DNA from: Thermoproteota archaeon
GTDB taxonomy: Archaea; Thermoproteota; Thermoprotei_A; EX4484-217-1; JAPDJV01
DNA length: 64,000 nt
Direction: 5' to 3'
Assembly: GCA_029258925.1 (NCBI GenBank)
Contig: JAPDJV010000003.1
Coordinates: 22,895-86,894 of the forward strand
Shown: positions 1 through 64,000 of the stretch, one piece after another
How positions within the stretch are numbered: position 1 is the first letter of the stretch
Layout: each line of letters begins with the position of its first letter
The notes under the pieces: generated by a model
The model's input: the letters and a program-made list of their open reading frames with translations, nothing else
Told to the model about the DNA's origin: nothing
The model's database searches: none
Program-made: the position numbers and the translations under genes

Positions 1-669
1 CTATTTGCTTCAACCAGACTCTCTATTTCAATCCTATTCTCTCTTTGGTCAAGGAAGAATCCTGTTTTCTGGCCTTTCACAACGTCGACGTAAAACAATG
101 CTCCACCTTCACGGATGACGGTCCCCCCTTTACTTCCCTTAAGAAACCCACTAACTAGGGGGAGACCTATATCCCTCCTACTTCTCTGAACACTCTTATT
201 GTAAACAGCCAGCTCTCCCCCCAAGACTTCCAACAATGCGTCTACAATGCTCTCCAGTATAGTGTCAAATGCTTGACTCGAGGACTGTATTACAGCTATG
301 TCATTATACACGTCCACTATGAGGCCGGGCATCATGTCTCCATCACTATTAATGAGTCTGTAGAAGCCGGTTTCATAGTACTTAGTAATCTTCCTTTTCC
401 CGAGGGCTCTCTCAAACCTCATTACAAGGGCTTCCCATAGATCAAGTGGGTGTTCATAGTGGAACATCATTCTAATAGCAGTTGGACCTATCTCCTCGTA
501 GAGACCGTAACCAATAATCTCCCCTCTATCGTCTACGACCTCTACTAGATCACCTGGACTGGGAGAACCCTCAACTTTCCTAACCCACTTATTGAATATT
601 ATTGTTCCTCCTTCTCTAGCCCTCCTAGCCCCCTCCCCACCAACAACAATTCTACATTTAACAACCATA
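1..669 (-). CDS. rlmI: RlmI/YccW-like class I SAM-dependent rRNA methyltransferase (PUA domain); 3'-truncated by window edge
   Basis: Not in ORF track. Manual translation from ATG 669 (GAGGAGG RBS upstream): MVVKCRIVVGGEGARRAREGG...PGDLVEVVDDRGEIIGYGLY...YRLINSDGDMMPGLIVDVY...GQKTGFFLDQRENR; open to position 1. Confidence 0.85.
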
Positions 670-892
670 ATATCCTCCTCTACTTTAAGTAAGCTCTTAG
701 GAGACGCTTAGTTATATTTTGAGAATCCTAGGAACACGTTATAAATCTATATTTTTCTAATAGTCCAACTGATACCTTGACGGGCTTGAGATTTTGAGCG
801 TGGTTGGAAAAATTTCCCTCTTAATAACGGTATCCTAAACGGTTAAATAAGAAATTTCATTTAAACATTTATTAAAAATTTTTTACACTACT

Positions 893-910
893 AAAAGTAA
901 TCTTTTTATA
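893..910 (+). promoter_or_regulatory. Putative BRE + TATA box for ABC operon 1
   Basis: AAAAGTAA followed by TTTTTATA (903-910), about 50-60 bp upstream of the SBP start. Confidence 0.4.
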
Positions 911-959
911 TTAGTATCAGAGCCTTGTTTCGCAAGTGTCACAGAGCGTAATGTGAGGT

Positions 960-2765
960 ATGTTGATAATGGAGAACAAAATTAAGATGTTCATGGTTTT
1001 AGCGTCAATACTGGTTTTAGTGCTTCCAATAATATCACCTGCTATACCGATTAGAGCTGAGGAGCAGGAAGTCTACGTACTTGCGTCTTTGAGATCAGAC
1101 CTCATAACCATGAACCCGTTCATGCAAACCCTCATAGACGAGTCTAATGTTATGGAGCTCGTTTACGACACTCTCTTCAGACAGGCTCCTAACGGCTCAT
1201 TCATTCCATGGCTTGCGGAGAGCGTTGATATAAGTGAAAACGGCACTGTTTGGACATTCCACATTAGGAGGAACGTGAAGTGGCATGATGGAACACCTCT
1301 TACAGCGGAGGATGTGGCTTTCACGTTGAACTTGATAGTTGAGAAAAGGTTTCCGTCAAGGTCAAACGTTTTCGAAGCAATAAATAGAACGGAACTAATC
1401 GATGACTACACTGTTAGAGTTTACCTGAACTATCCATACGCAGCGTTCGCTCCAGCACTTTCCTTCGTATACATAGTTCAGAAAGCGAAATGGGAGAACG
1501 TGGAGGATCCGTTCACCTACTCCAATTTCGAGAATCCCATTGGAACGGGACCTTTCAAGTGGGTTGAGAGGGTTGCAGGAGACTATGTTAAGCTTGCTGC
1601 AAACAAGGATTACTGGGCTGGAGCACCTAAAATAGATGGAGTAATATTTAAGATCTATCAGAGTTCCGACGCAGCCTACATGGCTGTCGATAAGGGCGAA
1701 ATAGATGCTATGAACAACCTGTTCATACCACCACACCTAATATCTCAGGCCGAGGAAAAGGTCAACGCGAATCCTGCTCTAAGACTTCACTTCAGGAAGC
1801 CAGTGTACTTCCAGTACATAACTTGTCCCCTCTGGAAGTACCCGTTCAGCATAAAGGAGTTCAGAGAGGCACTTCTATACGCCATTAACGTAAGCGCCAT
1901 TATAGACATAGTCTATAATGGCCACGCTGACCCGGGAAGCCTGGGTACAATGCCACCTGTCTTCGGGGAAATGCCTGAAAACTGGTATAAGCCTGGACTG
2001 GAAAAGGAAGTACTCTACCCGTTCAACTTGGATACGGCTAAGAGCATATTGGATTCGCTGAACTTCATCGACAGGGATGGCGACGGTATTAGGGAGACTC
2101 CTAATGGAACTAAACTAGAGTTCAGCATGCTCGCATCATCAATATACCCGGATAGAATAAGGATAGCCGAGCTTGTGAGAGACTGGTGGAATGAGATCGG
2201 TGTTAAAGTGAATGTCGATGTATTAGATCACAGGACTGTGGTTTCAACGTTTCTAAGCCACGATTTCGACCTAATAGTTATAGGAATATGGCTTTCGGAG
2301 CCTGATGACTGGTACCTGATACTGCACTCCTCGGGTGCGGTGGTGAACGGGTTCAATACAGCTGAATACAAGAACTCTGAGGTAGATGCCCTCTTAGAGC
2401 AGCAGAGAGCAGAGGTTAACATTGAGCGCCGTAGACAGTTGCTTTGGGAGATGCAGGAGAAGGTTGCACAGGACATACCATACTTGTCGCTAGTACACAT
2501 ACACGAAGCATACATGTACAGAGTTGACAAGGTAACTGGATGGGTTACTTCAACAATATTCCCGCCAGGAAACTTCTGGAGCTACTTGAATCTGCAGCCA
2601 GCAACTCCAACAACACCAGCTACTGCGACAACACCGGCCACCGGAACAACGCCGACAGAAGAGACTGCGCCAGCGGCTGGAGTGCCATTAGAGTGGATAG
2701 GAGTGGGAGTGGTAGCCGTTATCATTATAGCTGTTGTGGCGTTCATAGTTTTGAGGCGCAAGTGA
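960..2765 (+). CDS. dppA: Family 5 peptide/nickel ABC substrate-binding protein, C-terminally membrane anchored
   Basis: Signal peptide, YDTL, WHDG-P-TAEDV-FT, PIGTGPF motifs; Thr/Pro linker, then TM helix ending LRRK. Confidence 0.93.
   Translation: MLIMENKIKMFMVLASILVLVLPIISPAIPIRAEEQEVYVLASLRSDLITMNPFMQTLIDESNVMELVYDTLFRQAPNGSFIPWLAESVDISENGTVWTFHIRRNVKWHDGTPLTAEDVAFTLNLIVEKRFPSRSNVFEAINRTELIDDYTVRVYLNYPYAAFAPALSFVYIVQKAKWENVEDPFTYSNFENPIGTGPFKWVERVAGDYVKLAANKDYWAGAPKIDGVIFKIYQSSDAAYMAVDKGEIDAMNNLFIPPHLISQAEEKVNANPALRLHFRKPVYFQYITCPLWKYPFSIKEFREALLYAINVSAIIDIVYNGHADPGSLGTMPPVFGEMPENWYKPGLEKEVLYPFNLDTAKSILDSLNFIDRDGDGIRETPNGTKLEFSMLASSIYPDRIRIAELVRDWWNEIGVKVNVDVLDHRTVVSTFLSHDFDLIVIGIWLSEPDDWYLILHSSGAVVNGFNTAEYKNSEVDALLEQQRAEVNIERRRQLLWEMQEKVAQDIPYLSLVHIHEAYMYRVDKVTGWVTSTIFPPGNFWSYLNLQPATPTTPATATTPATGTTPTEETAPAAGVPLEWIGVGVVAVIIIAVVAFIVLRRK
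2598..2676 (+). repeat. Low-complexity Pro/Thr/Ala linker-coding repeat
   Basis: Encodes PATPTTPATATTPATGTTPTEETAPAA. Confidence 0.8.
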
Positions 2766-2817
2766 TAGCATCTCGAACATACCTTTTTCTATTTAATTAT
2801 AGTGTAGATGATGACCT

Positions 2818-3807
2818 ATGACTGGTGTCCTGAGGTTAATAATAGTAAAACTCTCGTATAGAATCATAATATTATTTATAATACTCACTCTCATATTCCT
2901 AATCCCCAGGCTAGCTCCTGGGCTCCCAATAGACTACTTGGTTGAGGATCCTCGAGTCCCCCCTGAAATAAGGTCCGAGCTAATGGCCAAGTTCGGACTA
3001 GACAAACCCATATTCCCCGACCAGTACCTAGATTTCCTGGAGAGAACAATACTTCACTTGGACTTCGGGTACTCCTTCATGTACCAGGAAAGCGTTTTCA
3101 AAGTTATAGCGGAGAGGATAACGTGGTCTATTCTCCTAGTTGGTTCAGCACTGGCCATCTCCTTCATACTGGGGACTTGTCTAGGAATATTTGCGGCTTG
3201 GAGGAGGGGTAAGATCACAGATTACTCCGTGGTCTTCAGTGTACTATTCGTTAGGAGCATGCCCGTTTTCTGGACAGGCATGATACTCCTGCTATTCTTA
3301 TCCTACTACTACAACATATTTCCGACTGGAGGTGCTATTCAGCCGGGAGCCAAATACGATAGTTTCCTGGACTACGCCTACGATGTGCTCAGACACCTAG
3401 CCCTCCCATTAATGGCGATAATACCCTTCTTCACAGCCAAATACCTTATGGTTATGAGGAATAGCATGGTTGATGTAGTAACCGAGGATTACATAGTTAC
3501 TGCTAAAGCTAAGGGTTTAAGCGATAGGAAGATAATGTTCGAGCATGCTGCGAGAAACGCTCTCCTGCCAGTGATAACAATGTTAGCCATAGACATTGGA
3601 TCCATTATGGGCGGAGCCGTGGTTACCGAAACTGTTTTCTCCTATCCTGGAGTAGGGCTCTTAATATATAGTGCCGTCATGAACCACGATTACCCTCTGA
3701 TCCTAGGAGCATTCTTCATAATATCAGCTGTAACTTTAATCACCACGTTCATAGCCGAAATATTATATACAATGCTGGATCCGAGAGTGAAGGCACATGA
3801 GGCATAG
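2818..3807 (+). CDS. dppB: Peptide ABC transporter permease (DppB/OppB)
   Basis: FGLDKP..QY, EAA loop TAKAKGLSDRKIMFEHAARNALLP, NHDYP. Confidence 0.93.
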   Translation: MTGVLRLIIVKLSYRIIILFIILTLIFLIPRLAPGLPIDYLVEDPRVPPEIRSELMAKFGLDKPIFPDQYLDFLERTILHLDFGYSFMYQESVFKVIAERITWSILLVGSALAISFILGTCLGIFAAWRRGKITDYSVVFSVLFVRSMPVFWTGMILLLFLSYYYNIFPTGGAIQPGAKYDSFLDYAYDVLRHLALPLMAIIPFFTAKYLMVMRNSMVDVVTEDYIVTAKAKGLSDRKIMFEHAARNALLPVITMLAIDIGSIMGGAVVTETVFSYPGVGLLIYSAVMNHDYPLILGAFFIISAVTLITTFIAEILYTMLDPRVKAHEA

Positions 3808-4654
3808 GATGGGTTTTCTCACAACAATAATCGAAGTACTGAGAAGACCTTGGGGGTTGATAGGCTTCATAATACTAATGTTCTTCGTGAGCATAGCGAT
3901 CCTTGCACCCTACATATCCCCCTACAATCCATGGAAGATAACTGGCAGACCGTTCAGTAAGCCTTCACCCGACCACCTGCTTGGAACAAACGATATGGGA
4001 CAGGACTTGCTGAGCGAACTATTATATGGTGCAAGACTTTCGCTAATGATAGGTGTAGTAGCGGCAGTAGCCTCAACAATAATAGGAACTGTAGTCGGCT
4101 TACTGGCAGGTTTCCTAGGAGGAGTCTTCGACCGTACTCTAACAGGGATAACAGACGTATTCCTACTGCTCCCCGCACTCCCCTTAATGCTGGTGCTCTC
4201 AGTTTTCATGGGGCCAGGATTCTTCACAATAGTGCTCGTAATAACCGTGATGAGTTGGCCTCCAGTTGCTAGAATGGTCAGAGCGCAAGTTCTTTCAATA
4301 AAGAATAGGTTATATGTTGAAGCATCTAGAGCTCTAGGTGCGGGGGGACTCCACATAATGTTCAGACATGTGCTCCCCAACATAGCGCCAGTGATGGTTG
4401 CAATAGCAGTGCTGATGGTCGGGGAGGCAATGATAGCTGAGGCATCCCTAAGCTTCCTAGGGTTAGGTGATCCAACGAAGAAGAGCTGGGGGATAATGTT
4501 ACACTGGGCGTTTAGGACTGGAGCATTTAGTTTCGGAGCATGGTGGTGGATTGTGCCTCCAGGCTTATGTATAGCACTAGTTGTATTCGGATTCGCCTCA
4601 CTAGGCTACGCAATAGAGGAGGTAATAAACCCCAGGCTTAGGGCAGGACGCTAG
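3797..4654 (+). CDS. dppC: Peptide ABC transporter permease (DppC/OppC)
   Basis: HLLGTNDMGQD, EASRALGA, RHVLPN, LSFLGLG; overlaps dppB stop. Confidence 0.93.
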   Translation: MRHRMGFLTTIIEVLRRPWGLIGFIILMFFVSIAILAPYISPYNPWKITGRPFSKPSPDHLLGTNDMGQDLLSELLYGARLSLMIGVVAAVASTIIGTVVGLLAGFLGGVFDRTLTGITDVFLLLPALPLMLVLSVFMGPGFFTIVLVITVMSWPPVARMVRAQVLSIKNRLYVEASRALGAGGLHIMFRHVLPNIAPVMVAIAVLMVGEAMIAEASLSFLGLGDPTKKSWGIMLHWAFRTGAFSFGAWWWIVPPGLCIALVVFGFASLGYAIEEVINPRLRAGR

Positions 4655-4659
4655 TTTAG

Positions 4660-6258
4660 GTGTTTGAAATGGTATTCGACATAATAGTTCGAGGAGGCAT
4701 AATTGTAGATGGAACAGGTAATCCAGCATACAGAGCTGACATAGCTATTAGTGGAGACACTATAGTGAAAATTGGGGACCTAAGTGGTTTAAGAGGAGAG
4801 AAGGAAGTAGATGCCACGGGCTTAATAGTGGCTCCTGGAATAGTGGACATACACAACCACTCCGATATAACGATATTTCTGGACCCCCAAGCAAAAAACC
4901 TAGTATTACAAGGCATAACCACGGTGGTTATAGGAAACTGTGGAGCTACTCCAGCACCAATAGTAGATAAACGTAAACCTGTTGAGGAGATTTGGAAGCC
5001 CTACTCACGCATTATACCCTTCAAGTGGTCCAGCTTTAAAGAATACCTGGACGCATTGAACAGTTTACCTAAAAGCATAAACCTGGCTCCTCTAGTAGGC
5101 TACAATACTATCAGAGCCACCATTATGGGATTTGAAAACAGAGAGCCTACAGAGAGAGAAATGGAAGCGATGAAGAAGTGCGTGGAGAACGCTATGCTTG
5201 CAGGAGCCTTCGGCCTCAGCAGTGGACTCATCTATAGCCCCGGAGTCTACGGTAAGACAGAGGAAATAGTGGAGCTAGCTAAAGTTGCTTCAAGACATGG
5301 AGGCATATATGCGACTCACATAAGAAACGAGTCGGATCTTGTAGTAGACGCTGTTTTAGAAGCTATAGAAATAGGTAGAAGAGCCCTGATACCAGTTCAA
5401 ATAGCACACCACAAGGTTCTAGGTGCTAGGAATAGGGGGAAAGCCAGGGTAACGCTGGGGTTAATAGATCATTATAGGGAGAACGGAGTAAATGTTACGG
5501 TGGACGTATACCCGTATACAGCTGGAATGACCTCCCTCTTCGCCCTTCTACCTCCATGGGCGAGAGAGAACGGAATAGAGGAGACCATAAGGAAACTCAG
5601 CAGTATTGAGTACAGGGAGAAAGTTGTCAAATGCCTTGAAGAAGACCTCGGTGAATGGGAGAACTTAATGTATCATGCTGGCCTAAGTGGAATTGTCATA
5701 GCCCATTCAGTCACTTGTCCAGAATATGAAGGTTTAAGTTTGAAGGAGATATCCGAGAAAACCGGTCAAAACCCTTACGATGTAATGTTTGAGCTCATTG
5801 AAAAGGATCGTGGAGGAACATACGTCATAGTTCACGGAATTTCTAGAGAAGACATGGAGCTCATAATAAAGCATCCGGTTTCTATGATTAGCACGGATTC
5901 ACTTGTCGTAGTGTATGGGGAAGGATATCCGCATCCAAGATTCTACGGAACATATCCCAAAATACTGCGATACTACGTTAGAGAACGCAAGTTGTTGACT
6001 CTTGAGGAAGCTGTAAGGAAGATGACTAGCGCGCCAGCCACTAGAATCGGGCTAATTGATAGAGGACTTCTTAGACCAGGGTTTAAGGCGGATCTGCTAA
6101 TATTCAATTTCGGGAAAATAGAGGATACTGCCACATACGAGGAGCCACACTCTTATCCTAAGGGCATAGAATATGTAATAGTGAACGGGGAGATAACGGT
6201 GGAGAAGGGAGAGCACTTGGGAACCAGTGCGGGGAGACTGTTGCTTAAAACCCTGTGA
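4660..6258 (+). CDS. N-acyl-D-amino-acid deacylase (D-aminoacylase; amidohydrolase superfamily)
   Basis: DIHNHSD, GNCG, HIRNE, AHHK, DVYPY, PHPRFYGTYP motifs. Confidence 0.88.
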   Translation: MFEMVFDIIVRGGIIVDGTGNPAYRADIAISGDTIVKIGDLSGLRGEKEVDATGLIVAPGIVDIHNHSDITIFLDPQAKNLVLQGITTVVIGNCGATPAPIVDKRKPVEEIWKPYSRIIPFKWSSFKEYLDALNSLPKSINLAPLVGYNTIRATIMGFENREPTEREMEAMKKCVENAMLAGAFGLSSGLIYSPGVYGKTEEIVELAKVASRHGGIYATHIRNESDLVVDAVLEAIEIGRRALIPVQIAHHKVLGARNRGKARVTLGLIDHYRENGVNVTVDVYPYTAGMTSLFALLPPWARENGIEETIRKLSSIEYREKVVKCLEEDLGEWENLMYHAGLSGIVIAHSVTCPEYEGLSLKEISEKTGQNPYDVMFELIEKDRGGTYVIVHGISREDMELIIKHPVSMISTDSLVVVYGEGYPHPRFYGTYPKILRYYVRERKLLTLEEAVRKMTSAPATRIGLIDRGLLRPGFKADLLIFNFGKIEDTATYEEPHSYPKGIEYVIVNGEITVEKGEHLGTSAGRLLLKTL

Positions 6259-6317
6259 AGCCATGTAGTTTCCGTTAAAAAGTCCTCAGCGTTTACCTGC
6301 TCTAATTTATAATGTTT

Positions 6318-6671
6318 TCAGCATGTTAAGTGGAATGCTCCTACAACGCTCCTGCCTTCTTTAACAAGTTTATTGAACTCGTTTACCGCTTCACGAGTAG
6401 GCTTGGCTAGTATTTTCACGCCTCTCTTCCCCATTTCCTCGTATACTTCTCTCTTAACCTTCATTAACCCATAGTACCCTGTTCCGACAACAAGATACTC
6501 GAATTTTTCATCTAATACTTCTTCTAAGTCCTTGAGGCATAGGCTGTGTCCCTCAACTCTCCACCAATTCTCAACTATTTTTCCAGGAGCTATTATGAGG
6601 TCGCTTGTATACTTCTTCCCATTAATAACCATAACACCGAAATCGTAGACTTCTATAATGGTTACCACCAA
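6318..6671 (-). CDS. Mth938-like (DUF498) protein
   Basis: YDFGVMVINGKKYTSDLII, WWRVEGH, VVGTG, C-terminal FHLTC. Confidence 0.9.
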   Translation of the reverse strand: MVVTIIEVYDFGVMVINGKKYTSDLIIAPGKIVENWWRVEGHSLCLKDLEEVLDEKFEYLVVGTGYYGLMKVKREVYEEMGKRGVKILAKPTREAVNEFNKLVKEGRSVVGAFHLTC

Positions 6672-6759
6672 CTCCTAGTATGCTACTGGAAACTTAAAGA
6701 GATTATGGTTATAGCTAAAACTCCTATACTTCGATGCTCTCCATCCGCATGTTAGCGTG

Positions 6760-7704
6760 CTATCCCTCTAGTCCACCTACTTCAATTTCTCCCTCCAGCA
6801 CCCTATTCCCCCTGACTACTTTCACCGGCAGCATTCCTCCAATACCCACATTCTCTATTACCTCCTTAAGCTCCCTAACAGACTCTATTTTCCTACCTCC
6901 AGCCTCAACTATTATGTCTCCCCTAACTACACCTGCAATACTTGCCGGTCCCCCTCTAACAACGCTTACTATTAGAACGCCCTTATCTACTGGAAGCCCG
7001 TAGTATTTTGCTATTTCAGGTGTCAAGGCTTTACCGTGGATCCCTATCCAGGGCTTAATAACTCTCCCATATTTCTCTATTAAATCGAGCATTTTCTTGA
7101 CATAAGATATTGGAATTGCGAAGCCTATGCCTCTAGCATATGGTAGCATAGCGCTTACCACTCCCACAGCTTTACCCTCCAAGTCTACGAGCGGGCCACC
7201 GCTGTTTCCCGGATTCACTGCAGCATCTGTTTGAATAAGGCCCTCAATGATGCCGTACTTGGTCTTTATGCTTCTATTCTTAGCGCTGACAACACCCATT
7301 GTAACAGTTGGCTCCCCCCAAATTCCAAGAGGGCTTCCGATAGCGAAGACTAGTTGTCCAACCTTAAGAGACTCGCTATCTCCCAGTTCCAATGGTTTCA
7401 AGTTTGATGCCTCTATTCTTATTAGAGCTAGATCGGAAAATTTGTCTGTGGCAACAACACTCCCCTTAAAATTCCTTCCATCGGAGAGAAATACTTCAAC
7501 ACCTCTAGATTTCTCGACTACATGGTGGTTTGTCAAAACTAGGCCTTCCTCGGATATTATAAATCCTGAACCAGCTCCCCTAACAGGAGTTATCTCGAAT
7601 GCTTGGTCATATATTACTTTCACCGTTGCAATATGTACGACACTTGGCCTAACTTTCTCTATAACACTTACTATTGCTCTATCCAAATCTTTAATATCAA
7701 TCAT
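6760..7704 (-). CDS. htrA: HtrA/DegP-family trypsin-like serine protease with one PDZ domain
   Basis: Triad TNHHV / DLALI / GNSGGP; C-terminal PDZ; no signal peptide. Confidence 0.92.
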   Translation of the reverse strand: MIDIKDLDRAIVSVIEKVRPSVVHIATVKVIYDQAFEITPVRGAGSGFIISEEGLVLTNHHVVEKSRGVEVFLSDGRNFKGSVVATDKFSDLALIRIEASNLKPLELGDSESLKVGQLVFAIGSPLGIWGEPTVTMGVVSAKNRSIKTKYGIIEGLIQTDAAVNPGNSGGPLVDLEGKAVGVVSAMLPYARGIGFAIPISYVKKMLDLIEKYGRVIKPWIGIHGKALTPEIAKYYGLPVDKGVLIVSVVRGGPASIAGVVRGDIIVEAGGRKIESVRELKEVIENVGIGGMLPVKVVRGNRVLEGEIEVGGLEG

Positions 7705-7894
7705 TTAGGATTCAACTCTGCAAGTTGCATTCTCAAACTAAAAAATATAAACTATTATAAACTTATGTATTATATATTTCCTAATATAGTGTTGCAGACT
7801 GGAATTGTTCTAACTTTTCCATGCTTATTATGAAGCAAGCTCGTGTGAATACATTTATTTTTAATATCTGCGTTAAAGGATTGGTCTATGAGAG

Positions 7895-9121
7895 GTGTCT
7901 GCGATTAATTCCGCAAGAAGCTCTGTTTGGATAGTTCTACCTTTCCTAGTGGCGTCTATAGCTGGGACAGCGGCTTTCCGCTTATCCATGCCAGTAGTCG
8001 CCTACTATGTGCGGGAGACTCTATATAGTTCGATGATTGAAGTAAGCTTGCTCACAATAGCTTTTCTACTAGCTAGAGCGCTGTCTTCGGTAATTGCTGG
8101 GAGAATTGTTGATAAAGTTAAGAGGGCCATTGTACTCATAGTTTTGCTGGGATTCACTATCAACGGGTTAATAACAGTATTATATGCATATATTTCATCA
8201 TGGATCGAGGCAATAGTTTTGAGGTTAATGCAGGGTGCTCTTAACGGATTTACGTGGCCTACTATACAATTCGTTGTTGCATCGATAAGTCCAATTAAGT
8301 GGCGTGGAAGAATTCTTGCAACGTATTTTGCTTTAGGCTCGATCGGATTGTTCGCAGGAGACCTAATTTACTCTTTTATGGCAAACATGCCTGCTCTAAC
8401 AATTCTCTCAATATCCTCGTTGATGTTCATTACCTCAGCTATCTCATCAGTGTTGGGGTCGATCTCATACTTGAAAGAGGATTTTAAAGAGGAGGAGAGT
8501 GTCGAGGCAAACACGGGATCCTTCGGTGCCAGTAGCGTAGATGTTCATAGTAGCTTACTGCTTTCAATACTAATTGCTGGCTTCACCGTCATGTACATGA
8601 GTGCTATTGTTTCAGGAGATTTTGCCTACGTTTACTTTAGGGAGACGCTAGTGTTGAGTAGGAGTGAAACAGCACTAATATTAGGCATCACAGGGTTTAT
8701 TGGTGTTATAGCGAGTTTCGCGGTCAGCTGGTTCTCTGATAGATACTCCGAGAACAACACACTAATATTAGTGTTCGGCATCTCAATAATAGCTCCCATA
8801 CTATTATTATTCAATACTCTGGCCACTGTATGCATTAGCCTCATACTCATAGGTGTAGCTGTCAAATCCTTTAACCCGCTTTCCAGAAAATATGCCACAC
8901 ACTTTCTAAAAGCGGCAACAGTCATAGGATTACTTAATGCTACAGGCAACATTGGAAGAGCCATTGGGCAACTCGTTTTAGGCTACGCGTACGATGTCAT
9001 CGATGCTCAAACAATTAGTTTGAGTGTTTTTAGAATACTTGAACTCCCATTACTGTTAACTCTGCCACTACCAGCACTACTATGGTCTGCAACAATATTG
9101 TACAGGAGAAAGTTAACCTAA
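7895..9121 (+). CDS. MFS transporter
   Basis: About 12 hydrophobic segments; GRIVDKVKR motif A-like; RLMQG. Confidence 0.85.
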   Translation: MSAINSARSSVWIVLPFLVASIAGTAAFRLSMPVVAYYVRETLYSSMIEVSLLTIAFLLARALSSVIAGRIVDKVKRAIVLIVLLGFTINGLITVLYAYISSWIEAIVLRLMQGALNGFTWPTIQFVVASISPIKWRGRILATYFALGSIGLFAGDLIYSFMANMPALTILSISSLMFITSAISSVLGSISYLKEDFKEEESVEANTGSFGASSVDVHSSLLLSILIAGFTVMYMSAIVSGDFAYVYFRETLVLSRSETALILGITGFIGVIASFAVSWFSDRYSENNTLILVFGISIIAPILLLFNTLATVCISLILIGVAVKSFNPLSRKYATHFLKAATVIGLLNATGNIGRAIGQLVLGYAYDVIDAQTISLSVFRILELPLLLTLPLPALLWSATILYRRKLT

Positions 9122-9177
9122 AATATTGTGGGAGGATTACGGGTGAAATTCTTTTATAGGTTTCTTAGAAGGCTAAC

Positions 9178-9756
9178 TCATTTTCTAAAATATCTCTTAT
9201 CGTAGAATCTCCAAGGCTTCTCAACACCCTTAGATATCCCTATCCTACTTGAGACACCAACATACTCGTCTGGAACTCTACTGCCTTTGCAAACGTATAG
9301 TGGGCCAGGTTTAGTCATGTCTATTCCAAATAATTTCATGTCTACCTTCAACAATGTTGTGACTCTCGCCGGCCCTCTCACAGCTCTCCCCACTAGGCTC
9401 TCCGAAGGATGGGATACCACTCTTATAGACCTTATTAATACTCCTCCCGGCATGCCGGGGGGCTCGGCTGTTATGTTTAATAAGTGATGAATCCCGTACG
9501 CTATATAGATGTATGCGTGGCCAGGTGGTCCAAACATTATTTCACTTCCCTTCCTCCTCTTATAGGCGTGGCTTGCTGGATCATCTCTCCCCCTATACGC
9601 TTCTGCTTCAATTATTTCCCCAGCTATAACAGTGTTCCCGATTCTTCTAACAAGGATCATTCCCAGAACTTCTCTTGCCACTACTACGGCATTTCTATTG
9701 AAGAAGCTCCTGCTTAGGGGAATCAGCTTCTCAGGGACTTCTCTGAGAACCTTCAA
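9178..9756 (-). CDS. mpg: DNA-3-methyladenine glycosylase (AAG/MPG family)
   Basis: EAEAYRG.DDPASHAY, YIYIAYGIHHLLNI, GVLIRS, GPARV, SRIGIS, PWRFY. Confidence 0.92.
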   Translation of the reverse strand: MKVLREVPEKLIPLSRSFFNRNAVVVAREVLGMILVRRIGNTVIAGEIIEAEAYRGRDDPASHAYKRRKGSEIMFGPPGHAYIYIAYGIHHLLNITAEPPGMPGGVLIRSIRVVSHPSESLVGRAVRGPARVTTLLKVDMKLFGIDMTKPGPLYVCKGSRVPDEYVGVSSRIGISKGVEKPWRFYDKRYFRK

Positions 9757-10070
9757 CTCCCCCTCCCTACTATGAACTTCTCCTCATAATCTCTATAATA
9801 ATAGTAGGGTCCATTAATTGCTGAAGCTAGTAACACTCTAGCTTCGCCTCCAAGAACTCTTTCAGCGATCTTCAAAATATTTTCGAGAGTAGGGTTTCTC
9901 CTAGCTTTCGATATTAGTGGCTTTAGTTCGGGATGTTCGTAAACTATCATTCTAGCAGCTTCCTCGAATAGCCTCCTCCCATCGGAGTTCAATGCCCCCC
10001 TAGAGAAGTACACCATGTAACCTTTAATCAGCTTCCTAAGTATGAAGCCTACATCTTTACCGAACTTCAT
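9753..10070 (-). CDS. Hypothetical protein
   Basis: Coding-like composition; stop overlaps mpg start (coupled). Confidence 0.7.
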   Translation of the reverse strand: MKFGKDVGFILRKLIKGYMVYFSRGALNSDGRRLFEEAARMIVYEHPELKPLISKARRNPTLENILKIAERVLGGEARVLLASAINGPYYYYRDYEEKFIVGRGS

Positions 10071-10128
10071 AGAAATCCCTTTAGATTATTTAGTGGAGTG
10101 GTGGGAAATAAGTCTGTCCTCCAGAAAC

Positions 10129-11112
10129 TTACTTCCCTGATACAAGCCAGCATGCGGCAAAGTGTTCTCCGCTTATTCTCTCGAGCGCCGGCTCCTCCTT
10201 CTTGCATACTTCCATAGCGTATGGGCATCTTGGGTGGAACCTACATCCTTTAGGCAAGTTTATTGGGCTCGGAGGCTCCCCCCTCAATATTATTCTCTCT
10301 CTTTTCCTAGTTATGATGGGGTCCGGTATTGGTATCGATGATAGAAGCGCCTTAGTGTATGGGTGAAGGGGTTCTTCAAATAACTCGTCTGCCGGTCCAA
10401 GCTCAACTATTTTACCCAAATACATGACGGCTATTCTATGACTCATATACTTGACTACTCCCAGGTCGTGGGTTATGAACATGTATGTAAGCCTCTCTTC
10501 TTCCTGGAATTTTTTGAGCATGTTAAGTATTTGGGCTTGAACAGAAACGTCTAGAGCCGATGTTGGTTCATCTAATACCATGAACTCCGGCTTCAGCGAC
10601 AACGCTCTGGCAATGGCTATTCTCTGCCTCTGTCCACCGCTGAACTCGTGGGGATACCTGTATAAGTGGTCTCTTCTCAACCCAACTCTTTCAAGAAGGT
10701 CGACTACGTAGTCCTCAATAGAGCCAACATTCATCTTGTGGGTTTCGATGGGTTCCTTTAATATTTCTAGAACAGTCATCCTGGGATTTAGGGAGGAATA
10801 GGGATCCTGGAAGACTATTTGTGCTCTTCTCCTAAACTCTAGAAGTCTTTTACCATTCAAAGTGTTTACGTCTATGCCATCGAACATTATTTTTCCCGAA
10901 TCTGGTTTCAGAAGCTTAAGAACTAGTCTTCCAAGGGTTGTCTTGCCGCACCCGCTCTCCCCAACTATGCCTAGAGTCTCCCCTCTCCTAATGTTAAACG
11001 TTACTCCATCAACTGCCCTAACGTGTCCTACTGTGAACACGAGTTTTTTAACTGGAAACCACTTTTTCAATTCCTCTACTCTAAGTAAAATATCACCATT
11101 CCCCTTACTCAC
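10129..11112 (-). CDS. oppF: Oligopeptide ABC ATPase (OppF/DppF)
   Basis: GESGCGKT, YPHEFSGGQRQR, LDEPT, CRFHPRCP tail. Confidence 0.95.
   Translation of the reverse strand: MSKGNGDILLRVEELKKWFPVKKLVFTVGHVRAVDGVTFNIRRGETLGIVGESGCGKTTLGRLVLKLLKPDSGKIMFDGIDVNTLNGKRLLEFRRRAQIVFQDPYSSLNPRMTVLEILKEPIETHKMNVGSIEDYVVDLLERVGLRRDHLYRYPHEFSGGQRQRIAIARALSLKPEFMVLDEPTSALDVSVQAQILNMLKKFQEEERLTYMFITHDLGVVKYMSHRIAVMYLGKIVELGPADELFEEPLHPYTKALLSSIPIPDPIITRKRERIILRGEPPSPINLPKGCRFHPRCPYAMEVCKKEEPALERISGEHFAACWLVSGK
10526..10557. repeat. 32-bp exact direct repeat, copy 1 (in oppF)
   Basis: agtatttgggcttgaacagaaacgtctagagc, identical at 11518-11549. Confidence 0.9.
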
Positions 11113-11123
11113 TGTTTACACCT

Positions 11124-12104
11124 TCAACTATTTTTCTCAGCATAGAGCCAACATGCAACACTTCTTCCTCCCCTAATTTGAACTAGGGGTGGTTGCTCCC
11201 TCTTACAAATATCCATGGCTTTCGGACACCTCGGATGAAACCTGCACCCGCTTGGGACGTTTATCATGTCTGGAACACTACCCGGTATTGGCTCTATTCT
11301 CTCAATTCTCTTCAGGGGGTTCGGGACAGCTTTAAGCAATCCTATGGTGTACGGGTGTAGTGGTTCTCCGAATAGACTATATACGTCGGCTATCTCAGCT
11401 ACTCTTCCAGCATACATTACTAGTACTCTATCGCTTACCTCTGCCACTACTCCCAGATTATGTGTTATCAACATTACCGTAGTATCATATTTCTTCCTAA
11501 GATCTAGTAGTAACTTCAGTATTTGGGCTTGAACAGAAACGTCTAGAGCTGTCGTGGGCTCGTCAGCTATTATGAGCTTCGGCTTATTTGACACGGATAT
11601 TCCTATTACGACTCTTTGCTTCATGCCCCCGCTTAACTCGTGGGGATAGCTCTTGGCTCTTTTATGGGGATCCGGCATAGCTACGTCTTTAAGTATTTCA
11701 ATAACTCTTTTCCAAGCATTCTTCCAGTCAGCTGTTGCGTGAACAGTCATAGTCTCAGCTATCTGGTAGCCCGATGTGAAGAGGGGGTCTAGGCTTGAAG
11801 ATGGGTCTTGGAATATGTACGCTATGTCTTTCCCCCTGATCTTCCTCAATTCTTCCTCCGGCATTTCGAGAAGATTCTTCCCCTCGAACAGTATTCTTCC
11901 CCCAACTATTCTCCCGGGGGAAGGTATTAGGCGTGTTAGAGCTCTAGACGTCACACTCTTACCGCTACCAGTTTCCCCAACTATGCTGAAAACTTCTCCT
12001 CTCCTAACATCAAATGAGACTCCATCTACAGCTTTAACTACACCAGCATACGTGTAGAAGTATACTTTTAATTCCTCAACGTTCAGCAATGTGTTATCTG
12101 CCAT
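11124..12104 (-). CDS. oppD: Oligopeptide ABC ATPase (OppD/DppD)
   Basis: GETGSGKS, YPHELSGGMKQR, ADEPTT, CRFHPRCP tail. Confidence 0.95.
   Translation of the reverse strand: MADNTLLNVEELKVYFYTYAGVVKAVDGVSFDVRRGEVFSIVGETGSGKSVTSRALTRLIPSPGRIVGGRILFEGKNLLEMPEEELRKIRGKDIAYIFQDPSSSLDPLFTSGYQIAETMTVHATADWKNAWKRVIEILKDVAMPDPHKRAKSYPHELSGGMKQRVVIGISVSNKPKLIIADEPTTALDVSVQAQILKLLLDLRKKYDTTVMLITHNLGVVAEVSDRVLVMYAGRVAEIADVYSLFGEPLHPYTIGLLKAVPNPLKRIERIEPIPGSVPDMINVPSGCRFHPRCPKAMDICKREQPPLVQIRGGRSVACWLYAEKNS
11518..11549. repeat. 32-bp exact direct repeat, copy 2 (in oppD)
   Basis: Identical to 10526-10557; encodes ALDVSVQAQIL. Confidence 0.9.
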
Positions 12105-12107
12105 ATC

Positions 12108-13088
12108 CTACACCTTTATCTCCTTCTCAAATTCCAGTTTCCTCCTATACCTTGGATCAAGTACGTCTCTCAATCCATCCCCGAGAAGATTCCACCCCAA
12201 TACCGAGAAGAATATTGCTACACCAGGGAAGAAAGTGTACCACCATCTCTGCGGGAAGTATTTCCTTCCATCTGCAACAAGCCTACCCCACTCAGGTATC
12301 GGGGGCTGTGCTCCTAAGCCTATGAACGAGAGAGCCGCTGCAACGAGTATTACACTTCCGAAGTCAAGTGTTGCGAGGACTATTATCGGCGTTATTATGT
12401 TTGGAAGTATGTGTCTAAGCATAATCTTCCTAGTGCTAACACCTATCGCCTTAGCCGCCTCAATATACAGGTTTTCCTTAACCGAGAGAGTTTGGCCTCT
12501 TACAACTCTAACGTATCCGGGCCACCACACTAAGGATATAGCTATCATTGCAGACTCTATTCCAGCCCCCAAGACGACGCTGAAAGCTATTGCGAGAACT
12601 AGACCGGGGAACGCTAGGAAAATGTCCGTAATCCTCATTATTATTTCATCTATTACACCACCGTAGTATCCCGCAACTAAGCCTAGTATTAACCCTAGAG
12701 GCACAGCAATGACCATTACTGCTATTGCCACTTGAAGAGAAGTCCTTGCTCCAGCTAGCACTCTGCTAAACATGTCTCTGCCGAACTCGTCTGTACCGAA
12801 CAAGTGTTGTAGGCTAGGTGGCTGGAGTTTTTCCTGAATCATTGTTTCAAAGTTTATTGCACATGGATCGTAGGGTGTTATGTATGGTCCTATTATTCCC
12901 AAAATTATGAAGCTTACCGAGAGAATTGCACCTATTACCGCTAGGGGGCTTCTCTTAAATGCCTCGTACATGAGCTTCCATTCTCTAATTCTAGACTTGT
13001 TCCTCTCCTTCCAATTCCGAATAATCTCCCTAGGCTTCAAGCCCCTTAATCCCCTCACGATTCCCGACCCCCACCACATATTCACCAT
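12108..13088 (-). CDS. oppC: Oligopeptide ABC permease (OppC)
   Basis: HLFGTDEFGRD, EAAKAIG, RHILPN, PEWG. Confidence 0.93.
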   Translation of the reverse strand: MVNMWWGSGIVRGLRGLKPREIIRNWKERNKSRIREWKLMYEAFKRSPLAVIGAILSVSFIILGIIGPYITPYDPCAINFETMIQEKLQPPSLQHLFGTDEFGRDMFSRVLAGARTSLQVAIAVMVIAVPLGLILGLVAGYYGGVIDEIIMRITDIFLAFPGLVLAIAFSVVLGAGIESAMIAISLVWWPGYVRVVRGQTLSVKENLYIEAAKAIGVSTRKIMLRHILPNIITPIIVLATLDFGSVILVAAALSFIGLGAQPPIPEWGRLVADGRKYFPQRWWYTFFPGVAIFFSVLGWNLLGDGLRDVLDPRYRRKLEFEKEIKV

Positions 13089-13091
13089 AAT

Positions 13092-14096
13092 TTAGAATCT
13101 TATTCTTGGATCTATCACTGCATAGAAAATGTCTACGATGAGGTTGGTGATGATGTATATTAATGCTATTATGAGTGTCGAACCCATTATGGCTGGAAAA
13201 TCAAGGCTGTTAATCGCCTTAACAGTATACGAGCCTATCCCCGGCCATGAGAACACTGTTTCCGTTATAACTGCCCCACTTAGGAGAGCACCGAATTGTA
13301 GGCCAAATACTGTTATGACCGGTATGAGAGCATTCTTGAGTATGTGCTTGTACAGTTGCAACTTGGTTAGACCCTTCGCTATGCTGAACTCGACGAAGTC
13401 CGCTGACAAAACATCTAGAATAGCACCCCTCGTTATTCTAGCTATTACTCCAATCCCTATGAAGGAAAGAGTGAATGCTGGAAGTATTATGTGAGACAGG
13501 TTTGCCGTGAACGCATTAAAGTCTCCACATAAAATGCTATCTAGTAAATATAATCCTGTATACGAGACTTGAGGGGCAACACCTCTACCAGTAGCTGGGA
13601 GAATATTTAATGTGTAGTAGAATACCCATTGAAGCATTATTGCGAGCCAGAACACTGGCATCGAGACGCCTATGAGAGCTACAATTCTCACAATGTGATC
13701 TATAATAGTGTCTCTCTTCAAAGCAGAAACTATCCCCAGGGGAATGCCCATTATGAGGAGAAGTATAGATGAAACTAGAGCCAACTCTAGTGTTGCAGGG
13801 AAGTAGTTTGCTATGTCTTCAAACACGCTTCTCTTAGTCACAGGACTCTTACCCCAATCACCCTTCAACAAGTCATTTAAGTACAGCATGAATTGGATGT
13901 GATATGGTTCATCGAGATGATACTTCTTCCTAATGGCCTCAACCACTTCAGGCTTAGCCTTCTCCCCGCCAGCCCAAAGCCTAGCGGGGTCTGCGGGTAT
14001 CATGTGGGATATTATGAATACTAATACGAGTACCCCTAATACTGTGGGTATGAACGTTATCATCCTTCTTACGAGATAATATTTTAGTTCGGCCAC
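13092..14096 (-). CDS. oppB: Oligopeptide ABC permease (OppB)
   Basis: PADPA, YHLDEP, FPATLEL, AKGL, KNALIP, DFP. Confidence 0.93.
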   Translation of the reverse strand: MAELKYYLVRRMITFIPTVLGVLVLVFIISHMIPADPARLWAGGEKAKPEVVEAIRKKYHLDEPYHIQFMLYLNDLLKGDWGKSPVTKRSVFEDIANYFPATLELALVSSILLLIMGIPLGIVSALKRDTIIDHIVRIVALIGVSMPVFWLAIMLQWVFYYTLNILPATGRGVAPQVSYTGLYLLDSILCGDFNAFTANLSHIILPAFTLSFIGIGVIARITRGAILDVLSADFVEFSIAKGLTKLQLYKHILKNALIPVITVFGLQFGALLSGAVITETVFSWPGIGSYTVKAINSLDFPAIMGSTLIIALIYIITNLIVDIFYAVIDPRIRF

Positions 14097-14174
14097 AAAT
14101 CATCACCTTTAGAACTTAGTTGAAGAACGTGTGAAAGAAAAATTCATGAAATATTTGACTTCATTGTCTCACCA

Positions 14175-16211
14175 TTATGCTTTAAGTGGCCCAACCACTA
14201 TAGTCCAATCCTTATACGTCACTATAGTGGCGGCGTTTAGGTCGACGTATTGTCCCACTTCATCCCAAGTATTAACAAGGTATGCTACAACCTTATCGTA
14301 ATTGTACCCGCCGCACTGAAGCGGGCCAGCATAATCGTCTGGGTCAATGTAGTCTGGACCCCAGCCTATTAAGTGTATGTCGAAGTCTCCTGACATCATT
14401 TTATCGTTATACACTGGCCTCGACAATATTTGTATATCCACATGGAATCCTAGCTGGCTCCAAGCTGCTTGAAGTATCGTTGCCTCCTGCTCTATCTCAG
14501 TGTATCCCTCCGGCAGTAGTATTGTGAACGATATTTGAGATGGATCTATTCCAGCCTTATTCAGCAATTCCTGCGCCTTCGTTAGATTAAACGTGTACTT
14601 GTTTAAGTCGTCATCCTGGTAGCCGAACATTCCCTTAGGTATTACTCCGAACGCTTGGATTGCAAGGTTATTGTATGGTCCAGCTATTATCTGGTCGTAT
14701 GGAGTTGCCCATGCAAGAGCCTGCCTTACCTCAGTTATATTGAATGGGTATCTCTCACAGTTCACGACGGCAAACATTATTATGAAAGTGTCGGGAGTGT
14801 ACACTATTAGATTCCAGTTATCCAGCGTCACACCTTGGACTTCGCCCACTAGTGATGGTGGGATAACAGCGTAATCCAGGTCTCCTCTCTTCAACTCCAT
14901 TATCCTCGTGGCGTCCTCAGGTATCAGCTTTATCAATATCCTCTCTATTGTAGGCTTCTTCTCACCCCAATAATATGGGTTCGCCCTTAGCTCATAGTAC
15001 TGGTTGTGCTCCCACTTAACTAAGTAGTATGGACCTGTTCCACATGGATGTTCATACATGAAATCGTTCTCTTCGCCTGGAACAACTCCACCGTGGTCTT
15101 CGACGAAAGTCTTAGACACTATGCTAGCAGTCTTCGTTGCCAGGACTGGCAGTATAGCGGCATATGGGAACGTTAGCTTCAACTTGACGACTCCCGCAAT
15201 GTTTCCAGTGTAGTTGAAGAACGATAGTAGCTCGTCTAAGGAGGTAACGGTCGTGCTGCTTCCCTTAAACTCTGTTGGTAGTCCTTGGGACAGTATGTTT
15301 TCGAAGTCGCTTACATCCACTACCTCCGACGCGTTAACGTCTATGAAAGTGCTTATGAGCCATACGGGATCCTGGTGCATTAACACTACTCTCCTAAACG
15401 AGTACACCACGTCCTCCGCAGTCAATGGAATTGTCCTGTTATCCCACGGATCGTAGAATACCACGTCGCCCCTAATAACAAAGTACCATTCGGAAACGTC
15501 TTCTGTATGAGCCCATGCAACTGCAAGACTTGGTACAACGTACTGGGTCTCCTCTCTCTCGTATGTTACTAGAGTGTCGTAGATCTGGTGGATTATACGC
15601 CAGTCAAAGCCCCAATAGGTTACAGCTGGATCTAGAGTGTGTCCCTCTTCAGTCTCACCTATGATCAACATGTCTGGGTTAGGTGCGCTCGGATTCTTGG
15701 ATATCTCGTTTGCTTTGAAGAAGAACGATGGATGGAAGTAAATGTTTTCAAGCCACTCCCAGTAAACTCTCACAGCCTTAGTTTGTACAAGCCATATTAG
15801 GGATAGATCATAGTTTGAAACTTTCTGAATAGCCTTATAAAGTATCTCTCTTATCGTCGGATCCGTGGTGTATCTGCCCGCCATTATCATTGCATCTAGA
15901 ACTGGGTCTCTTAGGAATCCGGGGTTAATTGTCGACCATGGCACGACCTCATCTCTTGGAATCATAGTCTGATTCTCGTATGCTACAACAATGTATTTAC
16001 CGGGGACGCCTGGAGCAGTTGGAGTAGTAGGGGTCGTAGGAGTAGTGGGAGTCGTGGGAGTAATAGGGGTTGTTGGGGTAGTGGGGCTTGTAGCAGTAGG
16101 AGAAGGAACAGGTGGTACTAGGAGGAAGTATGCAGCAACAGCAGCAACCACAATTACTACAATTAATATTACGGCCATCATTTTGGAAATTGCTCTCTTA
16201 TATCCCACCAT
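14175..16211 (-). CDS. oppA: Family 5 ABC substrate-binding protein, N-terminally anchored, apparently circularly permuted
   Basis: Start moved to ATG 16211 (GGTGG RBS); KRAIS + TM + PT linker; TLDPA..IYDTL, GTGPY, GWGPDYIDP. Confidence 0.9.
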   Translation of the reverse strand: MVGYKRAISKMMAVILIVVIVVAAVAAYFLLVPPVPSPTATSPTTPTTPITPTTPTTPTTPTTPTAPGVPGKYIVVAYENQTMIPRDEVVPWSTINPGFLRDPVLDAMIMAGRYTTDPTIREILYKAIQKVSNYDLSLIWLVQTKAVRVYWEWLENIYFHPSFFFKANEISKNPSAPNPDMLIIGETEEGHTLDPAVTYWGFDWRIIHQIYDTLVTYEREETQYVVPSLAVAWAHTEDVSEWYFVIRGDVVFYDPWDNRTIPLTAEDVVYSFRRVVLMHQDPVWLISTFIDVNASEVVDVSDFENILSQGLPTEFKGSSTTVTSLDELLSFFNYTGNIAGVVKLKLTFPYAAILPVLATKTASIVSKTFVEDHGGVVPGEENDFMYEHPCGTGPYYLVKWEHNQYYELRANPYYWGEKKPTIERILIKLIPEDATRIMELKRGDLDYAVIPPSLVGEVQGVTLDNWNLIVYTPDTFIIMFAVVNCERYPFNITEVRQALAWATPYDQIIAGPYNNLAIQAFGVIPKGMFGYQDDDLNKYTFNLTKAQELLNKAGIDPSQISFTILLPEGYTEIEQEATILQAAWSQLGFHVDIQILSRPVYNDKMMSGDFDIHLIGWGPDYIDPDDYAGPLQCGGYNYDKVVAYLVNTWDEVGQYVDLNAATIVTYKDWTIVVGPLKA
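16012..16110 (-). repeat. (PTT)n low-complexity linker-coding repeat
   Basis: Encodes PSPTATSPTTPTTPITPTTPTTPTTPTTPTAP. Confidence 0.85.
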
Positions 16212-16411
16212 ACAACCACCTTTGTAGTACCACAAAAAGGGGATTTCTTAAAAGTATTTCTAACATGATAATAAATAGGAAAAATTTAAAAAATATAACC
16301 CCCTCAATATCAAGAGTTCAAATGTCTAATTAAAGGAGAAACCATATTATCTAGAGTAATTGAAAATGAAATTTAAATAAAGTATTAAATAATGTAGTTG
16401 GCTGATGTCTA

Positions 16412-17026
16412 TTGAGAATGTTTAAGATAGCAATACCATGTGTTACATTAGAATTGAGGAAAGGTATAAACGTGAAGGAAATAGTGGTAGACACTTTTTT
16501 CTGGGGTAAACTGGGTAAATGTGAGAGAAACGTTCTTCTAATCAAGAGAAATGTGACTCCATTAAAGAATGCTGGTAGAGGTGCTCTAGTCCTTCCAGAC
16601 ACTGGCTTAGAGGGGAAATTTGTTTTTAGAAGCCTAGTAAAACTATACAATCACCTCAACAAATTCATAACCGTGGAGGGCATTAGAAGGGCAGGTAGAC
16701 TCGGCAAGAAGAGGCTCATATATCTGCTGAGTTTCCCAAGTATTGTTAAACACGAGTTGAACGAGGATCCTTCTAAAGAAAGAGCTAGGAGGGAAGCTAT
16801 TTCCTGTAGAATGTTCTTGGAGGAAGTGATTGGGAAAAACTTCCTATCAGAAAAAACCACTGTAGTGGAGAAGAGAAGAGGATACCTAACTTATACTATT
16901 AGAGTTGGGGGGGACGATGTGGTTTTCTACGATGCTGAGGGAAATGTCGATAGAGTATACTCCATGTTGTGGGCGGTGGACGAAGGATTTAAGAGAGCTC
17001 TGAGCCCCATCATAAAGCCTCGATAA
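16412..17026 (+). CDS. Hypothetical protein (basic)
   Basis: 204-aa ORF with host-like codon use filling the gap; no recognised motif. Confidence 0.65.
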   Translation: MRMFKIAIPCVTLELRKGINVKEIVVDTFFWGKLGKCERNVLLIKRNVTPLKNAGRGALVLPDTGLEGKFVFRSLVKLYNHLNKFITVEGIRRAGRLGKKRLIYLLSFPSIVKHELNEDPSKERARREAISCRMFLEEVIGKNFLSEKTTVVEKRRGYLTYTIRVGGDDVVFYDAEGNVDRVYSMLWAVDEGFKRALSPIIKPR

Positions 17027-17044
17027 GAAAATCCTCACAGCACT

Positions 17045-18259
17045 TCAAGTTATATTCTTCTTAATGAAATAGGAGCCAACGAATGAAGCCCACAGGACTG
17101 TTCCAATAATAATTATGAATACTGTATTGGGGTAGAGCTCTGCACCAGGTATGCCATATATTAATGGTAGCTGGCTTATTACTGCTGCTGCAAGCCCGTT
17201 TGGACATACTACGCCTATGACATCCTTCTCCAACTTCGTTAAACTAAATATTCTGGAGAACACTATGCTAACAATCCATCTAACACATTGTATTATGATG
17301 AAAGCTGTTATTCCGTAAATAACGTACTCTAAGCCCACTTGGACAATGATGCCTAGGAACACGAAGAAGAAGGATTTTATGAGAAACGTTATTTCTTCAT
17401 GAAATTCCACGAGTTTCTCCCTATCAACCTCCAATTCCTCTTTCAACATAAGCATTTTACTTATCGAAGTAGAGTTGCCTAGAACTAAGCCGAACATTAG
17501 GGCAGCCATTATGCCGCTTCCCTCTACTCCGAATACTTCTGCGAAGACGTACGTTATGAATAGTAGTGCTATTGAGAGAATATAATCGTATTTTATCATC
17601 TTCCTGAACCTGCTTAAAATGAATATCCATGCAAATCCTGCAATAAACCCTATTAGGAAACCTGTGCTAATAGTCTTAACAATGTCCCCCACCCCCTCTA
17701 AGGGAGGGAGGGCAGGCACTGTCATGAACTTTATTATCATTATGGCTGTTACAATACACAGTGGATCACTTATAACGGATTCCAGAGTTAAAATCCTTTT
17801 AACGTTCTCTATGTCGACTCCGAGCATTTCTAGATTAGCTAGTATGGCTATGATTGATACAGTGCTAGTGCCTCCAACAATCGAGCCTAAGAGGAGACCG
17901 TGTAAGATGCTTATCCCGCCACTGCTTATCAAGTGGAGGGAGATGCCTATTAGCGTTACCGATGGGATGAACGTCATAGTGGAGAGAAGGAGGCTCTTAG
18001 GTAGCGTTCTAATGAAGCTGTAAATATCTATAGTTATACCGGCCTCAAACAATATTATTGTTAGTGCTATCGCGCTCATTATTGGAGAGAGGGATGCGAA
18101 AGTTGACTGACTGTAAACGTGTAGGCCTGGTCCCATGAGTATGCCGAAAATTAGAAGCCATATCACATCCGGTATTCTCGTCTTCTTGTAGAAATACATT
18201 CCAGTAAATCCTAAGAAGACTGTTACTGAAACGAGTCCCAGCAGGCTCAGCGGATCCAT
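17045..18259 (-). CDS. nhaP: CPA1-family cation:proton antiporter (NhaP-like)
   Basis: IPDVIWLLIFGILMGP, ILFEAG, ESVISDPL; start moved to ATG 18259 (AGGAG upstream). Confidence 0.88.
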   Translation of the reverse strand: MDPLSLLGLVSVTVFLGFTGMYFYKKTRIPDVIWLLIFGILMGPGLHVYSQSTFASLSPIMSAIALTIILFEAGITIDIYSFIRTLPKSLLLSTMTFIPSVTLIGISLHLISSGGISILHGLLLGSIVGGTSTVSIIAILANLEMLGVDIENVKRILTLESVISDPLCIVTAIMIIKFMTVPALPPLEGVGDIVKTISTGFLIGFIAGFAWIFILSRFRKMIKYDYILSIALLFITYVFAEVFGVEGSGIMAALMFGLVLGNSTSISKMLMLKEELEVDREKLVEFHEEITFLIKSFFFVFLGIIVQVGLEYVIYGITAFIIIQCVRWIVSIVFSRIFSLTKLEKDVIGVVCPNGLAAAVISQLPLIYGIPGAELYPNTVFIIIIGTVLWASFVGSYFIKKNIT

Positions 18260-18396
18260 GACCCTACAGCTCCTTAAACTCATTAATAAAATATTGAAGA
18301 AGCTAATAAAGTTAATTGGTGAAAACTTATTGGTTTTGAACAGAGTTCTTTAAACATCGATAAGTGTCTCCATGGAACCGGTGCTTCAATAAACTC

Positions 18397-18888
18397 TTAG
18401 AACCACTTCTCTAAGCCTCTCTGAATGGTTTTCTCAGGCAGCTTATCAACTAGTTGAAGCCTTATTTTCTCCAGTTCGCTTAGAACTCTCTCGACAAACA
18501 AATCTATTTCAACTGGATCAACACCCTTCTTCTTAGCAATATTCTTAACTATGTTCTCGACAATTCTGTAATTCTTATATTTCTCATTCAACTTTTTCCA
18601 AGGTATTCCCCTTAGAGCTGAAGCTATTTTCTCGTTAAATGGAAGTCTCCCCTGAAGCATCAGGATTGCTATTATGGGATAACCCACATACTTCCTATAC
18701 CTTGTTCCATTGTCATCGCTGTAAACGTTTATGCCATCAGGCTCAACCCAAACATTATATGATCTCTCACCTGTAGACGACAATACTTTAGCATACCCTC
18801 TCTCCCCCAGGTGAATCCTCTCGTCTGCTATGCTTCCAAGAGCCTCCAGAACTTTTATTCTAGGAGGATTCTTCAAGTACACTGCCAT
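18397..18888 (-). CDS. Conserved hypothetical protein
   Basis: PPRIKVLEALGSIAD..., YSDDNG, GYPIIAILM, IPWKKLN look like conserved blocks; function not recognised. Confidence 0.75.
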   Translation of the reverse strand: MAVYLKNPPRIKVLEALGSIADERIHLGERGYAKVLSSTGERSYNVWVEPDGINVYSDDNGTRYRKYVGYPIIAILMLQGRLPFNEKIASALRGIPWKKLNEKYKNYRIVENIVKNIAKKKGVDPVEIDLFVERVLSELEKIRLQLVDKLPEKTIQRGLEKWF

Positions 18889-19015
18889 TTACATCACTAC
18901 AATAGTAATCTAATGCAATTACACATTAAATGTTTTCCTCGAATCGCTGGCCCCAGTCAATATGCTTCCCGGAAACTTAAATTAACTAAAATCCCAAACT
19001 GTTACTGGGGGAATC

Positions 19016-19222
19016 TTGGAAATAAAGTGTCCTCACTGCGGGAACGTGAGCGAAGCAAAAGATTACACATTGATATACGAGAGTGTTCTCTACGCAGTAG
19101 ACTATGAAGTTGAAAGAGAGGAAAGGATTAGACCACCTATTCTCATATGTCCGAAATGCGGGAAGGATTTTTGGCTCGAATCTCCATATGAAGAATTGTG
19201 GAAGAAGATGAAGCGCGAATAA
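19016..19222 (+). CDS. Small CPxCG zinc-ribbon protein
   Basis: CPHCG...CPKCG; TTG start with GGGGG upstream. Confidence 0.8.
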   Translation: MEIKCPHCGNVSEAKDYTLIYESVLYAVDYEVEREERIRPPILICPKCGKDFWLESPYEELWKKMKRE

Positions 19223-19342
19223 TCTATTGTCAACTTCCTACCATAAAATTGGACACATTTAAATACTCAAGTCCACATATCCTCCTTAAGAGAAAGATTT
19301 TTGGACGATTTCTCTTAAATCTATACATGGTACTGTTGTAAA

Positions 19343-19870
19343 ATGCGCAATAATATTGTCAAAGAAACAGAGATGCTTCTACTCGCATCTCTAGGTGAAG
19401 CAAAACTCATTTACAGTGCAATAGATTATGGAATCAAAACCATTGAAGACCTTAGAACACTCATGCTACTGGAATGTGTTGGAGAAGACATTTCTAAGAC
19501 AATAGGATTATACATGCTCACTTGTAGAACAATGAATCATAGCGAACCAGTAATGATTCCACGGAACCACTTAGAGCCTCATGCAATAGCGGAGTACATG
19601 AATTTTAAGGGGAAAATGCTGGAAATCGGCACTAAGAATGTTGTTGGAGAAAAAGAGTTTAGGGAATTAGTGGAGTACTGTACTTTAATACAATATTCCC
19701 TACAACTACACCTAATAATTTTAAGGAGATCTGTTTGTCCAATACTCGAGGAAATAGAAGATCCCTTCACAAGCAACTTCATAAAAATACTATACGTTAA
19801 TAAAATACGTGAAGCCCAAGAAGTCCTACATAAAGTCACTAAATTACAGAGTAAGCCAGAAATCAAGTAA
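19343..19870 (+). CDS. Hypothetical protein
   Basis: 175-aa ORF in an AT-richer patch; no recognised motif. Confidence 0.55.
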   Translation: MRNNIVKETEMLLLASLGEAKLIYSAIDYGIKTIEDLRTLMLLECVGEDISKTIGLYMLTCRTMNHSEPVMIPRNHLEPHAIAEYMNFKGKMLEIGTKNVVGEKEFRELVEYCTLIQYSLQLHLIILRRSVCPILEEIEDPFTSNFIKILYVNKIREAQEVLHKVTKLQSKPEIK

Positions 19871-20181
19871 TACATGAATCACTTGTACAAACTTACATAC
19901 AACTAAATTTCCATCATATAGAGCAGACTTGTGACAATTGTAAGTCAGATAACATGTACGTAGTTTTTGTAGGGGAGCTACGGAAACGAAGAGACTTCTA
20001 AAGCTAAGAATTATTGTCTCTTACGTCAACTTGCTACAATCCCCATTATTGAAGCCAAATATTCGAGCTCCCACCTATAACCAGCAACAGTTCTCCAGCA
20101 ACATGATGAACACTATCCAAGAATCTTCTCTTAACTATGTGGCGAGCTCTGAAACCAAGATTTTCCCTGAAATCCCACTAA

Positions 20182-20240
20182 GTGTCATAGCCATCCTTTC
20201 TCATCATCTCGAGCTCAGACGTGCGTAACTTAATCATCCA
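20182..20240 (-). ncRNA. Box C/D 2'-O-methylation guide sRNA, double guide, predicted 23S rRNA target
   Basis: Minus strand: C ATGATTA (20237-20231), 12-nt guide AGTTACGCACGT, D' CTGA, C' ATGATGA, 12-nt guide GAAAGGATGGCT, D ATGA (20188-20185); 53-nt core; both guides complementary to recalled archaeal 23S H43/H44 consensus. Confidence 0.8.
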
Positions 20241-20260
20241 ATAACTATTTTTCCCGGAAA

Positions 20261-20268
20261 ATATTAAA
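20261..20268 (-). promoter_or_regulatory. Putative TATA box of the C/D sRNA
   Basis: TTTAATAT on minus strand, about 21-28 nt upstream of the sRNA 5' end. Confidence 0.45.
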
Positions 20269-20347
20269 TGCTTCTCTTAAATCATAAATACTTTAATTGA
20301 GAGAAAACTAGTTTATTCCTCCAGTTAAAGAATTTTGTAAATCGATA

Positions 20348-22009
20348 TTAGAGACCGTAATGTATACGTGCTTCTTCAAGACTTATTCTCCCTTCTTCAA
20401 CGTCTCTTAGAACAAGTTCCCTACTCCTATTCTCCGGACGACCATAACCTCCCCCACCTGGAGTGCGTATGTAGACCACGTCTCCAGGCTCTAACTCCAC
20501 TACGTCGTTCCCCTTCAACGATATTCTCCTACCATCTTTCTTCAAAACATAGTGTTCTCCTGGCTTCCCAGGACCTCCACCCATTAATCCCCAAGGCTTC
20601 GTCTTAATTCTGCTTGCTACTAGACTGAAGATAGCTCTCCCCCTCCTAATAGTGAAAACCCTTCTAATACCCAAGCCGCCTCTATATTCTCCATGGCCGC
20701 ACGAGTTTTCCCTCAGAGAATATTCTAGAAACAGTATGGGATATTCTCTTTCAGCTATTTCTATTGGAGTATTCAGAGTGTTCGTCATGTTAACGTGTAC
20801 TCCGTCAACCCCTTCTCTCCCCGGCCTCCCACCCATGCCTCCACCAATAGTCTCGTAGAAAGCCCATTTCTTCCCATCAAATACCCCTCCTATCATCACG
20901 TTGTTCATGCTTCCGTGGGGGGCTGCTGGAACTCTTCCCGGCAGGCACTTAGAGAATGCAAGATGTATTACGTCCACTATTCTCTGAGAGGTTTCAAGGT
21001 TTCCTGCTGCAACAGGTGCTGGCTTAATGGGGTTCACTATTGAGCCTAGAGATGCTTCTACTCTAAGCCTCCTCAAAATCCCATGGTTCATCGGTAGATC
21101 CGGGTCTAAGATGGATTTCACTGCATAACATGAGGCAGAATACGTTACCCCGTAGACTGCATTTATTGGTGCATCAACCTGCTTCGACGAGCCTTTGAAA
21201 TCTATTATTATCATGTTGCTTGAAATATTGAGAGTACACTTTAATTTAAGCAGTTCCTCCCCGTATTCGAGGAAGTCAACCGCGCTATACGTTCCACCAC
21301 GCACTTTCCTTAATTTTTCTAGGAGATACCTCTCTCCGTAATCTAACACCATACTCCATGCTTCAATAACCGTGGAGTAACCATACTTATTGAAGATCTC
21401 CTCCATCCTCCTCTCTCCAACATTAAGCGAGGCAAGCTGTGCTTTTATGTCCCCCTTAGTATATTCCGGAACCCTGACGTTTCCAAGTAGTTCCTCTAGT
21501 ACCCGCCTGTTCAACTCTCCTTTCTCAACTATTTTAACGGGCTCTATGACAACGCCTTCCTCGTACAAGCTCTTAGCCATGGGATTTATGCTTCCAGGAG
21601 TCTTCCCACCCACATCAACGTGATGGGCTTTATTCACTATGAATCCAGCGAGCTCTCCTTTAAAGTAGAATGGTTTTATCAGGGTTATGTCGTTTAAGTG
21701 AGTTCCAGCAATATATGGATCATTCACTATTACTACGTCTCCCTCACTCAACGAAACACCTTTCTCATCAAGATACTTAAGAGTATTCTCTACACAGACC
21801 GTCATACTGCCTAAGTGTACTGGAATATGTTCTGCCTGAGCAACTAGTTCCCCTCTACTAGAAAATATTGCACAACTCATGTCCAGTCTATCCTTTATGT
21901 TGGGCGAGTAGGCTGTTCTCCTTAAAACAATCCCCATTTCCTCAGCTATGAAAATACAAGCGTTTCTAATAACTTCAACAGTCACTTTATCAACGGACAT
22001 TGCTTCCAC
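20348..22009 (-). CDS. hyuB: Hydantoinase B / 5-oxoprolinase subunit
   Basis: RTAYSPNIKDRLD.SCA, HIPVH, NDPY.AGTHLND, HH.DVGG, ETIGGG.G, HVNMTNT.NTP.E, TPGGGGYG. Confidence 0.92.
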   Translation of the reverse strand: MEAMSVDKVTVEVIRNACIFIAEEMGIVLRRTAYSPNIKDRLDMSCAIFSSRGELVAQAEHIPVHLGSMTVCVENTLKYLDEKGVSLSEGDVVIVNDPYIAGTHLNDITLIKPFYFKGELAGFIVNKAHHVDVGGKTPGSINPMAKSLYEEGVVIEPVKIVEKGELNRRVLEELLGNVRVPEYTKGDIKAQLASLNVGERRMEEIFNKYGYSTVIEAWSMVLDYGERYLLEKLRKVRGGTYSAVDFLEYGEELLKLKCTLNISSNMIIIDFKGSSKQVDAPINAVYGVTYSASCYAVKSILDPDLPMNHGILRRLRVEASLGSIVNPIKPAPVAAGNLETSQRIVDVIHLAFSKCLPGRVPAAPHGSMNNVMIGGVFDGKKWAFYETIGGGMGGRPGREGVDGVHVNMTNTLNTPIEIAEREYPILFLEYSLRENSCGHGEYRGGLGIRRVFTIRRGRAIFSLVASRIKTKPWGLMGGGPGKPGEHYVLKKDGRRISLKGNDVVELEPGDVVYIRTPGGGGYGRPENRSRELVLRDVEEGRISLEEARIHYGL

Positions 22010-24067
22010 CTATCTGCAGGTGATCCGAATACTCTCGTACTCGTCCACCACGGCCGTAAAGCCCTCGGGGACATATATTGTTGAATCGTAAGATTCTATT
22101 ATTGAGGGGCCCTTCAATAATGCTCCCGGCTTCAACATGCTTCTAGAGTAAACTGATGAGTCAATCCAGTTGTAGCCGTCAAATATTCTCCTAAAACCTG
22201 TTGCAACAGGTCTATGCTCCTCAACCCTTCTCCTAGGCATAACAGGCTTATCTGTAATCCCGATTACCGTGACCTTCACGGTGTCGACTATAACCTCTTC
22301 CTCCTCAGAGCGGAAGCCATACGTCTCCAAGTGTTTTCTGTGGAAGACGTCGAGAAGGGCATTGTAGTTTTCTACGTATGGAATTGTTAAACTGCTCCTC
22401 TCACCTCTATACCTCAAGTCAAGCATCCCCACAACCTTAATATTTGATTCAGACGCGCCCTCCTCCAAAACCGCTTTAGTACCTCGCATTGAAAGTTTCT
22501 CCAATAGTTCCGCGACCTCGAGCAAGCTCTCCTCGCGTAGTGGCTTCAGGTAGGGTGCAGACAGGTCAACTCTATAGTCTGCAACTAGGAGGCCGAATGC
22601 AGAGAATGCGCCCGGATTTTTGGGAACAATTATTTCTCTAACACCCAGCTCAACTGCTATCTCAGCTGCATGTAGCGGGCCTGCACCTCCGAAAGCGTAG
22701 AGCGTTGCCTTCCTAGGGTCGATCCCCCTTTCAATACTCACAATTCTAAGAGCTTTCGACATTAAAGTATTGGCTATCTTTATTATTCCGTATGCTGCTT
22801 CCTCTATGCTTAGAGAGAGCTTAGATGCGATTTTGCCAATAGCTTTCCTCGCTAAACTTTCATCCGCAACTATTTCTCCTCCCGCGAGAATCCTTGAAAG
22901 CCTTCCTAGAACAAGGTTTGCATCCGTTATAGTCGGTTCAACACCTCCCCTGCCATAACAAGCCGGTCCAGGACTTGACCCGGCGCTCATGGGGCCAACT
23001 CTCAGAGTGCCGCCTTCATCGATCCAAGCTATGCTCCCCCCGCCAGCACTTACTTCAGCCAGGTCTATGAAAGGATACCTTACAGGATACCCTGAACCCT
23101 TCACAATCCTACCACTATGAACCTTCCCACCGACCTCGTAGTCTAATGTTATGAGCGGGTCTCCCTCCACTATCATAGATGCTTTAGCAGTTGTTCCACC
23201 CATGTCGAAGCCCATTGATAGCTCGTGGCCGTACATATTAGAGTAGTATGCAACAGCTATCGCCCCGGCAGCTGGCCCCGACTCTATGAATGCTACGGGG
23301 GTTTCAACAGCTCTACTAATATTAGTTAGACCACCGCTACTCTGCATAACAAGTATTTTAGAGTTGAAACCCTTCTCTCCGAGCTCCCCTAAAAGCTTCT
23401 CCAAGTAATTTGAGAGAAGAGGCTTCAAGTACGCGTTAACCACTGTTGTACTTGTTCTCTCATACTCTCCTGGATGCGGGTCTACTTCGGAAGATAAGAT
23501 TATTTCCGCTGATACACCTTCCTCGACGAGTATTCTCCTAGCCTCTCTCTCGTGCACCGGGTTTACGTAGCTGTGTAAGAAGACTATTGCAACTACATCC
23601 ACTAACCCCTTTATTTTCCTAGCAATCCTCCTTAAACCCTCGACGTCCAAAGGCTTAATTATTTCTCCTTCAGTTGAAATCCTCTCCTCAACTTCAAACC
23701 TCATGTTCCTAGGTACAAGGGGCTTGGGCTTCTCGAAGAACAAGTTGTAGAGGCTTGGCCTGTTCTGTCTTCCAATCTCAAAAACGTCTCTAAAACCCTT
23801 CGTAGTTATTAGGGCTATTCTAGGCTTAACTAGGCCTACCTGGCCTAGGAGAAGGTTTGAGCCGAGGGTTGTTGCATGAACTATGTGCTCGACACTTCTA
23901 AGCTCTATTCCCCCTAATTCAATGCATGCAATAATACTCCTCCACGGCTCGTCAACATCTGTTAGAATCTTAACTATTCTCAAATCCCCGTTCTCGCAGT
24001 TGAGTACCGTTACGTCGGTGAATGTCCCACCCACATCTACTCCTATACGGCACCTAGCCAAGCCCAT
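22010..24067 (-). CDS. hyuA: Hydantoinase A / 5-oxoprolinase ATP-binding subunit
   Basis: GVDVGGTFTD, HATT, EYER.STTVVNAY, ESGPAAG, DMGGTT, FGGAGPLHA. Confidence 0.93.
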   Translation of the reverse strand: MGLARCRIGVDVGGTFTDVTVLNCENGDLRIVKILTDVDEPWRSIIACIELGGIELRSVEHIVHATTLGSNLLLGQVGLVKPRIALITTKGFRDVFEIGRQNRPSLYNLFFEKPKPLVPRNMRFEVEERISTEGEIIKPLDVEGLRRIARKIKGLVDVVAIVFLHSYVNPVHEREARRILVEEGVSAEIILSSEVDPHPGEYERTSTTVVNAYLKPLLSNYLEKLLGELGEKGFNSKILVMQSSGGLTNISRAVETPVAFIESGPAAGAIAVAYYSNMYGHELSMGFDMGGTTAKASMIVEGDPLITLDYEVGGKVHSGRIVKGSGYPVRYPFIDLAEVSAGGGSIAWIDEGGTLRVGPMSAGSSPGPACYGRGGVEPTITDANLVLGRLSRILAGGEIVADESLARKAIGKIASKLSLSIEEAAYGIIKIANTLMSKALRIVSIERGIDPRKATLYAFGGAGPLHAAEIAVELGVREIIVPKNPGAFSAFGLLVADYRVDLSAPYLKPLREESLLEVAELLEKLSMRGTKAVLEEGASESNIKVVGMLDLRYRGERSSLTIPYVENYNALLDVFHRKHLETYGFRSEEEEVIVDTVKVTVIGITDKPVMPRRRVEEHRPVATGFRRIFDGYNWIDSSVYSRSMLKPGALLKGPSIIESYDSTIYVPEGFTAVVDEYESIRITCR

Positions 24068-24143
24068 CTTACTCCATAATCTCTTAAAACTTGCTTAACC
24101 TAATGGGCTGGAGAGATTTAAGGATTCCCCGGTGAACGAGGAT

Positions 24144-24317
24144 TTAAAACAATTTGTGTTGAAGAGATGCGACAGAAGACGGGAACTCGTGGCCACATCT
24201 AGGACACCTAATGTACCCGCAGTTCCCGAATGTAGCGTAGGGACAGCCCCCACACGAAGTGACCCTAGCATACGAGACGTCAAACACCATGCCACATTTA
24301 GGGCACTTCACTTCCAC
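24144..24317 (-). CDS. 57-aa Cys-rich putative metal-binding protein (missed by ORF track)
   Basis: GGTGA RBS, GTG start; MEVKCPKCGMVFDVSYARVTSCGGCPYATFGNCGYIRCPRCGHEFPSSVASLQHKLF*. Confidence 0.82.
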   Translation of the reverse strand: MEVKCPKCGMVFDVSYARVTSCGGCPYATFGNCGYIRCPRCGHEFPSSVASLQHKLF

Positions 24318-24409
24318 TACTTTTTCACCGTTAAGGAGTATCGGGGAAACTAATATATTAATGATGCTATAGTTACTCCCTGATATAGCTCAAATCATCG
24401 TCAGATTAC

Positions 24410-25420
24410 TTGAGGCGGGCAGTGATCGACTTGAGTAGAATATGTTCTAGCACCGTGGGAAGCTTCCCCTTAACTTATAGTGAGAGAAACGTGCTCAGAG
24501 TCCTAGAGGATTTGGAGGAAGTTGGAATAGACTACCCGGCTACACCCCAGCTCAGAGGATTCATAGAGATATTCCTAGATCCGCTAGTCGATGAAGGTTT
24601 CCTCGCTAGAGGCTCGAGTGGAGAATACTACGTGGTTAAGCAGGAATTCGAATCCCTTGAACCCCCAATAGACTGGTTCAGAGAATATGTTATTGCACCC
24701 CGTTTTAAGGAGGGATTTGAGGGTTTAAGGCTCAGCATTACAGGTCCTCTAACTCTAGCAAGCCGCATAGCACCGGGGAGCGGCTCAGAACACGGTATTT
24801 TGAACAGCATGCTCTCAAATAAGAAGTTTACCTTAGAGTTCATGGGATCCTACGTTAGCAGAGTTGTCGAAAAAATATCTTCACTTGGATACAGTGTCAC
24901 AGTCGTAGATGAGCCTGTGCTGAGCATTATTGTTGGACGTAGAAGGATATTGTTCAACTACAGTGTCGAAGAACTAACGATGCTCATCGACATGGTTCTA
25001 GGTAAGTCTACTTCGAGAATTAGAGGAATCCACGTTTGCGGTAGAATACCGCCACTACTGACAAAGATACTGCTCTCAACATCAGAAGCATCGCTACTAG
25101 ACCATGAATACTGCGATACTCCAGAAAACTACGAGGCCTACAGTCTAGAAGAGTTGGAATCCTACAACAAATATGTTTCAGTCGGAGTAGTGTCTTCCAG
25201 AAGGCCCGAGGTGGAGAGTGTTAAGGAAGTTTACGACAATATTGTTAGAGCATGGGAGAAATATGGCAGCAGACTGTTCTTCGTCAAACCGGACTGCGGC
25301 TTCATGGCACTTAGAGGATTCTACGGAGACGAGGAGAGGGAATACATGGTTTCCATTAGAAAACTAAAGGTTATTGTTGAAGCATTAAAATTGTTCGAGC
25401 AAGACTTCTTGGAGAGGTAG
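24410..25420 (+). CDS. metE: Core (C-terminal-domain-only) cobalamin-independent methionine synthase family protein
   Basis: 336 aa; VGSFP, ITGPLTL, VDEP; Zn ligands IHVCG (H,C), DHEY (E), PDCGF (C); lacks the N-terminal half of full-length MetE. Confidence 0.8.
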   Translation: MRRAVIDLSRICSSTVGSFPLTYSERNVLRVLEDLEEVGIDYPATPQLRGFIEIFLDPLVDEGFLARGSSGEYYVVKQEFESLEPPIDWFREYVIAPRFKEGFEGLRLSITGPLTLASRIAPGSGSEHGILNSMLSNKKFTLEFMGSYVSRVVEKISSLGYSVTVVDEPVLSIIVGRRRILFNYSVEELTMLIDMVLGKSTSRIRGIHVCGRIPPLLTKILLSTSEASLLDHEYCDTPENYEAYSLEELESYNKYVSVGVVSSRRPEVESVKEVYDNIVRAWEKYGSRLFFVKPDCGFMALRGFYGDEEREYMVSIRKLKVIVEALKLFEQDFLER

Positions 25421-25424
25421 ATAG

Positions 25425-27176
25425 TTGCCTAAACTGAAGATACTGCCTATGAATATCGAGGTTGATGTGGAGGAGAACACTGTTCTAGCAGATGCAATCA
25501 AAGCTGTCATCCCAGAATTCCCTACTCCCTGCGGAGGCCTAGGTTTCTGTGGTAGGTGCAGGGTTAGGGTCATCGTAGACGGATTATCCGAACCCTCCGG
25601 GAACGAGAGAGTGCTCTTAGGTGGAAGCAGGTTTAGACTATCTTGTCAAGCCAAGGTGATCGGGGATACAGTCGTAGAGATTCTGAAACCGCATGAAGAA
25701 CATAAGATTACTGTTTCAGGAATAGAGCCCACAATAGAGTTCCGCGACCCTATAATTAGAGCTATTGAAGTGAGGTTGAATGGGGTATTCGAGGCACCAC
25801 TGTCTAAAGTATTGCTTGAAGAAGCTGGTGGAACGATTCATGTAGACGGTGCAGTATTGAAGCTGGCTAATGTCAAGAGTAAAAATGTTAGAGTGTTGGT
25901 GGATTGGAGTGGAAGGATCATTGGGTTAAGGGAGAATCGTTCGAGAAATCTCGGCCTAGCCGTGGATTTGGGTACAACTAAGATAGCAGGATACCTTGTG
26001 GACTTGGAGACGGGAGAGAGCCTGGGCGAAAGCTACGTTATAAACCCCCAGATAGACTTTGGCGACGACGTTGTGACGAGAATTATGAGAGCATTGGAGC
26101 CGAAGGGCTTAATAGAGCTTAGAGAGAGGGCAATAGCTGGTATAGAGAGTGTTGCGTTGAAGACGTGTAGTCGTGAAGGCTTGAATCCAAAAGACATCGT
26201 TGCCTCGGTTATTGTAGGAAACAACGTCATGACCAACATTCTCCTAGGTTTACCGGTGGAAACGCTTGCAAAACACCCTTATCAACCTATTCTAGCAAGC
26301 CCCGTCCTATTGAGAGGAAAGACCGTTGGGTTCAATCTCCTTGAAAACACTTTAATCTACATGCCTCCCGGAGTAGCTGGATTTGTGGGTTCAGATGCTG
26401 TAGCCGACATTGTTTTGGTGTGGAAGCTCGGGTTAAATGGGAAAATACTAATACTTGACGTCGGCACGAACACTGAGATAGTTCTAATAGAGGATTGGAG
26501 GAGAATTCTCGTAACTTCTGCCCCAGCTGGTCCAGCAGTAGAGGGAGCACACATTTCTATAGGAGCCAGGGTTGTTGATAGAGCGTTCAGGAAAGCCAGG
26601 GTCTCCAGTAGGGGTGAGATAATCTTAGAGCCGAGCATAGAGAACCCCGTTGGACTCACTGGATCCGCGTTGATAAGCCTCCTAGCATGTCTCCTCGAGA
26701 AAAACTATATAGATGAGGGGGGGAGGATTGTCGAAGGCTTCGATGTTGACTCTACGGGCCTGAAAAGAATTACTGTATACCGGTCGCGTGATGGAGAAAC
26801 TCTCAGTTTAACACAGCTTGACGTAAGAGAACTCCAGAAAGCTAAGGCTGCTATAGCAGCGGGATGGAGGACAATATTGGAAAAGGCAGGAACCAATGCA
26901 TTAGACTACGTGGTGGTTGCAGGGAGCTTCGGATCCTCGATAAACGTTGAACACGCCATTAGAATAGGTCTCCTACCAGACGTTGGGAGAGACAAGGTAA
27001 TTGTGGTGGGGAACGCTGCTGGAATTGGAGCTAAAGCAATAATGCTGAATGGCGAGTGCAGAAGGGTGGGGGAGGAGGTTTCTAGGAAAGCATTCTACCT
27101 GAATCTAGCTGAATTGGGAGAGTGGGAGAAAACGTGGGTGCAAAGCTTATTTTTAAGACCTATTAAAATCAGCTAG
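25425..27176 (+). CDS. ATP-dependent reductive activator of corrinoid proteins, RACo type (N-terminal 2Fe-2S + ASKHA/DUF4445)
   Basis: CGGLGFCGRC...LSCQ ferredoxin; DLGTTK, DVGTNTEI, APAGPAVEG, TQLDVRELQKAKAAI, AGSFG, GNAA. Confidence 0.92.
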   Translation: MPKLKILPMNIEVDVEENTVLADAIKAVIPEFPTPCGGLGFCGRCRVRVIVDGLSEPSGNERVLLGGSRFRLSCQAKVIGDTVVEILKPHEEHKITVSGIEPTIEFRDPIIRAIEVRLNGVFEAPLSKVLLEEAGGTIHVDGAVLKLANVKSKNVRVLVDWSGRIIGLRENRSRNLGLAVDLGTTKIAGYLVDLETGESLGESYVINPQIDFGDDVVTRIMRALEPKGLIELRERAIAGIESVALKTCSREGLNPKDIVASVIVGNNVMTNILLGLPVETLAKHPYQPILASPVLLRGKTVGFNLLENTLIYMPPGVAGFVGSDAVADIVLVWKLGLNGKILILDVGTNTEIVLIEDWRRILVTSAPAGPAVEGAHISIGARVVDRAFRKARVSSRGEIILEPSIENPVGLTGSALISLLACLLEKNYIDEGGRIVEGFDVDSTGLKRITVYRSRDGETLSLTQLDVRELQKAKAAIAAGWRTILEKAGTNALDYVVVAGSFGSSINVEHAIRIGLLPDVGRDKVIVVGNAAGIGAKAIMLNGECRRVGEEVSRKAFYLNLAELGEWEKTWVQSLFLRPIKIS

Positions 27177-27189
27177 CGGGATGAGGTAG

Positions 27190-27855
27190 GTGAGTCGGGA
27201 AGAAATTGAGAAATTGCTTAGAGAGTTGAGAAATAGAGTGTTAGAGGGGGATGATGAGGGTGCAGAGAATATTGTCACCAGGCTCGCCGAGCTTAGAGTG
27301 GACCCCAAGAGGATAATTGAAGAAGCGCTCACACCTGCAATGAATAAAGCCGGAGAACTCTATGAAGTGGGAGAATACTTCATACCGGAACTAATGATGG
27401 CCGCGGAAGCATTTAAAGCAGCATTCAATGTCGTAAAACCTCTTCTAAAAACGGATGAAACTGGGGGGAGAGCAACAATTATCATAGGAACCGTTGCCGG
27501 AGACATTCATGAACTCGGGAAAAACCTCGTTGCAACAATGCTTAGAATAGCAGGGTACAATGTAGTAGATCTCGGAGTGAATGTTCCAGCAGAAAAATTC
27601 GTTGAAGAAGCTCTAAAACACGGGGCTAAGATCATAGGTTTAAGCGCTCTCATGTCGACAACCATGGTTGAGCAAAGGAAAGTCATTGAAATTCTAGAGA
27701 AGAAGGGATTAAGGGATAAGTTCAAGGTGATAGTTGGAGGTGCACCTGTAACAGAGGATTGGGCCAGGCAGATAGGTGCAGATGCTTACGGGAGAGACGC
27801 GTTTGAAGCAGTTAGAAAAGTTAGAATGTTGCTGGGTGAAGAGGGGAGTGCCTAG
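27190..27855 (+). CDS. Methyltransferase cognate corrinoid protein (MttC/MtgC-like)
   Basis: Cap domain (GEYFIPELMMAAEA) + GDIHELGKNLV (DxHxxG), GLSALM, VGGAPV, GADAY. Confidence 0.95.
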   Translation: MSREEIEKLLRELRNRVLEGDDEGAENIVTRLAELRVDPKRIIEEALTPAMNKAGELYEVGEYFIPELMMAAEAFKAAFNVVKPLLKTDETGGRATIIIGTVAGDIHELGKNLVATMLRIAGYNVVDLGVNVPAEKFVEEALKHGAKIIGLSALMSTTMVEQRKVIEILEKKGLRDKFKVIVGGAPVTEDWARQIGADAYGRDAFEAVRKVRMLLGEEGSA

Positions 27856-29293
27856 GCCTAAACTGAGAATTATGTCTGAAGAAGAATTCCTGAAAATACA
27901 CAATGCATCGATAAAACTCTTAGAAGACGTGGGCGTCTTCATAGACAATAAGGAGGGGCTCAGATCCCTCGAGGAAGCAGGTGCCTTAGTTGATGGGAGG
28001 AGAGCTAGGATTCCTAGGAGGATTGTTGAGGACGCGTTGGAGAGAGCTCCAAAGACTATAACAATATACGATAGAGACGGAGCAAAATATGCGGAGCTTA
28101 GGCCAGGAGGGGAGACACTGTTTGCTCCCGGAAGCGCTGCAGTGAAAATATTAGACTATAACTCCACTACTCCAAGACCACCAGCACTCAGAGACCTCGT
28201 AAACATAGCTTTAATAGTTGAAAACCTGAGTTCAATAAAATTGCAGAGTACAGCAGTAATACCGGTAGATGTGCCTATCGAGCACAGGGATTCAATAAGG
28301 CTTCTACCAATCCTCGCGTTTTCCAGTAAACCGATTGTCACGGGAGCATTCTCCGATGAAGGATTGATTAACATGCTTAAAGCATTAAGCATTTTGAGAG
28401 AAGACTACGCGGATAAGCCTATGGCAATATTCGACGTCTGCCCCTCCCCGCCATTGAAGTGGAGCTATACCACGTGCCAGAACTTGCTGGATTTGGCTAG
28501 GACAGCTATGCCTGCAGAAATAATTTCAATGCCCCAAATAGGTGCGACGGGTCCTGCAACAATAGCTGGAAGCCTTATCCAACACCATGCAGAGGTTCTA
28601 AGTGGAATAGTCATGGCTGAAACCGTTAACCCCGGTACGCCAGTCATATACGGGGGGAGTCCAAGCCTATTCGATATGAGGTATGGGACAAGTAGGATAG
28701 CGGCACCTGAAGCAATACTTCTGACTGCCGCATACATTGGAATATGTGGTTTCCTAGGATTACCGTGCCACGCCTACCTGTGCCTCTCGGACTCCAAGAC
28801 CTTAGATTACCAGGCTGGGATGGAGACATTAATGGGCGCTCTAATAGCTCTCTTAACAGGAGTCAACGTTGCATCCGGTCCAGGTATGCTTGAATACGAG
28901 AGTGTTCTGAGTATTGAGAAAATATTGTTGGACTCGGAAGTTATTGAAGTCGCTTCTAGAATACTCCGTGGGTTCGAGATTGCCGATGAAACTATTGCAT
29001 TGGATGTTATGAAGAGAGTAGTTACTGGTAAAATGCACTATTTAACTGAAAAACACACTTTAAAATGGTATAGGAGAGAACACTATATTCCAATGCTAGT
29101 GGATACTACAACCGTGGAAGCGAGGGAGCCCGATAGGATTATTGGAAGAGCAAGAGAGAAGGTTTTAGAAGTGTTGAGGTCAGCTAGGTCTAAGGTGCTT
29201 GAGGAGAAGCTGTTCTCAGCTCTCATAAAATACTTCTCTAAATTAACTGGGATAAGAGAGGAGAAGCTGGTCGCAATGTTAGGAGTGAAATGA
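27848..29293 (+). CDS. mttB: Trimethylamine methyltransferase (MttB) superfamily, non-pyrrolysine member
   Basis: Start moved to GTG 27848 overlapping the corrinoid gene stop (MPRPKLRIMSEEE); SPPLKW, GATGPAT.AG, PGTPVIYGG, SDSK..DYQAG.E, GPGMLE; no in-frame amber. Confidence 0.9.
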   Translation: MPRPKLRIMSEEEFLKIHNASIKLLEDVGVFIDNKEGLRSLEEAGALVDGRRARIPRRIVEDALERAPKTITIYDRDGAKYAELRPGGETLFAPGSAAVKILDYNSTTPRPPALRDLVNIALIVENLSSIKLQSTAVIPVDVPIEHRDSIRLLPILAFSSKPIVTGAFSDEGLINMLKALSILREDYADKPMAIFDVCPSPPLKWSYTTCQNLLDLARTAMPAEIISMPQIGATGPATIAGSLIQHHAEVLSGIVMAETVNPGTPVIYGGSPSLFDMRYGTSRIAAPEAILLTAAYIGICGFLGLPCHAYLCLSDSKTLDYQAGMETLMGALIALLTGVNVASGPGMLEYESVLSIEKILLDSEVIEVASRILRGFEIADETIALDVMKRVVTGKMHYLTEKHTLKWYRREHYIPMLVDTTTVEAREPDRIIGRAREKVLEVLRSARSKVLEEKLFSALIKYFSKLTGIREEKLVAMLGVK

Positions 29294-29678
29294 CGATACC
29301 TGTGCTCGAGCACTAGCTACCTTGAATACTATACATAAAGAGGGAACATTGCGGTATCCTCAAGAGAGCGCTGCCGCCAATAACGCCGCGGAGACAGCGC
29401 GGACATCTATGATGGTAGTATATGTATTCCATCACCCCAACATTTTTCCAGCCACTAGTTTGAGTACTGCGGATCTTCCTAGAAGGTTTGACGGAGTATA
29501 CTGCCACGTTAAGCTTAAACCTATTCACAACTTTACATATCTTTATAATTCCCATAACGGCGCCTCCCTAAATCGGGATGTCAATTCATATAGCGAGTCC
29601 CATTTAATTACTCTATTCTTTAGAATAGGCTGTTTCAGATGTTGGAACACTGTGTAAACTATATAATCTAATAACGTC

Positions 29679-30473
29679 ATGTATTATTCTATTGAGGTCG
29701 TAGAGGGGTCTATGTTGAAGAAAATATCCCTAGTCGACTATCTTTACTTATTGAAAAACTTGAAGGGCATACTCCACGTTTTCAAACCTATAGGATCCGA
29801 CGAAGCTAAAAAGCTCATAGGTTTCGTTAAGAAGAGATTTAGGTACAGGGTTCTCGGGTTTACGGAGGGATTTAGGGAGAGAATTCCTGCCGACCTTAGC
29901 AGAGGGCTTCCAAGTGGAAATCTCAGAGCCCTCGGCTTCCCCTCAGAAGATGTTTATCGGATTATTGAAGGGATTGCTGACTACACTGGTGTTAGCGTTA
30001 GAGATGTAGAGGCTATAGCTCTTTCATCAGCCTACTTAACTCCCCTAATAGTTCCGGAAGCGGGGTTTAGCAGGGACTGCATTGACCCGTTCATCATAAG
30101 AATTATAACTACTTCTAGGAAAATAGATGAGTCTTCGCTTAAACTACACTTAAGAATAGCTGGGTACAGCATGATAGACTCCTACTTGAATACAACACGT
30201 GTTGCAATACTGTTCATGGAGAATGCTGTTACCGGGGGCAAGAACGTAGCTGGAGAGTTCGTTAATGAGCGAACAACGATTGTTGAAGGAGATGTTAAGA
30301 GATATTGGAGGATCATGGAGGACTCGGGCAAACCTATTATAGTATATGCTGATATCCCTACGGGAATTGCCAGAAGGATTGTAGAGGCAGGGAAGACTTT
30401 TGAAACAGATTTAAGAGGGAAATGGGTTAAGACTATAATGGGATTGACCACCATGATCATAGTGAACCTGTAG
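29679..30473 (+). CDS. Hypothetical protein
   Basis: 264-aa ORF with host-like codon usage; no motif recognised. Confidence 0.7.
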   Translation: MYYSIEVVEGSMLKKISLVDYLYLLKNLKGILHVFKPIGSDEAKKLIGFVKKRFRYRVLGFTEGFRERIPADLSRGLPSGNLRALGFPSEDVYRIIEGIADYTGVSVRDVEAIALSSAYLTPLIVPEAGFSRDCIDPFIIRIITTSRKIDESSLKLHLRIAGYSMIDSYLNTTRVAILFMENAVTGGKNVAGEFVNERTTIVEGDVKRYWRIMEDSGKPIIVYADIPTGIARRIVEAGKTFETDLRGKWVKTIMGLTTMIIVNL

Positions 30474-30484
30474 TAGGGGATAGA

Positions 30485-30781
30485 ATGCTCCTAATACTTC
30501 TACTACTAGCTCTCTTCACAACATTAATGTTAGTCGATTGTGCTTTTACTGAAATACTTGAAATAGTTGCTCCTGCAAGCCTTGTCGCAACGGAATCACT
30601 GGGTTTCACTCTTGAAAACAGAATTATTCTAACAATAGTATATACTGTATTGTCGCTTATTTTATGTAGATTTGGAGGGGAAAGGGTCAAGATATTATTA
30701 GTTGTTTTAACAGGTACTCTAGTAGTGTTCGTAGCTTACGTAGGTATTCTCCACTTCTCTATGATACTCTCAGCTCTATGA
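30485..30781 (+). CDS. Small hypothetical membrane protein (about 3 TM)
   Basis: Hydrophobic; follows previous gene by 11 bp with GGGG RBS. Confidence 0.6.
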   Translation: MLLILLLLALFTTLMLVDCAFTEILEIVAPASLVATESLGFTLENRIILTIVYTVLSLILCRFGGERVKILLVVLTGTLVVFVAYVGILHFSMILSAL

Positions 30782-30805
30782 CTCCTTCACATCATCAGCG
30801 TTTCT

Positions 30806-31612
30806 TCACCATAATATCAGTAGTTCACAGTATTTATCACCTAGATTAATGCACTTAGACTCCACAACCTTAACCCTCCCCTCCTCCCCAAGGACGACAT
30901 CTAGGAAGCCTGCTATGTAACCTCTTGTGAAGTGTGATGTAGCCTTGTCTACCACATGGCCTTTTAGAACTCTGCACTCCCATTGATCGAGAACACGTAC
31001 TCTTATGTTATTTCTAGACGTAGAAGCTATTTCCCCCCTCATCAAGCTCATTGCACAGACTCTCCTCAAAAGGAAATTTAGGGCTCTCGCAGGCTCCGTT
31101 GTTCCAATCTCTTGTAAGAATAGTTTTCCAAGAGTCCTCCCGGAAGTATAGCCTATGTGGTACAATATTGCTGAAATACTTTCGTAGCCAAATACTTTCC
31201 TGCTTTCAACGAGTAATCCGAGGAGCTCGTCTTTGCCGAGAAATATGCCCTCCTTATCAGCCATGACAAGTGGGTAGAGGTGCTCGTTAACTATGACTTC
31301 TTCAGGCATGGGTTCAACAACTTTGACTTCCTTAACTCTCTCCAGAGCGGTTATGTCCTCTTTAATCCGCTTCACTAAGCCCATTTTGCCTCCCAAGTCT
31401 GCTATAACGTAAAATACCGCTATGTTCGCTAGGGGGTCTGCAACTGAAACTGTTAGAGAATAAGGCTTCACATTGTGGTCTCTGAAAACGTCTATTACCT
31501 CGTCTAGTACTCCCAGTTCGTTTTCTATTAGAACGTGAAAGCCTACGAGCTCTCTTCCCTTAGATACAGCATAATTTGACAGTATATACGGGAAAACCAT
31601 TAAATCACCCAC
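30806..31612 (-). CDS. ACT-like + V4R domain protein
   Basis: N-terminal ACT-like (ENELGVLDEV); C-terminal V4R: WEC...HFTRGYIAG...VVESKCINLGDKYCE. Confidence 0.85.
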   Translation of the reverse strand: MGDLMVFPYILSNYAVSKGRELVGFHVLIENELGVLDEVIDVFRDHNVKPYSLTVSVADPLANIAVFYVIADLGGKMGLVKRIKEDITALERVKEVKVVEPMPEEVIVNEHLYPLVMADKEGIFLGKDELLGLLVESRKVFGYESISAILYHIGYTSGRTLGKLFLQEIGTTEPARALNFLLRRVCAMSLMRGEIASTSRNNIRVRVLDQWECRVLKGHVVDKATSHFTRGYIAGFLDVVLGEEGRVKVVESKCINLGDKYCELLILW

Positions 31613-31690
31613 CGGAACAGTAATCGGGTCTCTTCGAAGAGGGTTGCCTTATAAGCATATTTATACCTAGCGAATAAATAACTTTTATAC

Positions 31691-32398
31691 CTAGTGAATA
31701 ATTATTCTGCTTGGGCAAGAATAAACGTTTAACCTGTCGCCTCTGGCAAAACCTATGATCGTTACGCCCCCTCTAGAAGCTAGGGAGATGGCAAGACTTG
31801 TTGGAGCACCCTTACTTGCAACAAGCTTTATTTCCGCTCTTAAGGCCTTCAATAAAATGCTACACGTTATTCTTCCCGAGAGAGCAAGCCACAGGCTACC
31901 TGTCTCCAGGCCCCTCAGCAAAGCATATCCTATAACTTTGTCTACAGCATTATTTCTCCCAACATCTTCGGCCCAAGTTTTCAGTTCTCCGGAGTAGTCG
32001 AAGAGGGCTGCAACGTGGACTCCTCCAGTAGCCTTAAACGTCTCCGACAATTTGAGTAGTCTCCTAATACACGAGATTATGGTCGCAGGGTTTATGGAGT
32101 GGTCTACGGTGTGCTTCCATTTTCTCGCAACATTACTACTCGACTCCATAGTCTTCACGAATATCCTATTACCCTCCAACTCCACACTTCGTATTTCAGA
32201 CGAGCAACTGACCACACCCATTGAGAAAATGTTTCCCACAGCAAGCTCTCTTATCATAGTGGGGGTTGCATAGAGCGTTCTAAAGTGTTCGCCGTTTACA
32301 ATCAACTCGAATACTTCCTCAACTGGGACGTTCTCCAATACTTCAACAGGTCTACTTCCCACAATAATCCTCAGGGCACGCGTACTAATAGAGTACAT
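31691..32398 (-). CDS. fdhD: FdhD/NarQ-family protein (degenerate active site)
   Basis: TGGVHVAALF, EDVGRNNAVDKVIG, SGR, APTSLA; start trimmed to ATG 32398. Confidence 0.85.
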   Translation of the reverse strand: MYSISTRALRIIVGSRPVEVLENVPVEEVFELIVNGEHFRTLYATPTMIRELAVGNIFSMGVVSCSSEIRSVELEGNRIFVKTMESSSNVARKWKHTVDHSINPATIISCIRRLLKLSETFKATGGVHVAALFDYSGELKTWAEDVGRNNAVDKVIGYALLRGLETGSLWLALSGRITCSILLKALRAEIKLVASKGAPTSLAISLASRGGVTIIGFARGDRLNVYSCPSRIIIH

Positions 32399-32494
32399 AG
32401 ATGGACTGCCTCTAATCAATGTGGTGTCCACGATACGTATATTAGTGTGTAGCTCAAAGATTATAACAGTTATGAAGGATTGGAGGACCAATGA

Positions 32495-32749
32495 ATGAAC
32501 AGAGATTACGATGAACTGATGTTAATAATGAGTCTTGTCATAAAAGATAATAAGGTTAAGACAGGTAGGCTCCGAATTGAAGACAAGCTTGCATTTAAAG
32601 CTGCATACCACGTTCTAGCAAACAGGCTCGACCCACATAAAGCTCTCTCGATACTCAAGTCCAGTGGATTACTTGGAGACAGCTTGGATGTTCTATTATT
32701 TGAGGAGAGTTATTGGAGGTATGTGGAACTATTGAACGGAAGATTATAG
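32495..32749 (+). CDS. Hypothetical protein
   Basis: 84-aa ORF, plausible composition; GAGGA upstream. Confidence 0.55.
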   Translation: MNRDYDELMLIMSLVIKDNKVKTGRLRIEDKLAFKAAYHVLANRLDPHKALSILKSSGLLGDSLDVLLFEESYWRYVELLNGRL

Positions 32750-32799
32750 AATATTATGTTAATCGTTCACAACAATTAGGATTAATGTTCTTGCTTATG

Positions 32800-32856
32800 A
32801 GGTCAGAGAGGTCTCCAATCATCACGTTTCAGATAGGAGGACCCTCACATCATCGA
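32800..32856 (-). ncRNA. Box C/D guide sRNA (target unassigned)
   Basis: Minus strand: C ATGATGT (32853-32847), guide GAGGGTCCTCCTAT, D' CTGA, AAC, C' GTGATGA, 12-nt guide TTGGAGACCTCT, D CTGA (32806-32803); 51-nt core, intergenic. Confidence 0.8.
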
Positions 32857-32991
32857 GTTTCTCCCATAATGCTATCTAAATGTTGATTGAAAAATTCTAT
32901 AAAAAATTTAACGCAAACATTAATCTACTTTAGGATTATTAGTGAAATCTATGATTTCTAGCACATTCATTAACGCAAAGACTTTAAGGAA

Positions 32992-33303
32992 ATGAGTGGA
33001 CACCGTGTTGAGGAGAAAAAATTGGAGCGAAGAAATATCAGAATTATCGTTTACGGGAGAGACGAAGACTACTACGCGTACACGATATTCCAGTGGTTGC
33101 TGGAAGTCAAGGAATTACTTGAGAACGAGTACGGTATCTCTATTGAAGCTATTAGGGAAAACGTGGACTTCGACGTTCCCGTACTGGAGGTTAAGGGTAA
33201 GCTGGCTTTCGCCGGTTTCCCGGGAGAAGAAGGATACTTGATTGAACACGTTAAGAAGGTGCTTGAAGAAGTGCTAGATGAGGATAGAGATGACCATGCC
33301 TGA
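32992..33303 (+). CDS. Hypothetical protein (possible thioredoxin-like fold, no CxxC)
   Basis: IIVYG...PVLEVKGKLAFAGFPGEEGYLIE pattern; acidic. Confidence 0.6.
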   Translation: MSGHRVEEKKLERRNIRIIVYGRDEDYYAYTIFQWLLEVKELLENEYGISIEAIRENVDFDVPVLEVKGKLAFAGFPGEEGYLIEHVKKVLEEVLDEDRDDHA

Positions 33304-33354
33304 GGCCGTGATGTACTGGTTGGCATTCAATAACGTAAAATTTGAAGACTACTA

Positions 33355-34302
33355 TTAGCGGTCTCTCTCCTCCAAGTATATTTCACTGACGATTTTCTCG
33401 ACCTCTTCCGCTGGGAGAGGGGGAACGTTCTTCCTGTTCCACAAAGAAATCTTATTGAGACACTCCCGATAGCTTGCTCTCTCAAAATACTTGTAATATT
33501 CTGCTAAAGCCCTCAACGCCGTCAACCTCTCGAATCCCGAGACACCTCTTAAAATCTTCTTTAGAAGCGACGGCTTCTCAACAAGTTTTATCCAAGAATA
33601 TTCTCCTCTACATAACTCCCTTAAACCCATTAGTACTTTCTCAACTATTTTCTCCGGAACAGGGTTAGAGAAGTATTCTCTCAGATCAAATGATTCCGGA
33701 CTTATGGGCTTCATGTTCTCGTCTACTGGGAAAACTGTTCTCCCAGATTTATCGTGGATCGTATAGGGGATTCTTGACAATCTTGAAACGTCTACTGCTG
33801 ATCTTTCATCTAGAGATCTTAAACTTAAACCCGTTATACCCAGTTCGCCTAGAAGAGACATTAAAAGCTTCTTTAGGAAAACCTTTGATCCCTCAATAGG
33901 CCTTGGAAGAAACACGTATAGGTGGTATCCTTTAAGCCCGCTGAACACTACTAGCGGTCTACAATATGATGAAAGGTGGTCAAGTAGTTTTGCAGCCTCT
34001 CTACATGCAACATCTATGTTCCTAGGATAGTCCAGGTCTAAGAAAATCTTCTCTAGAGCAATAACAGTCCCCGGCTTAGGATGAACCCCTGTGAAGTAGT
34101 TCACGGATTGGTATGCTGGTTTCCGTAGAGCTAAGTCTTCCTCCAAGTGTTTCAAGTATTCCTCGAGCATACGTGCAGGGTAAAATATTCTAGCCGGGTG
34201 GCCGTGGTCTCTACCCCACATTCTATATTCTAATAATTTGAAGCCAGCTATCCCGATAAACCATTCAGCCATGAAGTCTTTTAAGTAGTCTGCTTCCAAC
34301 AT
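33355..34302 (-). CDS. Archaeo-eukaryotic primase (AEP) catalytic domain fused to PriCT-1/PriX-like helical domain
   Basis: Motif I IFLDLD, motif II FSGLKGYHLY, motif III DVSRLSRIPYT; C-terminal WNRKNVPPLPAEEVEKIV. Confidence 0.82.
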   Translation of the reverse strand: MLEADYLKDFMAEWFIGIAGFKLLEYRMWGRDHGHPARIFYPARMLEEYLKHLEEDLALRKPAYQSVNYFTGVHPKPGTVIALEKIFLDLDYPRNIDVACREAAKLLDHLSSYCRPLVVFSGLKGYHLYVFLPRPIEGSKVFLKKLLMSLLGELGITGLSLRSLDERSAVDVSRLSRIPYTIHDKSGRTVFPVDENMKPISPESFDLREYFSNPVPEKIVEKVLMGLRELCRGEYSWIKLVEKPSLLKKILRGVSGFERLTALRALAEYYKYFERASYRECLNKISLWNRKNVPPLPAEEVEKIVSEIYLEERDR

Positions 34303-34385
34303 TATTTGAAGTCCCTAACCTACACTAAAGGATGAGCACAGCCTATAAGTATATGGGTGGAACTCCTAGTTGGAGTGGAGATCTC

Positions 34386-35622
34386 ATGGTTCTAGTATAC
34401 CTCGTTAAGCCTAGAAGCGTTGAGTCTTGCGAGGAGGAGAAGAAGGGTGCTTTCCCACCTTTAGGACTACTCTACTTATCCTCAGCTTTCAGAATTTACG
34501 GATGTAGTGTAAAGTTCTACGACTTGGATTTCACGAAAGTCAATGGACTAGTTGACGATGTTTCCTCGGAAAATCCCGAAATAATAGCTTTGACCTCGAC
34601 TACACCGAGCTACCATAATACCGTGAAAGTTATACAGAGGGTGAGGGAGGCTTCTCCAAGTTCCATAATAGTTGTTGGGGGACCTCATGCAACGCTCGTC
34701 CCGGAAGACTTCCGTAATGTGGCTGATATAGTAGTGGTAGGCGAGGGCGAGAACGCTGCGTCTGAGATCGTGGAATCGGCTGTGGGAAAGCATTTAAAGA
34801 AGCCGATTATTAAGAGGCCTCCTGTAGAAGATCTTGATAAACTACCATTTCCGGATAGAAGTATTCTGAATATTGAACAATACCATGAAAATATTGGAGC
34901 AATGTTCACTAGCAGGGGATGCCCGTATAACTGCCTCTTCTGCACCACGAGATTCATAATGGGCAGGAAATTTAGGGCTAGAAGCCCGATTAACATTGTC
35001 GAAGAATGGAGGATGCTGAAGAAGTATAATGCTCCTAAGATCAGATCCTAGACGACGTCTACACTTACAATAAGCGTAGAGTTCTGGAGGTCTGTAGACT
35101 TGTTAAAGAAGAGGGGTTGGGAGAGTGGAGTCTTCCAAATGGTGTTAGAGTTGACAACGTCGACGAAGAACTCCTCGAGTCGATGGCGGACTCCGGTTGC
35201 ACGACAATATGGTTCGGTGTCGAGTCCGGTTCTCAGAGAGTCATTAACGTGCTTAGGAAGGGGTTACATTAAAGCAGGTGGAGGACGCTGTTAAGTGGGC
35301 TAAGAATGTTGGGATAGCTGTCGGACTATTCTTCATGGTAGGTGCTCCAGGCGAAACTCTTGAAACAGTTCACGAAACACTCAGGCTTATAGAGAGACTT
35401 GACCCCGACTACGTTCACTTCAGTATAGCGACTCCCTACCCGAGAACAGATTTCTGGAAGTGGGTTGAAGAAAACGGTAGATTCCTTACTCTAGATTACA
35501 GTAAGTTTGAAAGAGAGTTCATATTTGAAACACCCGAGTATCCTCCCCAAGACAGGTTGAAGGCTGCTGAAATAATTGAGAGGGAACTCTCGGATAAATA
35601 CGGTATCAAAATAATGGCTTGA
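34386..35622 (+). pseudogene. B12-binding radical SAM protein interrupted by two single-base deletions
   Basis: PPLGLLYL, GGPHAT, RGCPYNCLFC; frame breaks at ~35045 (IR[I]LDD) and ~35263 (RKG[V/I]TLKQ); the three segments join into about 412 aa. Confidence 0.85.
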
Positions 35623-35653
35623 TCATATCCCAAAGGATTTCTCCACGAAAATC

Positions 35654-35944
35654 TCACCATTCTGTCTCAGATAGCAGTTTCCTGGCTTTACCCGTTAAAA
35701 CGTAGACTCTCACCCTTCTCAAATCGCTACGGAGTCCCGGATCACAAGATTCCCTGAAAGGACAATTATCACATGAATGGCATTCAAAGAAGACTTCATC
35801 TACGAGTCCCTCAGACAACAGTAACCCCAGTATCGAGTTCAAAGATTTCTCGTCTAACCCCAGCACTCTCATGAGGCTGCTCGTAGTACCAGCTCCACCA
35901 CCAATATTCTTCAACACTTCAATCAAATCCCTCCTCAAATCCAA
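35654..35944 (-). CDS. FeoC-like winged-helix protein with CxxCxxCPx4C
   Basis: wHTH pattern + CHSCDNCPFRESC; directly downstream of feoB. Confidence 0.72.
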   Translation of the reverse strand: MDLRRDLIEVLKNIGGGAGTTSSLMRVLGLDEKSLNSILGLLLSEGLVDEVFFECHSCDNCPFRESCDPGLRSDLRRVRVYVLTGKARKLLSETEW

Positions 35945-35952
35945 GGCCCCGC

Positions 35953-38079
35953 TTAAAAGCCTATAGATTGCAAAATTAAATATGTCGCTATGGAGGAAAG
36001 CATTGCCAGGAGCAACATGTAGACTGTTTGAAGAATTGTCTTCTTAACACTGCCAGTCTCCTGATATATTACTGCTGTAGTAGCTAGACAGGGGATGTAC
36101 GTTGTCACAAGCACCATGAGAGCTATGACTTGAGAGCCTGACAATCCAAGTTTTGCGAGAGCCTGTTCCACACTCCCCGATCCCGTGAGTAACACTATAG
36201 ACTCGAGCATCGCCTCTTTAGCTACGAACCCGTTTATCAGGGAGAATCCTATTATCCACGCCACGTCTCCTCTGAACCCGAACAATTCTAGAATTGGAGC
36301 CAGCGTTCCCCCTATGATGCTAGCATAGCTGTCCTCGACTCCCACCATTAGTCCAGCCGGGCCAGTGTTCATCAGCATCCACGTTGCAACACTTAAGCTA
36401 AATATTATTAGCCCGGCTTTCCGCAGAAAGTGCTTAGAGTAGTCCCAAGTAATCCACCAGACAACTTTCATTGAAGGAGTATGTATTGGAGGTAATTCTA
36501 AGAGTAGTTCAGGGGGTTTTCTAAGCTTAAACAGCATTCTCCTGATGAGGAGAGAAGTCAGCGCGAAGAGAACTATTGCTAAACCATATATTGAGAGCAA
36601 AGCTATTGATTGGATGATTGGCGAAGCAAAGTATGTTGTTATGAAGGCTAGTAGAACTATTAGCCTTGCCTGGCAGGGGATGAACGGTACTGAGAGAGCT
36701 GTCTGAATCCTCTCCTCTTCCTCAGGGAAGGCTCTTGTAACCATTACTGCCGGAACATTGCATCCAAGACTAATCATGACTGGGAAAACCGCTCTCCCAG
36801 TCAAACTAAACTTGTTGAACAAGCTGTTTAGCGATACTGCTATTCTCGGAGCTATCCCGCTATCCTCCATCAACGCGAGCATTACAAATGCTAAGAGTAT
36901 GAGGGGGAAGAAGCCTAGAATGCTTCCAACACCCGGTATTATTCCATCTGCTACAAGAGACACTGTCCAGTACGGAGCGCCAGCAGCTGTCATGTAGGAT
37001 CTGAAATAGTCAGATAAATAGTCGAATAGTAGTCCTAGGAGACCACTTATGCTGTAAGATTCAACGGCCTCCGCCACCCCCACTAAACCTAGTTCTCTAA
37101 GGAATATATTTAGTGGGAAACCTGTGTTGACCGCAAATACAATCGAGAAAGCTGCGAGAACGAGGATCATGCTCGTAATAGGGCCTAGTACGTGGTGTTC
37201 CAGCATTTTCTCTAATCTCAAAGCTATTCTAGGAGCCTGGGTCTTCCTGACCACGACTTCCCTAGCAATACTGTCGACATGGTTGAATCTAGCGGTTATG
37301 ATGAAGGATTCGATGCTTCCTCCAATACTTTTTTCAACGGCCATCTTAACTTCTCTCACTTTCTCTAAAATCTTGAATTCACCAGCACTCCTAATTTTCT
37401 CCTCTAGCCTACTGTCTCCTTCAAGGAGTCTTAGAGCTATCCACCTAGGGTTAATGTTCTTCGATATCTTAGATTTCTCTACGAGTCTCTCTATTTCCCC
37501 TATGAAGGACTCCACTATACCATAGTTTATTTTAAGGGGCTTCTTCCTACCCTTCTTCCCCTCAGCCACTAGGATCAACGTGTCCAGAAGCTCCTTTATA
37601 CCTATGTTCTTTATAGCTGAAACTGGTACAACGGGTACGCCGAGTTTTTCCTCCAACTTATCTACGTGGATGTGCACTCCATAGCTATGGGCCATGTCTA
37701 TTTTAGTTAAGACAACTACCACTCTTGGAGTTAATTCTAGTATTTGCACCGGCAAGTACAAGCTCCTTTCTGGAACAGTTGAGTCCACTAGGACCATTAC
37801 TAGATCGGGTTCTCCGCTCATGATATACTCTCTTGCAATAACTTCCTCCAGGCTTGAAGCAGATATACCATACGTCCCCGGCAAGTCGACAAAACATATT
37901 TTCCTCCCGGAATGCTCTCTCACACCCTCCTTTCTTTCAACAGTTGTCCCAGGCCAGTTAGCTACATGGGCTGTCTCGCCCGTTAGAACATTGAATAATG
38001 TGGATTTGCCTACGTTGGGGTTGCCCGCAACAGCAACTATTATATCACATTTATCTTCTTCCGAATCCAATGGCTCCAC
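35953..38079 (-). CDS. feoB: Ferrous iron transporter FeoB
   Basis: GNPNVGKS, NWPGTT, DLPGTY, TKID; gate motifs GCNVPA, IPCQAR, ELP, YIPCLAT. Confidence 0.96.
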   Translation of the reverse strand: MEPLDSEEDKCDIIVAVAGNPNVGKSTLFNVLTGETAHVANWPGTTVERKEGVREHSGRKICFVDLPGTYGISASSLEEVIAREYIMSGEPDLVMVLVDSTVPERSLYLPVQILELTPRVVVVLTKIDMAHSYGVHIHVDKLEEKLGVPVVPVSAIKNIGIKELLDTLILVAEGKKGRKKPLKINYGIVESFIGEIERLVEKSKISKNINPRWIALRLLEGDSRLEEKIRSAGEFKILEKVREVKMAVEKSIGGSIESFIITARFNHVDSIAREVVVRKTQAPRIALRLEKMLEHHVLGPITSMILVLAAFSIVFAVNTGFPLNIFLRELGLVGVAEAVESYSISGLLGLLFDYLSDYFRSYMTAAGAPYWTVSLVADGIIPGVGSILGFFPLILLAFVMLALMEDSGIAPRIAVSLNSLFNKFSLTGRAVFPVMISLGCNVPAVMVTRAFPEEEERIQTALSVPFIPCQARLIVLLAFITTYFASPIIQSIALLSIYGLAIVLFALTSLLIRRMLFKLRKPPELLLELPPIHTPSMKVVWWITWDYSKHFLRKAGLIIFSLSVATWMLMNTGPAGLMVGVEDSYASIIGGTLAPILELFGFRGDVAWIIGFSLINGFVAKEAMLESIVLLTGSGSVEQALAKLGLSGSQVIALMVLVTTYIPCLATTAVIYQETGSVKKTILQTVYMLLLAMLSSIATYLILQSIGF

Positions 38080-38096
38080 CCTTAATCGGCGGTTTC

Positions 38097-38330
38097 CTAA
38101 GGTAAGGGCTCTACAAATATTTTGTTAGCCATACCCCTACCTATTGCGACCGTGACCCCTCTCACCCTCACGAGTATTGGTCCGTAGTCGTTTCTAACGA
38201 CTTCAACTATGCTTCCAGGAGTGAAGCCCATTTGCATGAGCCTAGTTACTAGACCTCTTCCTCCCATAATGTTCACTATCCTCCCCCTACTGTAAGGGGG
38301 TAACTTGCTTAGTGGAACCACTTGATTCAC
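38097..38330 (-). CDS. feoA: FeoA protein
   Basis: RLMQMGFTPGSIVEV..GPILVRVRG..VAIGRGMANKI. Confidence 0.95.
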   Translation of the reverse strand: MNQVVPLSKLPPYSRGRIVNIMGGRGLVTRLMQMGFTPGSIVEVVRNDYGPILVRVRGVTVAIGRGMANKIFVEPLP

Positions 38331-38974
38331 ACCTCTTTAACTATTATTTGGAAGGCGTAAGATCTCGGAATTCTTATTGTAGATTTCCCGTTCAAGGAAA
38401 CCTCCATTTCAGAAGACCCTGTACTGCACACTAATATCTTTGTTCCATGTCTTATACCCGTTTTAACGAAGAATTTCAGCGCATCCCTAGTTTCCCCAAC
38501 GAACTCGAATACAATGTACTCTTTTCCAGGAGTAGCGTAGTACAATGGTTTCCCGCGTGATCCTGCTTCCGCCATGTTCTCAACATCTAGTCTACTCTCC
38601 TCCAACCCCATTTTCTCCACAGCCTTCAAGAAGAATTCATCTGGCGAGTGCTCAAGATCGTGGGCTACGTCATGTGATAGTAGCATGTCTAGTCCCAAGA
38701 TTTCCGACAACAGTTTTTCCGCAATTCTATGTTTCCTTGCAATCCTCACGGCTATAGACCTCCCCTTCTCGGTTAGCCTCACACCCCTATACTTAACTCT
38801 GAAAACAAACCCCTTCTCCTCCAATCTACCTAGAATCTTCGATACTGTTCCGGGTTTCACGCCAAGTTCTCTTGCAATAATGCTTGTTCTAGCATAGCCG
38901 TATGCTTCCTCTAGTCTATATATTGTCGCCAAGTAGTCTTCGACTATTCTAGAAGACTTTGCTAGGTCAGTCAT
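38327..38974 (-). CDS. DtxR/IdeR/MntR-family metal-dependent repressor with C-terminal FeoA-like domain
   Basis: EDYL..IY, HTH, RKHRIAE, AHDLEH; overlaps feoA start. Confidence 0.92.
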   Translation of the reverse strand: MTDLAKSSRIVEDYLATIYRLEEAYGYARTSIIARELGVKPGTVSKILGRLEEKGFVFRVKYRGVRLTEKGRSIAVRIARKHRIAEKLLSEILGLDMLLSHDVAHDLEHSPDEFFLKAVEKMGLEESRLDVENMAEAGSRGKPLYYATPGKEYIVFEFVGETRDALKFFVKTGIRHGTKILVCSTGSSEMEVSLNGKSTIRIPRSYAFQIIVKEV

Positions 38975-39000
38975 TTTTCTTGCCTTATTTTCAGGCTTGT

Positions 39001-40353
39001 CTAATTATATTTAAACTTTTTCACAATGAATTCCTTGGATAACTTACTTAGTATAACACCAAAAAACACTGTTGAAATCAAACCCGTCAACACTATACCG
39101 TATGCAACATATGCCTCATCCGACACGGCCTTGAGAGATAAGTTGTACAGCATTCTGGCTATTTCAGTATTCGGTTTTTCCACGTGGACATAGAACCACC
39201 ACGATACTGGAAACATTGTAGGCCAGAAGCTCTCGGCTACTAGTAGGGGGACGAGAATTACGCTCTTTTCAACATCCCACTCGAATAAGAGTAGTATTGT
39301 GAGTGCTATTAGAGGGATCAAGTGCTGTGCATGCATGTTCCAATAGAATATCGTGTATGAAGCGTAGCCTAGCCATGTAGCTTCGACAATACTATACTTT
39401 CCCTTATAAGTCTGTAAACACACTATGATCAGTGCTGTAGAGAAGAATATTAGCCAGTACTTAAATACCCATGTGTAGTCCACGACTCCTCTCATAGATA
39501 GAAGCGATATTAGACTAGAATAGCCATTATGAGAATACTGTATTGGAAAACATATTCCTTCTTCCAAACCCGGCTTGAGAATGGCCGACATAATCGATGG
39601 TAGGCCCCCCACTATGGCAAAAGGTAGCATTATTATGGTTGAGACTATTATTGCCGAAGCAAGTATTCTAGCTGAAGACCTCCAACCATTCCTCCCGGCA
39701 ACGTAGAATATTAATGGGAGAACTGCTGGAAGAGCACTCTGCTTAAACATTGCCGCCAGTCCAATGGATACTCCAGCTAAAACGTGTTTCTCCTTCCTAC
39801 ACAATTCTATGGCTAGGAGGATGAATAGTAGGGGGATTACGTCGAACATTCCGTAAATACTTGAAACATATATTACCATAGGGTTAAACAACCATAATGC
39901 TACGGAGATAAAGCCCTTAAGCCCCCCTCCTACAATACGATATATCAGTACCCCCGCTAATATGTCTCCCCCCATTAGAATACTCTTCACGTCCATGATC
40001 CAGTTTTGGTCGACAAAAACTCTGAATACTCCCCCCTGATCAAACGTTTTCACGTGTTCTCCTGGATCCAGTATTGCGAGAACACTTAAGACGAGTATCC
40101 ATAGTGGAGGATAAGCGTAGGGCCATGGATACGGCCAGAGCTCGCCTGGCATGTACCGGTAGAATGATAACCCGTGTTCCAAGAATATTCGTGCAAAACC
40201 GTAGAACTGCGGCACGTCTGATCCAGCTGAATAGGGTGCAAGAGAACATCTTACAGCTAATCCCACGAAGAGTATTGCTACAGTAGCTGTTTTGAGCTTA
40301 GGAATACTTCCTAAGATCCTGCGATTCAATCTGCTGACCTCTAACATTATCAA
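39001..40353 (-). CDS. GT-C fold membrane glycosyltransferase (GT87/PIG-M-like)
   Basis: SD..F, YAYPPLW, FNP..IY.SSIYGMFD, AAMFKQ; multi-TM. Confidence 0.75.
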   Translation of the reverse strand: MIMLEVSRLNRRILGSIPKLKTATVAILFVGLAVRCSLAPYSAGSDVPQFYGFARIFLEHGLSFYRYMPGELWPYPWPYAYPPLWILVLSVLAILDPGEHVKTFDQGGVFRVFVDQNWIMDVKSILMGGDILAGVLIYRIVGGGLKGFISVALWLFNPMVIYVSSIYGMFDVIPLLFILLAIELCRKEKHVLAGVSIGLAAMFKQSALPAVLPLIFYVAGRNGWRSSARILASAIIVSTIIMLPFAIVGGLPSIMSAILKPGLEEGICFPIQYSHNGYSSLISLLSMRGVVDYTWVFKYWLIFFSTALIIVCLQTYKGKYSIVEATWLGYASYTIFYWNMHAQHLIPLIALTILLLFEWDVEKSVILVPLLVAESFWPTMFPVSWWFYVHVEKPNTEIARMLYNLSLKAVSDEAYVAYGIVLTGLISTVFFGVILSKLSKEFIVKKFKYN

Positions 40354-40693
40354 TTCTCTTCAATACTACAAATATTTTGGTATACAGACTTTCCAAACTT
40401 TCTATGGTTACACGTAGATTGTTGCAAGATCGTTGAGCATAGTTTTTGACGGAATTTAGGACGGCCGATATCAAGGGCTACTAGTTTAATAGGATTGAAA
40501 AGTCGTGGCTAGAAGTTATAGTACCTAGTGGGATCCTGTGTCCAAGATTTCTATGTGCAAACTACTATGGTATTGAAATTTCTGCAACATAGCCTAAACA
40601 TTTCCCCGCTTGGTCCACGTTCATCGGGCTATTATCGGTACTCTAAGTAGCATTGTGGGGCCTATGCAGTGGATTCCATGTTGCTACGATATT

Positions 40694-41941
40694 TTATTCA
40701 ATTTTTACTCCAAGCTTTTTATCAAAGTATTCTTTAAGCTTCTTTTTAATATTATCCGGTATTTCTGTCGAGAACGGGTACTTGTCTGGGATCAGAGTTT
40801 TCTTAAGGAATTCTTCAGCTATTACCCCGCAGTATTCTAAACCCTCCTTGCTAATGTATTCTAAGCTGTCTTCGATGGTGTGTATGAAGTATGATGATCC
40901 TCCGAATCTTGCAAACGATACTGATGGAACTCCTTTGGCTGCGAGGGTAGAAGAGTCCGAACTGTAAATGTCCTGTGATACATCCACGTGTATCCCCAGC
41001 TCGCTGCTCAGAACTTCAATAGCGTTCTTAATGTCCTCTCCACCTGAAACTATTGCGGAAAGTGTTCCGAGAGGTTGCCCGCAGACATCTATGTTTACAA
41101 ATAGTTTCGTGGACTTCAACTCCTCGCTGTATTCTTTAACGAACCTCCTAGACCCCACTAACCCCATCTCCTCCGAGCCGAATGCAACGAGCTTCAGCGT
41201 CCTCTTAACACCGGCTTCAGAGAATACTCTGGCCAGTTCCCCCACTACTGCTATTCCACCAGCATTGTCGTGTGCTCCCACAACATTGAATACGCTGTCG
41301 TAGTGTCCTCCAACAATAATTGTTTCATCCGGATAGGTTTTGCCCTTCTTAACTGCTATAATATTCCTCGACTTAGACTTGAATACTTCCTGCCTCAAGG
41401 TGACGCGGACATCTACAGGTATCTTGGAGTACAGTTTTAGGGCATCCTCATATTTGACTGCAACTATGGGTACTCTCCCATGCTCCCACCACTCCGATAA
41501 AATACTTATTTTCAATGGAAGCTTTCTGGGATTCCTTCCGACGAGAATTATTGCTTTCGGACTATACCTTAAAGCCCTCCTATAGTTTTCCGCTGTCAGC
41601 TTACCGTAGTAAAGCCATATTTTGCCCCTAGCCTTCTCCATAAACCTAGACCCGCATTCCTCCACGTACACTAGTTCCCCTTCAACACCATCACTAGGAG
41701 TGTCGGCAGACAAACCAACTCCACTACACTCGACGCTGACGCCCTTCCCCCCAAGCACATCTAGTCTCGCCTCAATTATCCTATAAGTCCACAGATCGAA
41801 TTCTTCAACTGAGACCTCGTAACCCAGATTACTGAAGTGTTTCCTCAATATTTCAGCAGCCTTCCTCTCCCCTTCCGAGCCCCCTAGGCGGGGGAAAGCT
41901 ATTTTCTTGAGAAGTTCTAGTGCTGACTCTCCCGAAAACAT
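40694..41941 (-). CDS. M28-family metallopeptidase with PA domain
   Basis: GGHYD, AHDNAGG, GSEEMG, NID, SD, IHT.ED. Confidence 0.9.
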   Translation of the reverse strand: MFSGESALELLKKIAFPRLGGSEGERKAAEILRKHFSNLGYEVSVEEFDLWTYRIIEARLDVLGGKGVSVECSGVGLSADTPSDGVEGELVYVEECGSRFMEKARGKIWLYYGKLTAENYRRALRYSPKAIILVGRNPRKLPLKISILSEWWEHGRVPIVAVKYEDALKLYSKIPVDVRVTLRQEVFKSKSRNIIAVKKGKTYPDETIIVGGHYDSVFNVVGAHDNAGGIAVVGELARVFSEAGVKRTLKLVAFGSEEMGLVGSRRFVKEYSEELKSTKLFVNIDVCGQPLGTLSAIVSGGEDIKNAIEVLSSELGIHVDVSQDIYSSDSSTLAAKGVPSVSFARFGGSSYFIHTIEDSLEYISKEGLEYCGVIAEEFLKKTLIPDKYPFSTEIPDNIKKKLKEYFDKKLGVKIE

Positions 41942-42118
41942 TCGACCACCTTGAAGTGAAACACGTATTCATATGATTTAAAAGTTTACTGTTCTCTTCG
42001 AACCTTGTTAAGGAGCACTTTCGACTCTACTCTTCTACTCTAATAATATTGGTCTCGCATAGTTCGCTTTGGAAACTTATATTACTTCTCCATCATACTA
42101 AATCTAGGTGCCTACACT

Positions 42119-43132
42119 ATGAGAGACAAGCTTAAGCCGGACATTCTGATAAAACACGTTCTCTCCAGAATTGGCTTAAGAGATCGCTCCGTAATAGGTG
42201 GTCCCTCCATAGGGGAAGATGCTGCCGTAATCGACTTGGGTGACGGTAGAGCACTTGTGGTACATGTAGATCCGATTACTGGTGCAGTAGAGTACTTGGG
42301 GTGGCTTGCAGTTAACATTGCCTGTAACGATGTGGCTGTGGCGGGGGCTAAGCCCAGATGGCTTCTGCAAGTCCTCTACTTGCCCGAGGGTACTAGCGTT
42401 GAGGTACTGAATAAGATAACTCTTCAAGTTGATTCAGCTGCAAGGGAGCTTGAAACCATGGTTGTTGGAGGACACAGCGAGTATACTCCTGGAATCGAGA
42501 GACCCCTAATATCAATGACTGCCATAGGGCTGACTGAGATAGATAAGCTTGTTAGAACTAGCGGTGCAAAGCCCGGGGACAAGATCTTAATGACTAAGAC
42601 TGCTGGCATTGAGGGTACAGCCATACTTTCATCGGATTTCAGAGAAGACCTCTTGAAGAGAGGGGTTTCAGGAGAGGTTCTAGAGAAGTGTGAAGAATAT
42701 ATTTGGATGATTAGCGTGGTCAAGGAGGCTCTTGCACTAGCTAGTAGGAGAATAACGTCTTCAATGCACGATCCCACAGAGGGCGGTGTTCTAGGCGGGC
42801 TAGCTGAAATAGCGTACTCGTCTAAGAAGAGCTTGGAGGTTTGGGAGGAGAGAATACCTGTTTCCAGAGAAACCCGAATTATATGCAATGTGTTGAACAT
42901 AGATCCTCTCAAAATGATAAGCTCGGGAGTGCTCATAGCAACCGTGCCGGAAAACCTTGTGGATGAAGCTCTCAGAGTACTCGGCGAGATCGGGGTTAAA
43001 GCAACTATTATAGGCGAAGTCAGGGATTGGAGGGGTTACCTAGTTCGGTTACATAGGAGGAGCGGGGAAGTCGAGGAATATAGCGACGTATACGTTGAAG
43101 ACGAAGTCATGAGGCTTTGGTCAAAAAAGTGA
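42119..43132 (+). CDS. AIR synthase-related (PurM/HypE/ThiL-like) protein
   Basis: GEDAA, DPIT, NDVAVAGAKP, GGHSE, MHDPTEGG. Confidence 0.88.
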   Translation: MRDKLKPDILIKHVLSRIGLRDRSVIGGPSIGEDAAVIDLGDGRALVVHVDPITGAVEYLGWLAVNIACNDVAVAGAKPRWLLQVLYLPEGTSVEVLNKITLQVDSAARELETMVVGGHSEYTPGIERPLISMTAIGLTEIDKLVRTSGAKPGDKILMTKTAGIEGTAILSSDFREDLLKRGVSGEVLEKCEEYIWMISVVKEALALASRRITSSMHDPTEGGVLGGLAEIAYSSKKSLEVWEERIPVSRETRIICNVLNIDPLKMISSGVLIATVPENLVDEALRVLGEIGVKATIIGEVRDWRGYLVRLHRRSGEVEEYSDVYVEDEVMRLWSKK

Positions 43133-43269
43133 TTGCTCAAAATTTCTAACCATAAATTTTCATCTATCCAAGCTTAAGAGCAGGATTAGAGCGATTACCG
43201 AGCTTTTTTATTACTTCGAGAAAAATTTAAGACTCTAGCAATTCTACTATTTCATTAAGGTGGCTTGAA

Positions 43270-46200
43270 GTGGGTACGAAGAATTTCTTCCCAATAATAT
43301 TAATGATCCTAATTATTACAACTTCGCTGGCCTCCCCGATAATCGTAGCCGCGGAGGAGCCTCATGGAACAGTAGTTGTAGAGAAAAAGGAGATTACTGT
43401 AACCATACCTCCGGGCGGACACTACGCTGTATTCTTCTATCCCGATAAGGGCGTATTCATGGAGACTCCGATAGCTAAGCCCCATCTACCTGCAAAAGCT
43501 TACGAAGCATTGAGCAAGGTTCCGGACTGGATCAAACCCATACTTGAGAGACAATTCTACGAGTTGATGAGGGAAGACTTGGTTGCTTCAGGTAATAGCA
43601 GTGTTTCTGCATCAGACTTCAACGGAGACGGCCTAGTGGATCTAGCCGTCGGAGGATCAAACGGCACCATATCATTCTACGTGAATGTTGGAAGCGGGTT
43701 GGAGGCAAGGTTTAAGCCGTACGATAGGATCACTGTTTCGAACAAGACCAATGTTGCACCGGTTCTCGCGGACATGGATGGAGACGGCCTAGTAGATATC
43801 GTGGTTGGGCTGGGTGATGGAAGCGTTGTCTTCTACAGGAACACTGGTACTATTGATAGTCCTGTCTGGAGCATCGACTTCAACTACTTCGAGGGCGTGG
43901 CTGTGGGCGGCTATGCTGTACCATTTGCTTTCGACGCCGATGGGGATGGAGATCTAGATTTAGCTGTTGGAAGCTCCGAGGGCCTAGTATACTGTTTCAT
44001 CAATAACGGGACCCCTGCTAGCCCGAGCTGGATTCTGGACCCCCAATATTTCCCCGCTTGGATAGAGGACTGGTGGGATGGTAGAGGACCACACTACGAG
44101 GGTGTCTGGGTTGGAAACTACTCTAAGCCTGCTCTAGCAACTATAGGTGGAACAACGTACTTGTTTATTGGCACGAATGGAAGCAGCATCCACGTCTTCA
44201 AGGCAACTGGTCTAACAGACGGCTATCCAACCTGGTCTAATATAGGTGTGCTTCCAGACATAGAACTGCCTGGTGCAAGGCCTTACTTAGTGGACTTGAA
44301 CGGAGACGGCTTGCTGGACTTGCTTATAGGATGTTCAGACGGCAGAGTGTACTTAGTGTTGAATAAGGGGTCTCCTGACAACATGCTGTTTAAAGTCTGG
44401 GAGTCTGGAGCAGAGGAAATGTTGCTTGCCAACTGGTTCTGGGGTCCAGCATACTATCCTGCAATAGAGTCTCTTACAACAGTTGAAACGACTATGAAGT
44501 ACGTTGACTACTATGCTGAAATAATATTGAATACTAGCGAACCCTACGTTGACGAAGTTGCCTACACTATTGCATGTGATAGGCCTAGCAATCTTAGGAT
44601 GCTAGCAGACAAGGATGCGGGCTACTTGTACCAATTGAATGCCGAGAGCATATATGACATGGCCAGTAAGGTTCCCTACGCTGAAATATCTGAGAAAGAA
44701 GATTATTCGACTCTAAAATATAAGACTGGAAGCGGGTGGCTTGAGACTCCTAGGGAAGTATATTACAAGTACTTGGTCATGTTTAACAGGTACATTATCG
44801 CGCCGTGGAGGTGGCCAGACACCTATAACGGTTGCTTCTACAGAACCTTCCTACCATACGATAAAACCTACAATGTCTCACTGTTCGAAAGAGTGTCGAA
44901 TGCTTCAACACTCTACGAGGCAGCATACCTAGTTGACTACTGGCTTAGAGCCGACATTCAGAGCTGGTGGCATCCCGGCCCGAAGCCTAGGGGATGGTAC
45001 AATATTTACTTCCACCTGACCGATCCAAACGCTGGCATATGGTGTGGAGAGTTCTCGATAATATATGAGGTTGCTGCCAGAGCAATGCTAATACCGACGA
45101 TAAACGTGGTCGACATAGCTGAAGACCACCAGTTCAACAATTTCTGGTACAACGATTCATGGCACCACGTCGACGCTTCGAGCGGTAGCAGTGGGGTAAA
45201 TGGTACTTGGGTGAACTACTTCGACCCGCCTAGAGGATACCATGACAGCTGGTTCCAGGGAACCTATCCGATGGAATGGGAGGAGGATGGAATGTACGAT
45301 GTTCCTTGGAGAAGCAAGGTTCCATATAATCCTCCGGACAAGCTTGCAAACCTACACTTCCACGTAACGGATTTGAACGGGAAGCCTATTGACGGGGCCA
45401 GAGTAGAGGTTTGGAGCCACTGGACTATAGAGTCCGGCTACGATACCGCTCCATATATTGGCGGATTCAACTTTACGGACATGAACGGCGAATGCACGCT
45501 GCCTAATGTGGGCTTAAGTAGGACCAACAATTTCACCATAATAGTTACGAGTAGAGTGGGTAGCACAATGTTCGAAGCACATATCGAGGAGGCAGGAGAC
45601 TACTACTTCAATGTAACCATAAACGGAGAACTCCCACCAGTAGCTGGCCCAGTAAGTGTAGTTGAGCCCACGGAAGTCTCATCGAAGTACATCAGCCTAA
45701 ATGTCAGCGTTGTCGGCGGAGAACAGAATCCGCCGAGCTGGATCCACGTATTGTACGCTTACTTCGACTACAAGTACTACTATGTCCTCTCAGGTGGAGT
45801 GAAGGCTGACGTGTACGTTTTAACCGGTAGCCGGTTCACGGAGTTCTTGAGCAACAAGCCTTTCGAGGCTATAGCGGCATTCGAGGACGTGGATAGCGCT
45901 TCAGTAAAATTCATCCCAGTTGGCTCGGAGCCGCTGGTCATAGTTGTCTCGAATAGGGATAGCGTTACCACTACAATAACTGTTGAAATAAGTGTGGCTT
46001 TACTGGAGGATGTAGAGGCTCCAACAACAATCATCACCAGCCCTGTTAGTGGAGCAGTATTCAACACTACCACGGTGACTGTCAACTTCACTTCTTCAAG
46101 TCCAGACATAGCTTACTTCGAGGTCAGCATTGATGGAGGAGAGTTCTTCAAGGCCTACCCACCTCTAGTACTGGAGGATCTAAGCGATGGAATACACGAG

Positions 46201-46785
46201 GTTGAGGTTAGGGGAGTAGATATTTCAGGAAACGTTGGCGAAGCAGTTGCAGTGGTTTTCACAGTTGACACAACACCGCCAATAATAGTCTTGGAGACTG
46301 TTGCAGACGGAATGTTCCTCACCTCATCCAACATAACCATTGAGGGAAGAGTAGTAGATGGAGTAAAATTGTGGTTCAATGGGGTAGAGTACCCGGTTGA
46401 AGCAGATGGATCCTTCAAGATCGTTGTTTTCCTAGTTGAGGGGGCAAACGTCATGGTATTCGAGGCAGCAGATAGTGCTGGGAACAAGGCTGTTAAGAGA
46501 GCAACGGTAGTGTATAGACCCGAATTGGCTACAAGACAAGACTTGGAGGCGTTGCAGCAGAGAGTTGAAGGTATTAGCGTGAACGTTAATTCAACTTTAG
46601 AAGATGTTATGAACAAGGTCTCTGAAGTATCGAGTGAAATGTCTGGAACTGCTTCGAACCTGCTCTCAAAAATGGAGGACCTGAGCTTAAACATGAGGTA
46701 CATGCAGGATATGGTCGGAGCAATAATTGCCATTTTAGCCCTAGTAGCTATCATAGGAGTATTCATTAGAGTTTCCAAAAAGTAA
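43270..46785 (+). CDS. Large cell-surface protein: FG-GAP repeats + transglutaminase-like domain + Ig-like domains + C-terminal TM
   Basis: Signal peptide; DFNGDGLVDL-type repeats; WCGEF...EDHQF...WHHVD triad; TVDTTPP Ig-like modules; coiled stalk and TM ending RVSKK. Confidence 0.88.
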   Translation: MGTKNFFPIILMILIITTSLASPIIVAAEEPHGTVVVEKKEITVTIPPGGHYAVFFYPDKGVFMETPIAKPHLPAKAYEALSKVPDWIKPILERQFYELMREDLVASGNSSVSASDFNGDGLVDLAVGGSNGTISFYVNVGSGLEARFKPYDRITVSNKTNVAPVLADMDGDGLVDIVVGLGDGSVVFYRNTGTIDSPVWSIDFNYFEGVAVGGYAVPFAFDADGDGDLDLAVGSSEGLVYCFINNGTPASPSWILDPQYFPAWIEDWWDGRGPHYEGVWVGNYSKPALATIGGTTYLFIGTNGSSIHVFKATGLTDGYPTWSNIGVLPDIELPGARPYLVDLNGDGLLDLLIGCSDGRVYLVLNKGSPDNMLFKVWESGAEEMLLANWFWGPAYYPAIESLTTVETTMKYVDYYAEIILNTSEPYVDEVAYTIACDRPSNLRMLADKDAGYLYQLNAESIYDMASKVPYAEISEKEDYSTLKYKTGSGWLETPREVYYKYLVMFNRYIIAPWRWPDTYNGCFYRTFLPYDKTYNVSLFERVSNASTLYEAAYLVDYWLRADIQSWWHPGPKPRGWYNIYFHLTDPNAGIWCGEFSIIYEVAARAMLIPTINVVDIAEDHQFNNFWYNDSWHHVDASSGSSGVNGTWVNYFDPPRGYHDSWFQGTYPMEWEEDGMYDVPWRSKVPYNPPDKLANLHFHVTDLNGKPIDGARVEVWSHWTIESGYDTAPYIGGFNFTDMNGECTLPNVGLSRTNNFTIIVTSRVGSTMFEAHIEEAGDYYFNVTINGELPPVAGPVSVVEPTEVSSKYISLNVSVVGGEQNPPSWIHVLYAYFDYKYYYVLSGGVKADVYVLTGSRFTEFLSNKPFEAIAAFEDVDSASVKFIPVGSEPLVIVVSNRDSVTTTITVEISVALLEDVEAPTTIITSPVSGAVFNTTTVTVNFTSSSPDIAYFEVSIDGGEFFKAYPPLVLEDLSDGIHEVEVRGVDISGNVGEAVAVVFTVDTTPPIIVLETVADGMFLTSSNITIEGRVVDGVKLWFNGVEYPVEADGSFKIVVFLVEGANVMVFEAADSAGNKAVKRATVVYRPELATRQDLEALQQRVEGISVNVNSTLEDVMNKVSEVSSEMSGTASNLLSKMEDLSLNMRYMQDMVGAIIAILALVAIIGVFIRVSKK
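43600..44365 (+). repeat. FG-GAP/VCBS Ca-binding repeats (4 canonical + 1 degenerate)
   Basis: DFNGDGLVDLAVG, DMDGDGLVDIVVG, DADGDGDLDLAVG, ATIGGTTYLFIG, DLNGDGLLDLLIG; GGAGACGGCCTAGT recurs at DNA level. Confidence 0.88.
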
Positions 46786-46970
46786 GTAATTACATAAACA
46801 TTACATTTTTCTCTCAACTCAGACCAAGACTATTCTAGGACTATATGGATTAACTCGTTAACTTCCACCAAGGAGAAGCCAAGAGGTTTTCCCAGGACAT
46901 CCTACGAAAAATTTTTAGAAAATACTCAGAAATAATAAATCAGTTCTCCACCTTGAGCAGGTAGAGAAAA

Positions 46971-47771
46971 ATGCCTGCAATATCTACAAAAATTTTACTC
47001 ATAGCAATAGTTGGAGTAGTGGCAGTAGGTGCCGTTGCCTACGTGGCCATCACTATGATGCCCCCTGGAGCACCTACACCCACAGGTACTCAGCCTCAAA
47101 CCACAACACCAGCAACAACCCCGACTACACCTGCAACAGGAACTCCAGGCCCTGGACAAATATCTTTCCAAGGCTTCAAGAAGCCTGGAGATGTCCTCAA
47201 TAGTATCAGCCACATGAAGTTTACATATACTACCAAAGACTATAGTGGAAGCATTGAGTACACTATTGTTGGAGAAGAAGTTGTAGGAGGAGAACAGTGC
47301 TATAAGGTTGAAGCAATATTCGTGTCTACGAACTACACTCAGCATGGAACACTTTGGATTTCGAAGTCTAGCGGAGAATGCATTAAAATAACCTTAAGCT
47401 ATGATGGTGAAGAACAGACTTTCACAGGTCAAATTGCCAAGATGATGGGGCGGGGAATACTAGTTGGCTTAACTCCCCTGATCCACTACACTGATATTAC
47501 GAGTAGTATTGTCGGGACTCAAGTCTGGCCGCATGGAACTGTCACGTGGACATTTACCACTATAACTATTAGTGGTCAAACGTTCAATGCCTACGTGATG
47601 GAGGCCACGATCAACCCGAACGATCCAATGTATACTCAAAGTAAGATTTCTAAGATAATTGTTAAGTTAGCCGAGCTCCAGCCGGGCAAGTGGTTCTTTG
47701 TTTACGGGGAGACGCAGTATACTGATGGAACTAGTGCCCGCGGAGAAATAGTTGAAATAACTTTAAAGTAA
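46971..47771 (+). CDS. N-terminally anchored extracellular protein with Pro/Thr linker and beta-rich domain
   Basis: MPAISTKILL+TM, PTPTGTQPQTTTPATTPTTP linker. Confidence 0.8.
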   Translation: MPAISTKILLIAIVGVVAVGAVAYVAITMMPPGAPTPTGTQPQTTTPATTPTTPATGTPGPGQISFQGFKKPGDVLNSISHMKFTYTTKDYSGSIEYTIVGEEVVGGEQCYKVEAIFVSTNYTQHGTLWISKSSGECIKITLSYDGEEQTFTGQIAKMMGRGILVGLTPLIHYTDITSSIVGTQVWPHGTVTWTFTTITISGQTFNAYVMEATINPNDPMYTQSKISKIIVKLAELQPGKWFFVYGETQYTDGTSARGEIVEITLK

Positions 47772-47779
47772 ATAGCTAA

Positions 47780-47786
47780 TTTTTTT
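47780..47786 (+). terminator. Possible oligo-T archaeal terminator
   Basis: T7 run 9 nt after the stop codon. Confidence 0.35.
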
Positions 47787-47837
47787 ATTTCTACACTCAT
47801 ATATGTAGTTCAGCGTTGGATTAATGGAGGTTAGAGA

Positions 47838-48767
47838 ATGGTTCACGTAATAGTTATCGAAGACTTGTGGAAGAGTTATGGCAGAACGCTTGCATTATCC
47901 GGATTTGAAATGCACGTTGAAGAGGGGAGAATACACGGTCTTCTCGGCCCCAATGGCGCGGGTAAGACGACTACGCTGAGGTCAATAATCGGCTTAGTGA
48001 GGCCGGATAGAGGTAGAATAACTGTTTTAGGCGAAGAAGTATGGGTAGACAAGGGTTACCATGTTAAAAAGTTCATCGGGTACTTGCCGGAGCTACCTCG
48101 CCTACCGGAGTGGGCTGGTGTTGGCGAAATACTGGAGAGATACGCTACTCTATACGGGATCCCAGTAGCGGAGAGAGCTAGGAGGATTAGGGAAGTATTG
48201 GAGACGGTGGAGTTGGAGGGGAAAATCGGGGCGAAAATTGGACACTTGAGTAAGGGGCAGAAGCAGAGGCTTGGAATAGCTCAGGCAATAATCCACGACC
48301 CCAAGTTGCTGATATTGGATGAGCCAATGCTAGGCCTGGATCCTGAGGGGATGGCTAAGGTAAGGGACATTATAAGAGGGCTTTCGAGAAGGGGAGTGAC
48401 AATCCTCATGAGCACTCACATGTTGAGAGAGGTTGAAGATCTATGCGATAACGTCACTTTGATTTCAGGCGGTAAACTATTGTTTGAGGGAAGCGTTGAG
48501 GAATTGAGGTTAAAGACCGCTGTTAGAAAATCTGTTCTAATAGAGTTGAGGGAGAGAACCGATGAAGCCGTTAAACTGCTTTCAACACTCGACTTCGTTG
48601 ATAGAGCTGAGAGGGTTGCTAGCAATAGGATTAGAGTTTTCTTCAGGGGAGACGAGGATCTTAGAGATGAGGTTGTCAGACTTCTAGTTTTAAATGGTTT
48701 CAGAGTGCTGGAAGTAAGGCTTCTTGCTCCAAGCTTAGAGGAAGCCTTCATAAGGTTGGTGAGGTAG
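47838..48767 (+). CDS. ABC-2 type exporter ATPase
   Basis: GPNGAGKT, LSKGQKQR, LDEP, STH; C-terminal SLEEAF. Confidence 0.93.
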   Translation: MVHVIVIEDLWKSYGRTLALSGFEMHVEEGRIHGLLGPNGAGKTTTLRSIIGLVRPDRGRITVLGEEVWVDKGYHVKKFIGYLPELPRLPEWAGVGEILERYATLYGIPVAERARRIREVLETVELEGKIGAKIGHLSKGQKQRLGIAQAIIHDPKLLILDEPMLGLDPEGMAKVRDIIRGLSRRGVTILMSTHMLREVEDLCDNVTLISGGKLLFEGSVEELRLKTAVRKSVLIELRERTDEAVKLLSTLDFVDRAERVASNRIRVFFRGDEDLRDEVVRLLVLNGFRVLEVRLLAPSLEEAFIRLVR

Positions 48768-48768
48768 G

Positions 48769-49632
48769 TTGAGCTTCAGCTTCATCGATAGAATACGTGC
48801 TATCTCAATGTACGAGTACAGTAGGATTAGGAGGAAGAAGTCTTTAATACTCCTTGCAATTCTAGCATTAAGCCCAGTATTCTTCTTGATAATAGTTAAA
48901 GCTCTTGGACTAGAGGTTTCAGGCCCTACTCTGTGGGCTGGACTCATAGGTCTGCCCGCAGTAGAGCCTGCGATCATTGTTGCAACGGGGCCTGTATCGT
49001 TTAGTTGGATAATAGGCTTGCTTTTCGGCGGAGACCTCTTAGCATCGGAGCTCGAGGACCACAGCGTTGACCTCCTGTTATCGAAGCCCGTTAGTAGAGT
49101 GCATGTTGTTGTGGGGAAAATAATAGTGTTGACCGTGATGCTGTTATCATTCTATTTTACTTCATCTATTACAGCGCTGGGTGTAGCTCATTACATTGCT
49201 GGACCACAAGCAGACGTCGAGGTTCTGCCTTTAATAGCGGTTACAGCGACAATAGTTTCACTAGGATATGCTGGGCTAGCTGCTCTCCTAGGAGTATTGC
49301 TGAGGAAGTCTTCGATAGCAATGATAGCTGCATTCATCCTATATTCTATTCTAGGAGTTATTTCAACAATAATACTCCTCATCTCGGTTTCACCCTCATC
49401 TAATCCAGCGGAGTTCTTCAAAATACAGGCACTAATACCATTGGTCAGCCTCTCCAATCTACCAACATATACCTTCGCCTACGTGACGGGTAAGGGTCTA
49501 CCGGCAATCGTGGGTAGTGGAGTGGTTGAGGCTTTAAGAGAAGTCTACTTAGACCACTTAGCAGTATCCTTGATGACGGTCATAGGATTATACATCGCTA
49601 CTTACATAGTGTACTCTAGAAGAGATCTCTGA
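48769..49632 (+). CDS. ABC-2 type permease
   Basis: 6 TM; LASELED..LLLSKPVSR..VVGK; ends RRDL. Confidence 0.88.
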   Translation: MSFSFIDRIRAISMYEYSRIRRKKSLILLAILALSPVFFLIIVKALGLEVSGPTLWAGLIGLPAVEPAIIVATGPVSFSWIIGLLFGGDLLASELEDHSVDLLLSKPVSRVHVVVGKIIVLTVMLLSFYFTSSITALGVAHYIAGPQADVEVLPLIAVTATIVSLGYAGLAALLGVLLRKSSIAMIAAFILYSILGVISTIILLISVSPSSNPAEFFKIQALIPLVSLSNLPTYTFAYVTGKGLPAIVGSGVVEALREVYLDHLAVSLMTVIGLYIATYIVYSRRDL

Positions 49633-50197
49633 CATGTTTTACTCACATTGGATTTCACACCAGATTCCGCAGGTCATAAAGATTATTGTGTGCACCCATA
49701 GTTCTCAAAAGACCCGAGACTTAAACATATGTTAAGTATTCATTATAGTGAATCTGTTTGCCATTTTACTACATATTAAGGTATGCCCTACCTAAGAGCT
49801 CAAGGAGTTCTATAAGTGATTAAGGAGTGGGAGCTTCTATTCTGATAATCTGGGCCTACAGTACTTAATGAGGCAAAGGCATGTACTAGGAGGCAAGGAG
49901 GCAATCCTCTACGAGAAGCTTATATTACCATATATAGTCTGCAGGAGTGTCACGTGGAGAGAGATAGGGACAGAGGGCAGCTGGATCCATAGCCTCCTCA
50001 AACCAGTTAGATCATCGAGATAAAATGGTAGGCCTTGAACTACAATTCCCTCCATCATTTTTATCCAGCTATTAAGCCTGTTCAGGCTTAACGCAAATAC
50101 TTAATATTCGCTGTAGCCCGAACTTTATCAAAGCTCCCGAGCACGATACCCGTTTTTAAGTTAGAAGGCATTAAGTCAATGCGTTGGAGGATGGTAT

Positions 50198-50968
50198 ATG
50201 AGTGGCAGGTGTGGTCCAGTATTTACTCCGAGAGACTGGATTCTCTACGAGTCTAAACGTAAAGGTATTAGTGAGGTCGATGTTGGAGAAATAATAGTTA
50301 TCACACCAATAGAGTCAATACATAGAAAATTAATCGAGTATTTCGGGGCGAAGGAGTGGGAGAAGTGGATTTATCCTCCTGGCGAGAAGTGGAGTATTCA
50401 CCGCCGTACTCTGAACGGTGTGGGAGTATCTTTTATGAGGATAGGGGTTGGGGCGGGCGAGGCCGGCGTATTGGAGGAGGTTCTGGTTTTAGGCGTTAAG
50501 CAAGTTGTTTTCGCCGGGATAGGGGGTGGTCTAGGAGTTGAGATCGGGGACATCGTAGTCCCCTATGGAGCCATATGTGAGGACGGGTTGTCCCAGCACT
50601 ATATTCCCCTAGGCATACCAGTTGAGGCTTCTAGGAGGCTTGTTGAGGCGATGGTGAACGCCTCTAGGAGCAGGGGGCTGAAGGTGCATGTGGGTAGAGT
50701 GTGGACAACTACAGCACCCTATAGGGAACACTTCTGGAAGGCGGAGGAATATTATTCTAGGTGGGAGTGTAGGGCTGTTGAAATGGAGGTTGCCGCAGTA
50801 TATGCTCTCTCAACATATTATAATGTGAGCTCGGTGGCGCTGCTAGTAATATCAGATCTCATATATCCACACCACGAATTCGGTTTTCACAGTAAAGTTT
50901 ACGAGAATTCCCTGAAACAGGTTCCAGCAATAATTGGAGAGTATTTGAAGAGGGTGCTAAGCACTTAA
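50198..50968 (+). CDS. Nucleoside phosphorylase (PNP/UDP family)
   Basis: GIGGG, GDIVVP, VWTT.A.YRE, VEMEVAA, ISD. Confidence 0.87.
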   Translation: MSGRCGPVFTPRDWILYESKRKGISEVDVGEIIVITPIESIHRKLIEYFGAKEWEKWIYPPGEKWSIHRRTLNGVGVSFMRIGVGAGEAGVLEEVLVLGVKQVVFAGIGGGLGVEIGDIVVPYGAICEDGLSQHYIPLGIPVEASRRLVEAMVNASRSRGLKVHVGRVWTTTAPYREHFWKAEEYYSRWECRAVEMEVAAVYALSTYYNVSSVALLVISDLIYPHHEFGFHSKVYENSLKQVPAIIGEYLKRVLST

Positions 50969-51082
50969 CAACTCTATGCAACATAATTTTTCAGCCCGAG
51001 CACCGCATTTAGGATTAAATAGTTGTTTGAGAGCGTATAGTTGCGTAACTATGATGTTGAGGAAATGTCGAATCATTAATGT

Positions 51083-52420
51083 TTAGGATGCTGTGCGATG
51101 TATTTCGTAGGCAACAATGTGTTCTCCTTTGAAAACTATTCTTCCTCTGAAGGGAGGCATGCCTCTCCTAATCTCCCATATCAGTATGGGAGTGCTTTCT
51201 TCAGGTATGCCTCCATCACTCAGTTTCCCCGATACTCTAGGAGTCAGTGTTTCAACCCAGTACCTCAACTTCACGTCTGGGACAATAAACCACGTGTTAT
51301 CGGAGTACTCTGAAACAAGCTGTTTTAGCTCCCGGTACTCCTCAATACTTATGCTCGGTCTAGCTGCCTCAAGTTGAAAAACGTATTGCGGTATTATTGC
51401 TCCTATCACTACCAGGGCTAGTGCAACCTTCAATCTCCTATCCCCTATGTTACCGACAAGTGTTCCCAAAATTATGGGGCATAGTGCTGCTGACATTAAG
51501 TTGAACCTCCAGAGAAAGCTTGCGGGAATTACTGGCATGTTTAATGCTATGAGCACTATTGATGATGATAGTAGGAGTGTTCTCCCCGATATTCTAAGCT
51601 TCGAGCAAGATATTAGACCAGCTAAACCTATTAAGAGGGGGTATGAGAGTTGAGCTAGTAGGATAGTGTGTTTTATTTCAGAGGAGGATTCACCTAGAAT
51701 CATCATTCTTATCAGCGATACACCCTTATACGGGTCGCCTCCCACAATGCTCGCATAAGCGAATCCAAGCGCCAAGAGAACTATCGCCGACAATGCTTGG
51801 GGGGCCACGAACTTTACGTCGCACTTCTTTAATGCCAGATAGGCGAATTCCAATAACGTGATTACCATAATCACTGCGAAGTCTAGCACATGTGTTAACC
51901 CTGTTACCACTACTAGGAGCGACGATAAGACTGAGAACAGCAGTTTCCCGTATTTTACAGCCAAATATGTTAGTAGGAGTGAGAAGAGTAGGGGTGTTAT
52001 CCCCATGGCGTTCTTAATTAAGTCGTAGCTCATTCTAGCTAGATGAGGGGAATAGGCGTATAGTCCAGATGCAATAACTCCCCCAATCGGGTCCGTAATC
52101 TCCTCTACGATCAAGTATACAGCGTATCCTCCTATGAGGACTATGATAATGGATCCAATTTTTATCCCAGCCACAACGTCTCCAAGTAGGAGAGCAAATC
52201 CTACTAGAACATAGAATGCTAGAGGGGGATCAGAGTATTTGAGGTGTCCCGTTGACAATATGTTCGAGACTTGAACATAATAGTACGGGCCGTCGAAGCC
52301 TAAGAGTAGAGGTGTACTGAAATACTTTAACTCGTATAACACGAATCCCGATAAGAGGATTATTGTTGTTACTAGTAACCCTAGAAGCCTGCTATCCTTA
52401 AGCTTTACACTGAAATGCAT
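51083..52420 (-). CDS. Multi-TM GT-C-like (PMT/ArnT-like) membrane protein
   Basis: LGFDGPYYY first-loop acidic motif, DPPL, KN..G, LTH; 11+ TMs. Confidence 0.6.
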   Translation of the reverse strand: MHFSVKLKDSRLLGLLVTTIILLSGFVLYELKYFSTPLLLGFDGPYYYVQVSNILSTGHLKYSDPPLAFYVLVGFALLLGDVVAGIKIGSIIIVLIGGYAVYLIVEEITDPIGGVIASGLYAYSPHLARMSYDLIKNAMGITPLLFSLLLTYLAVKYGKLLFSVLSSLLVVVTGLTHVLDFAVIMVITLLEFAYLALKKCDVKFVAPQALSAIVLLALGFAYASIVGGDPYKGVSLIRMMILGESSSEIKHTILLAQLSYPLLIGLAGLISCSKLRISGRTLLLSSSIVLIALNMPVIPASFLWRFNLMSAALCPIILGTLVGNIGDRRLKVALALVVIGAIIPQYVFQLEAARPSISIEEYRELKQLVSEYSDNTWFIVPDVKLRYWVETLTPRVSGKLSDGGIPEESTPILIWEIRRGMPPFRGRIVFKGEHIVAYEIHRTAS

Positions 52421-52866
52421 TCTTGCCCCCTCTAGAAGACCCGGATAATCTTATATTTATACGAAATGGTTGAAATATATGTATCCTCCTACGGTCTAGT
52501 CTATGTGCATCCACATATTCCTCAAGAACTCTGGGTTATCATTGTTGACCGTGTAAACTAGACGATTTTGGAACCATCGAGCTTATGGAGTACTTTGAAG
52601 AGAATTATGTTGATTAAAAATTTATGGAGATAAATACGCGTAAGTTTCCATTAATGATGCTCTGAGGTGGAAAACAGCGCCTCTTTTAATTCTGAAGACC
52701 CTAAATATTCCATCAACTTTGCAATCCAATATTTGGCCCATGGAGGTTACTTCAACGAAACTTCTCCATCTTAAAATATCGTGACTGCAAACATTAATTC
52801 GTTAAAATCGAATTTAAAATGGCTTGTAGCAGTAGATGTCAAGCATTTTCGGAGATTTTCATTAAA

Positions 52867-54114
52867 TCAACGCTTTCCTCGAATGCCTACATCCTCGGAT
52901 CTCCCTCTCACGATGTCAAGTAGCTTCTTATATGGTAACACTGGCCTCCCCCGCCTAACAGTATAATATATGATTGGTGCCTTAACTTTTCTAAGATACG
53001 GTTTGAGCTTTTCGTCTGCTAAAACTATTATGTTCTTCCCCAGCTTGGCTACTTCGCTAAGCTTGTACGCCTTTTTCTCAGCATACTCTTTCCTCCAGTA
53101 TCCGGCGACTTCGATGTAGAATTCTCTGCCACGGTGAACTATTTTGAAGTCAGGTATGTAGATTAGGTCTCCCAGAGCTATGGGCTCCGGCTCTCTGATA
53201 GCTTCTAACCCTAACGCTTTCAGCGTCCAGTAGATTCTCTCCTCGACTTCGCTGTCGAACGCTGGCTGAACTCCCAGTTTTCTCGGAGGACTTATAGAGG
53301 GCATTCGCCGGCTTGAGAGAACTCTTATTGTCAGCGTTCTTCTAGTGAAGTGTGTTCTAGAAGTTACTCTCCAGTTCCCTGCTTCAACTAGTATTGGAAG
53401 CATTCTTGTGAGCAGTAGTGTCAGTCTTAGACCATACCTTGTCGGCTTCCCGAATAGGCTTCTAGGTCCCTCAACTAATGTTTTCATCCAGTTTCCTCCA
53501 GCTCTAGCATCGTATACTAGGCCTAAGTGCTTACATGTTCTACCCAGAACCTTGGCTATTTTGGCCAGGATCCCTGGCTGCCCCTCAACTTCTATTTTGA
53601 GGGATGAAGAGTTGATGCATATCGTGTCAACTGTCTCGAAATTATATGCTTCAACAACATCTCTAACACTAGGCTTGAATATTCTCTTGAGAGGTTTCTC
53701 GTATTCCATGTCCTGCCATAACACTTCCTCCAAGTCTTCGACTCCCAGCAATTCCTCTAAGTACTTCAATGCCTTTCTTCTCTCACCGCTTGGAACGAAT
53801 CCACCGTAGAGCTCGTTCACGAGTTTGAAAACTCTTAGTCTCAGAACTTTAGGGTTAACTGTTTGCCTTAAGCTCTCCATTTCAGGCCTATAATATCTCT
53901 CCATAACCTTCCTCAATCCCTTATAGAGTTTGTCACATCCTACAATCAATTTCAGCTCGTCCCAATCTATTTCGCCAAACTTTTTCCCAACATTTTCCTC
54001 GTAGAAGCCTATGACTGCTTCAACTAGTAGCCTATGCTTTGATTCATCTAAGTATTCTGGGAATGCTATGCCTCTCCTAAACTTTAGCCTCAGATTGCTC
54101 CTACCATAGGTCAA
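52867..54114 (-). CDS. bax1: Bax1 (DUF790) endonuclease, partner of XPB
   Basis: AYN, GP.SLF..TRYG, FDSEVEE, PDF..IEVAGYW..Y..KK; 2 bp downstream of xpb. Confidence 0.88.
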   Translation of the reverse strand: MTYGRSNLRLKFRRGIAFPEYLDESKHRLLVEAVIGFYEENVGKKFGEIDWDELKLIVGCDKLYKGLRKVMERYYRPEMESLRQTVNPKVLRLRVFKLVNELYGGFVPSGERRKALKYLEELLGVEDLEEVLWQDMEYEKPLKRIFKPSVRDVVEAYNFETVDTICINSSSLKIEVEGQPGILAKIAKVLGRTCKHLGLVYDARAGGNWMKTLVEGPRSLFGKPTRYGLRLTLLLTRMLPILVEAGNWRVTSRTHFTRRTLTIRVLSSRRMPSISPPRKLGVQPAFDSEVEERIYWTLKALGLEAIREPEPIALGDLIYIPDFKIVHRGREFYIEVAGYWRKEYAEKKAYKLSEVAKLGKNIIVLADEKLKPYLRKVKAPIIYYTVRRGRPVLPYKKLLDIVRGRSEDVGIRGKR

Positions 54115-54116
54115 CT

Positions 54117-55754
54117 CTAGTCCTCCTCGAATAGCTCCGGCTTCCTCCTACGCTTGGCTAGGGAGGGCTCTATAGTTCTCTTAGTGATTATCTCGTAGAG
54201 CAATGCTTTCTTCTCCTTCGGCCTAAGTATTCTGCCAAGTCTCTGAACGTATTCTCTATAGCTCCCGGTTCCGCTGACAACTATTGCCATCGAGGCATCT
54301 GGCACGTCTACTCCTTCATCTAACACCATTGCTGTAGCAATAATCCTTACATCGCCTTTCCTGAACAATTCAAGATACTTCTTCCTCTCGTCTCTGGGAG
54401 TATCGTGAAGTATCATGGGTACTAGTAGTTTTCTCGAGATCTCTCTGACTATGTCGGTGTACCTTGAGAAAACAATCACTTTCTCCCCCGGATGTTTTTC
54501 CAGCAGTTCTTCCACGATCATTATCTTCTTGTCGGCGCTCAAAGCAATCTTCCTAGCACTATTTTTTGCTCTAAGAGCCTCTCTTGCCTCGGGATCTCTG
54601 GAAGCCATTGCCAGAACTCTCCTAAACCTCTCCCTAGGATCCTTTACGCCCCTAAGCTTCCTATTACAGTATTCCAGATACTTCTCGATCAGCCTCCTAT
54701 ACTCCTCGTATTCTTCTCGAGAAAGCTCTACGTATATCTTCTTTTCAACGTGTTTAGCTAGATAGCCCTCCTCCTGTAGTTCCACGTGTGATAGCGTGTA
54801 TACTATTCCACCTATTATCTTCTCGTAGTTTTTGTGTAGACCGTCGCTTCTGAAAGGTGTCGCGGTTAAGCCAAGCCTGTACGGTGCTGTTGATTCCTCT
54901 AGAGCTCTCATGTAGCTGGGGCTCACGGCGTGGTGGCATTCGTCGGCTATTATTAGGCCGAAGTATGTTGAGTACTTCCATAGATTTATGCTGGCTGAAT
55001 CGTACGTCATGATGGTTATCTCCCTAATCTCCCTCCTCCCACCACCGTAAACACCGATCGTATTGGGCGGGGGGTTAAGTGTTGAAACTATTTTGTCCCT
55101 CCACTGGTTTAAGAGTTCTATTGTTGGGACGAGTATCAGTGTTTTCACTTTCAAGTATTCTATACACTTCAATCCCACGAGGGTTTTCCCGGCTCCAGTC
55201 GGTAAAACAATTATCCCTCTGAATCCTGCTTCAACCCACTTCTCGAACGCCTCTCTCTGGTATTTCCTCAGCTCCAATTTGAGAATTGGATTATAGGTTA
55301 GAGCATAGTTTACCGTGAACTCTAGTTTAATCCTCGAACCAGCCTTCCCCGCGCACCCAATTATTTCATGTAGCATCATGGGTTTTGCTCTAAGAGTCCC
55401 ACTCCTACTATCCCAGACAGCAATCCCCCTCTCCTCTAGGACTCTCCTTAACCTCCTGTTCGCAGAATACACTACTAGATCGGATCCTTCCGAGACCAGT
55501 AGTGTATCAACATTCTCTCCTTCAAGCTCCCCGATTTTCTCCTTGACGTTTTCAGGCAAGTATACTCCTAGCTTGCCCAGGATTTCAATAGTCCTATCTA
55601 ACCCTATTGATGCCGCCTTAGCTGGGTTAAGTCTGTAAACGTTTAAGCCTGCATCCTTATCGTATCCAATATAGTCCGCTACGAGCCCTAGTTTCTTGTA
55701 GTCTAGTGCACTCAACCATTTAACTCTGAAAGTTAGCATTGCCACCACATTCAA
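54117..55754 (-). CDS. xpb: XPB/Rad25-family SF2 DNA helicase
   Basis: LRKYQ, LPTGAGKT, DECHH, LGLTAT, DEGVDVPD, QRLGRILR. Confidence 0.92.
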   Translation of the reverse strand: MNVVAMLTFRVKWLSALDYKKLGLVADYIGYDKDAGLNVYRLNPAKAASIGLDRTIEILGKLGVYLPENVKEKIGELEGENVDTLLVSEGSDLVVYSANRRLRRVLEERGIAVWDSRSGTLRAKPMMLHEIIGCAGKAGSRIKLEFTVNYALTYNPILKLELRKYQREAFEKWVEAGFRGIIVLPTGAGKTLVGLKCIEYLKVKTLILVPTIELLNQWRDKIVSTLNPPPNTIGVYGGGRREIREITIMTYDSASINLWKYSTYFGLIIADECHHAVSPSYMRALEESTAPYRLGLTATPFRSDGLHKNYEKIIGGIVYTLSHVELQEEGYLAKHVEKKIYVELSREEYEEYRRLIEKYLEYCNRKLRGVKDPRERFRRVLAMASRDPEAREALRAKNSARKIALSADKKIMIVEELLEKHPGEKVIVFSRYTDIVREISRKLLVPMILHDTPRDERKKYLELFRKGDVRIIATAMVLDEGVDVPDASMAIVVSGTGSYREYVQRLGRILRPKEKKALLYEIITKRTIEPSLAKRRRKPELFEED

Positions 55755-56108
55755 TAATATCCTATATATTGAGCTTTATTTAACCTCCTTTGCCTAGTTT
55801 CTCCACTAGACACTTGAGTAAAGAAGAATACCCCATTCTTAACTTAGCCGTTATCGAGACAGTTAATACCTGATGGGAATTCACGCATGTGTCAAAACGT
55901 TTAAGCGAGAATAATTATCGAGAGAGTCGAGAAGAGTGTGGAGTCCATAACTATGTCTTACTCGAGAATCCAGCTTCTTGAAACCTACTAGAGGCGACTA
56001 AAATTGTTGTTGCTCAAATATACAAGAACACAGTGTCCAGCTACAAAAATATTGTAAGCAGTATTTTAATGGAGGATGAACTTCCATACTAAATGTTTAC
56101 ATAGTTTC

Positions 56109-56915
56109 CTATGTTCTACGGGATTCCTCCTTCCTCCTTAAGAACACTATCTCGCAGTGCGGGTCTCCCCTCGCTATGCATGCTGTCTCTATTGCAACTA
56201 TGGGTGAGATGCCGAATAATTCCTCCACTACTCCAACCATCAGTCCCCTCGTAAAGAACGATGAAGGTTTCCCGCTGCCCTTGCTTAACTCGCATTCAAA
56301 CGATTTCTCCACTCTAACAATTAATCGAAATGGACTAATGTTCTCGTACGTCGCTTCCGCTACGCCGAAGCCTGTGATCTGGAATAATGGCATGAATATT
56401 TTCCTAAATATTTCTCTAGGACCGTGGACTCCAAGTTTCTTCCCAATGATCTTCAATCCAACTCCGAAGCTCTTACCCAATTCTAATCCTAGATTGTACA
56501 GGATTGCCATTGCAGCCCCCTCCCCTATACGATCCTTTAAGCCCTTTATGAGTCCCTTGAAGTCTGTATCAGTAAACATTATCACTCTGTGTGCTCCAGG
56601 TATTTGCGGAACACCCTTCAAGTCTGCTATCATGCCGGCAGCAATGGGTTTAATGGGTTCGACGTGTGCATCCTTAAAAGCTCTCGACACCTCCCCCACA
56701 ATCCTCCCGGGATCCCCTTTTGAATCCGTTAAATCCAGGAATACGACGGTCCTGCACCTTCCACCCCTAATTGAAGATAATACGTGTAAGACTTCTACAT
56801 TCATTTCCCCAAGTATAGGCATCAGGTTTCCTAAAACCTTCACTAATGGCTCCTCTGACTCGATGGATATACCGTAGAGTACTCTGCTGGGAGCATAGAT
56901 GAAGGAGGGCTGCAA
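56109..56915 (-). CDS. ACT-like + V4R domain protein (paralog of 30806-31612)
   Basis: SFEC...FFTRGLMVG...IETACIARGDPHCE; start reassigned to TTG 56915 (GAGGAG RBS), giving a length matching the paralog. Confidence 0.8.
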   Translation of the reverse strand: MQPSFIYAPSRVLYGISIESEEPLVKVLGNLMPILGEMNVEVLHVLSSIRGGRCRTVVFLDLTDSKGDPGRIVGEVSRAFKDAHVEPIKPIAAGMIADLKGVPQIPGAHRVIMFTDTDFKGLIKGLKDRIGEGAAMAILYNLGLELGKSFGVGLKIIGKKLGVHGPREIFRKIFMPLFQITGFGVAEATYENISPFRLIVRVEKSFECELSKGSGKPSSFFTRGLMVGVVEELFGISPIVAIETACIARGDPHCEIVFLRRKEESRRT

Positions 56916-57263
56916 TACCTTCTCCTCAAATCCAGTTACTCGATTAACATTGTTGGAAAAACTTTGATTTAAGCATTTAGCTGAGTTTCGGAGACATAAC
57001 ACTCCACGAATTCTCCAATAACATGGAGGCATGTTCGCGGACTCCATGAAGACGACATAGTTTCCTCTCAACATATAGTTCAACCTTGCCTCAAGATCTA
57101 ACAACAACCAGGCTCTATCCACGCTACAGATGCCCTGCTTAGCTAGGAGTTTGGAACTCCATGGGCTCACTTAGCTGAAGTTTTCGAGACGAACGTGATA
57201 AATTATAATATCTAGTGGTTTCGGTAGTGAACTAGGCAGTGCATTGAATTGGAGGAGTCCTCG

Positions 57264-58982
57264 ATGGTTGAAGTTAGGCTTAGAGGCAAACCTGCTTCAC
57301 CCGGTGTAGGCGTTGCACCATCAATTCTAATAGTGCACAGGTTGCCGGGGGAGGCTGTGGTAGAAGATCCTCTCAAAGCTTTCAGAGAGGCTGTTGCAGA
57401 GGAGGGGAAGTGGATTGGGGGTGTTGTCGAGAGGCTTTGGGCCGAGGGGAGGGAGGATGAGGCACTGATATTGGAGGCCCAACTACTAATACTTGATGAC
57501 CCTAATTTCACGGGCTTAGTTGAGAAACTTATTGGGGAAGGGTTGAGCCTGGCTGATGCTGTTAAGAAAACCGTCAACGAGGTTGCGGAACTCTTCGGGA
57601 AAACAGCTTACATGAAAGCTAGGAGAAGCGATTTAATGGATCTAGCGAACAGGATAATAGCTAGGGTGCACGGTGCAACTGTTCCAGACTTGAAGAATAT
57701 TAGTAGAATGGTTGTAGTAGTGGCAGACGAACTCTACCCAAGTGAAACGGCTGAGATGAGGAAGGAGCTTGTCGCTGGAATAGCTACTGAGAGAGGTGGT
57801 GTAACCGCTCACGCAGCAATTATTGCCAGAAACTACGGTATACCAGCGGTAGTGGGTGTGGAAAGCCTTCTCGAACACGTTAAGGGTGGTGAACTAGTCG
57901 TAGTCGACGGGGTTGATGGCACTATAATAGTTAACCCTAAGCCTGAGACTGTTGAGAAAGCTTTGAGTAAGGGGAGGAGGATTAGGGAATTATACGAGAA
58001 GTTCTCTAAGGTGGAAGCATATGCTGCTGACGGTATTAGAGTCCATGTTGAAGCAAACATTGGCTCACCCGACGAGCTCGAGCTAGCAGTATTCTTTAAA
58101 TCCGATGGCGTAGGCCTTCTTAGAACGGAGTTCCTCTTCATTGGGAGAGACAGTCCTCCAAGCGAGGAGGAACAATATAGTATTTACAGGGAGCTTGCTT
58201 CCAGGATTTCACCCAAACCCCTGATCATAAGACTCTTAGATGTTGGCGGAGACAAGCCCCTACCATACGTCAAGTTTCGCAGAGAAGAGAACCCCTTCCT
58301 AGGGTTAAGGGGTATTAGATTATTGTTTAAGGAGAGATCTCTGCTTGAAACACAGGTTAGAGCAGTGCTCAGAGCAGCTGTTCACGGGAATATTTGGATT
58401 ATGGCTCCAATGATTTCAACGATAAGTGAAATAGTGGAGTTCAGGAAAGTTGTTGAAGAAGAGGCTTCCAGACTTGAAAGCAGAGGCATCCCTGTAGGTA
58501 GACCTAGAATAGGTGTAATGGTTGAAGTACCTTCAATAGCTCTGCAAGCAGATGCTGCAGCAGAACACGTGGACTTCTTCAGCATCGGCACAAACGATCT
58601 GACACAGTACACTCTTGCAGCAGACAGAGTTAACGCAGATGTTGCACACATATACGACCATGCACATCCAAGTGTTCTAAGACTAGTGAAAATGGTTGTG
58701 GATGCTGCTGAAGCAAAGAACAGGATTGTCGGAGTGTGCGGTGAGGCTGGAAGCGACCCCGATGTTGCACCAATACTATTGGGGTTAGGAGTTAGAAGGC
58801 TCAGTGTTGCACCGAACCAGATACCGTTTGTCAGATACTTCGTTTCAAGGATGAAGATGTCCGAGGCATCGAGCATCGCCAACAAGGCGTTAAGCGCGGT
58901 GAGCCCTGTTGAAGTCAGGAACTACGGTAGGAGAATTATTGGTGAAAACGCTGTATTCGAGAGCAATGGGTTAATATTTTAA
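57264..58982 (+). CDS. ptsI: PEP-protein phosphotransferase (PTS Enzyme I)
   Basis: ASPG, GGVTAHAAI (phospho-His), GVGLLRTEF, IRLLDVGGDK, EENPFLG.RG, MVEVPS, SIGTNDLTQY, VCGE; ATG 57264 with GGAGG RBS. Confidence 0.95.
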   Translation: MVEVRLRGKPASPGVGVAPSILIVHRLPGEAVVEDPLKAFREAVAEEGKWIGGVVERLWAEGREDEALILEAQLLILDDPNFTGLVEKLIGEGLSLADAVKKTVNEVAELFGKTAYMKARRSDLMDLANRIIARVHGATVPDLKNISRMVVVVADELYPSETAEMRKELVAGIATERGGVTAHAAIIARNYGIPAVVGVESLLEHVKGGELVVVDGVDGTIIVNPKPETVEKALSKGRRIRELYEKFSKVEAYAADGIRVHVEANIGSPDELELAVFFKSDGVGLLRTEFLFIGRDSPPSEEEQYSIYRELASRISPKPLIIRLLDVGGDKPLPYVKFRREENPFLGLRGIRLLFKERSLLETQVRAVLRAAVHGNIWIMAPMISTISEIVEFRKVVEEEASRLESRGIPVGRPRIGVMVEVPSIALQADAAAEHVDFFSIGTNDLTQYTLAADRVNADVAHIYDHAHPSVLRLVKMVVDAAEAKNRIVGVCGEAGSDPDVAPILLGLGVRRLSVAPNQIPFVRYFVSRMKMSEASSIANKALSAVSPVEVRNYGRRIIGENAVFESNGLIF

Positions 58983-59278
58983 ACATTTATTTTGGTGCTT
59001 AAGTCTTCAAGGGTTTCTCTAAGACTTTAAAAGTGGGCAGTGTTCCCCGAGAACTGCAATTAACCACTATAATTTCCTAGAATTCGCAGCACTGTAGCTC
59101 ATATTAGCATATGGCTAAGTGGACTAGTAGTGCTCGAGAAAACTTTCGGCCTTATTCTTTAAGCCGCAGATAATGGTTTGATAGTTGCCGAGAATTCTGA
59201 ATAGGAACAAAGGGCTCGGACTTGTTATCCCATAATGCTGTACTTTTTAAGCTCTGGCCGCGGGTTCTTGGAGTCAGC

Positions 59279-61144
59279 TTAGTACTCCCTCCACGAAATA
59301 GACATTAGTATTGAACTGTTTGCACATACTTTAATGTATAGTAAGTTCCTTTCTTGACTGTAGTACCAGCAGTTTTCCCTTGAGGAAATGTATTCATCGA
59401 TGTTCCGAGCAGGGTTATCGTAGAGTCTTCCACTTATTGAAACCTGTTCTGGCTCACCGTAGTCCCCTGGGTCCACAACTACTTCCACTAAACCTTTATT
59501 CAGGGAGTTAATGGTTATGTTCAAAACTTTCCCGGAGAGCTTTGTGAACGATATGTATTGTTCTAGGTTGAAAGTATATGTTTTCAAGTATACCCATACG
59601 GGGCCTATTCTCTTGAAGTGTGTTCTATTTAGTATTGCTGCCGCTATGAACATTGGTGTTCCACGAGTATATTCTAGAAACAACGTCTTCGATATTGATG
59701 ATACTAGTTCGCGATCGCTCAAATTGTAGTGTGGTTCAGCATAGTATATTCTGCCCACGTAGCCGTATGGTGCAACTTCCTCGTTTCTGAAGAAGTACTT
59801 CATGTTCCCAAATACCCCGAGCAACCAGTTCAAGTACTCCTCGTTTCCGAGGAAAACGTATAGTATGCTGTAGGGGTTTACGTGGGCTGTGAAGGGTGTC
59901 ATACCATAGCTTGAAGTATATTTCTCGTTGTTTGTTGTAAGAGTGTCTGTTATGTAGACGATTTTATTGTTTATTACCGCCCTCAAATATTTGTGCACTG
60001 TGTCGTACTGTTTAATGATCTTCTTCAAGTGTTCCACGTTTCCAACTATCAGCGTTGAAGTTAAGTGGCCTAGCAACCCCTCGATTATGTGCGTCCACCA
60101 AAGCCAATCATTCCTCTTCCTCCCATTAACATCAATATTATAGTATCTCCCCATAGTATTGTTCCAAGCATGCTCTTGGTATGTTTCAACTAGACTTGCC
60201 ATAATTTCCCGCAGCGTACTATTATTGTTCGCTAAGTAAGTTATGGATACTCCTGAGAGGAATAATCCTGTGTGCCCGTAGAGAGACCTATTACTCCAAG
60301 GATTAACGTTTTTCCTACCACTAGAGTTTACACCGTCTGCCAGTAATCCTGTTTCAGGGTCTCTAGCGTAATTATAGTAGTTTACGAGCATTTCCTCAGC
60401 CCACTCGACATAAGTCTTGTTGCCTGAAACCATGTATAGTTCCGAAAGCGCTCTTGCAAGAGGACCTATAGTCCAAGTAGCACACCAGTCCCCGCCTCGA
60501 GGAATACTCCCATCGGGATAGACGCTGTAGTATGTTAGCCAAGTGCTCTTATTCAAGCAATAATTGTAAACTGCATCCGCGAACCGTTGAGCCCACTTCA
60601 AGTACGTGCTGTTACCTGTTAGAGTGTGGATAAGAGTGTATACTCCTATCATTTGAACTTGGTCAACAAACAAAGTGTTCACAAAGCTCTCCTTCACAGT
60701 ATCCGATGTAACATTGTATGCTTCAGCAATGAAAGTAGTCTTATTAACAGCTCTATTATAGAAGGATGCTAACGCCTCTTCAGCCCACTTCAAATAAGTC
60801 TCGTTCCCGGTTAAGCAGTATACTAGTGCGTAAAGGTTTGAAACCCTACACACTATAGATGGCTGCACGATACTGCTTAAGAGACTTCCATCAGAAACAT
60901 TGTATTCCACGGGAATACTAGTATTCTCCCTCCCATAAACGTCTGAGCCGTGCAAACGGTACTGTATAGCCATCCACTCCAACTCCCCAACAACGTCCCC
61001 GAGGATGAAAACCTTCTCTAAGTAAACATGCTCACCTACGTGAACAAATCTTCCTGAGGATAGGAGAGAAGGTAAGAGAACTATTGCTATGAACAGTATT
61101 CCAAGAACGTTCCTCCAAGCAACGCTAGTATTTGACTTAGCCAA
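59279..61144 (-). CDS. Secreted/anchored (alpha/alpha)6-barrel glycoside hydrolase-like protein (GH76/AGE-like)
   Basis: N-terminal TM; repeated TGNxTYLxWA helices; C-terminal WYY..ERNLLYIKV beta module. Confidence 0.65.
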   Translation of the reverse strand: MAKSNTSVAWRNVLGILFIAIVLLPSLLSSGRFVHVGEHVYLEKVFILGDVVGELEWMAIQYRLHGSDVYGRENTSIPVEYNVSDGSLLSSIVQPSIVCRVSNLYALVYCLTGNETYLKWAEEALASFYNRAVNKTTFIAEAYNVTSDTVKESFVNTLFVDQVQMIGVYTLIHTLTGNSTYLKWAQRFADAVYNYCLNKSTWLTYYSVYPDGSIPRGGDWCATWTIGPLARALSELYMVSGNKTYVEWAEEMLVNYYNYARDPETGLLADGVNSSGRKNVNPWSNRSLYGHTGLFLSGVSITYLANNNSTLREIMASLVETYQEHAWNNTMGRYYNIDVNGRKRNDWLWWTHIIEGLLGHLTSTLIVGNVEHLKKIIKQYDTVHKYLRAVINNKIVYITDTLTTNNEKYTSSYGMTPFTAHVNPYSILYVFLGNEEYLNWLLGVFGNMKYFFRNEEVAPYGYVGRIYYAEPHYNLSDRELVSSISKTLFLEYTRGTPMFIAAAILNRTHFKRIGPVWVYLKTYTFNLEQYISFTKLSGKVLNITINSLNKGLVEVVVDPGDYGEPEQVSISGRLYDNPARNIDEYISSRENCWYYSQERNLLYIKVCANSSILMSISWREY

Positions 61145-61413
61145 ACGATTTTACCTCCAATGAGCAGTGCCCGAATCGAGTATCGACAAGCGCTGTCTTC
61201 CTGAAAAACGCTTGGGAGGCAAGATCCTTCCCCTTAGCTAGGGAGTATAGAGAGGTTAGGTAATTAAAAATTTACTAGCGGACATGTTGCTGAATGTATT
61301 TAAGCAAAACTTCGGCAACCAGCCGCCCCATTATTAGGAACATATTTCGGGTGTTCTTTTATATTTGTTGTTTTATAATGGTTTAATGTGGCTACTGGTC
61401 TAGGTGGTTTGTA

Positions 61414-62484
61414 GTGGGGGAGGAAGAGGAGAGGATCACTGTTGCACCCATGCTGCTCTTCAGACTTAGAGAGATGCTCATAGACTACTTTGAGGCGTTA
61501 GCCAGTGGAATAGTTTCCACAGATTTCTATAGGAGAGAGATTGCTGGGATTAGTGTTGGCAGGATAAATGCTTCCAGTTGGAGCCCCAGTAGGGTTGTCG
61601 TTGTGGACGGCGGCAGCAACGTCGTTTCAATGAATGCTGGCTTCCTAGGCGTGTGCAGTGCTGTTGCAGTTGTTTTCGAGGGTAACAGGGTTTCAGGTAG
61701 GATTATCGGTGAACCCGAACTAGTTCCCGACTCCCCTAGAGACCTAGTAGTATTCGAAGTTCTAGACCAAGTGATGTGCGTGTTGGACAAGCTTAGGGAA
61801 GCAAAGGTTTTCGAGACAGCTCTAAGAGCGCTAGAAGAATTCGACCCGGAGCTGCTGGTAATCGACGGCCCATTGATGCCATATGGTGCACTAGCTAAAA
61901 TGCCTACTGGAACACTATACGAGAAGCATGCTTTCACCAGGTATAAGAGGAGTGTGTTGAGGTTGCTTGGGGAAGCCGAGGCTAGAGGTGTCAGCGTTAT
62001 CGGATTTGTTAAGAGGCCTAGATCAGCCTTCCTGCACCACGAGGGGGTCATCGACGAGAAAATATATGACCACATGTTTTTGACGGGGGTTCTAAGCGTG
62101 GGAGAATACTGTCCCTGCCCCCCTAGGAGGATACCTGTCTCGGAGGAGCTGATACATGACAGGGAGGTGCTGGAGCTTGCTGGAAGAACAGGTTTATCGT
62201 ATACTTTCGCTAGGTTCACCGAGGCAACTGCACCATACAGAATAGACTTCGGCCCCTTGGAGGCAGGATACGAGGATATACTATCATACTTGTACTCCAA
62301 TAGGACTAGGGAGGGTATACCGTACCATGTCATGAAGGCCGACGAGGAGACGAAGATTTCGAGGAAGCTCATGAGAGAACTATACGAGGACGCGCTTCAC
62401 GCCTACATTAAGAGAGTACTGGGGGGTGCTGGGGGAAGGGTTTCGAGTATCGTTCCAGCACTATTAAGGTATGGGGAGTGGTAG
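61414..62484 (+). CDS. nurA: NurA-family 5'-3' nuclease
   Basis: VVVVDGGS, LVIDGPL, IGFVKR, GIPY..KAD..KI. Confidence 0.88.
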   Translation: MGEEEERITVAPMLLFRLREMLIDYFEALASGIVSTDFYRREIAGISVGRINASSWSPSRVVVVDGGSNVVSMNAGFLGVCSAVAVVFEGNRVSGRIIGEPELVPDSPRDLVVFEVLDQVMCVLDKLREAKVFETALRALEEFDPELLVIDGPLMPYGALAKMPTGTLYEKHAFTRYKRSVLRLLGEAEARGVSVIGFVKRPRSAFLHHEGVIDEKIYDHMFLTGVLSVGEYCPCPPRRIPVSEELIHDREVLELAGRTGLSYTFARFTEATAPYRIDFGPLEAGYEDILSYLYSNRTREGIPYHVMKADEETKISRKLMRELYEDALHAYIKRVLGGAGGRVSSIVPALLRYGEW

Positions 62485-62487
62485 GTT

Positions 62488-64000
62488 ATGGCAGAATTCA
62501 ACCTCGTAGTGGAAGAAGTATTGGGATACGTTTTCTCCGAGGACGGAGTCTACGAGCCACATGAGATAACGTTCACCGTGGAGGAGGGTAGGAGAGTTGA
62601 GATAGGGGACATAGTTTGCATAGAACACCCCTCCAAGCCCGGTACGCCAGTATTCTACCAGGTAACGGAGGTCCCCTTGAGGAGGAAGGCTAGAGACTAC
62701 GAGGAAGACTTGGCAAGACTGGGCAGACCGATAATAGATTCTTCGAGAAACTATCCTAGAGCCAGAGCTAGGCAGATAGGCTACTACGAGGAGATCATGG
62801 AGTTCTCCGAGATCGGGGAGAAGGAGCCGTTAATGCTGATAGAACACATAATACCATTAACACCAGTATACAGGCCTAAGAGCACCATACTCGAAACACT
62901 GCTGCATCCTTCCGCGCCAAGTATAGAGCTCGGAGAAATATATCCGTCTTGGAAGCTAACCCTCAAACTAGAACTGCCAAAACTTTTGAGACAGGGACTC
63001 CTAGTTGTGGGAGGTGTTGGAACAGGTAAAACAACCACAATGCTCTCAATCCTGGTGAGTCTCGTCAGGGAAGTATTGTCTAGAGGTGGGAAACCACACA
63101 TACTGATAGTTGACAAGGATGGAGAGTACGGTGTGAAAGAACTTCTTGATGCAGTAGGTTTCGGAGAATACTATCATGTTGACGTGGATGAGGTGCGTGT
63201 TGAAAGCATTAGGGATAAGGAGAGGTATGCTAGGGAAGTGTTGAGGAGGCTGGGATACTATGATAGGAGGAGTAAGGCAGCTAAAGCACTATACAATACC
63301 ATAATGGAGCTGGAAGAGGAGGACCTGTTTCCGACACCGGACTTCATAGCCTCCAAGATAATACCTAGGATAAGAGAGCACGATGTTAGGGGAGAACTGT
63401 TAGCTAGAGCGAGCAAGTGGAAGGCTATGGAGTGGGGTAGAGTTGAGGAGGAGAAGGTTTCCATCGGTGAACTCGTGGAGAAATTGAAGTCTAAGACAAT
63501 AGTCCACGTAGACCTATCTAAGTGTAGGAACATCGATAGAGCATTCAGAACTCTGAGAGAACTCTTGGCCAGAATATATGGTGAAGTGCTGAGGGACGAG
63601 TGTTTCGGGTGCATAATAGTGGTTGACGAAGCGCACCTGTACTGTCCTGAGAGGGGAGGGATAGAGATATCTGAGGGGGTCAGAGAGCTTAAGAAGACAA
63701 TAGAGCTCATAGCCACGACGGGGCCGAGAAACGGCGTAACACTGTTCATGGCTACTCAGAGACCAAGCCTAATATCTAAAACAATAACAACCCAGCTTGG
63801 ACAAAACATTATAGCACATAAAGTGGAGGACGTCGACCTAGATAGGATAAGGGAGATAATGGGCCCTGTTGCAACGAAAATAGCCGTACTCCCAAGAGGA
63901 TGGGCTCTAGTGAAGAGCTTGGCAACCAAGATAAGGCAGCCCCTAATAGTCAGAGTGAGAGCAGTAGCGAAGCCAGCCAGCACAGGTAAAACAGCATATG
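62488..64000 (+). CDS. herA: HerA-family ATPase/helicase (3'-truncated by window edge; not in ORF track)
   Basis: ATG 62488, 3 bp after nurA stop; HAS-barrel-like N-terminus, GGVGTGKT, VDKDGEY, IVVDEAH, ATQRPS; open to the window end. Confidence 0.88.
   Translation, partial: MAEFNLVVEEVLGYVFSEDGVYEPHEITFTVEEGRRVEIGDIVCIEHPSKPGTPVFYQVTEVPLRRKARDYEEDLARLGRPIIDSSRNYPRARARQIGYYEEIMEFSEIGEKEPLMLIEHIIPLTPVYRPKSTILETLLHPSAPSIELGEIYPSWKLTLKLELPKLLRQGLLVVGGVGTGKTTTMLSILVSLVREVLSRGGKPHILIVDKDGEYGVKELLDAVGFGEYYHVDVDEVRVESIRDKERYAREVLRRLGYYDRRSKAAKALYNTIMELEEEDLFPTPDFIASKIIPRIREHDVRGELLARASKWKAMEWGRVEEEKVSIGELVEKLKSKTIVHVDLSKCRNIDRAFRTLRELLARIYGEVLRDECFGCIIVVDEAHLYCPERGGIEISEGVRELKKTIELIATTGPRNGVTLFMATQRPSLISKTITTQLGQNIIAHKVEDVDLDRIREIMGPVATKIAVLPRGWALVKSLATKIRQPLIVRVRAVAKPASTGKTAY

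Follow-up and report, generated by a model that had tools for sequence, protein, structure and literature searches.

A candidate archaeal box C/D guide RNA with a paired base change in its terminal boxes and two predicted target sites in the GTPase-associated centre of 23S rRNA

The archaeal box C/D guide RNAs (sRNAs) that provide the closest comparison for the locus described here were collected in a survey of 489 sequences from seven species (Dennis et al. 2015, PMC4644070). In that survey, 262 of the 489 sRNAs were classed as double guides, whose two sites lie less than 100 nt apart under a criterion of 9 bp, and 163 had no rRNA target. For some of the double guides, one of the two interactions is described as forming without methylation (PMC4644070). 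The H43/H44 segment of 23S rRNA is among the regions already targeted: M. kandleri sR15, a double guide, pairs with CCAGCCAUCCUC through its D guide and with CUAACAGCUCAC through its D' guide, and M. kandleri sR34 pairs with GGAGUGCGUAACC in the same segment through its D guide (PMC4644070). In the 23S alignment that accompanies the survey, which covers seven archaea and E. coli (PMC4644070 Additional file 3), sRNA labels of I. hospitalis, P. calidifontis and T. tenax also stand over this block.

In the nomenclature of the kink-turn (k-turn), G3, A4, U5 and G6 of the C box are positions 1b, 2b, 3b and 4b, and A4, G3, U2 and C1 of the D box are positions 1n to 4n (pair identities from PMC5689011). 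The 3b:3n pair of archaeal box C/D k-turns is U:U, and the 4b:4n pair is “strongly conserved as G:C” (PMC5689011). Pyrobaculum sRNAs, whose families have been curated, have variable K-turn pairs, and some of their non-canonical K-motifs escape the covariance model (PMC6009581). Several P. calidifontis sRNAs in the survey depart from the usual terminal boxes: sR118 has ATGATTA...ATGA and is represented by 82 RNA-seq reads, sR32 has ATGATTG...ATGA and 59 reads, sR120 has GTGATTT...ATGA, and sR116 has GTGGCTG...AGGA (PMC4644070 Additional file 1).

The locus lies in a stretch of archaeal DNA of 64,000 nt, hereafter the window. On the minus strand, positions 20240..20182 read 5'-UGG AUGAUUA AGUUACGCACGU CUGA GCUCGAG AUGAUGA GAAAGGAUGGCU AUGA CAC-3'. 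Specifically, the C box AUGAUUA (20237..20231) is followed by the 12-nt D' guide AGUUACGCACGU (20230..20219), the D' box CUGA (20218..20215), the 7-nt D'-to-C' spacer GCUCGAG, which would be the loop of the K-loop (20214..20208), the C' box AUGAUGA (20207..20201), the 12-nt D guide GAAAGGAUGGCU (20200..20189) and the D box AUGA (20188..20185), all on the minus strand. A 5' leader UUGG (20238..20241, minus strand) and a 3' tail CAC (20182..20184, minus strand) flank the boxes and would pair in a short terminal stem, as read from the sequence and from the structure line of the Rfam model RF00095. The four-box layout with two 12-nt guides, which had been proposed in an earlier note on this DNA, is thus borne out by the minus-strand sequence, and a four-box scan (see below) returned the same arrangement. 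The earlier note was also correct that both terminal boxes are off consensus: each deviates by one base, the C box by G to U at position 6 of RUGAUGA and the D box by C to A at position 1 of CUGA, and the internal boxes are canonical. The stretch from C box to D box measures 53 nt, or 59–60 nt with the stem included, and agrees with the norm of ~50–60 nt for the total length; both guide spacers are exactly 12 nt, where ~12 nt is usual. The canonical D' and C' boxes are separated by 7 nt, where 3–9 nt is the norm for a K-loop. A terminal kink-turn calls for tandem sheared G.A pairs, U.U at 3b:3n, a Watson–Crick pair at 4b:4n, a 3-nt bulge and a C stem at its flank; in the candidate, the GA dinucleotides and the U/U are in place, the 4b:4n pair is U:A, and the C stem is only 2 bp. 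The leader nucleotide G20238 would be the k-turn loop position L1, G20239 would pair with C20184, and U20240 with A20183, which would make -1b:-1n a G:C pair, followed by U:A.

The scan was conducted on both strands of the 64-kb window with a pattern of four boxes and guides of 10–13 nt, allowing at most two mismatches overall. The candidate was its sole match on either strand. Dinucleotide-preserving shuffles (n = 200) gave a mean of 0.02 matches per window, with any match at all in 3 of the 200. No matches to Rfam were obtained in the whole window at gathering thresholds, and ARAGORN found no tRNA in it. In E-value mode, RF00095 (snoPyro_CD, a generic Pyrococcus C/D family) aligned end to end with 20241..20182 on the minus strand, covering positions 1–58 of 58 with the terminal stem and the four boxes in register. 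With 20.7 bits (E = 0.088 for 701 bases searched), the alignment falls short of the gathering score of 45, and the candidate stands outside the family by the Rfam criterion. RF00095 takes the D box as CU-(AU)-GA with a 2-nt insertion. We rejected this alignment of the D box in favour of AUGA, because the latter leaves the spacing at 12 nt and can pair with the altered C box. Computed RNA folds were no better than those of shuffled sequences (60-mer, z = -1.47; 141-nt stretch, z = 0.21), and since C/D RNAs are not expected to fold stably alone, this weak fold carries little information. Elsewhere in the window, a weaker second C/D-like motif is present at 32853..32803.

Because position 6 of the C box and position 1 of the D box are 4b and 4n of the k-turn, the two deviations in the terminal boxes are the two sides of a single Watson–Crick pair, changed from G:C to U:A. 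The earlier proposal that the two changes compensate each other therefore agrees with the established nomenclature (PMC5689011): U at C6 and A at D1 fall on 4b:4n, and pairing is kept. The novelty that it implied for this box pair is not sustained, since AUGAUUA/AUGA already occurs in the published and RNA-seq-supported P. calidifontis sR118. To place the variant in context, we used the P. calidifontis set of 88 RNA-seq-derived sRNAs, each of which is listed without the sequence outside its C and D boxes (PMC4644070 Additional file 1). The C6:D1 combination is G:C in 80 of them, U:A in 4, C:G in 1 and a mismatch in 3, and U6 is associated with A1 (Fisher p = 1e-5). The internal K-loops of sR16 and sR125 have U:A as well. 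As independent, expressed P. calidifontis RNAs carry U:A, they support the pairing logic, and the variant of the candidate is a known natural one. The covariation that the earlier note suggested looking for was thus found between U:A and G:C among the P. calidifontis sRNAs, and the searches for relatives of the candidate itself yielded no homologue in the species genomes or the JGI metagenomes. The compensation is supported by analogy with the Pyrobaculum sRNAs. Two features count against the reading as a guide RNA: the terminal stem of only 2 bp, and a U-A pair, which is weaker than a G-C pair, in a host that is presumably a hyperthermophile.

The likeness to the P. calidifontis RNAs is confined to the architecture. 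sR118 shares AUGAUUA...AUGA and guides of ~12 nt with the candidate and has the canonical internal boxes CUGA/GUGACGA; sR32 and sR120 share the U6:A1 pair. Their guides and targets are unrelated to those of the candidate, and P. calidifontis belongs to a different order of Thermoprotei. Since no homology is evident beyond the boxes, sR118 is regarded as a parallel solution and not as an orthologue.

The two guides are complementary to neighbouring stretches of archaeal 23S rRNA in H43/H44, as judged on sequences from organisms other than the host. Nucleotides 1–11 of the D guide pair with AGCCAUCCUUU over 11 contiguous bp, and nucleotides 3–11 of the D' guide, counted upstream from the D' box, pair with GUGCGUAAC over 9 bp. 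Both sites, five bases apart, are present in the 23S rRNA of M. kandleri (GCAGCCAUCCUUUAAAGAGUGCGUAACAGC) and M. maripaludis (PMC4644070 Additional file 3), and also in three metagenomic archaeal 23S loci (L044–L046). Metagenomic 23S sequences were recovered with a profile of a spurious antisense ORF that runs across the rRNA segment, searched against a protein collection. The profile retrieved 38 “proteins”, and about half of them contain YALFKGW, the peptide obtained when the perfect target is translated. One contig (L044) holds a complete archaeal 23S rRNA (2914 bits to the archaeal LSU model) and the other contigs are partial; all of the recovered archaeal 23S contigs come from samples other than those of the host.

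In the complete 23S rRNA of L044, the D guide can form 11 bp at one site only, the next best site giving 8 matches. The 9-bp site of the D' guide begins 16 nt downstream of the start of the D site, and a second 9-bp site for this guide falls in a variable hairpin of L044 that is not conserved in another archaeal 23S rRNA. When random 12-mers were compared with L044, an 11-bp run including nt 5 had a probability of 0.0014, and a run of 9 bp or more no further than 100 nt to either side of the D site had a probability of 0.0026. The two guide matches are therefore not attributable to chance, and their joint probability is ~1e-5 to 1e-6. Taken alone, the D' match is weak, because for 3.4% of random 12-mers a single 23S rRNA offers a 9-bp run at some position. 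The complementarity of 11 nt for the D guide and 9 nt for the D' guide that had been claimed for H43/H44 thus stands for M. kandleri, M. maripaludis and L044. In the same three 23S rRNAs, all of them from organisms other than the host, each guide has a run of at least 9 bp with a Watson–Crick pair at the N+5 position, U at nt 5 of the D guide facing A and C at nt 5 of the D' guide facing G. With its paired stretches 5 nt apart, the candidate is a typical double guide, and against these non-host 23S rRNAs it falls within both the 9-bp and the double-guide definitions of the published survey (PMC4644070).

In the aligned E. coli sequence, the N+5 positions correspond to bases 19 and 33 of GUUGGCUUAGAAGCAGCCAUCAUUUAAAGAAAGCGUAAUAGC. 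Numbered from A1067 and A1095, which we take as landmarks within the 1051–1108 L11-binding fragment, these bases are E. coli A1077 and G1091. The alignment accordingly agrees with the methylation sites named in the earlier note, subject to these assumed landmarks. The E. coli numbers are conventional and not literal for every gene copy, since in one RefSeq copy of the E. coli 23S rRNA the fragment starts at nt 1047 of the annotated gene. The target segment is not uniform among archaea. One mismatch is found in the first site of S. acidocaldarius 23S rRNA, and more differences are found in I. hospitalis and Pyrobaculum/Thermoproteus. Metagenomic variants include CCCUU (L047), CCACCCUUU together with AAAGCGUAAC (L049), AAAGCGUAAC (L050) and AUUCUUU (L051). 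Because the H43/H44 segment varies in this way, the sequence of the host's own 23S rRNA matters for the prediction. A scan for the 23S target gave no match in viral contigs and only bacterial 23S rRNA in PLSDB. In a limited literature search, no relevant experimental mapping of ribose methylation came to light for the GTPase-associated centre of archaea or eukaryotes.

Comparison with the M. kandleri RNAs indicates that the candidate would use a different register. The predicted sR15 sites are C1317 and C1339 of the alignment (E. coli C1075 and about 1097) and the predicted sR34 site is U1332 (E. coli U1090), whereas the candidate would be directed at A1319 and G1333. The D box is CCGA or CUGA in the M. 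kandleri RNAs and AUGA in the candidate. Neither A1319 nor G1333 is predicted as a site in any of the seven species in the published site list (PMC4644070). Double guides into H43/H44 are not new as such, contrary to what might be concluded from the earlier note, since the double guide sR15 and also sR34 of M. kandleri already target the segment (PMC4644070). The candidate is an ordinary one in this respect, its box variant and its target region both having a published precedent.

Ribose methylation in this part of the rRNA is also carried out by a protein enzyme. Tsr is a stand-alone bacterial SPOUT enzyme that confers thiostrepton resistance by 2'-O-methylating A1067 in the H43 loop. The likeness lies in ribose 2'-O-methylation within the H43/H44 L11-binding domain; for the candidate, the methylation is predicted, would be RNA-guided and would involve other nucleotides. 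No link to antibiotic resistance is implied.

The candidate is located in a 477-nt gap between the stop codon of a hydantoinase B gene (hyuB; 20348, same strand) and a convergent 175-aa ORF (19343–19870), 107 nt downstream of hyuB. The gap is also empty of genes in two further assemblies of this organism, for which genes were called independently. Upstream of the C box, at a distance of 23 nt, there is a TATA-like element TTTAATAT (20268..20261, minus strand), preceded by the purine-rich GAGAAGCA, and its centre is ~25–27 nt upstream of a putative start near 20240. For intergenic positions drawn at random from this window, the motif TTTAWWWW is present in the -36..-18 interval in 1.5% of cases. 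The assertion that the candidate has its own TATA-like element is consistent with this distance and background frequency, and transcription would probably start from that promoter. Read-through from hyuB may be an alternative source of the transcript. The candidate is bracketed by a 12-nt near-palindromic repeat. Its upstream copy, TTTTCCCGGAAA in plus-strand letters (20249..20260), is placed between the TATA-like element and the C box, and its downstream copy, TTTTCCCTGAAA in plus-strand letters (20161..20172), is 11/12 identical and lies 9 nt past the 3' tail. The two copies pair with each other in the fold of the extended 141-nt stretch, for which z = 0.21 against shuffles.

The window was found in hydrothermal-vent and marine-sediment metagenomes, and all 16 runs that contain it are metagenomic DNA; no RNA run with this stretch was found. 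The sRNA is identical in contigs of four independent assemblies or runs (L001, L002, X2 and X4). The variable sites closest to it fall outside, at 20314 and 20402; two further runs (X3 and X6) had no coverage of the sRNA. Variation between strains was thus uninformative. The XPB-Bax1 and NurA genes confirm an archaeal host. The hydantoinase B protein is at most 60% identical to any relative (Korarchaeota, Desulfurococcales and Methanotorris) and the XPB helicase at most 65%, with Ignisphaera as its best named relatives (53–58%). We take the host to be an uncultured archaeon of the Thermoprotei, with Ignisphaera as the closest relative that has a name. As the nearest protein relatives are only 60–65% identical, close relatives of the host are unsampled. 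A pattern of C' box, D guide and NUGA (TGANNANAAAGGATGGCTNTGA) was searched in one genome from each of 185,579 species. The 39 matches were all bacterial or archaeal coding or chance occurrences, among which a K-D-G-Y/F codon string recurs, and none had an upstream C box. In the JGI metagenomes, a four-box pattern of 26 bases had a single match (L043, CUGAUGA / AUGA / GUGAGCA / GUGA) and no true homologue. We judged this match to be due to chance, as it lies in an ORF-poor, TGA-rich contig, has a G:G clash at 4b:4n and has no rRNA-like D' guide. Conservation of the boxes and guides in related genomes was thus not found in the species genomes or the JGI metagenomes, and without a homologue there the candidate receives no comparative support and shows no within-family covariation. 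Such conservation is not strictly defining, since many sRNAs are lineage-specific.

The candidate would be a gene on the minus strand for a box C/D RNA of ~55–60 nt and would function by the standard mechanism of its family. Its terminal C and D boxes would fold as a kink-turn, with tandem G.A/A.G and U.U pairs followed by U-A at 4b:4n, and its canonical D' and C' boxes would form a K-loop. L7Ae would bind to the kink-turn and the K-loop, where Nop5 and fibrillarin would assemble. Each 12-nt guide would then pair with nascent 23S rRNA, and fibrillarin would methylate the 2'-OH of the nucleotide that faces guide base 5, counted upstream from D or D'. For the D guide (11 bp), the nucleotide to be 2'-O-methylated would be the equivalent of E. 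coli A1077, which lies in H43 on its 3' side, and for the D' guide (9 bp) it would be the equivalent of E. coli G1091, in H44. We infer transcription, RNP assembly, the host 23S sequence and methylation. One rRNA molecule probably could not fill both guides of one RNP simultaneously. In that case, with the paired stretches 5 nt apart, the two methylations would be sequential events, or the D' interaction would perhaps be non-catalytic.

We consider it likely that the candidate is a genuine archaeal box C/D guide RNA gene, and we hold methylation at both predicted sites with lower confidence. In practice it may be a single guide, of which only the 11-bp D guide methylates (the A1077 equivalent) and the D' match is either fortuitous or serves as a holder or chaperone of H44. 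This is unlikely on balance and has several points in its favour: the frequency of 9-bp runs among random 12-mers (3.4%), the second and equally good site in the variable hairpin of L044, the 5-nt separation, at which the geometry of a C/D RNP would hardly allow simultaneous pairing, and the published double guides with one non-methylating interaction (PMC4644070). Weighing against it, a 9-bp match so near the D site would seldom arise by chance (p = 0.0026), the D' N+5 pair is Watson–Crick, and the D' and C' boxes are canonical with a spacer of exactly 12 nt; moreover, the published double guide sR15 of M. kandleri has two sites that are about as close together. The candidate could also be a genuine C/D RNA with targets elsewhere, in tRNA, 16S rRNA or another site of the host 23S rRNA, if the latter differs in H43/H44. 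One third of the published archaeal sRNAs have no rRNA target (163/489, PMC4644070), and the H43/H44 sequence varies between archaeal lineages. Nevertheless, a perfect 11-bp match with a 9-bp match beside it, both to the version of this conserved segment that is commonest in archaea, would be very unlikely unless the host carries that version, and about half of the antisense-ORF peptides from archaeal 23S rRNA represent it (YALFKGW). We therefore regard other targets as very improbable.

The remaining explanations deny the locus an active RNP. If the changes in the terminal boxes were damage, the candidate would be a decaying or inactive sRNA gene, and the two non-consensus boxes, the very short terminal stem, the lack of a homologue in the genomes and metagenomes searched and the restriction of the 16 runs to metagenomic DNA are all compatible with that. 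By our own estimate, however, there is a chance of only ~1% that two random single-base changes, one in a box of 7 nt and one in a box of 4 nt, hit the paired position and restore pairing. The same U:A pair recurs in expressed P. calidifontis sRNAs, and the internal boxes, the 12-nt spacers and the guides are intact in a sequence that is invariant across independent metagenomes, so that decay appears improbable. Even less credible, to the point of being very improbable, is a chance motif in the AT-rich 3' UTR or intergenic region of hyuB, such as a piece of a terminator region, with no guide function. The absence of any match at an Rfam gathering threshold, the several short repeats and palindromes of the region and a fold no better than shuffles (z = -1.47 and 0.21) speak for such a motif. 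A stable fold of its own is not expected of a C/D RNA either, and the architecture is expected only 0.02 times per window, with a joint probability of the guide matches of ~1e-5 to 1e-6. The reading of the locus as a genuine guide RNA gene is thus retained.

Double guides, plasticity of the boxes and sRNA targeting of H43/H44 are all documented, and the candidate opens no new question in these respects. A more far-reaching proposal is that two methyl groups in the L11- and thiopeptide-binding H43/H44 region have a functional effect and, separately, that the bracketing repeat belongs to a mobile guide-RNA module; we regard this reading as a long shot. If it were true, the methyl groups would be at sites (the A1077 and G1091 equivalents) that are not predicted in the seven surveyed archaea. 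Their effect could be to adjust factor-dependent GTPase activation or to change how stable the stalk base is at high temperature. The 2'-O-methylation of A1067 by a protein suggests, as an analogy, that they could change the sensitivity to inhibitors of the thiopeptide type as well. The 12-nt repeat could mark a recently inserted, mobile guide-RNA module. Apart from this proposal, the candidate adds, for a barely sampled vent lineage of Thermoprotei, one well-formed guide RNA that is predicted to act at two sites of the GTPase-associated centre. Together with the P. calidifontis cases, it provides a natural double change from G:C to U:A that keeps the 4b:4n pair. This argues for selection on pairing at 4b:4n rather than on base identity, and it argues that sRNA finders should score position 6 of the C box and position 1 of the D box as a pair instead of requiring CUGA.

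The predicted box C/D guide RNA (20240..20182, minus strand) lies between the two copies of a 12-nt near-palindromic repeat at 20161-20172 and 20249-20260 (TTTTCCCTGAAA and TTTTCCCGGAAA, 11/12 identity). Because the near-palindrome stands on both sides, the sRNA is also surrounded by a 16-nt inverted repeat that is 81% complementary. The upstream copy (20249-20260) separates the TATA-like element from the C box. The repeat could be a scar resembling a target-site duplication left by a mobile sRNA module; it could also be a processing stem or have arisen by chance in AT-rich DNA.

A second box C/D-like motif was found at 32803-32853 on the minus strand, in an intergenic gap, with the layout AUGAUGU, 14 nt, CUGA, AAC, GUGAUGA, 12 nt and CUGA. 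Its two guides are partially complementary to each other, and neither found a site of at least 9 bp in the single complete archaeal 23S rRNA compared (L044). The four-box pattern carrying the D guide of the sRNA had only one metagenome match, at 2439-2489 of JGI contig Ga0209145_1001590 (L043), which reads CUGAUGA, 13 nt, AUGA, 6 nt, GUGAGCA, GAAAGGAUGGCU and GUGA. This contig has a GC content of 36.7%, is nearly ORF-free and contains numerous TGA-rich strings. The match was judged to be probably due to chance. In the whole 64-kb window (1-64000), no tRNA genes were detected by ARAGORN and no Rfam family reached its own gathering score.

The hydantoinase A/B pair (hyuA/hyuB, 20348-24067) is adjoined by a corrinoid-dependent methyltransferase cluster at 24410-29293, which encodes a Meth_synt_2 protein, a RACo-type corrinoid activase, a B12-binding corrinoid protein and an MttB-family methyltransferase. 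One would not expect such a system in a Thermoprotei archaeon related to Ignisphaera. An XPB helicase gene with an adjacent DUF790 (Bax1-type) gene (52867-55754) and a NurA-domain gene (61414-62484) are DNA-repair modules typical of archaea and were used here for taxonomy only.

The classical 58-nt L11-binding fragment spans 1051-1108 in conventional numbering. In the rrl copy of E. coli O157:H7 (RefSeq; L048), whose annotated 23S rRNA is 2,898 nt long, the fragment begins at nt 1047, and thus conventional E. coli numbers are 4 off the literal coordinates of this copy. On the antisense strand of the H43/H44 segment, gene callers placed a spurious conserved ORF (...VSCYALFKGWLLL...). Among the uncultured-archaeal 23S sequences (L044, L047, L049, L050 and L051), H43/H44 is variable at exactly the bases read by the D and D' guides of the predicted sRNA at 20240..20182, with the variants CCCUU, CCACCCUUU, AUUCUUU and AAAGCGUAAC. 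Guides directed into H43/H44 must therefore co-evolve with the rRNA.

Follow-up and report, generated by a model that had tools for sequence, protein, structure and literature searches.

A candidate corrinoid-dependent methionine synthase operon with a MetE-type core enzyme in an uncultured Thermoprotei archaeon

Core methionine synthases and methylated-amine systems

Core methionine synthases are thought to draw their methyl groups from corrinoid proteins, and in every family the physiological donor has so far been predicted only (PMC7857596, PMC7005905). The methanogen enzyme MesA (NF002119) is a methylcobalamin:homocysteine methyltransferase described by Price et al. 2021, who predicted corrinoid-protein donors for core synthases (PMC7857596); for MesA the predicted donor is MtrA. 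In Ruegeria, Mausz et al. 2025 described an MttB-family enzyme and a corrinoid protein that is shared with a split MetH (PMC12478193). Clusters for quaternary amines in other organisms, such as MtgB/MtgC/MtgA of D. hafniense and mtrH-mttB-mttC-activase of Culexarchaeia, likewise contain a trio of MT1, corrinoid protein and RACo- or RamA-type activase. Their MT2 is MtrH- or MtgA-like (THF or H4MPT) or MtaA-like (CoM), and the archaeal MttB clusters are usually read as catabolic, with MtrH as the MT2 (10.1101/2022.04.06.487207).

The locus studied here, within a 64-kb stretch of DNA (the window), contains the same trio, but its sole MT2 candidate is a MetE-type protein. We refer to its four genes as g1 (core-only MetE-type zinc enzyme), g2 (RACo-type activase), g3 (corrinoid protein) and g4 (MttB-superfamily methyltransferase). 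A close counterpart is MtgBCDE of R. pomeroyi. It too combines an MT1 of the MttB family with a free-standing corrinoid protein, a protein for reactivation and a distinct subunit that binds homocysteine, and there one corrinoid carrier links a methylated amine to methionine synthesis, as we propose for g1-g4. However, the homocysteine module of R. pomeroyi is MetH-type (BHMT-like) rather than MetE-type; its pterin-binding MtgD is essential and its genes are scattered, whereas here a single putative archaeal operon has no pterin module; and R. pomeroyi is an aerobic bacterium that uses glycine betaine, whereas g4 lacks the betaine-binding residues. BHMT itself converts a methylated amine and zinc-activated homocysteine to methionine, as would the proposed g1-g4 system, but it does so as a single enzyme of MetH-type fold, by direct transfer and with no corrinoid; g1-g4 would use a two-step transfer through a B12 protein and would need an ATP-dependent activase. 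A literature search, which covered few subscription journals, turned up no description of an MttB cluster whose MT2 slot is filled by a MetE-type enzyme. The first-pass annotation had offered these genes as a candidate new module for methionine synthesis. The gene combination is new, and its parts are known; Price 2021 (PMC7857596) and Mausz 2025 (PMC12478193) in part anticipate the idea.

The four genes and their products

The four co-directional ORFs occupy window positions 24431-29293 on the forward strand and have no internal stops. The g1 and g2 genes are separated by 4 bp, and g2 and g3 by 13 bp. The tight coupling claimed for all four genes in the first-pass annotation stands for these two junctions. 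The 8-bp overlap it gave for g3 and g4 requires g4 to begin at GTG 27848; from ATG 27872 there is instead a 16-bp gap, and the resulting protein of 473 aa is close in length to its homologues (472-480 aa). Shine-Dalgarno-like motifs lie upstream of g2, of g3 and of GTG 27848. Upstream of g1 we place a putative promoter/5' region at 24318-24430 on the same strand, with an AT-rich stretch, aaactaatatattaatgatg (about 24347-24366), as a candidate archaeal TATA element. Rfam and tRNA scans of the 64-kb window returned no matches. A divergent hydantoinase A/B pair lies upstream of the locus; a link to it, for example through supply of an N-methyl compound, was considered and set aside, as the pair adjoins no related locus. 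Two peptide ABC systems and proteases are also encoded in the window, and the organism appears to be peptide-fed.

The longest ORF for g1 runs from 24410 to 25420. The start at TTG 24431, which yields 329 aa (24431-25420, forward strand), is favoured by the N-termini of family members and by the public gene call, and in an exact-sequence look-up the 329-aa version was on record while the 336-aa ORF had no match. The protein is a single barrel lacking the N-terminal folate-binding Meth_synt_1 domain, and it matches Pfam PF01717 (Meth_synt_2) with 39.2 bits against a cut-off of 21. Its motifs are GSFP (24458-24469), PQ (24545-24550), DEP (24908-24916), HVCG (25031-25042), E226 (within 25100-25108) and DCGF (25292-25303), all on the forward strand. 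Seven of seven MetE zinc and homocysteine residues are retained, with Gln standing at the position of E484: S11, Q40, D160, H201, C203, E226 and C289, invariant in an alignment of 42 family members, align with MetE S433/E484/D599/H641/C643/E665/C726 and with the corresponding residues of MesA-type enzymes, which likewise have Gln at the E484 position (alignment; PMC7857596). The AF2 model (pLDDT 95.4) finds MetE catalytic barrels as its best folds, with TM scores of 0.72-0.75. A profile of the g1 family matches T. maritima MetE with an E value of 1e-13; MesD (3rpd) is a weak match to the same profile (E 2.5e-4).

The assignment of a core methionine synthase to the MT2 slot was the central claim of the first-pass annotation, and it has stood up to both of the refuting conditions set out there, on the grouping of g1 and on the recurrence of the gene linkage. 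When the possible groupings were checked, g1 fell with the MetE-type homocysteine methyltransferases and not with the MtaA/CoM or pterin methyltransferases. An MtaA/MtbA-type CoM methyltransferase was rejected, since a Pfam scan of g1 gave no match to PF01208 (UroD family) and the scores for MtaA (4ay7; E 0.078, TM 0.58) both fall below those for MetE. We consider it quite improbable that g1 methylates some other thiol, such as sulfide, a coenzyme-M-like cofactor or another mercaptan, which would make the operon a methylamine:thiol methyltransferase system with no connection to methionine. MetE, MtaA and UroD do share one fold and a His-x-Cys...Cys zinc site that activates a thiol, and g1 lies under all curated methionine-synthase cut-offs; but the MtaA match is far weaker in both profile and fold, and a weakly MetF-like gene, described below, adjoins many family members.

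Within the MetE-type enzymes, g1 passes none of the NCBI methionine-synthase models. Membership in MesA was judged by the curated cut-off score or by about 40% identity to a characterised enzyme; g1 scores 67.8 bits with NF002119 (cut-off 258) and is 25% identical to a representative that passes this cut-off. A split-MetE catalytic subunit (NF003317) was rejected at 44.5 bits against a cut-off of 406, and no partner gene was found: neither the window nor any of the 81 homologous loci described below has a second MetE-like ORF or split-MetE partner. All NCBI methionine-synthase models reported at E <= 0.01 scored far below their cut-offs. MesA is nevertheless the nearest curated family, and in a whole-library search the representatives passing NF002119 formed the first outgroup to the g1 family. 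Both are single MetE-type barrels (about 300-330 aa in MesA) with no folate-binding domain, and they share their zinc ligands as well as the Ser/Gln/Asp residues for homocysteine. Unlike MesA, g1 has no N-terminal insert but carries two inserts of its own, one after DEP and one after DCGF, which may serve for docking. The predicted donor for MesA is MtrA, whereas g1 has a dedicated corrinoid protein, of the DxHxxG type, encoded in the same gene cluster. MesA is restricted to methanogens; g1 belongs to a small Thermoproteota/Bathyarchaeia family whose identity to MesA-type enzymes is 25% and whose members come from Thermoprotei, Bathyarchaeia and Korarchaeia. Because g1 lies so far below the curated cut-offs, its function is transferred across 25% identity; we predict that it is a methyl-corrinoid:homocysteine methyltransferase (MT2).

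Pfam domains agreed with the identities first proposed for the other three genes: an activase of RACo type, a corrinoid protein with a DxHxxG motif and an uninterrupted MttB. The product of g2 (25425-27176, forward strand), a RACo-type ATP-dependent reductive activase of corrinoid proteins, consists of an N-terminal 2Fe-2S ferredoxin domain (Fer2, PF00111; CGGLGFCGRC ... CQAK, 25530-25655), a middle domain (Raco_middle; PF17651, 153 bits) and a C-terminal ASKHA domain (RACo_C_ter; PF14574, 187 bits). It is AcsV-like (266 bits) but reaches neither the AcsV nor the RamA equivalog cut-off, and so is a RACo-family member of neither named subtype. The g3 gene (27190-27855, forward strand) encodes a corrinoid (B12-binding) carrier protein with a B12-binding_2 cap (PF02607) and a Rossmann B12-binding domain (PF02310). 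Its DxHxxG His-on motif is DIHELG, residues 105-110 (27502-27519). The protein resembles MtgC and MtbC, and its score of 208.1 with TIGR02370 is just short of the cut-off of 215.3.

The g4 product (27848 or 27872 to 29293, forward strand) is a non-pyrrolysine MttB-superfamily methyltransferase (MT1), matching PF06253 (MTTB) with 269.7 bits over residues 4-464. A pyrrolysine-type MttB (TIGR02369) was rejected, as the score was 329.6 against a cut-off of 525, the gene has no in-frame stop and the alignment puts Leu where M. barkeri MttB has its pyrrolysine. Its subfamily signature comprises PGSAA (28127-28141), PCHAY (28763-28777) and SGPGMLEYE (28874-28900), on the forward strand. Among solved structures D. 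hafniense MtgB comes nearest (213 bits); there, glycine betaine is bound by Y97/R312/H348/F356 (PMC13080624). At these positions g4 has S/H/S/E, a signature common to 10 of the 11 MttBs linked to g1 homologues. Since none of the four betaine-binding residues is kept, glycine betaine is an unlikely substrate for g4, and the betaine named in the first-pass annotation is not favoured by these sequences.

Neighbourhoods of g1 homologues

Loci of g1 homologues were surveyed in 81 other species-level genomes. A corrinoid protein and/or a RACo activase was located within 5 kb of the g1 homologue in 42 of the 81. Most of the linked genes were much closer than this, the distance staying within 2 kb for corrinoid-protein genes in 32 of 37 cases, for activase genes in 27 of 34 and for MttB genes in 9 of 10. 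None of these three was linked at 5-8 kb, a zone in which 328 kb was surveyed. Because the linked genes are concentrated below 2 kb and absent beyond 5 kb, their clustering around g1 is not due to chance. On the g1 tree, members with a linked MttB are spread over four or more distinct clades, and one locus (L007) has the identical order g1-RACo-CoP-MttB with overlapping genes. Recurrence of the linkage to corrinoid protein, activase and MttB across several lineages is what the first-pass annotation had proposed to look for. It should be noted that 39 of the 81 family members stand alone among housekeeping genes, with no corrinoid-related neighbour; a link to corrinoid genes near g1 is therefore not universal. 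These solitary members would fit an adjacency devoid of functional meaning, with g1 unrelated to its three neighbours. That reading is scarcely credible in view of the concentration of linked genes below 2 kb with none at 5-8 kb, the recurrence of the arrangement in several clades and with three donor types, and the gaps of 4 and 13 bp and SD-like motifs at the locus itself. What the computations show is the order of the genes, their domains, the catalytic residues and fold, and the conservation of the linkage.

The donor gene near the g1 homologue was MtrH-like at 16 loci, MttB at 10 and UroD-like at 4. As the donor varies from locus to locus, the MetE-like g1 appears as the constant acceptor module. 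At 15 loci an adjoining gene has weak similarity to methylene-THF reductase, and it often accompanies the MtrH-like genes; in a PDB profile search this neighbour family gave marginal MTHFR matches only. A weakly MetF-like neighbour is what would be expected of a methionine-synthesis cluster.

The MttB/corrinoid/activase trio might instead be mainly a catabolic methylamine demethylase whose main MT2, for example an MtrH-like methyl-corrinoid:pterin transferase, is encoded elsewhere, with g1 a housekeeping methionine synthase that taps a small share of the methyl-corrinoid pool. There are parallels for such an arrangement in the mtrH-mttB-mttC-activase clusters of other archaea, where MtrH is read as the MT2 (10.1101/2022.04.06.487207), and in Ruegeria, where the corrinoid protein serves betaine catabolism and methionine synthesis alike (PMC12478193). 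In T. pendens, moreover, MttB adjoins a corrinoid protein only, and neither there nor in Infirmifilum is the MttB-corrinoid pair beside a MetE-like gene. On the other hand, MtrH was found within 5 kb at 0 of the 10 MttB-linked loci. Across the 64-kb window there is no MtrH, pterin-binding gene or further MetE, the weakly MetF-like A2 family has no match there, and a UroD/MtaA-type MT2 is absent among the window ORFs scanned with Pfam; outside these 64 kb the genome may encode other methionine synthases or MT2s. In addition, g1 heads the operon, 4 bp from g2. We consider a mainly catabolic trio unlikely.

A Thermofilum origin finds no support, as the nearest named relatives are Ignisphaera and Desulfurococcales MAGs and the MttB locus of T. 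pendens is without g1 and RACo. The host is an uncultured member of the Thermoprotei and not clearly Thermofilum.

Proposed pathway and its meaning

Taken together, the four genes probably form one operon that encodes a corrinoid-dependent modular methionine synthase. From the observations above we infer each chemical step, which way the methyl group moves, the substrate and what the system does for the cell, and the best reading of the pathway runs from a methylated amine to the corrinoid protein and on to homocysteine. At the zinc site of g1, L-homocysteine would be activated and would receive its methyl group from methyl-Co(III)-g3, after which methionine would be released. With ATP and a low-potential electron, g2 would restore g3 that had been accidentally oxidised to Co(II) to the Co(I) state. 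The role of the system would be synthesis or regeneration of methionine without a methyl-pterin. Related archaea combine this acceptor, carrier and activase with an MtrH-like methyl-pterin methyltransferase or a UroD-like methyltransferase. Since the donors appear exchangeable, the window would hold a "methylamine-fed" version of the system.

The same proteins could conceivably run in reverse, with g1 loading the corrinoid protein with methyl groups from methionine or a different methyl thioether, and with g4 N-methylating an amine. However, a thioether that is not activated gives up its methyl group poorly, and MetE/MetH chemistry strongly favours methionine formation. Corrinoid methyl transfers are in principle reversible, a bidirectional MtgD was proposed by Mausz et al. 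(PMC12478193), and the peptide ABC systems and proteases suggest an organism fed on peptides; but characterised MttB-family enzymes are all demethylases (PMC13080624), and we regard the reverse direction as very improbable.

Returning to transfer toward methionine, we give about an even chance to a broader proposal: that g1 founds a fifth, as yet undescribed family of core methionine synthases, with its own carrier and activase and with interchangeable MtrH-, MttB- or UroD-like donors, and that the MttB version allows the present organism, as a hyperthermophilic heterotroph, to make or regenerate methionine directly from a methylated amine in its surroundings, bypassing methyl-pterins. In that event the operon would correspond to BHMT, but with a corrinoid as its basis and with a homocysteine module that is MetE-type, not MetH-type. 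In the g1 family the gene order itself spells out the donor chain, so that the question of the donor can be put to a direct test with four small thermostable proteins.

If the proposal is true, a further methionine synthase family would become available for annotating the genomes of Thermoprotei and Bathyarchaeia, two groups with poorly resolved amino-acid pathways. The MT1/corrinoid modules of methanogenesis and acetogenesis would also serve biosynthesis, and the large, mostly uncharacterised non-pyrrolysine MttB superfamily would gain a physiological outlet and a new substrate class to seek.

Operon layout and surroundings

At 24410-29293 the window carries four co-directional forward-strand ORFs without internal stops, here called g1 to g4. 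The first-pass annotation had described them as a coupled set, and their predicted types were confirmed by Pfam: g1, the core-only MetE-type zinc enzyme, matches Meth_synt_2 (PF01717, 39 bits); g2, the activase, has a 2Fe-2S ferredoxin domain, the RACo middle domain and a C-terminal ASKHA domain; g3, the corrinoid protein, has a B12-binding_2 cap and a B12-binding domain, with the motif DIHELG located at residues 105-110; and g4 matches MTTB over its full length (PF06253, 270 bits). Gaps of 4 bp and 13 bp separate g1 from g2 and g2 from g3. The 8-bp overlap described for g3 and g4 holds if g4 starts at GTG 27848, but becomes a 16-bp gap with a start at ATG 27872; Shine-Dalgarno-like motifs lie upstream of g2, g3 and GTG 27848. 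The g1 ORF (24410-25420) is real, but the alignment of its family, like the public annotation, shifts its start from 24410 to TTG 24431.

Upstream of g1, and divergent from the operon, is a hydantoinase/oxoprolinase A and B pair (20348-24067, reverse strand), caprolactamase-like but below cut-offs. The pair is not conserved beside related g1-homologue loci, and for this reason no link to the operon is proposed. A spacer of 342 bp separates the hydantoinase operon from g1 and contains a 57-aa Cys-rich ORF (24144-24317, reverse strand) with two CPxCG motifs of the zinc-ribbon type and a weak MJ0042_CXXC match; it is absent from the public gene call, and its position leaves only about 110 bp for a g1 promoter. 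V4R-domain proteins, which are small-molecule-binding regulators, are encoded at 30806-31612 and 56109-57170 (both reverse strand). The former, which follows the operon at a distance of about 1.5 kb, could regulate it.

The gene content of the window, with two oligopeptide-type ABC systems, proteases, an amidohydrolase, hydantoinase A/B, FeoB, a PTS enzyme-I-like protein and an XPB-Bax1 pair, looks like that of a peptide-using heterotroph. Among about 39 of the 51 large window ORFs, Pfam and NCBIfam searches found no genes of methanogenesis, the Wood-Ljungdahl pathway or CoM metabolism, and no RNA genes were found in the window. The XPB helicase shows 57-58% identity to Ignisphaera proteins and 65% to metagenome proteins. 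The source belongs to uncultured Thermoprotei and lacks close relatives that are named; an origin in Thermofilum is not supported. The PTS-like gene (57249-58982, forward strand) encodes a PEP-utilising enzyme of full length whose domains follow the order of PTS enzyme I, a protein uncommon in archaea; T. pendens is noted for possessing a PTS. A B12-binding radical SAM gene (34332-35622, forward strand) is broken up over three or more reading frames (34332-35051, 35117-35272 and 35278-35622), reflecting either a pseudogene or assembly frameshifts. A 315-aa protein (33355-34302, reverse strand) weakly resembles the small subunit of DNA primase; it adjoins small ORFs without assigned function and may be the primase-polymerase remnant of a mobile element.

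The g1 family

A search of 5.8 billion proteins yielded 147 relatives of g1 at E <= 0.001. Among the best 120 of the 147, named relatives belong to Desulfurococcaceae, Zestosphaera, Ignisphaera, Staphylothermus, Thermogladius, Infirmifilum and Bathyarchaeota, and the nearest non-self sequence is just 50% identical. In a genome scan, relatives were also found in Methanomethylicota and Korarchaeum, the closest being in Desulfurococcales MAGs (48-50% identity). The family is small; its profile, run against 1.84 billion cluster representatives, gave 74 matches at E <= 1e-30 and 658 at E <= 1e-3.

Invariant across 42 aligned members are V-G-S-F-P, P-Q, D-E-P, H-V-C, a Glu and D-C-G, which align with the MetE residues that bind homocysteine (Ser433/Glu484/Asp599) and ligate zinc (His641/Cys643/Glu665/Cys726) (PMC7857596). 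Gln at the Glu484 position is common to g1 and MesA-type enzymes. The AlphaFold model of g1 is confident (pLDDT 95.4, pTM 0.92), and structural comparison gave TM scores of 0.72-0.75 with the catalytic barrels of T. maritima MetE, 0.69 with MesD (3rpd), 0.58 with MtaA and a still lower value with UroD. The family profile likewise matched MetE at E 1e-13 vs 0.078 for MtaA. Residues, fold and profile scores thus favour MetE, and g1 is predicted to be a MetE-type homocysteine methyltransferase core rather than a CoM or pterin methyltransferase, in agreement with its first description as a core MetE-family enzyme. Assignment as an MtaA-type CoM enzyme was rejected, its TM and E values both being weaker than those of MetE. 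Conservation of the residues that bind the amino acid makes any acceptor but homocysteine unlikely.

Membership in NF002119 (the MesA-type model; 68 bits vs a 258-bit cut-off), NF003317 (44.5 bits vs 406) and NF004712 (41.8 bits vs 387) was also rejected. The tail of the profile search contained sequences of about 300-310 aa that pass NF002119; g1 is 25% identical to one of these. Because Price et al. treat sequences under 30% identity as separate families, g1 would represent a family outside those described, with MesA as its nearest described neighbour.

Synteny and the putative methyl-donor enzymes

Synteny was surveyed in one genome per species (GTDB representatives; 80 loci with g1 relatives) together with the complete Desulfurococcaceae genome CP072660, using as flank queries the window's own proteins and MtrH from CP072660. 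A corrinoid protein and/or RACo was encoded within 5 kb of the g1 homologue in 42 of 81 non-self loci. These linked loci contained an MtrH-family gene (16/42), MttB (10/42), a 430-aa UroD-family protein (4/42) or the corrinoid protein and RACo alone (12/42); the other 39 of the 81 are stand-alone, the g1 homologue typically lying among ribosomal and other housekeeping genes. Distances from the g1 homologues served as an internal control for linkage: 32 of 37 corrinoid-protein genes, 27 of 34 RACo genes and 9 of 10 MttB genes lay within 2 kb, and none was found beyond 5 kb in the 328 kb surveyed. Chance adjacency of g1-g4 is very unlikely. One locus (L007) conserves the full four-gene order, g1-RACo-corrinoid-MttB, with its genes overlapping; L008 and L009 have the order g1-corrinoid-MttB, and in Zestosphaera-type loci g1 lies beside an MttB-corrinoid pair of divergent orientation, after which comes RACo.

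A neighbour-joining tree of g1 homologues distributes the MttB-linked members over at least four clades, with MtrH-linked, UroD-linked and stand-alone members in between. The simplest reading of these gene arrangements is that a MetE-like protein, a corrinoid protein and an activase form the constant part, and that the methyl-donor enzyme is exchangeable. The UroD-family protein (L015, L016, L019 and L029; e.g. L029:11535-12827), encoded at loci that also have a g1 homologue, RACo and a corrinoid protein, would make a third candidate for the methyl-donor role.

In 15 loci, mostly of the MtrH type, the g1 homologue adjoins a 240-277-aa protein without a Pfam family (L004, L034, L036, L037, L044, L053, L058, L065, L067, L072-L075, L077 and L079; e.g. 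L036:7168-8001). Its similarity to methylenetetrahydrofolate reductase is weak (NCBIfam NF006396, E 6.6e-7; PF02219 in 6 of 14 members, best E 2.8e-4), with marginal PDB matches to MTHFR, and the family may represent a far-diverged MetF of archaea. If that holds, these loci encode a reductase, an MtrH-like protein, a corrinoid protein and a MetE-like protein, the same logic as MetF plus MetH with different parts, and would support methionine synthesis as the role of the g1 family. The window has no homologue of this family, no MtrH, and no second MetE or corrinoid protein; MttB stands there in place of the MetF-like gene and MtrH.

Among solved structures, g4 comes closest to D. hafniense MtgB, a glycine betaine methyltransferase (213 bits, vs 176 bits for M. 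barkeri MttB). As the first-pass annotation had it, g4 is a non-pyrrolysine enzyme: the MttB pyrrolysine aligns with Leu, and the ORF has no internal stop. Its suggestion of betaine as a methyl source fared less well. The MtgB residues that bind glycine betaine, Y97, R312, H348 and F356 (PMC13080624), are replaced in g4 by Ser, His, Ser and Glu, and this substrate is unlikely. The same pattern occurs in 10 of 11 MttBs linked to g1 homologues, which argues that these form a subfamily of their own with a common substrate. Homologues of g4 at 45-53% identity are widespread in Thermoprotei, including T. pendens and Infirmifilum, where MttB adjoins only a corrinoid protein. In Infirmifilum sp. SLHALR2 (CP182482, L090:7324-7999) gene calling divides the corrinoid protein upstream of MttB into two ORFs, one for a cap domain of 108 aa and one for a B12-binding domain of 104 aa, through either a natural split or a frameshift.

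A proposed route to methionine

The anatomy and linkage of g1-g4 are observed directly. [quoted passage not shown] The placement of a core methionine synthase in the MT2 position, where methyl is taken off the corrinoid, withstood both sequence-level tests, of g1 identity and of synteny, and the inferred transfer from amine through corrinoid to homocysteine is the best-supported interpretation. In the main rival reading, a plausible if less probable one, the other three proteins would serve mostly in catabolism together with an MT2 whose gene lies elsewhere, and g1 would do no more than share their carrier. Such sharing has a parallel in Ruegeria, where genetics showed that a corrinoid protein and an enzyme of the MttB family also serve a split MetH (Mausz et al., PMC12478193); there the homocysteine subunit is MetH-type and the pterin subunit essential, whereas g1 is MetE-type. 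Reverse methyl flow is very unlikely.

Price et al. defined MesA-D, predicted MtrA or CoFeSP as donors and speculated that other corrinoid proteins serve some paralogues; the g1 family, MttB and MtrH lay outside their treatment (PMC7857596). Deobald et al. made the same general prediction for Dehalococcoides (PMC7005905). Papers on archaeal MAGs report mtrH-mttB-mttC-activase clusters in which MtrH is read as MT2 (10.1101/2022.04.06.487207), and a 2010 paper records a pyrrolysine-free MttB in Thermofilum and assigns it no function (PMC2933860). The novelty claimed for the module stands in part: a literature search of incomplete coverage found no paper with a MetE-type enzyme in the MT2 position, but the concept is partly published (PMC7857596, PMC12478193). 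Which methyl donor serves core methionine synthases physiologically is a long-standing question, for which g1-g4 offer a compact, testable system.
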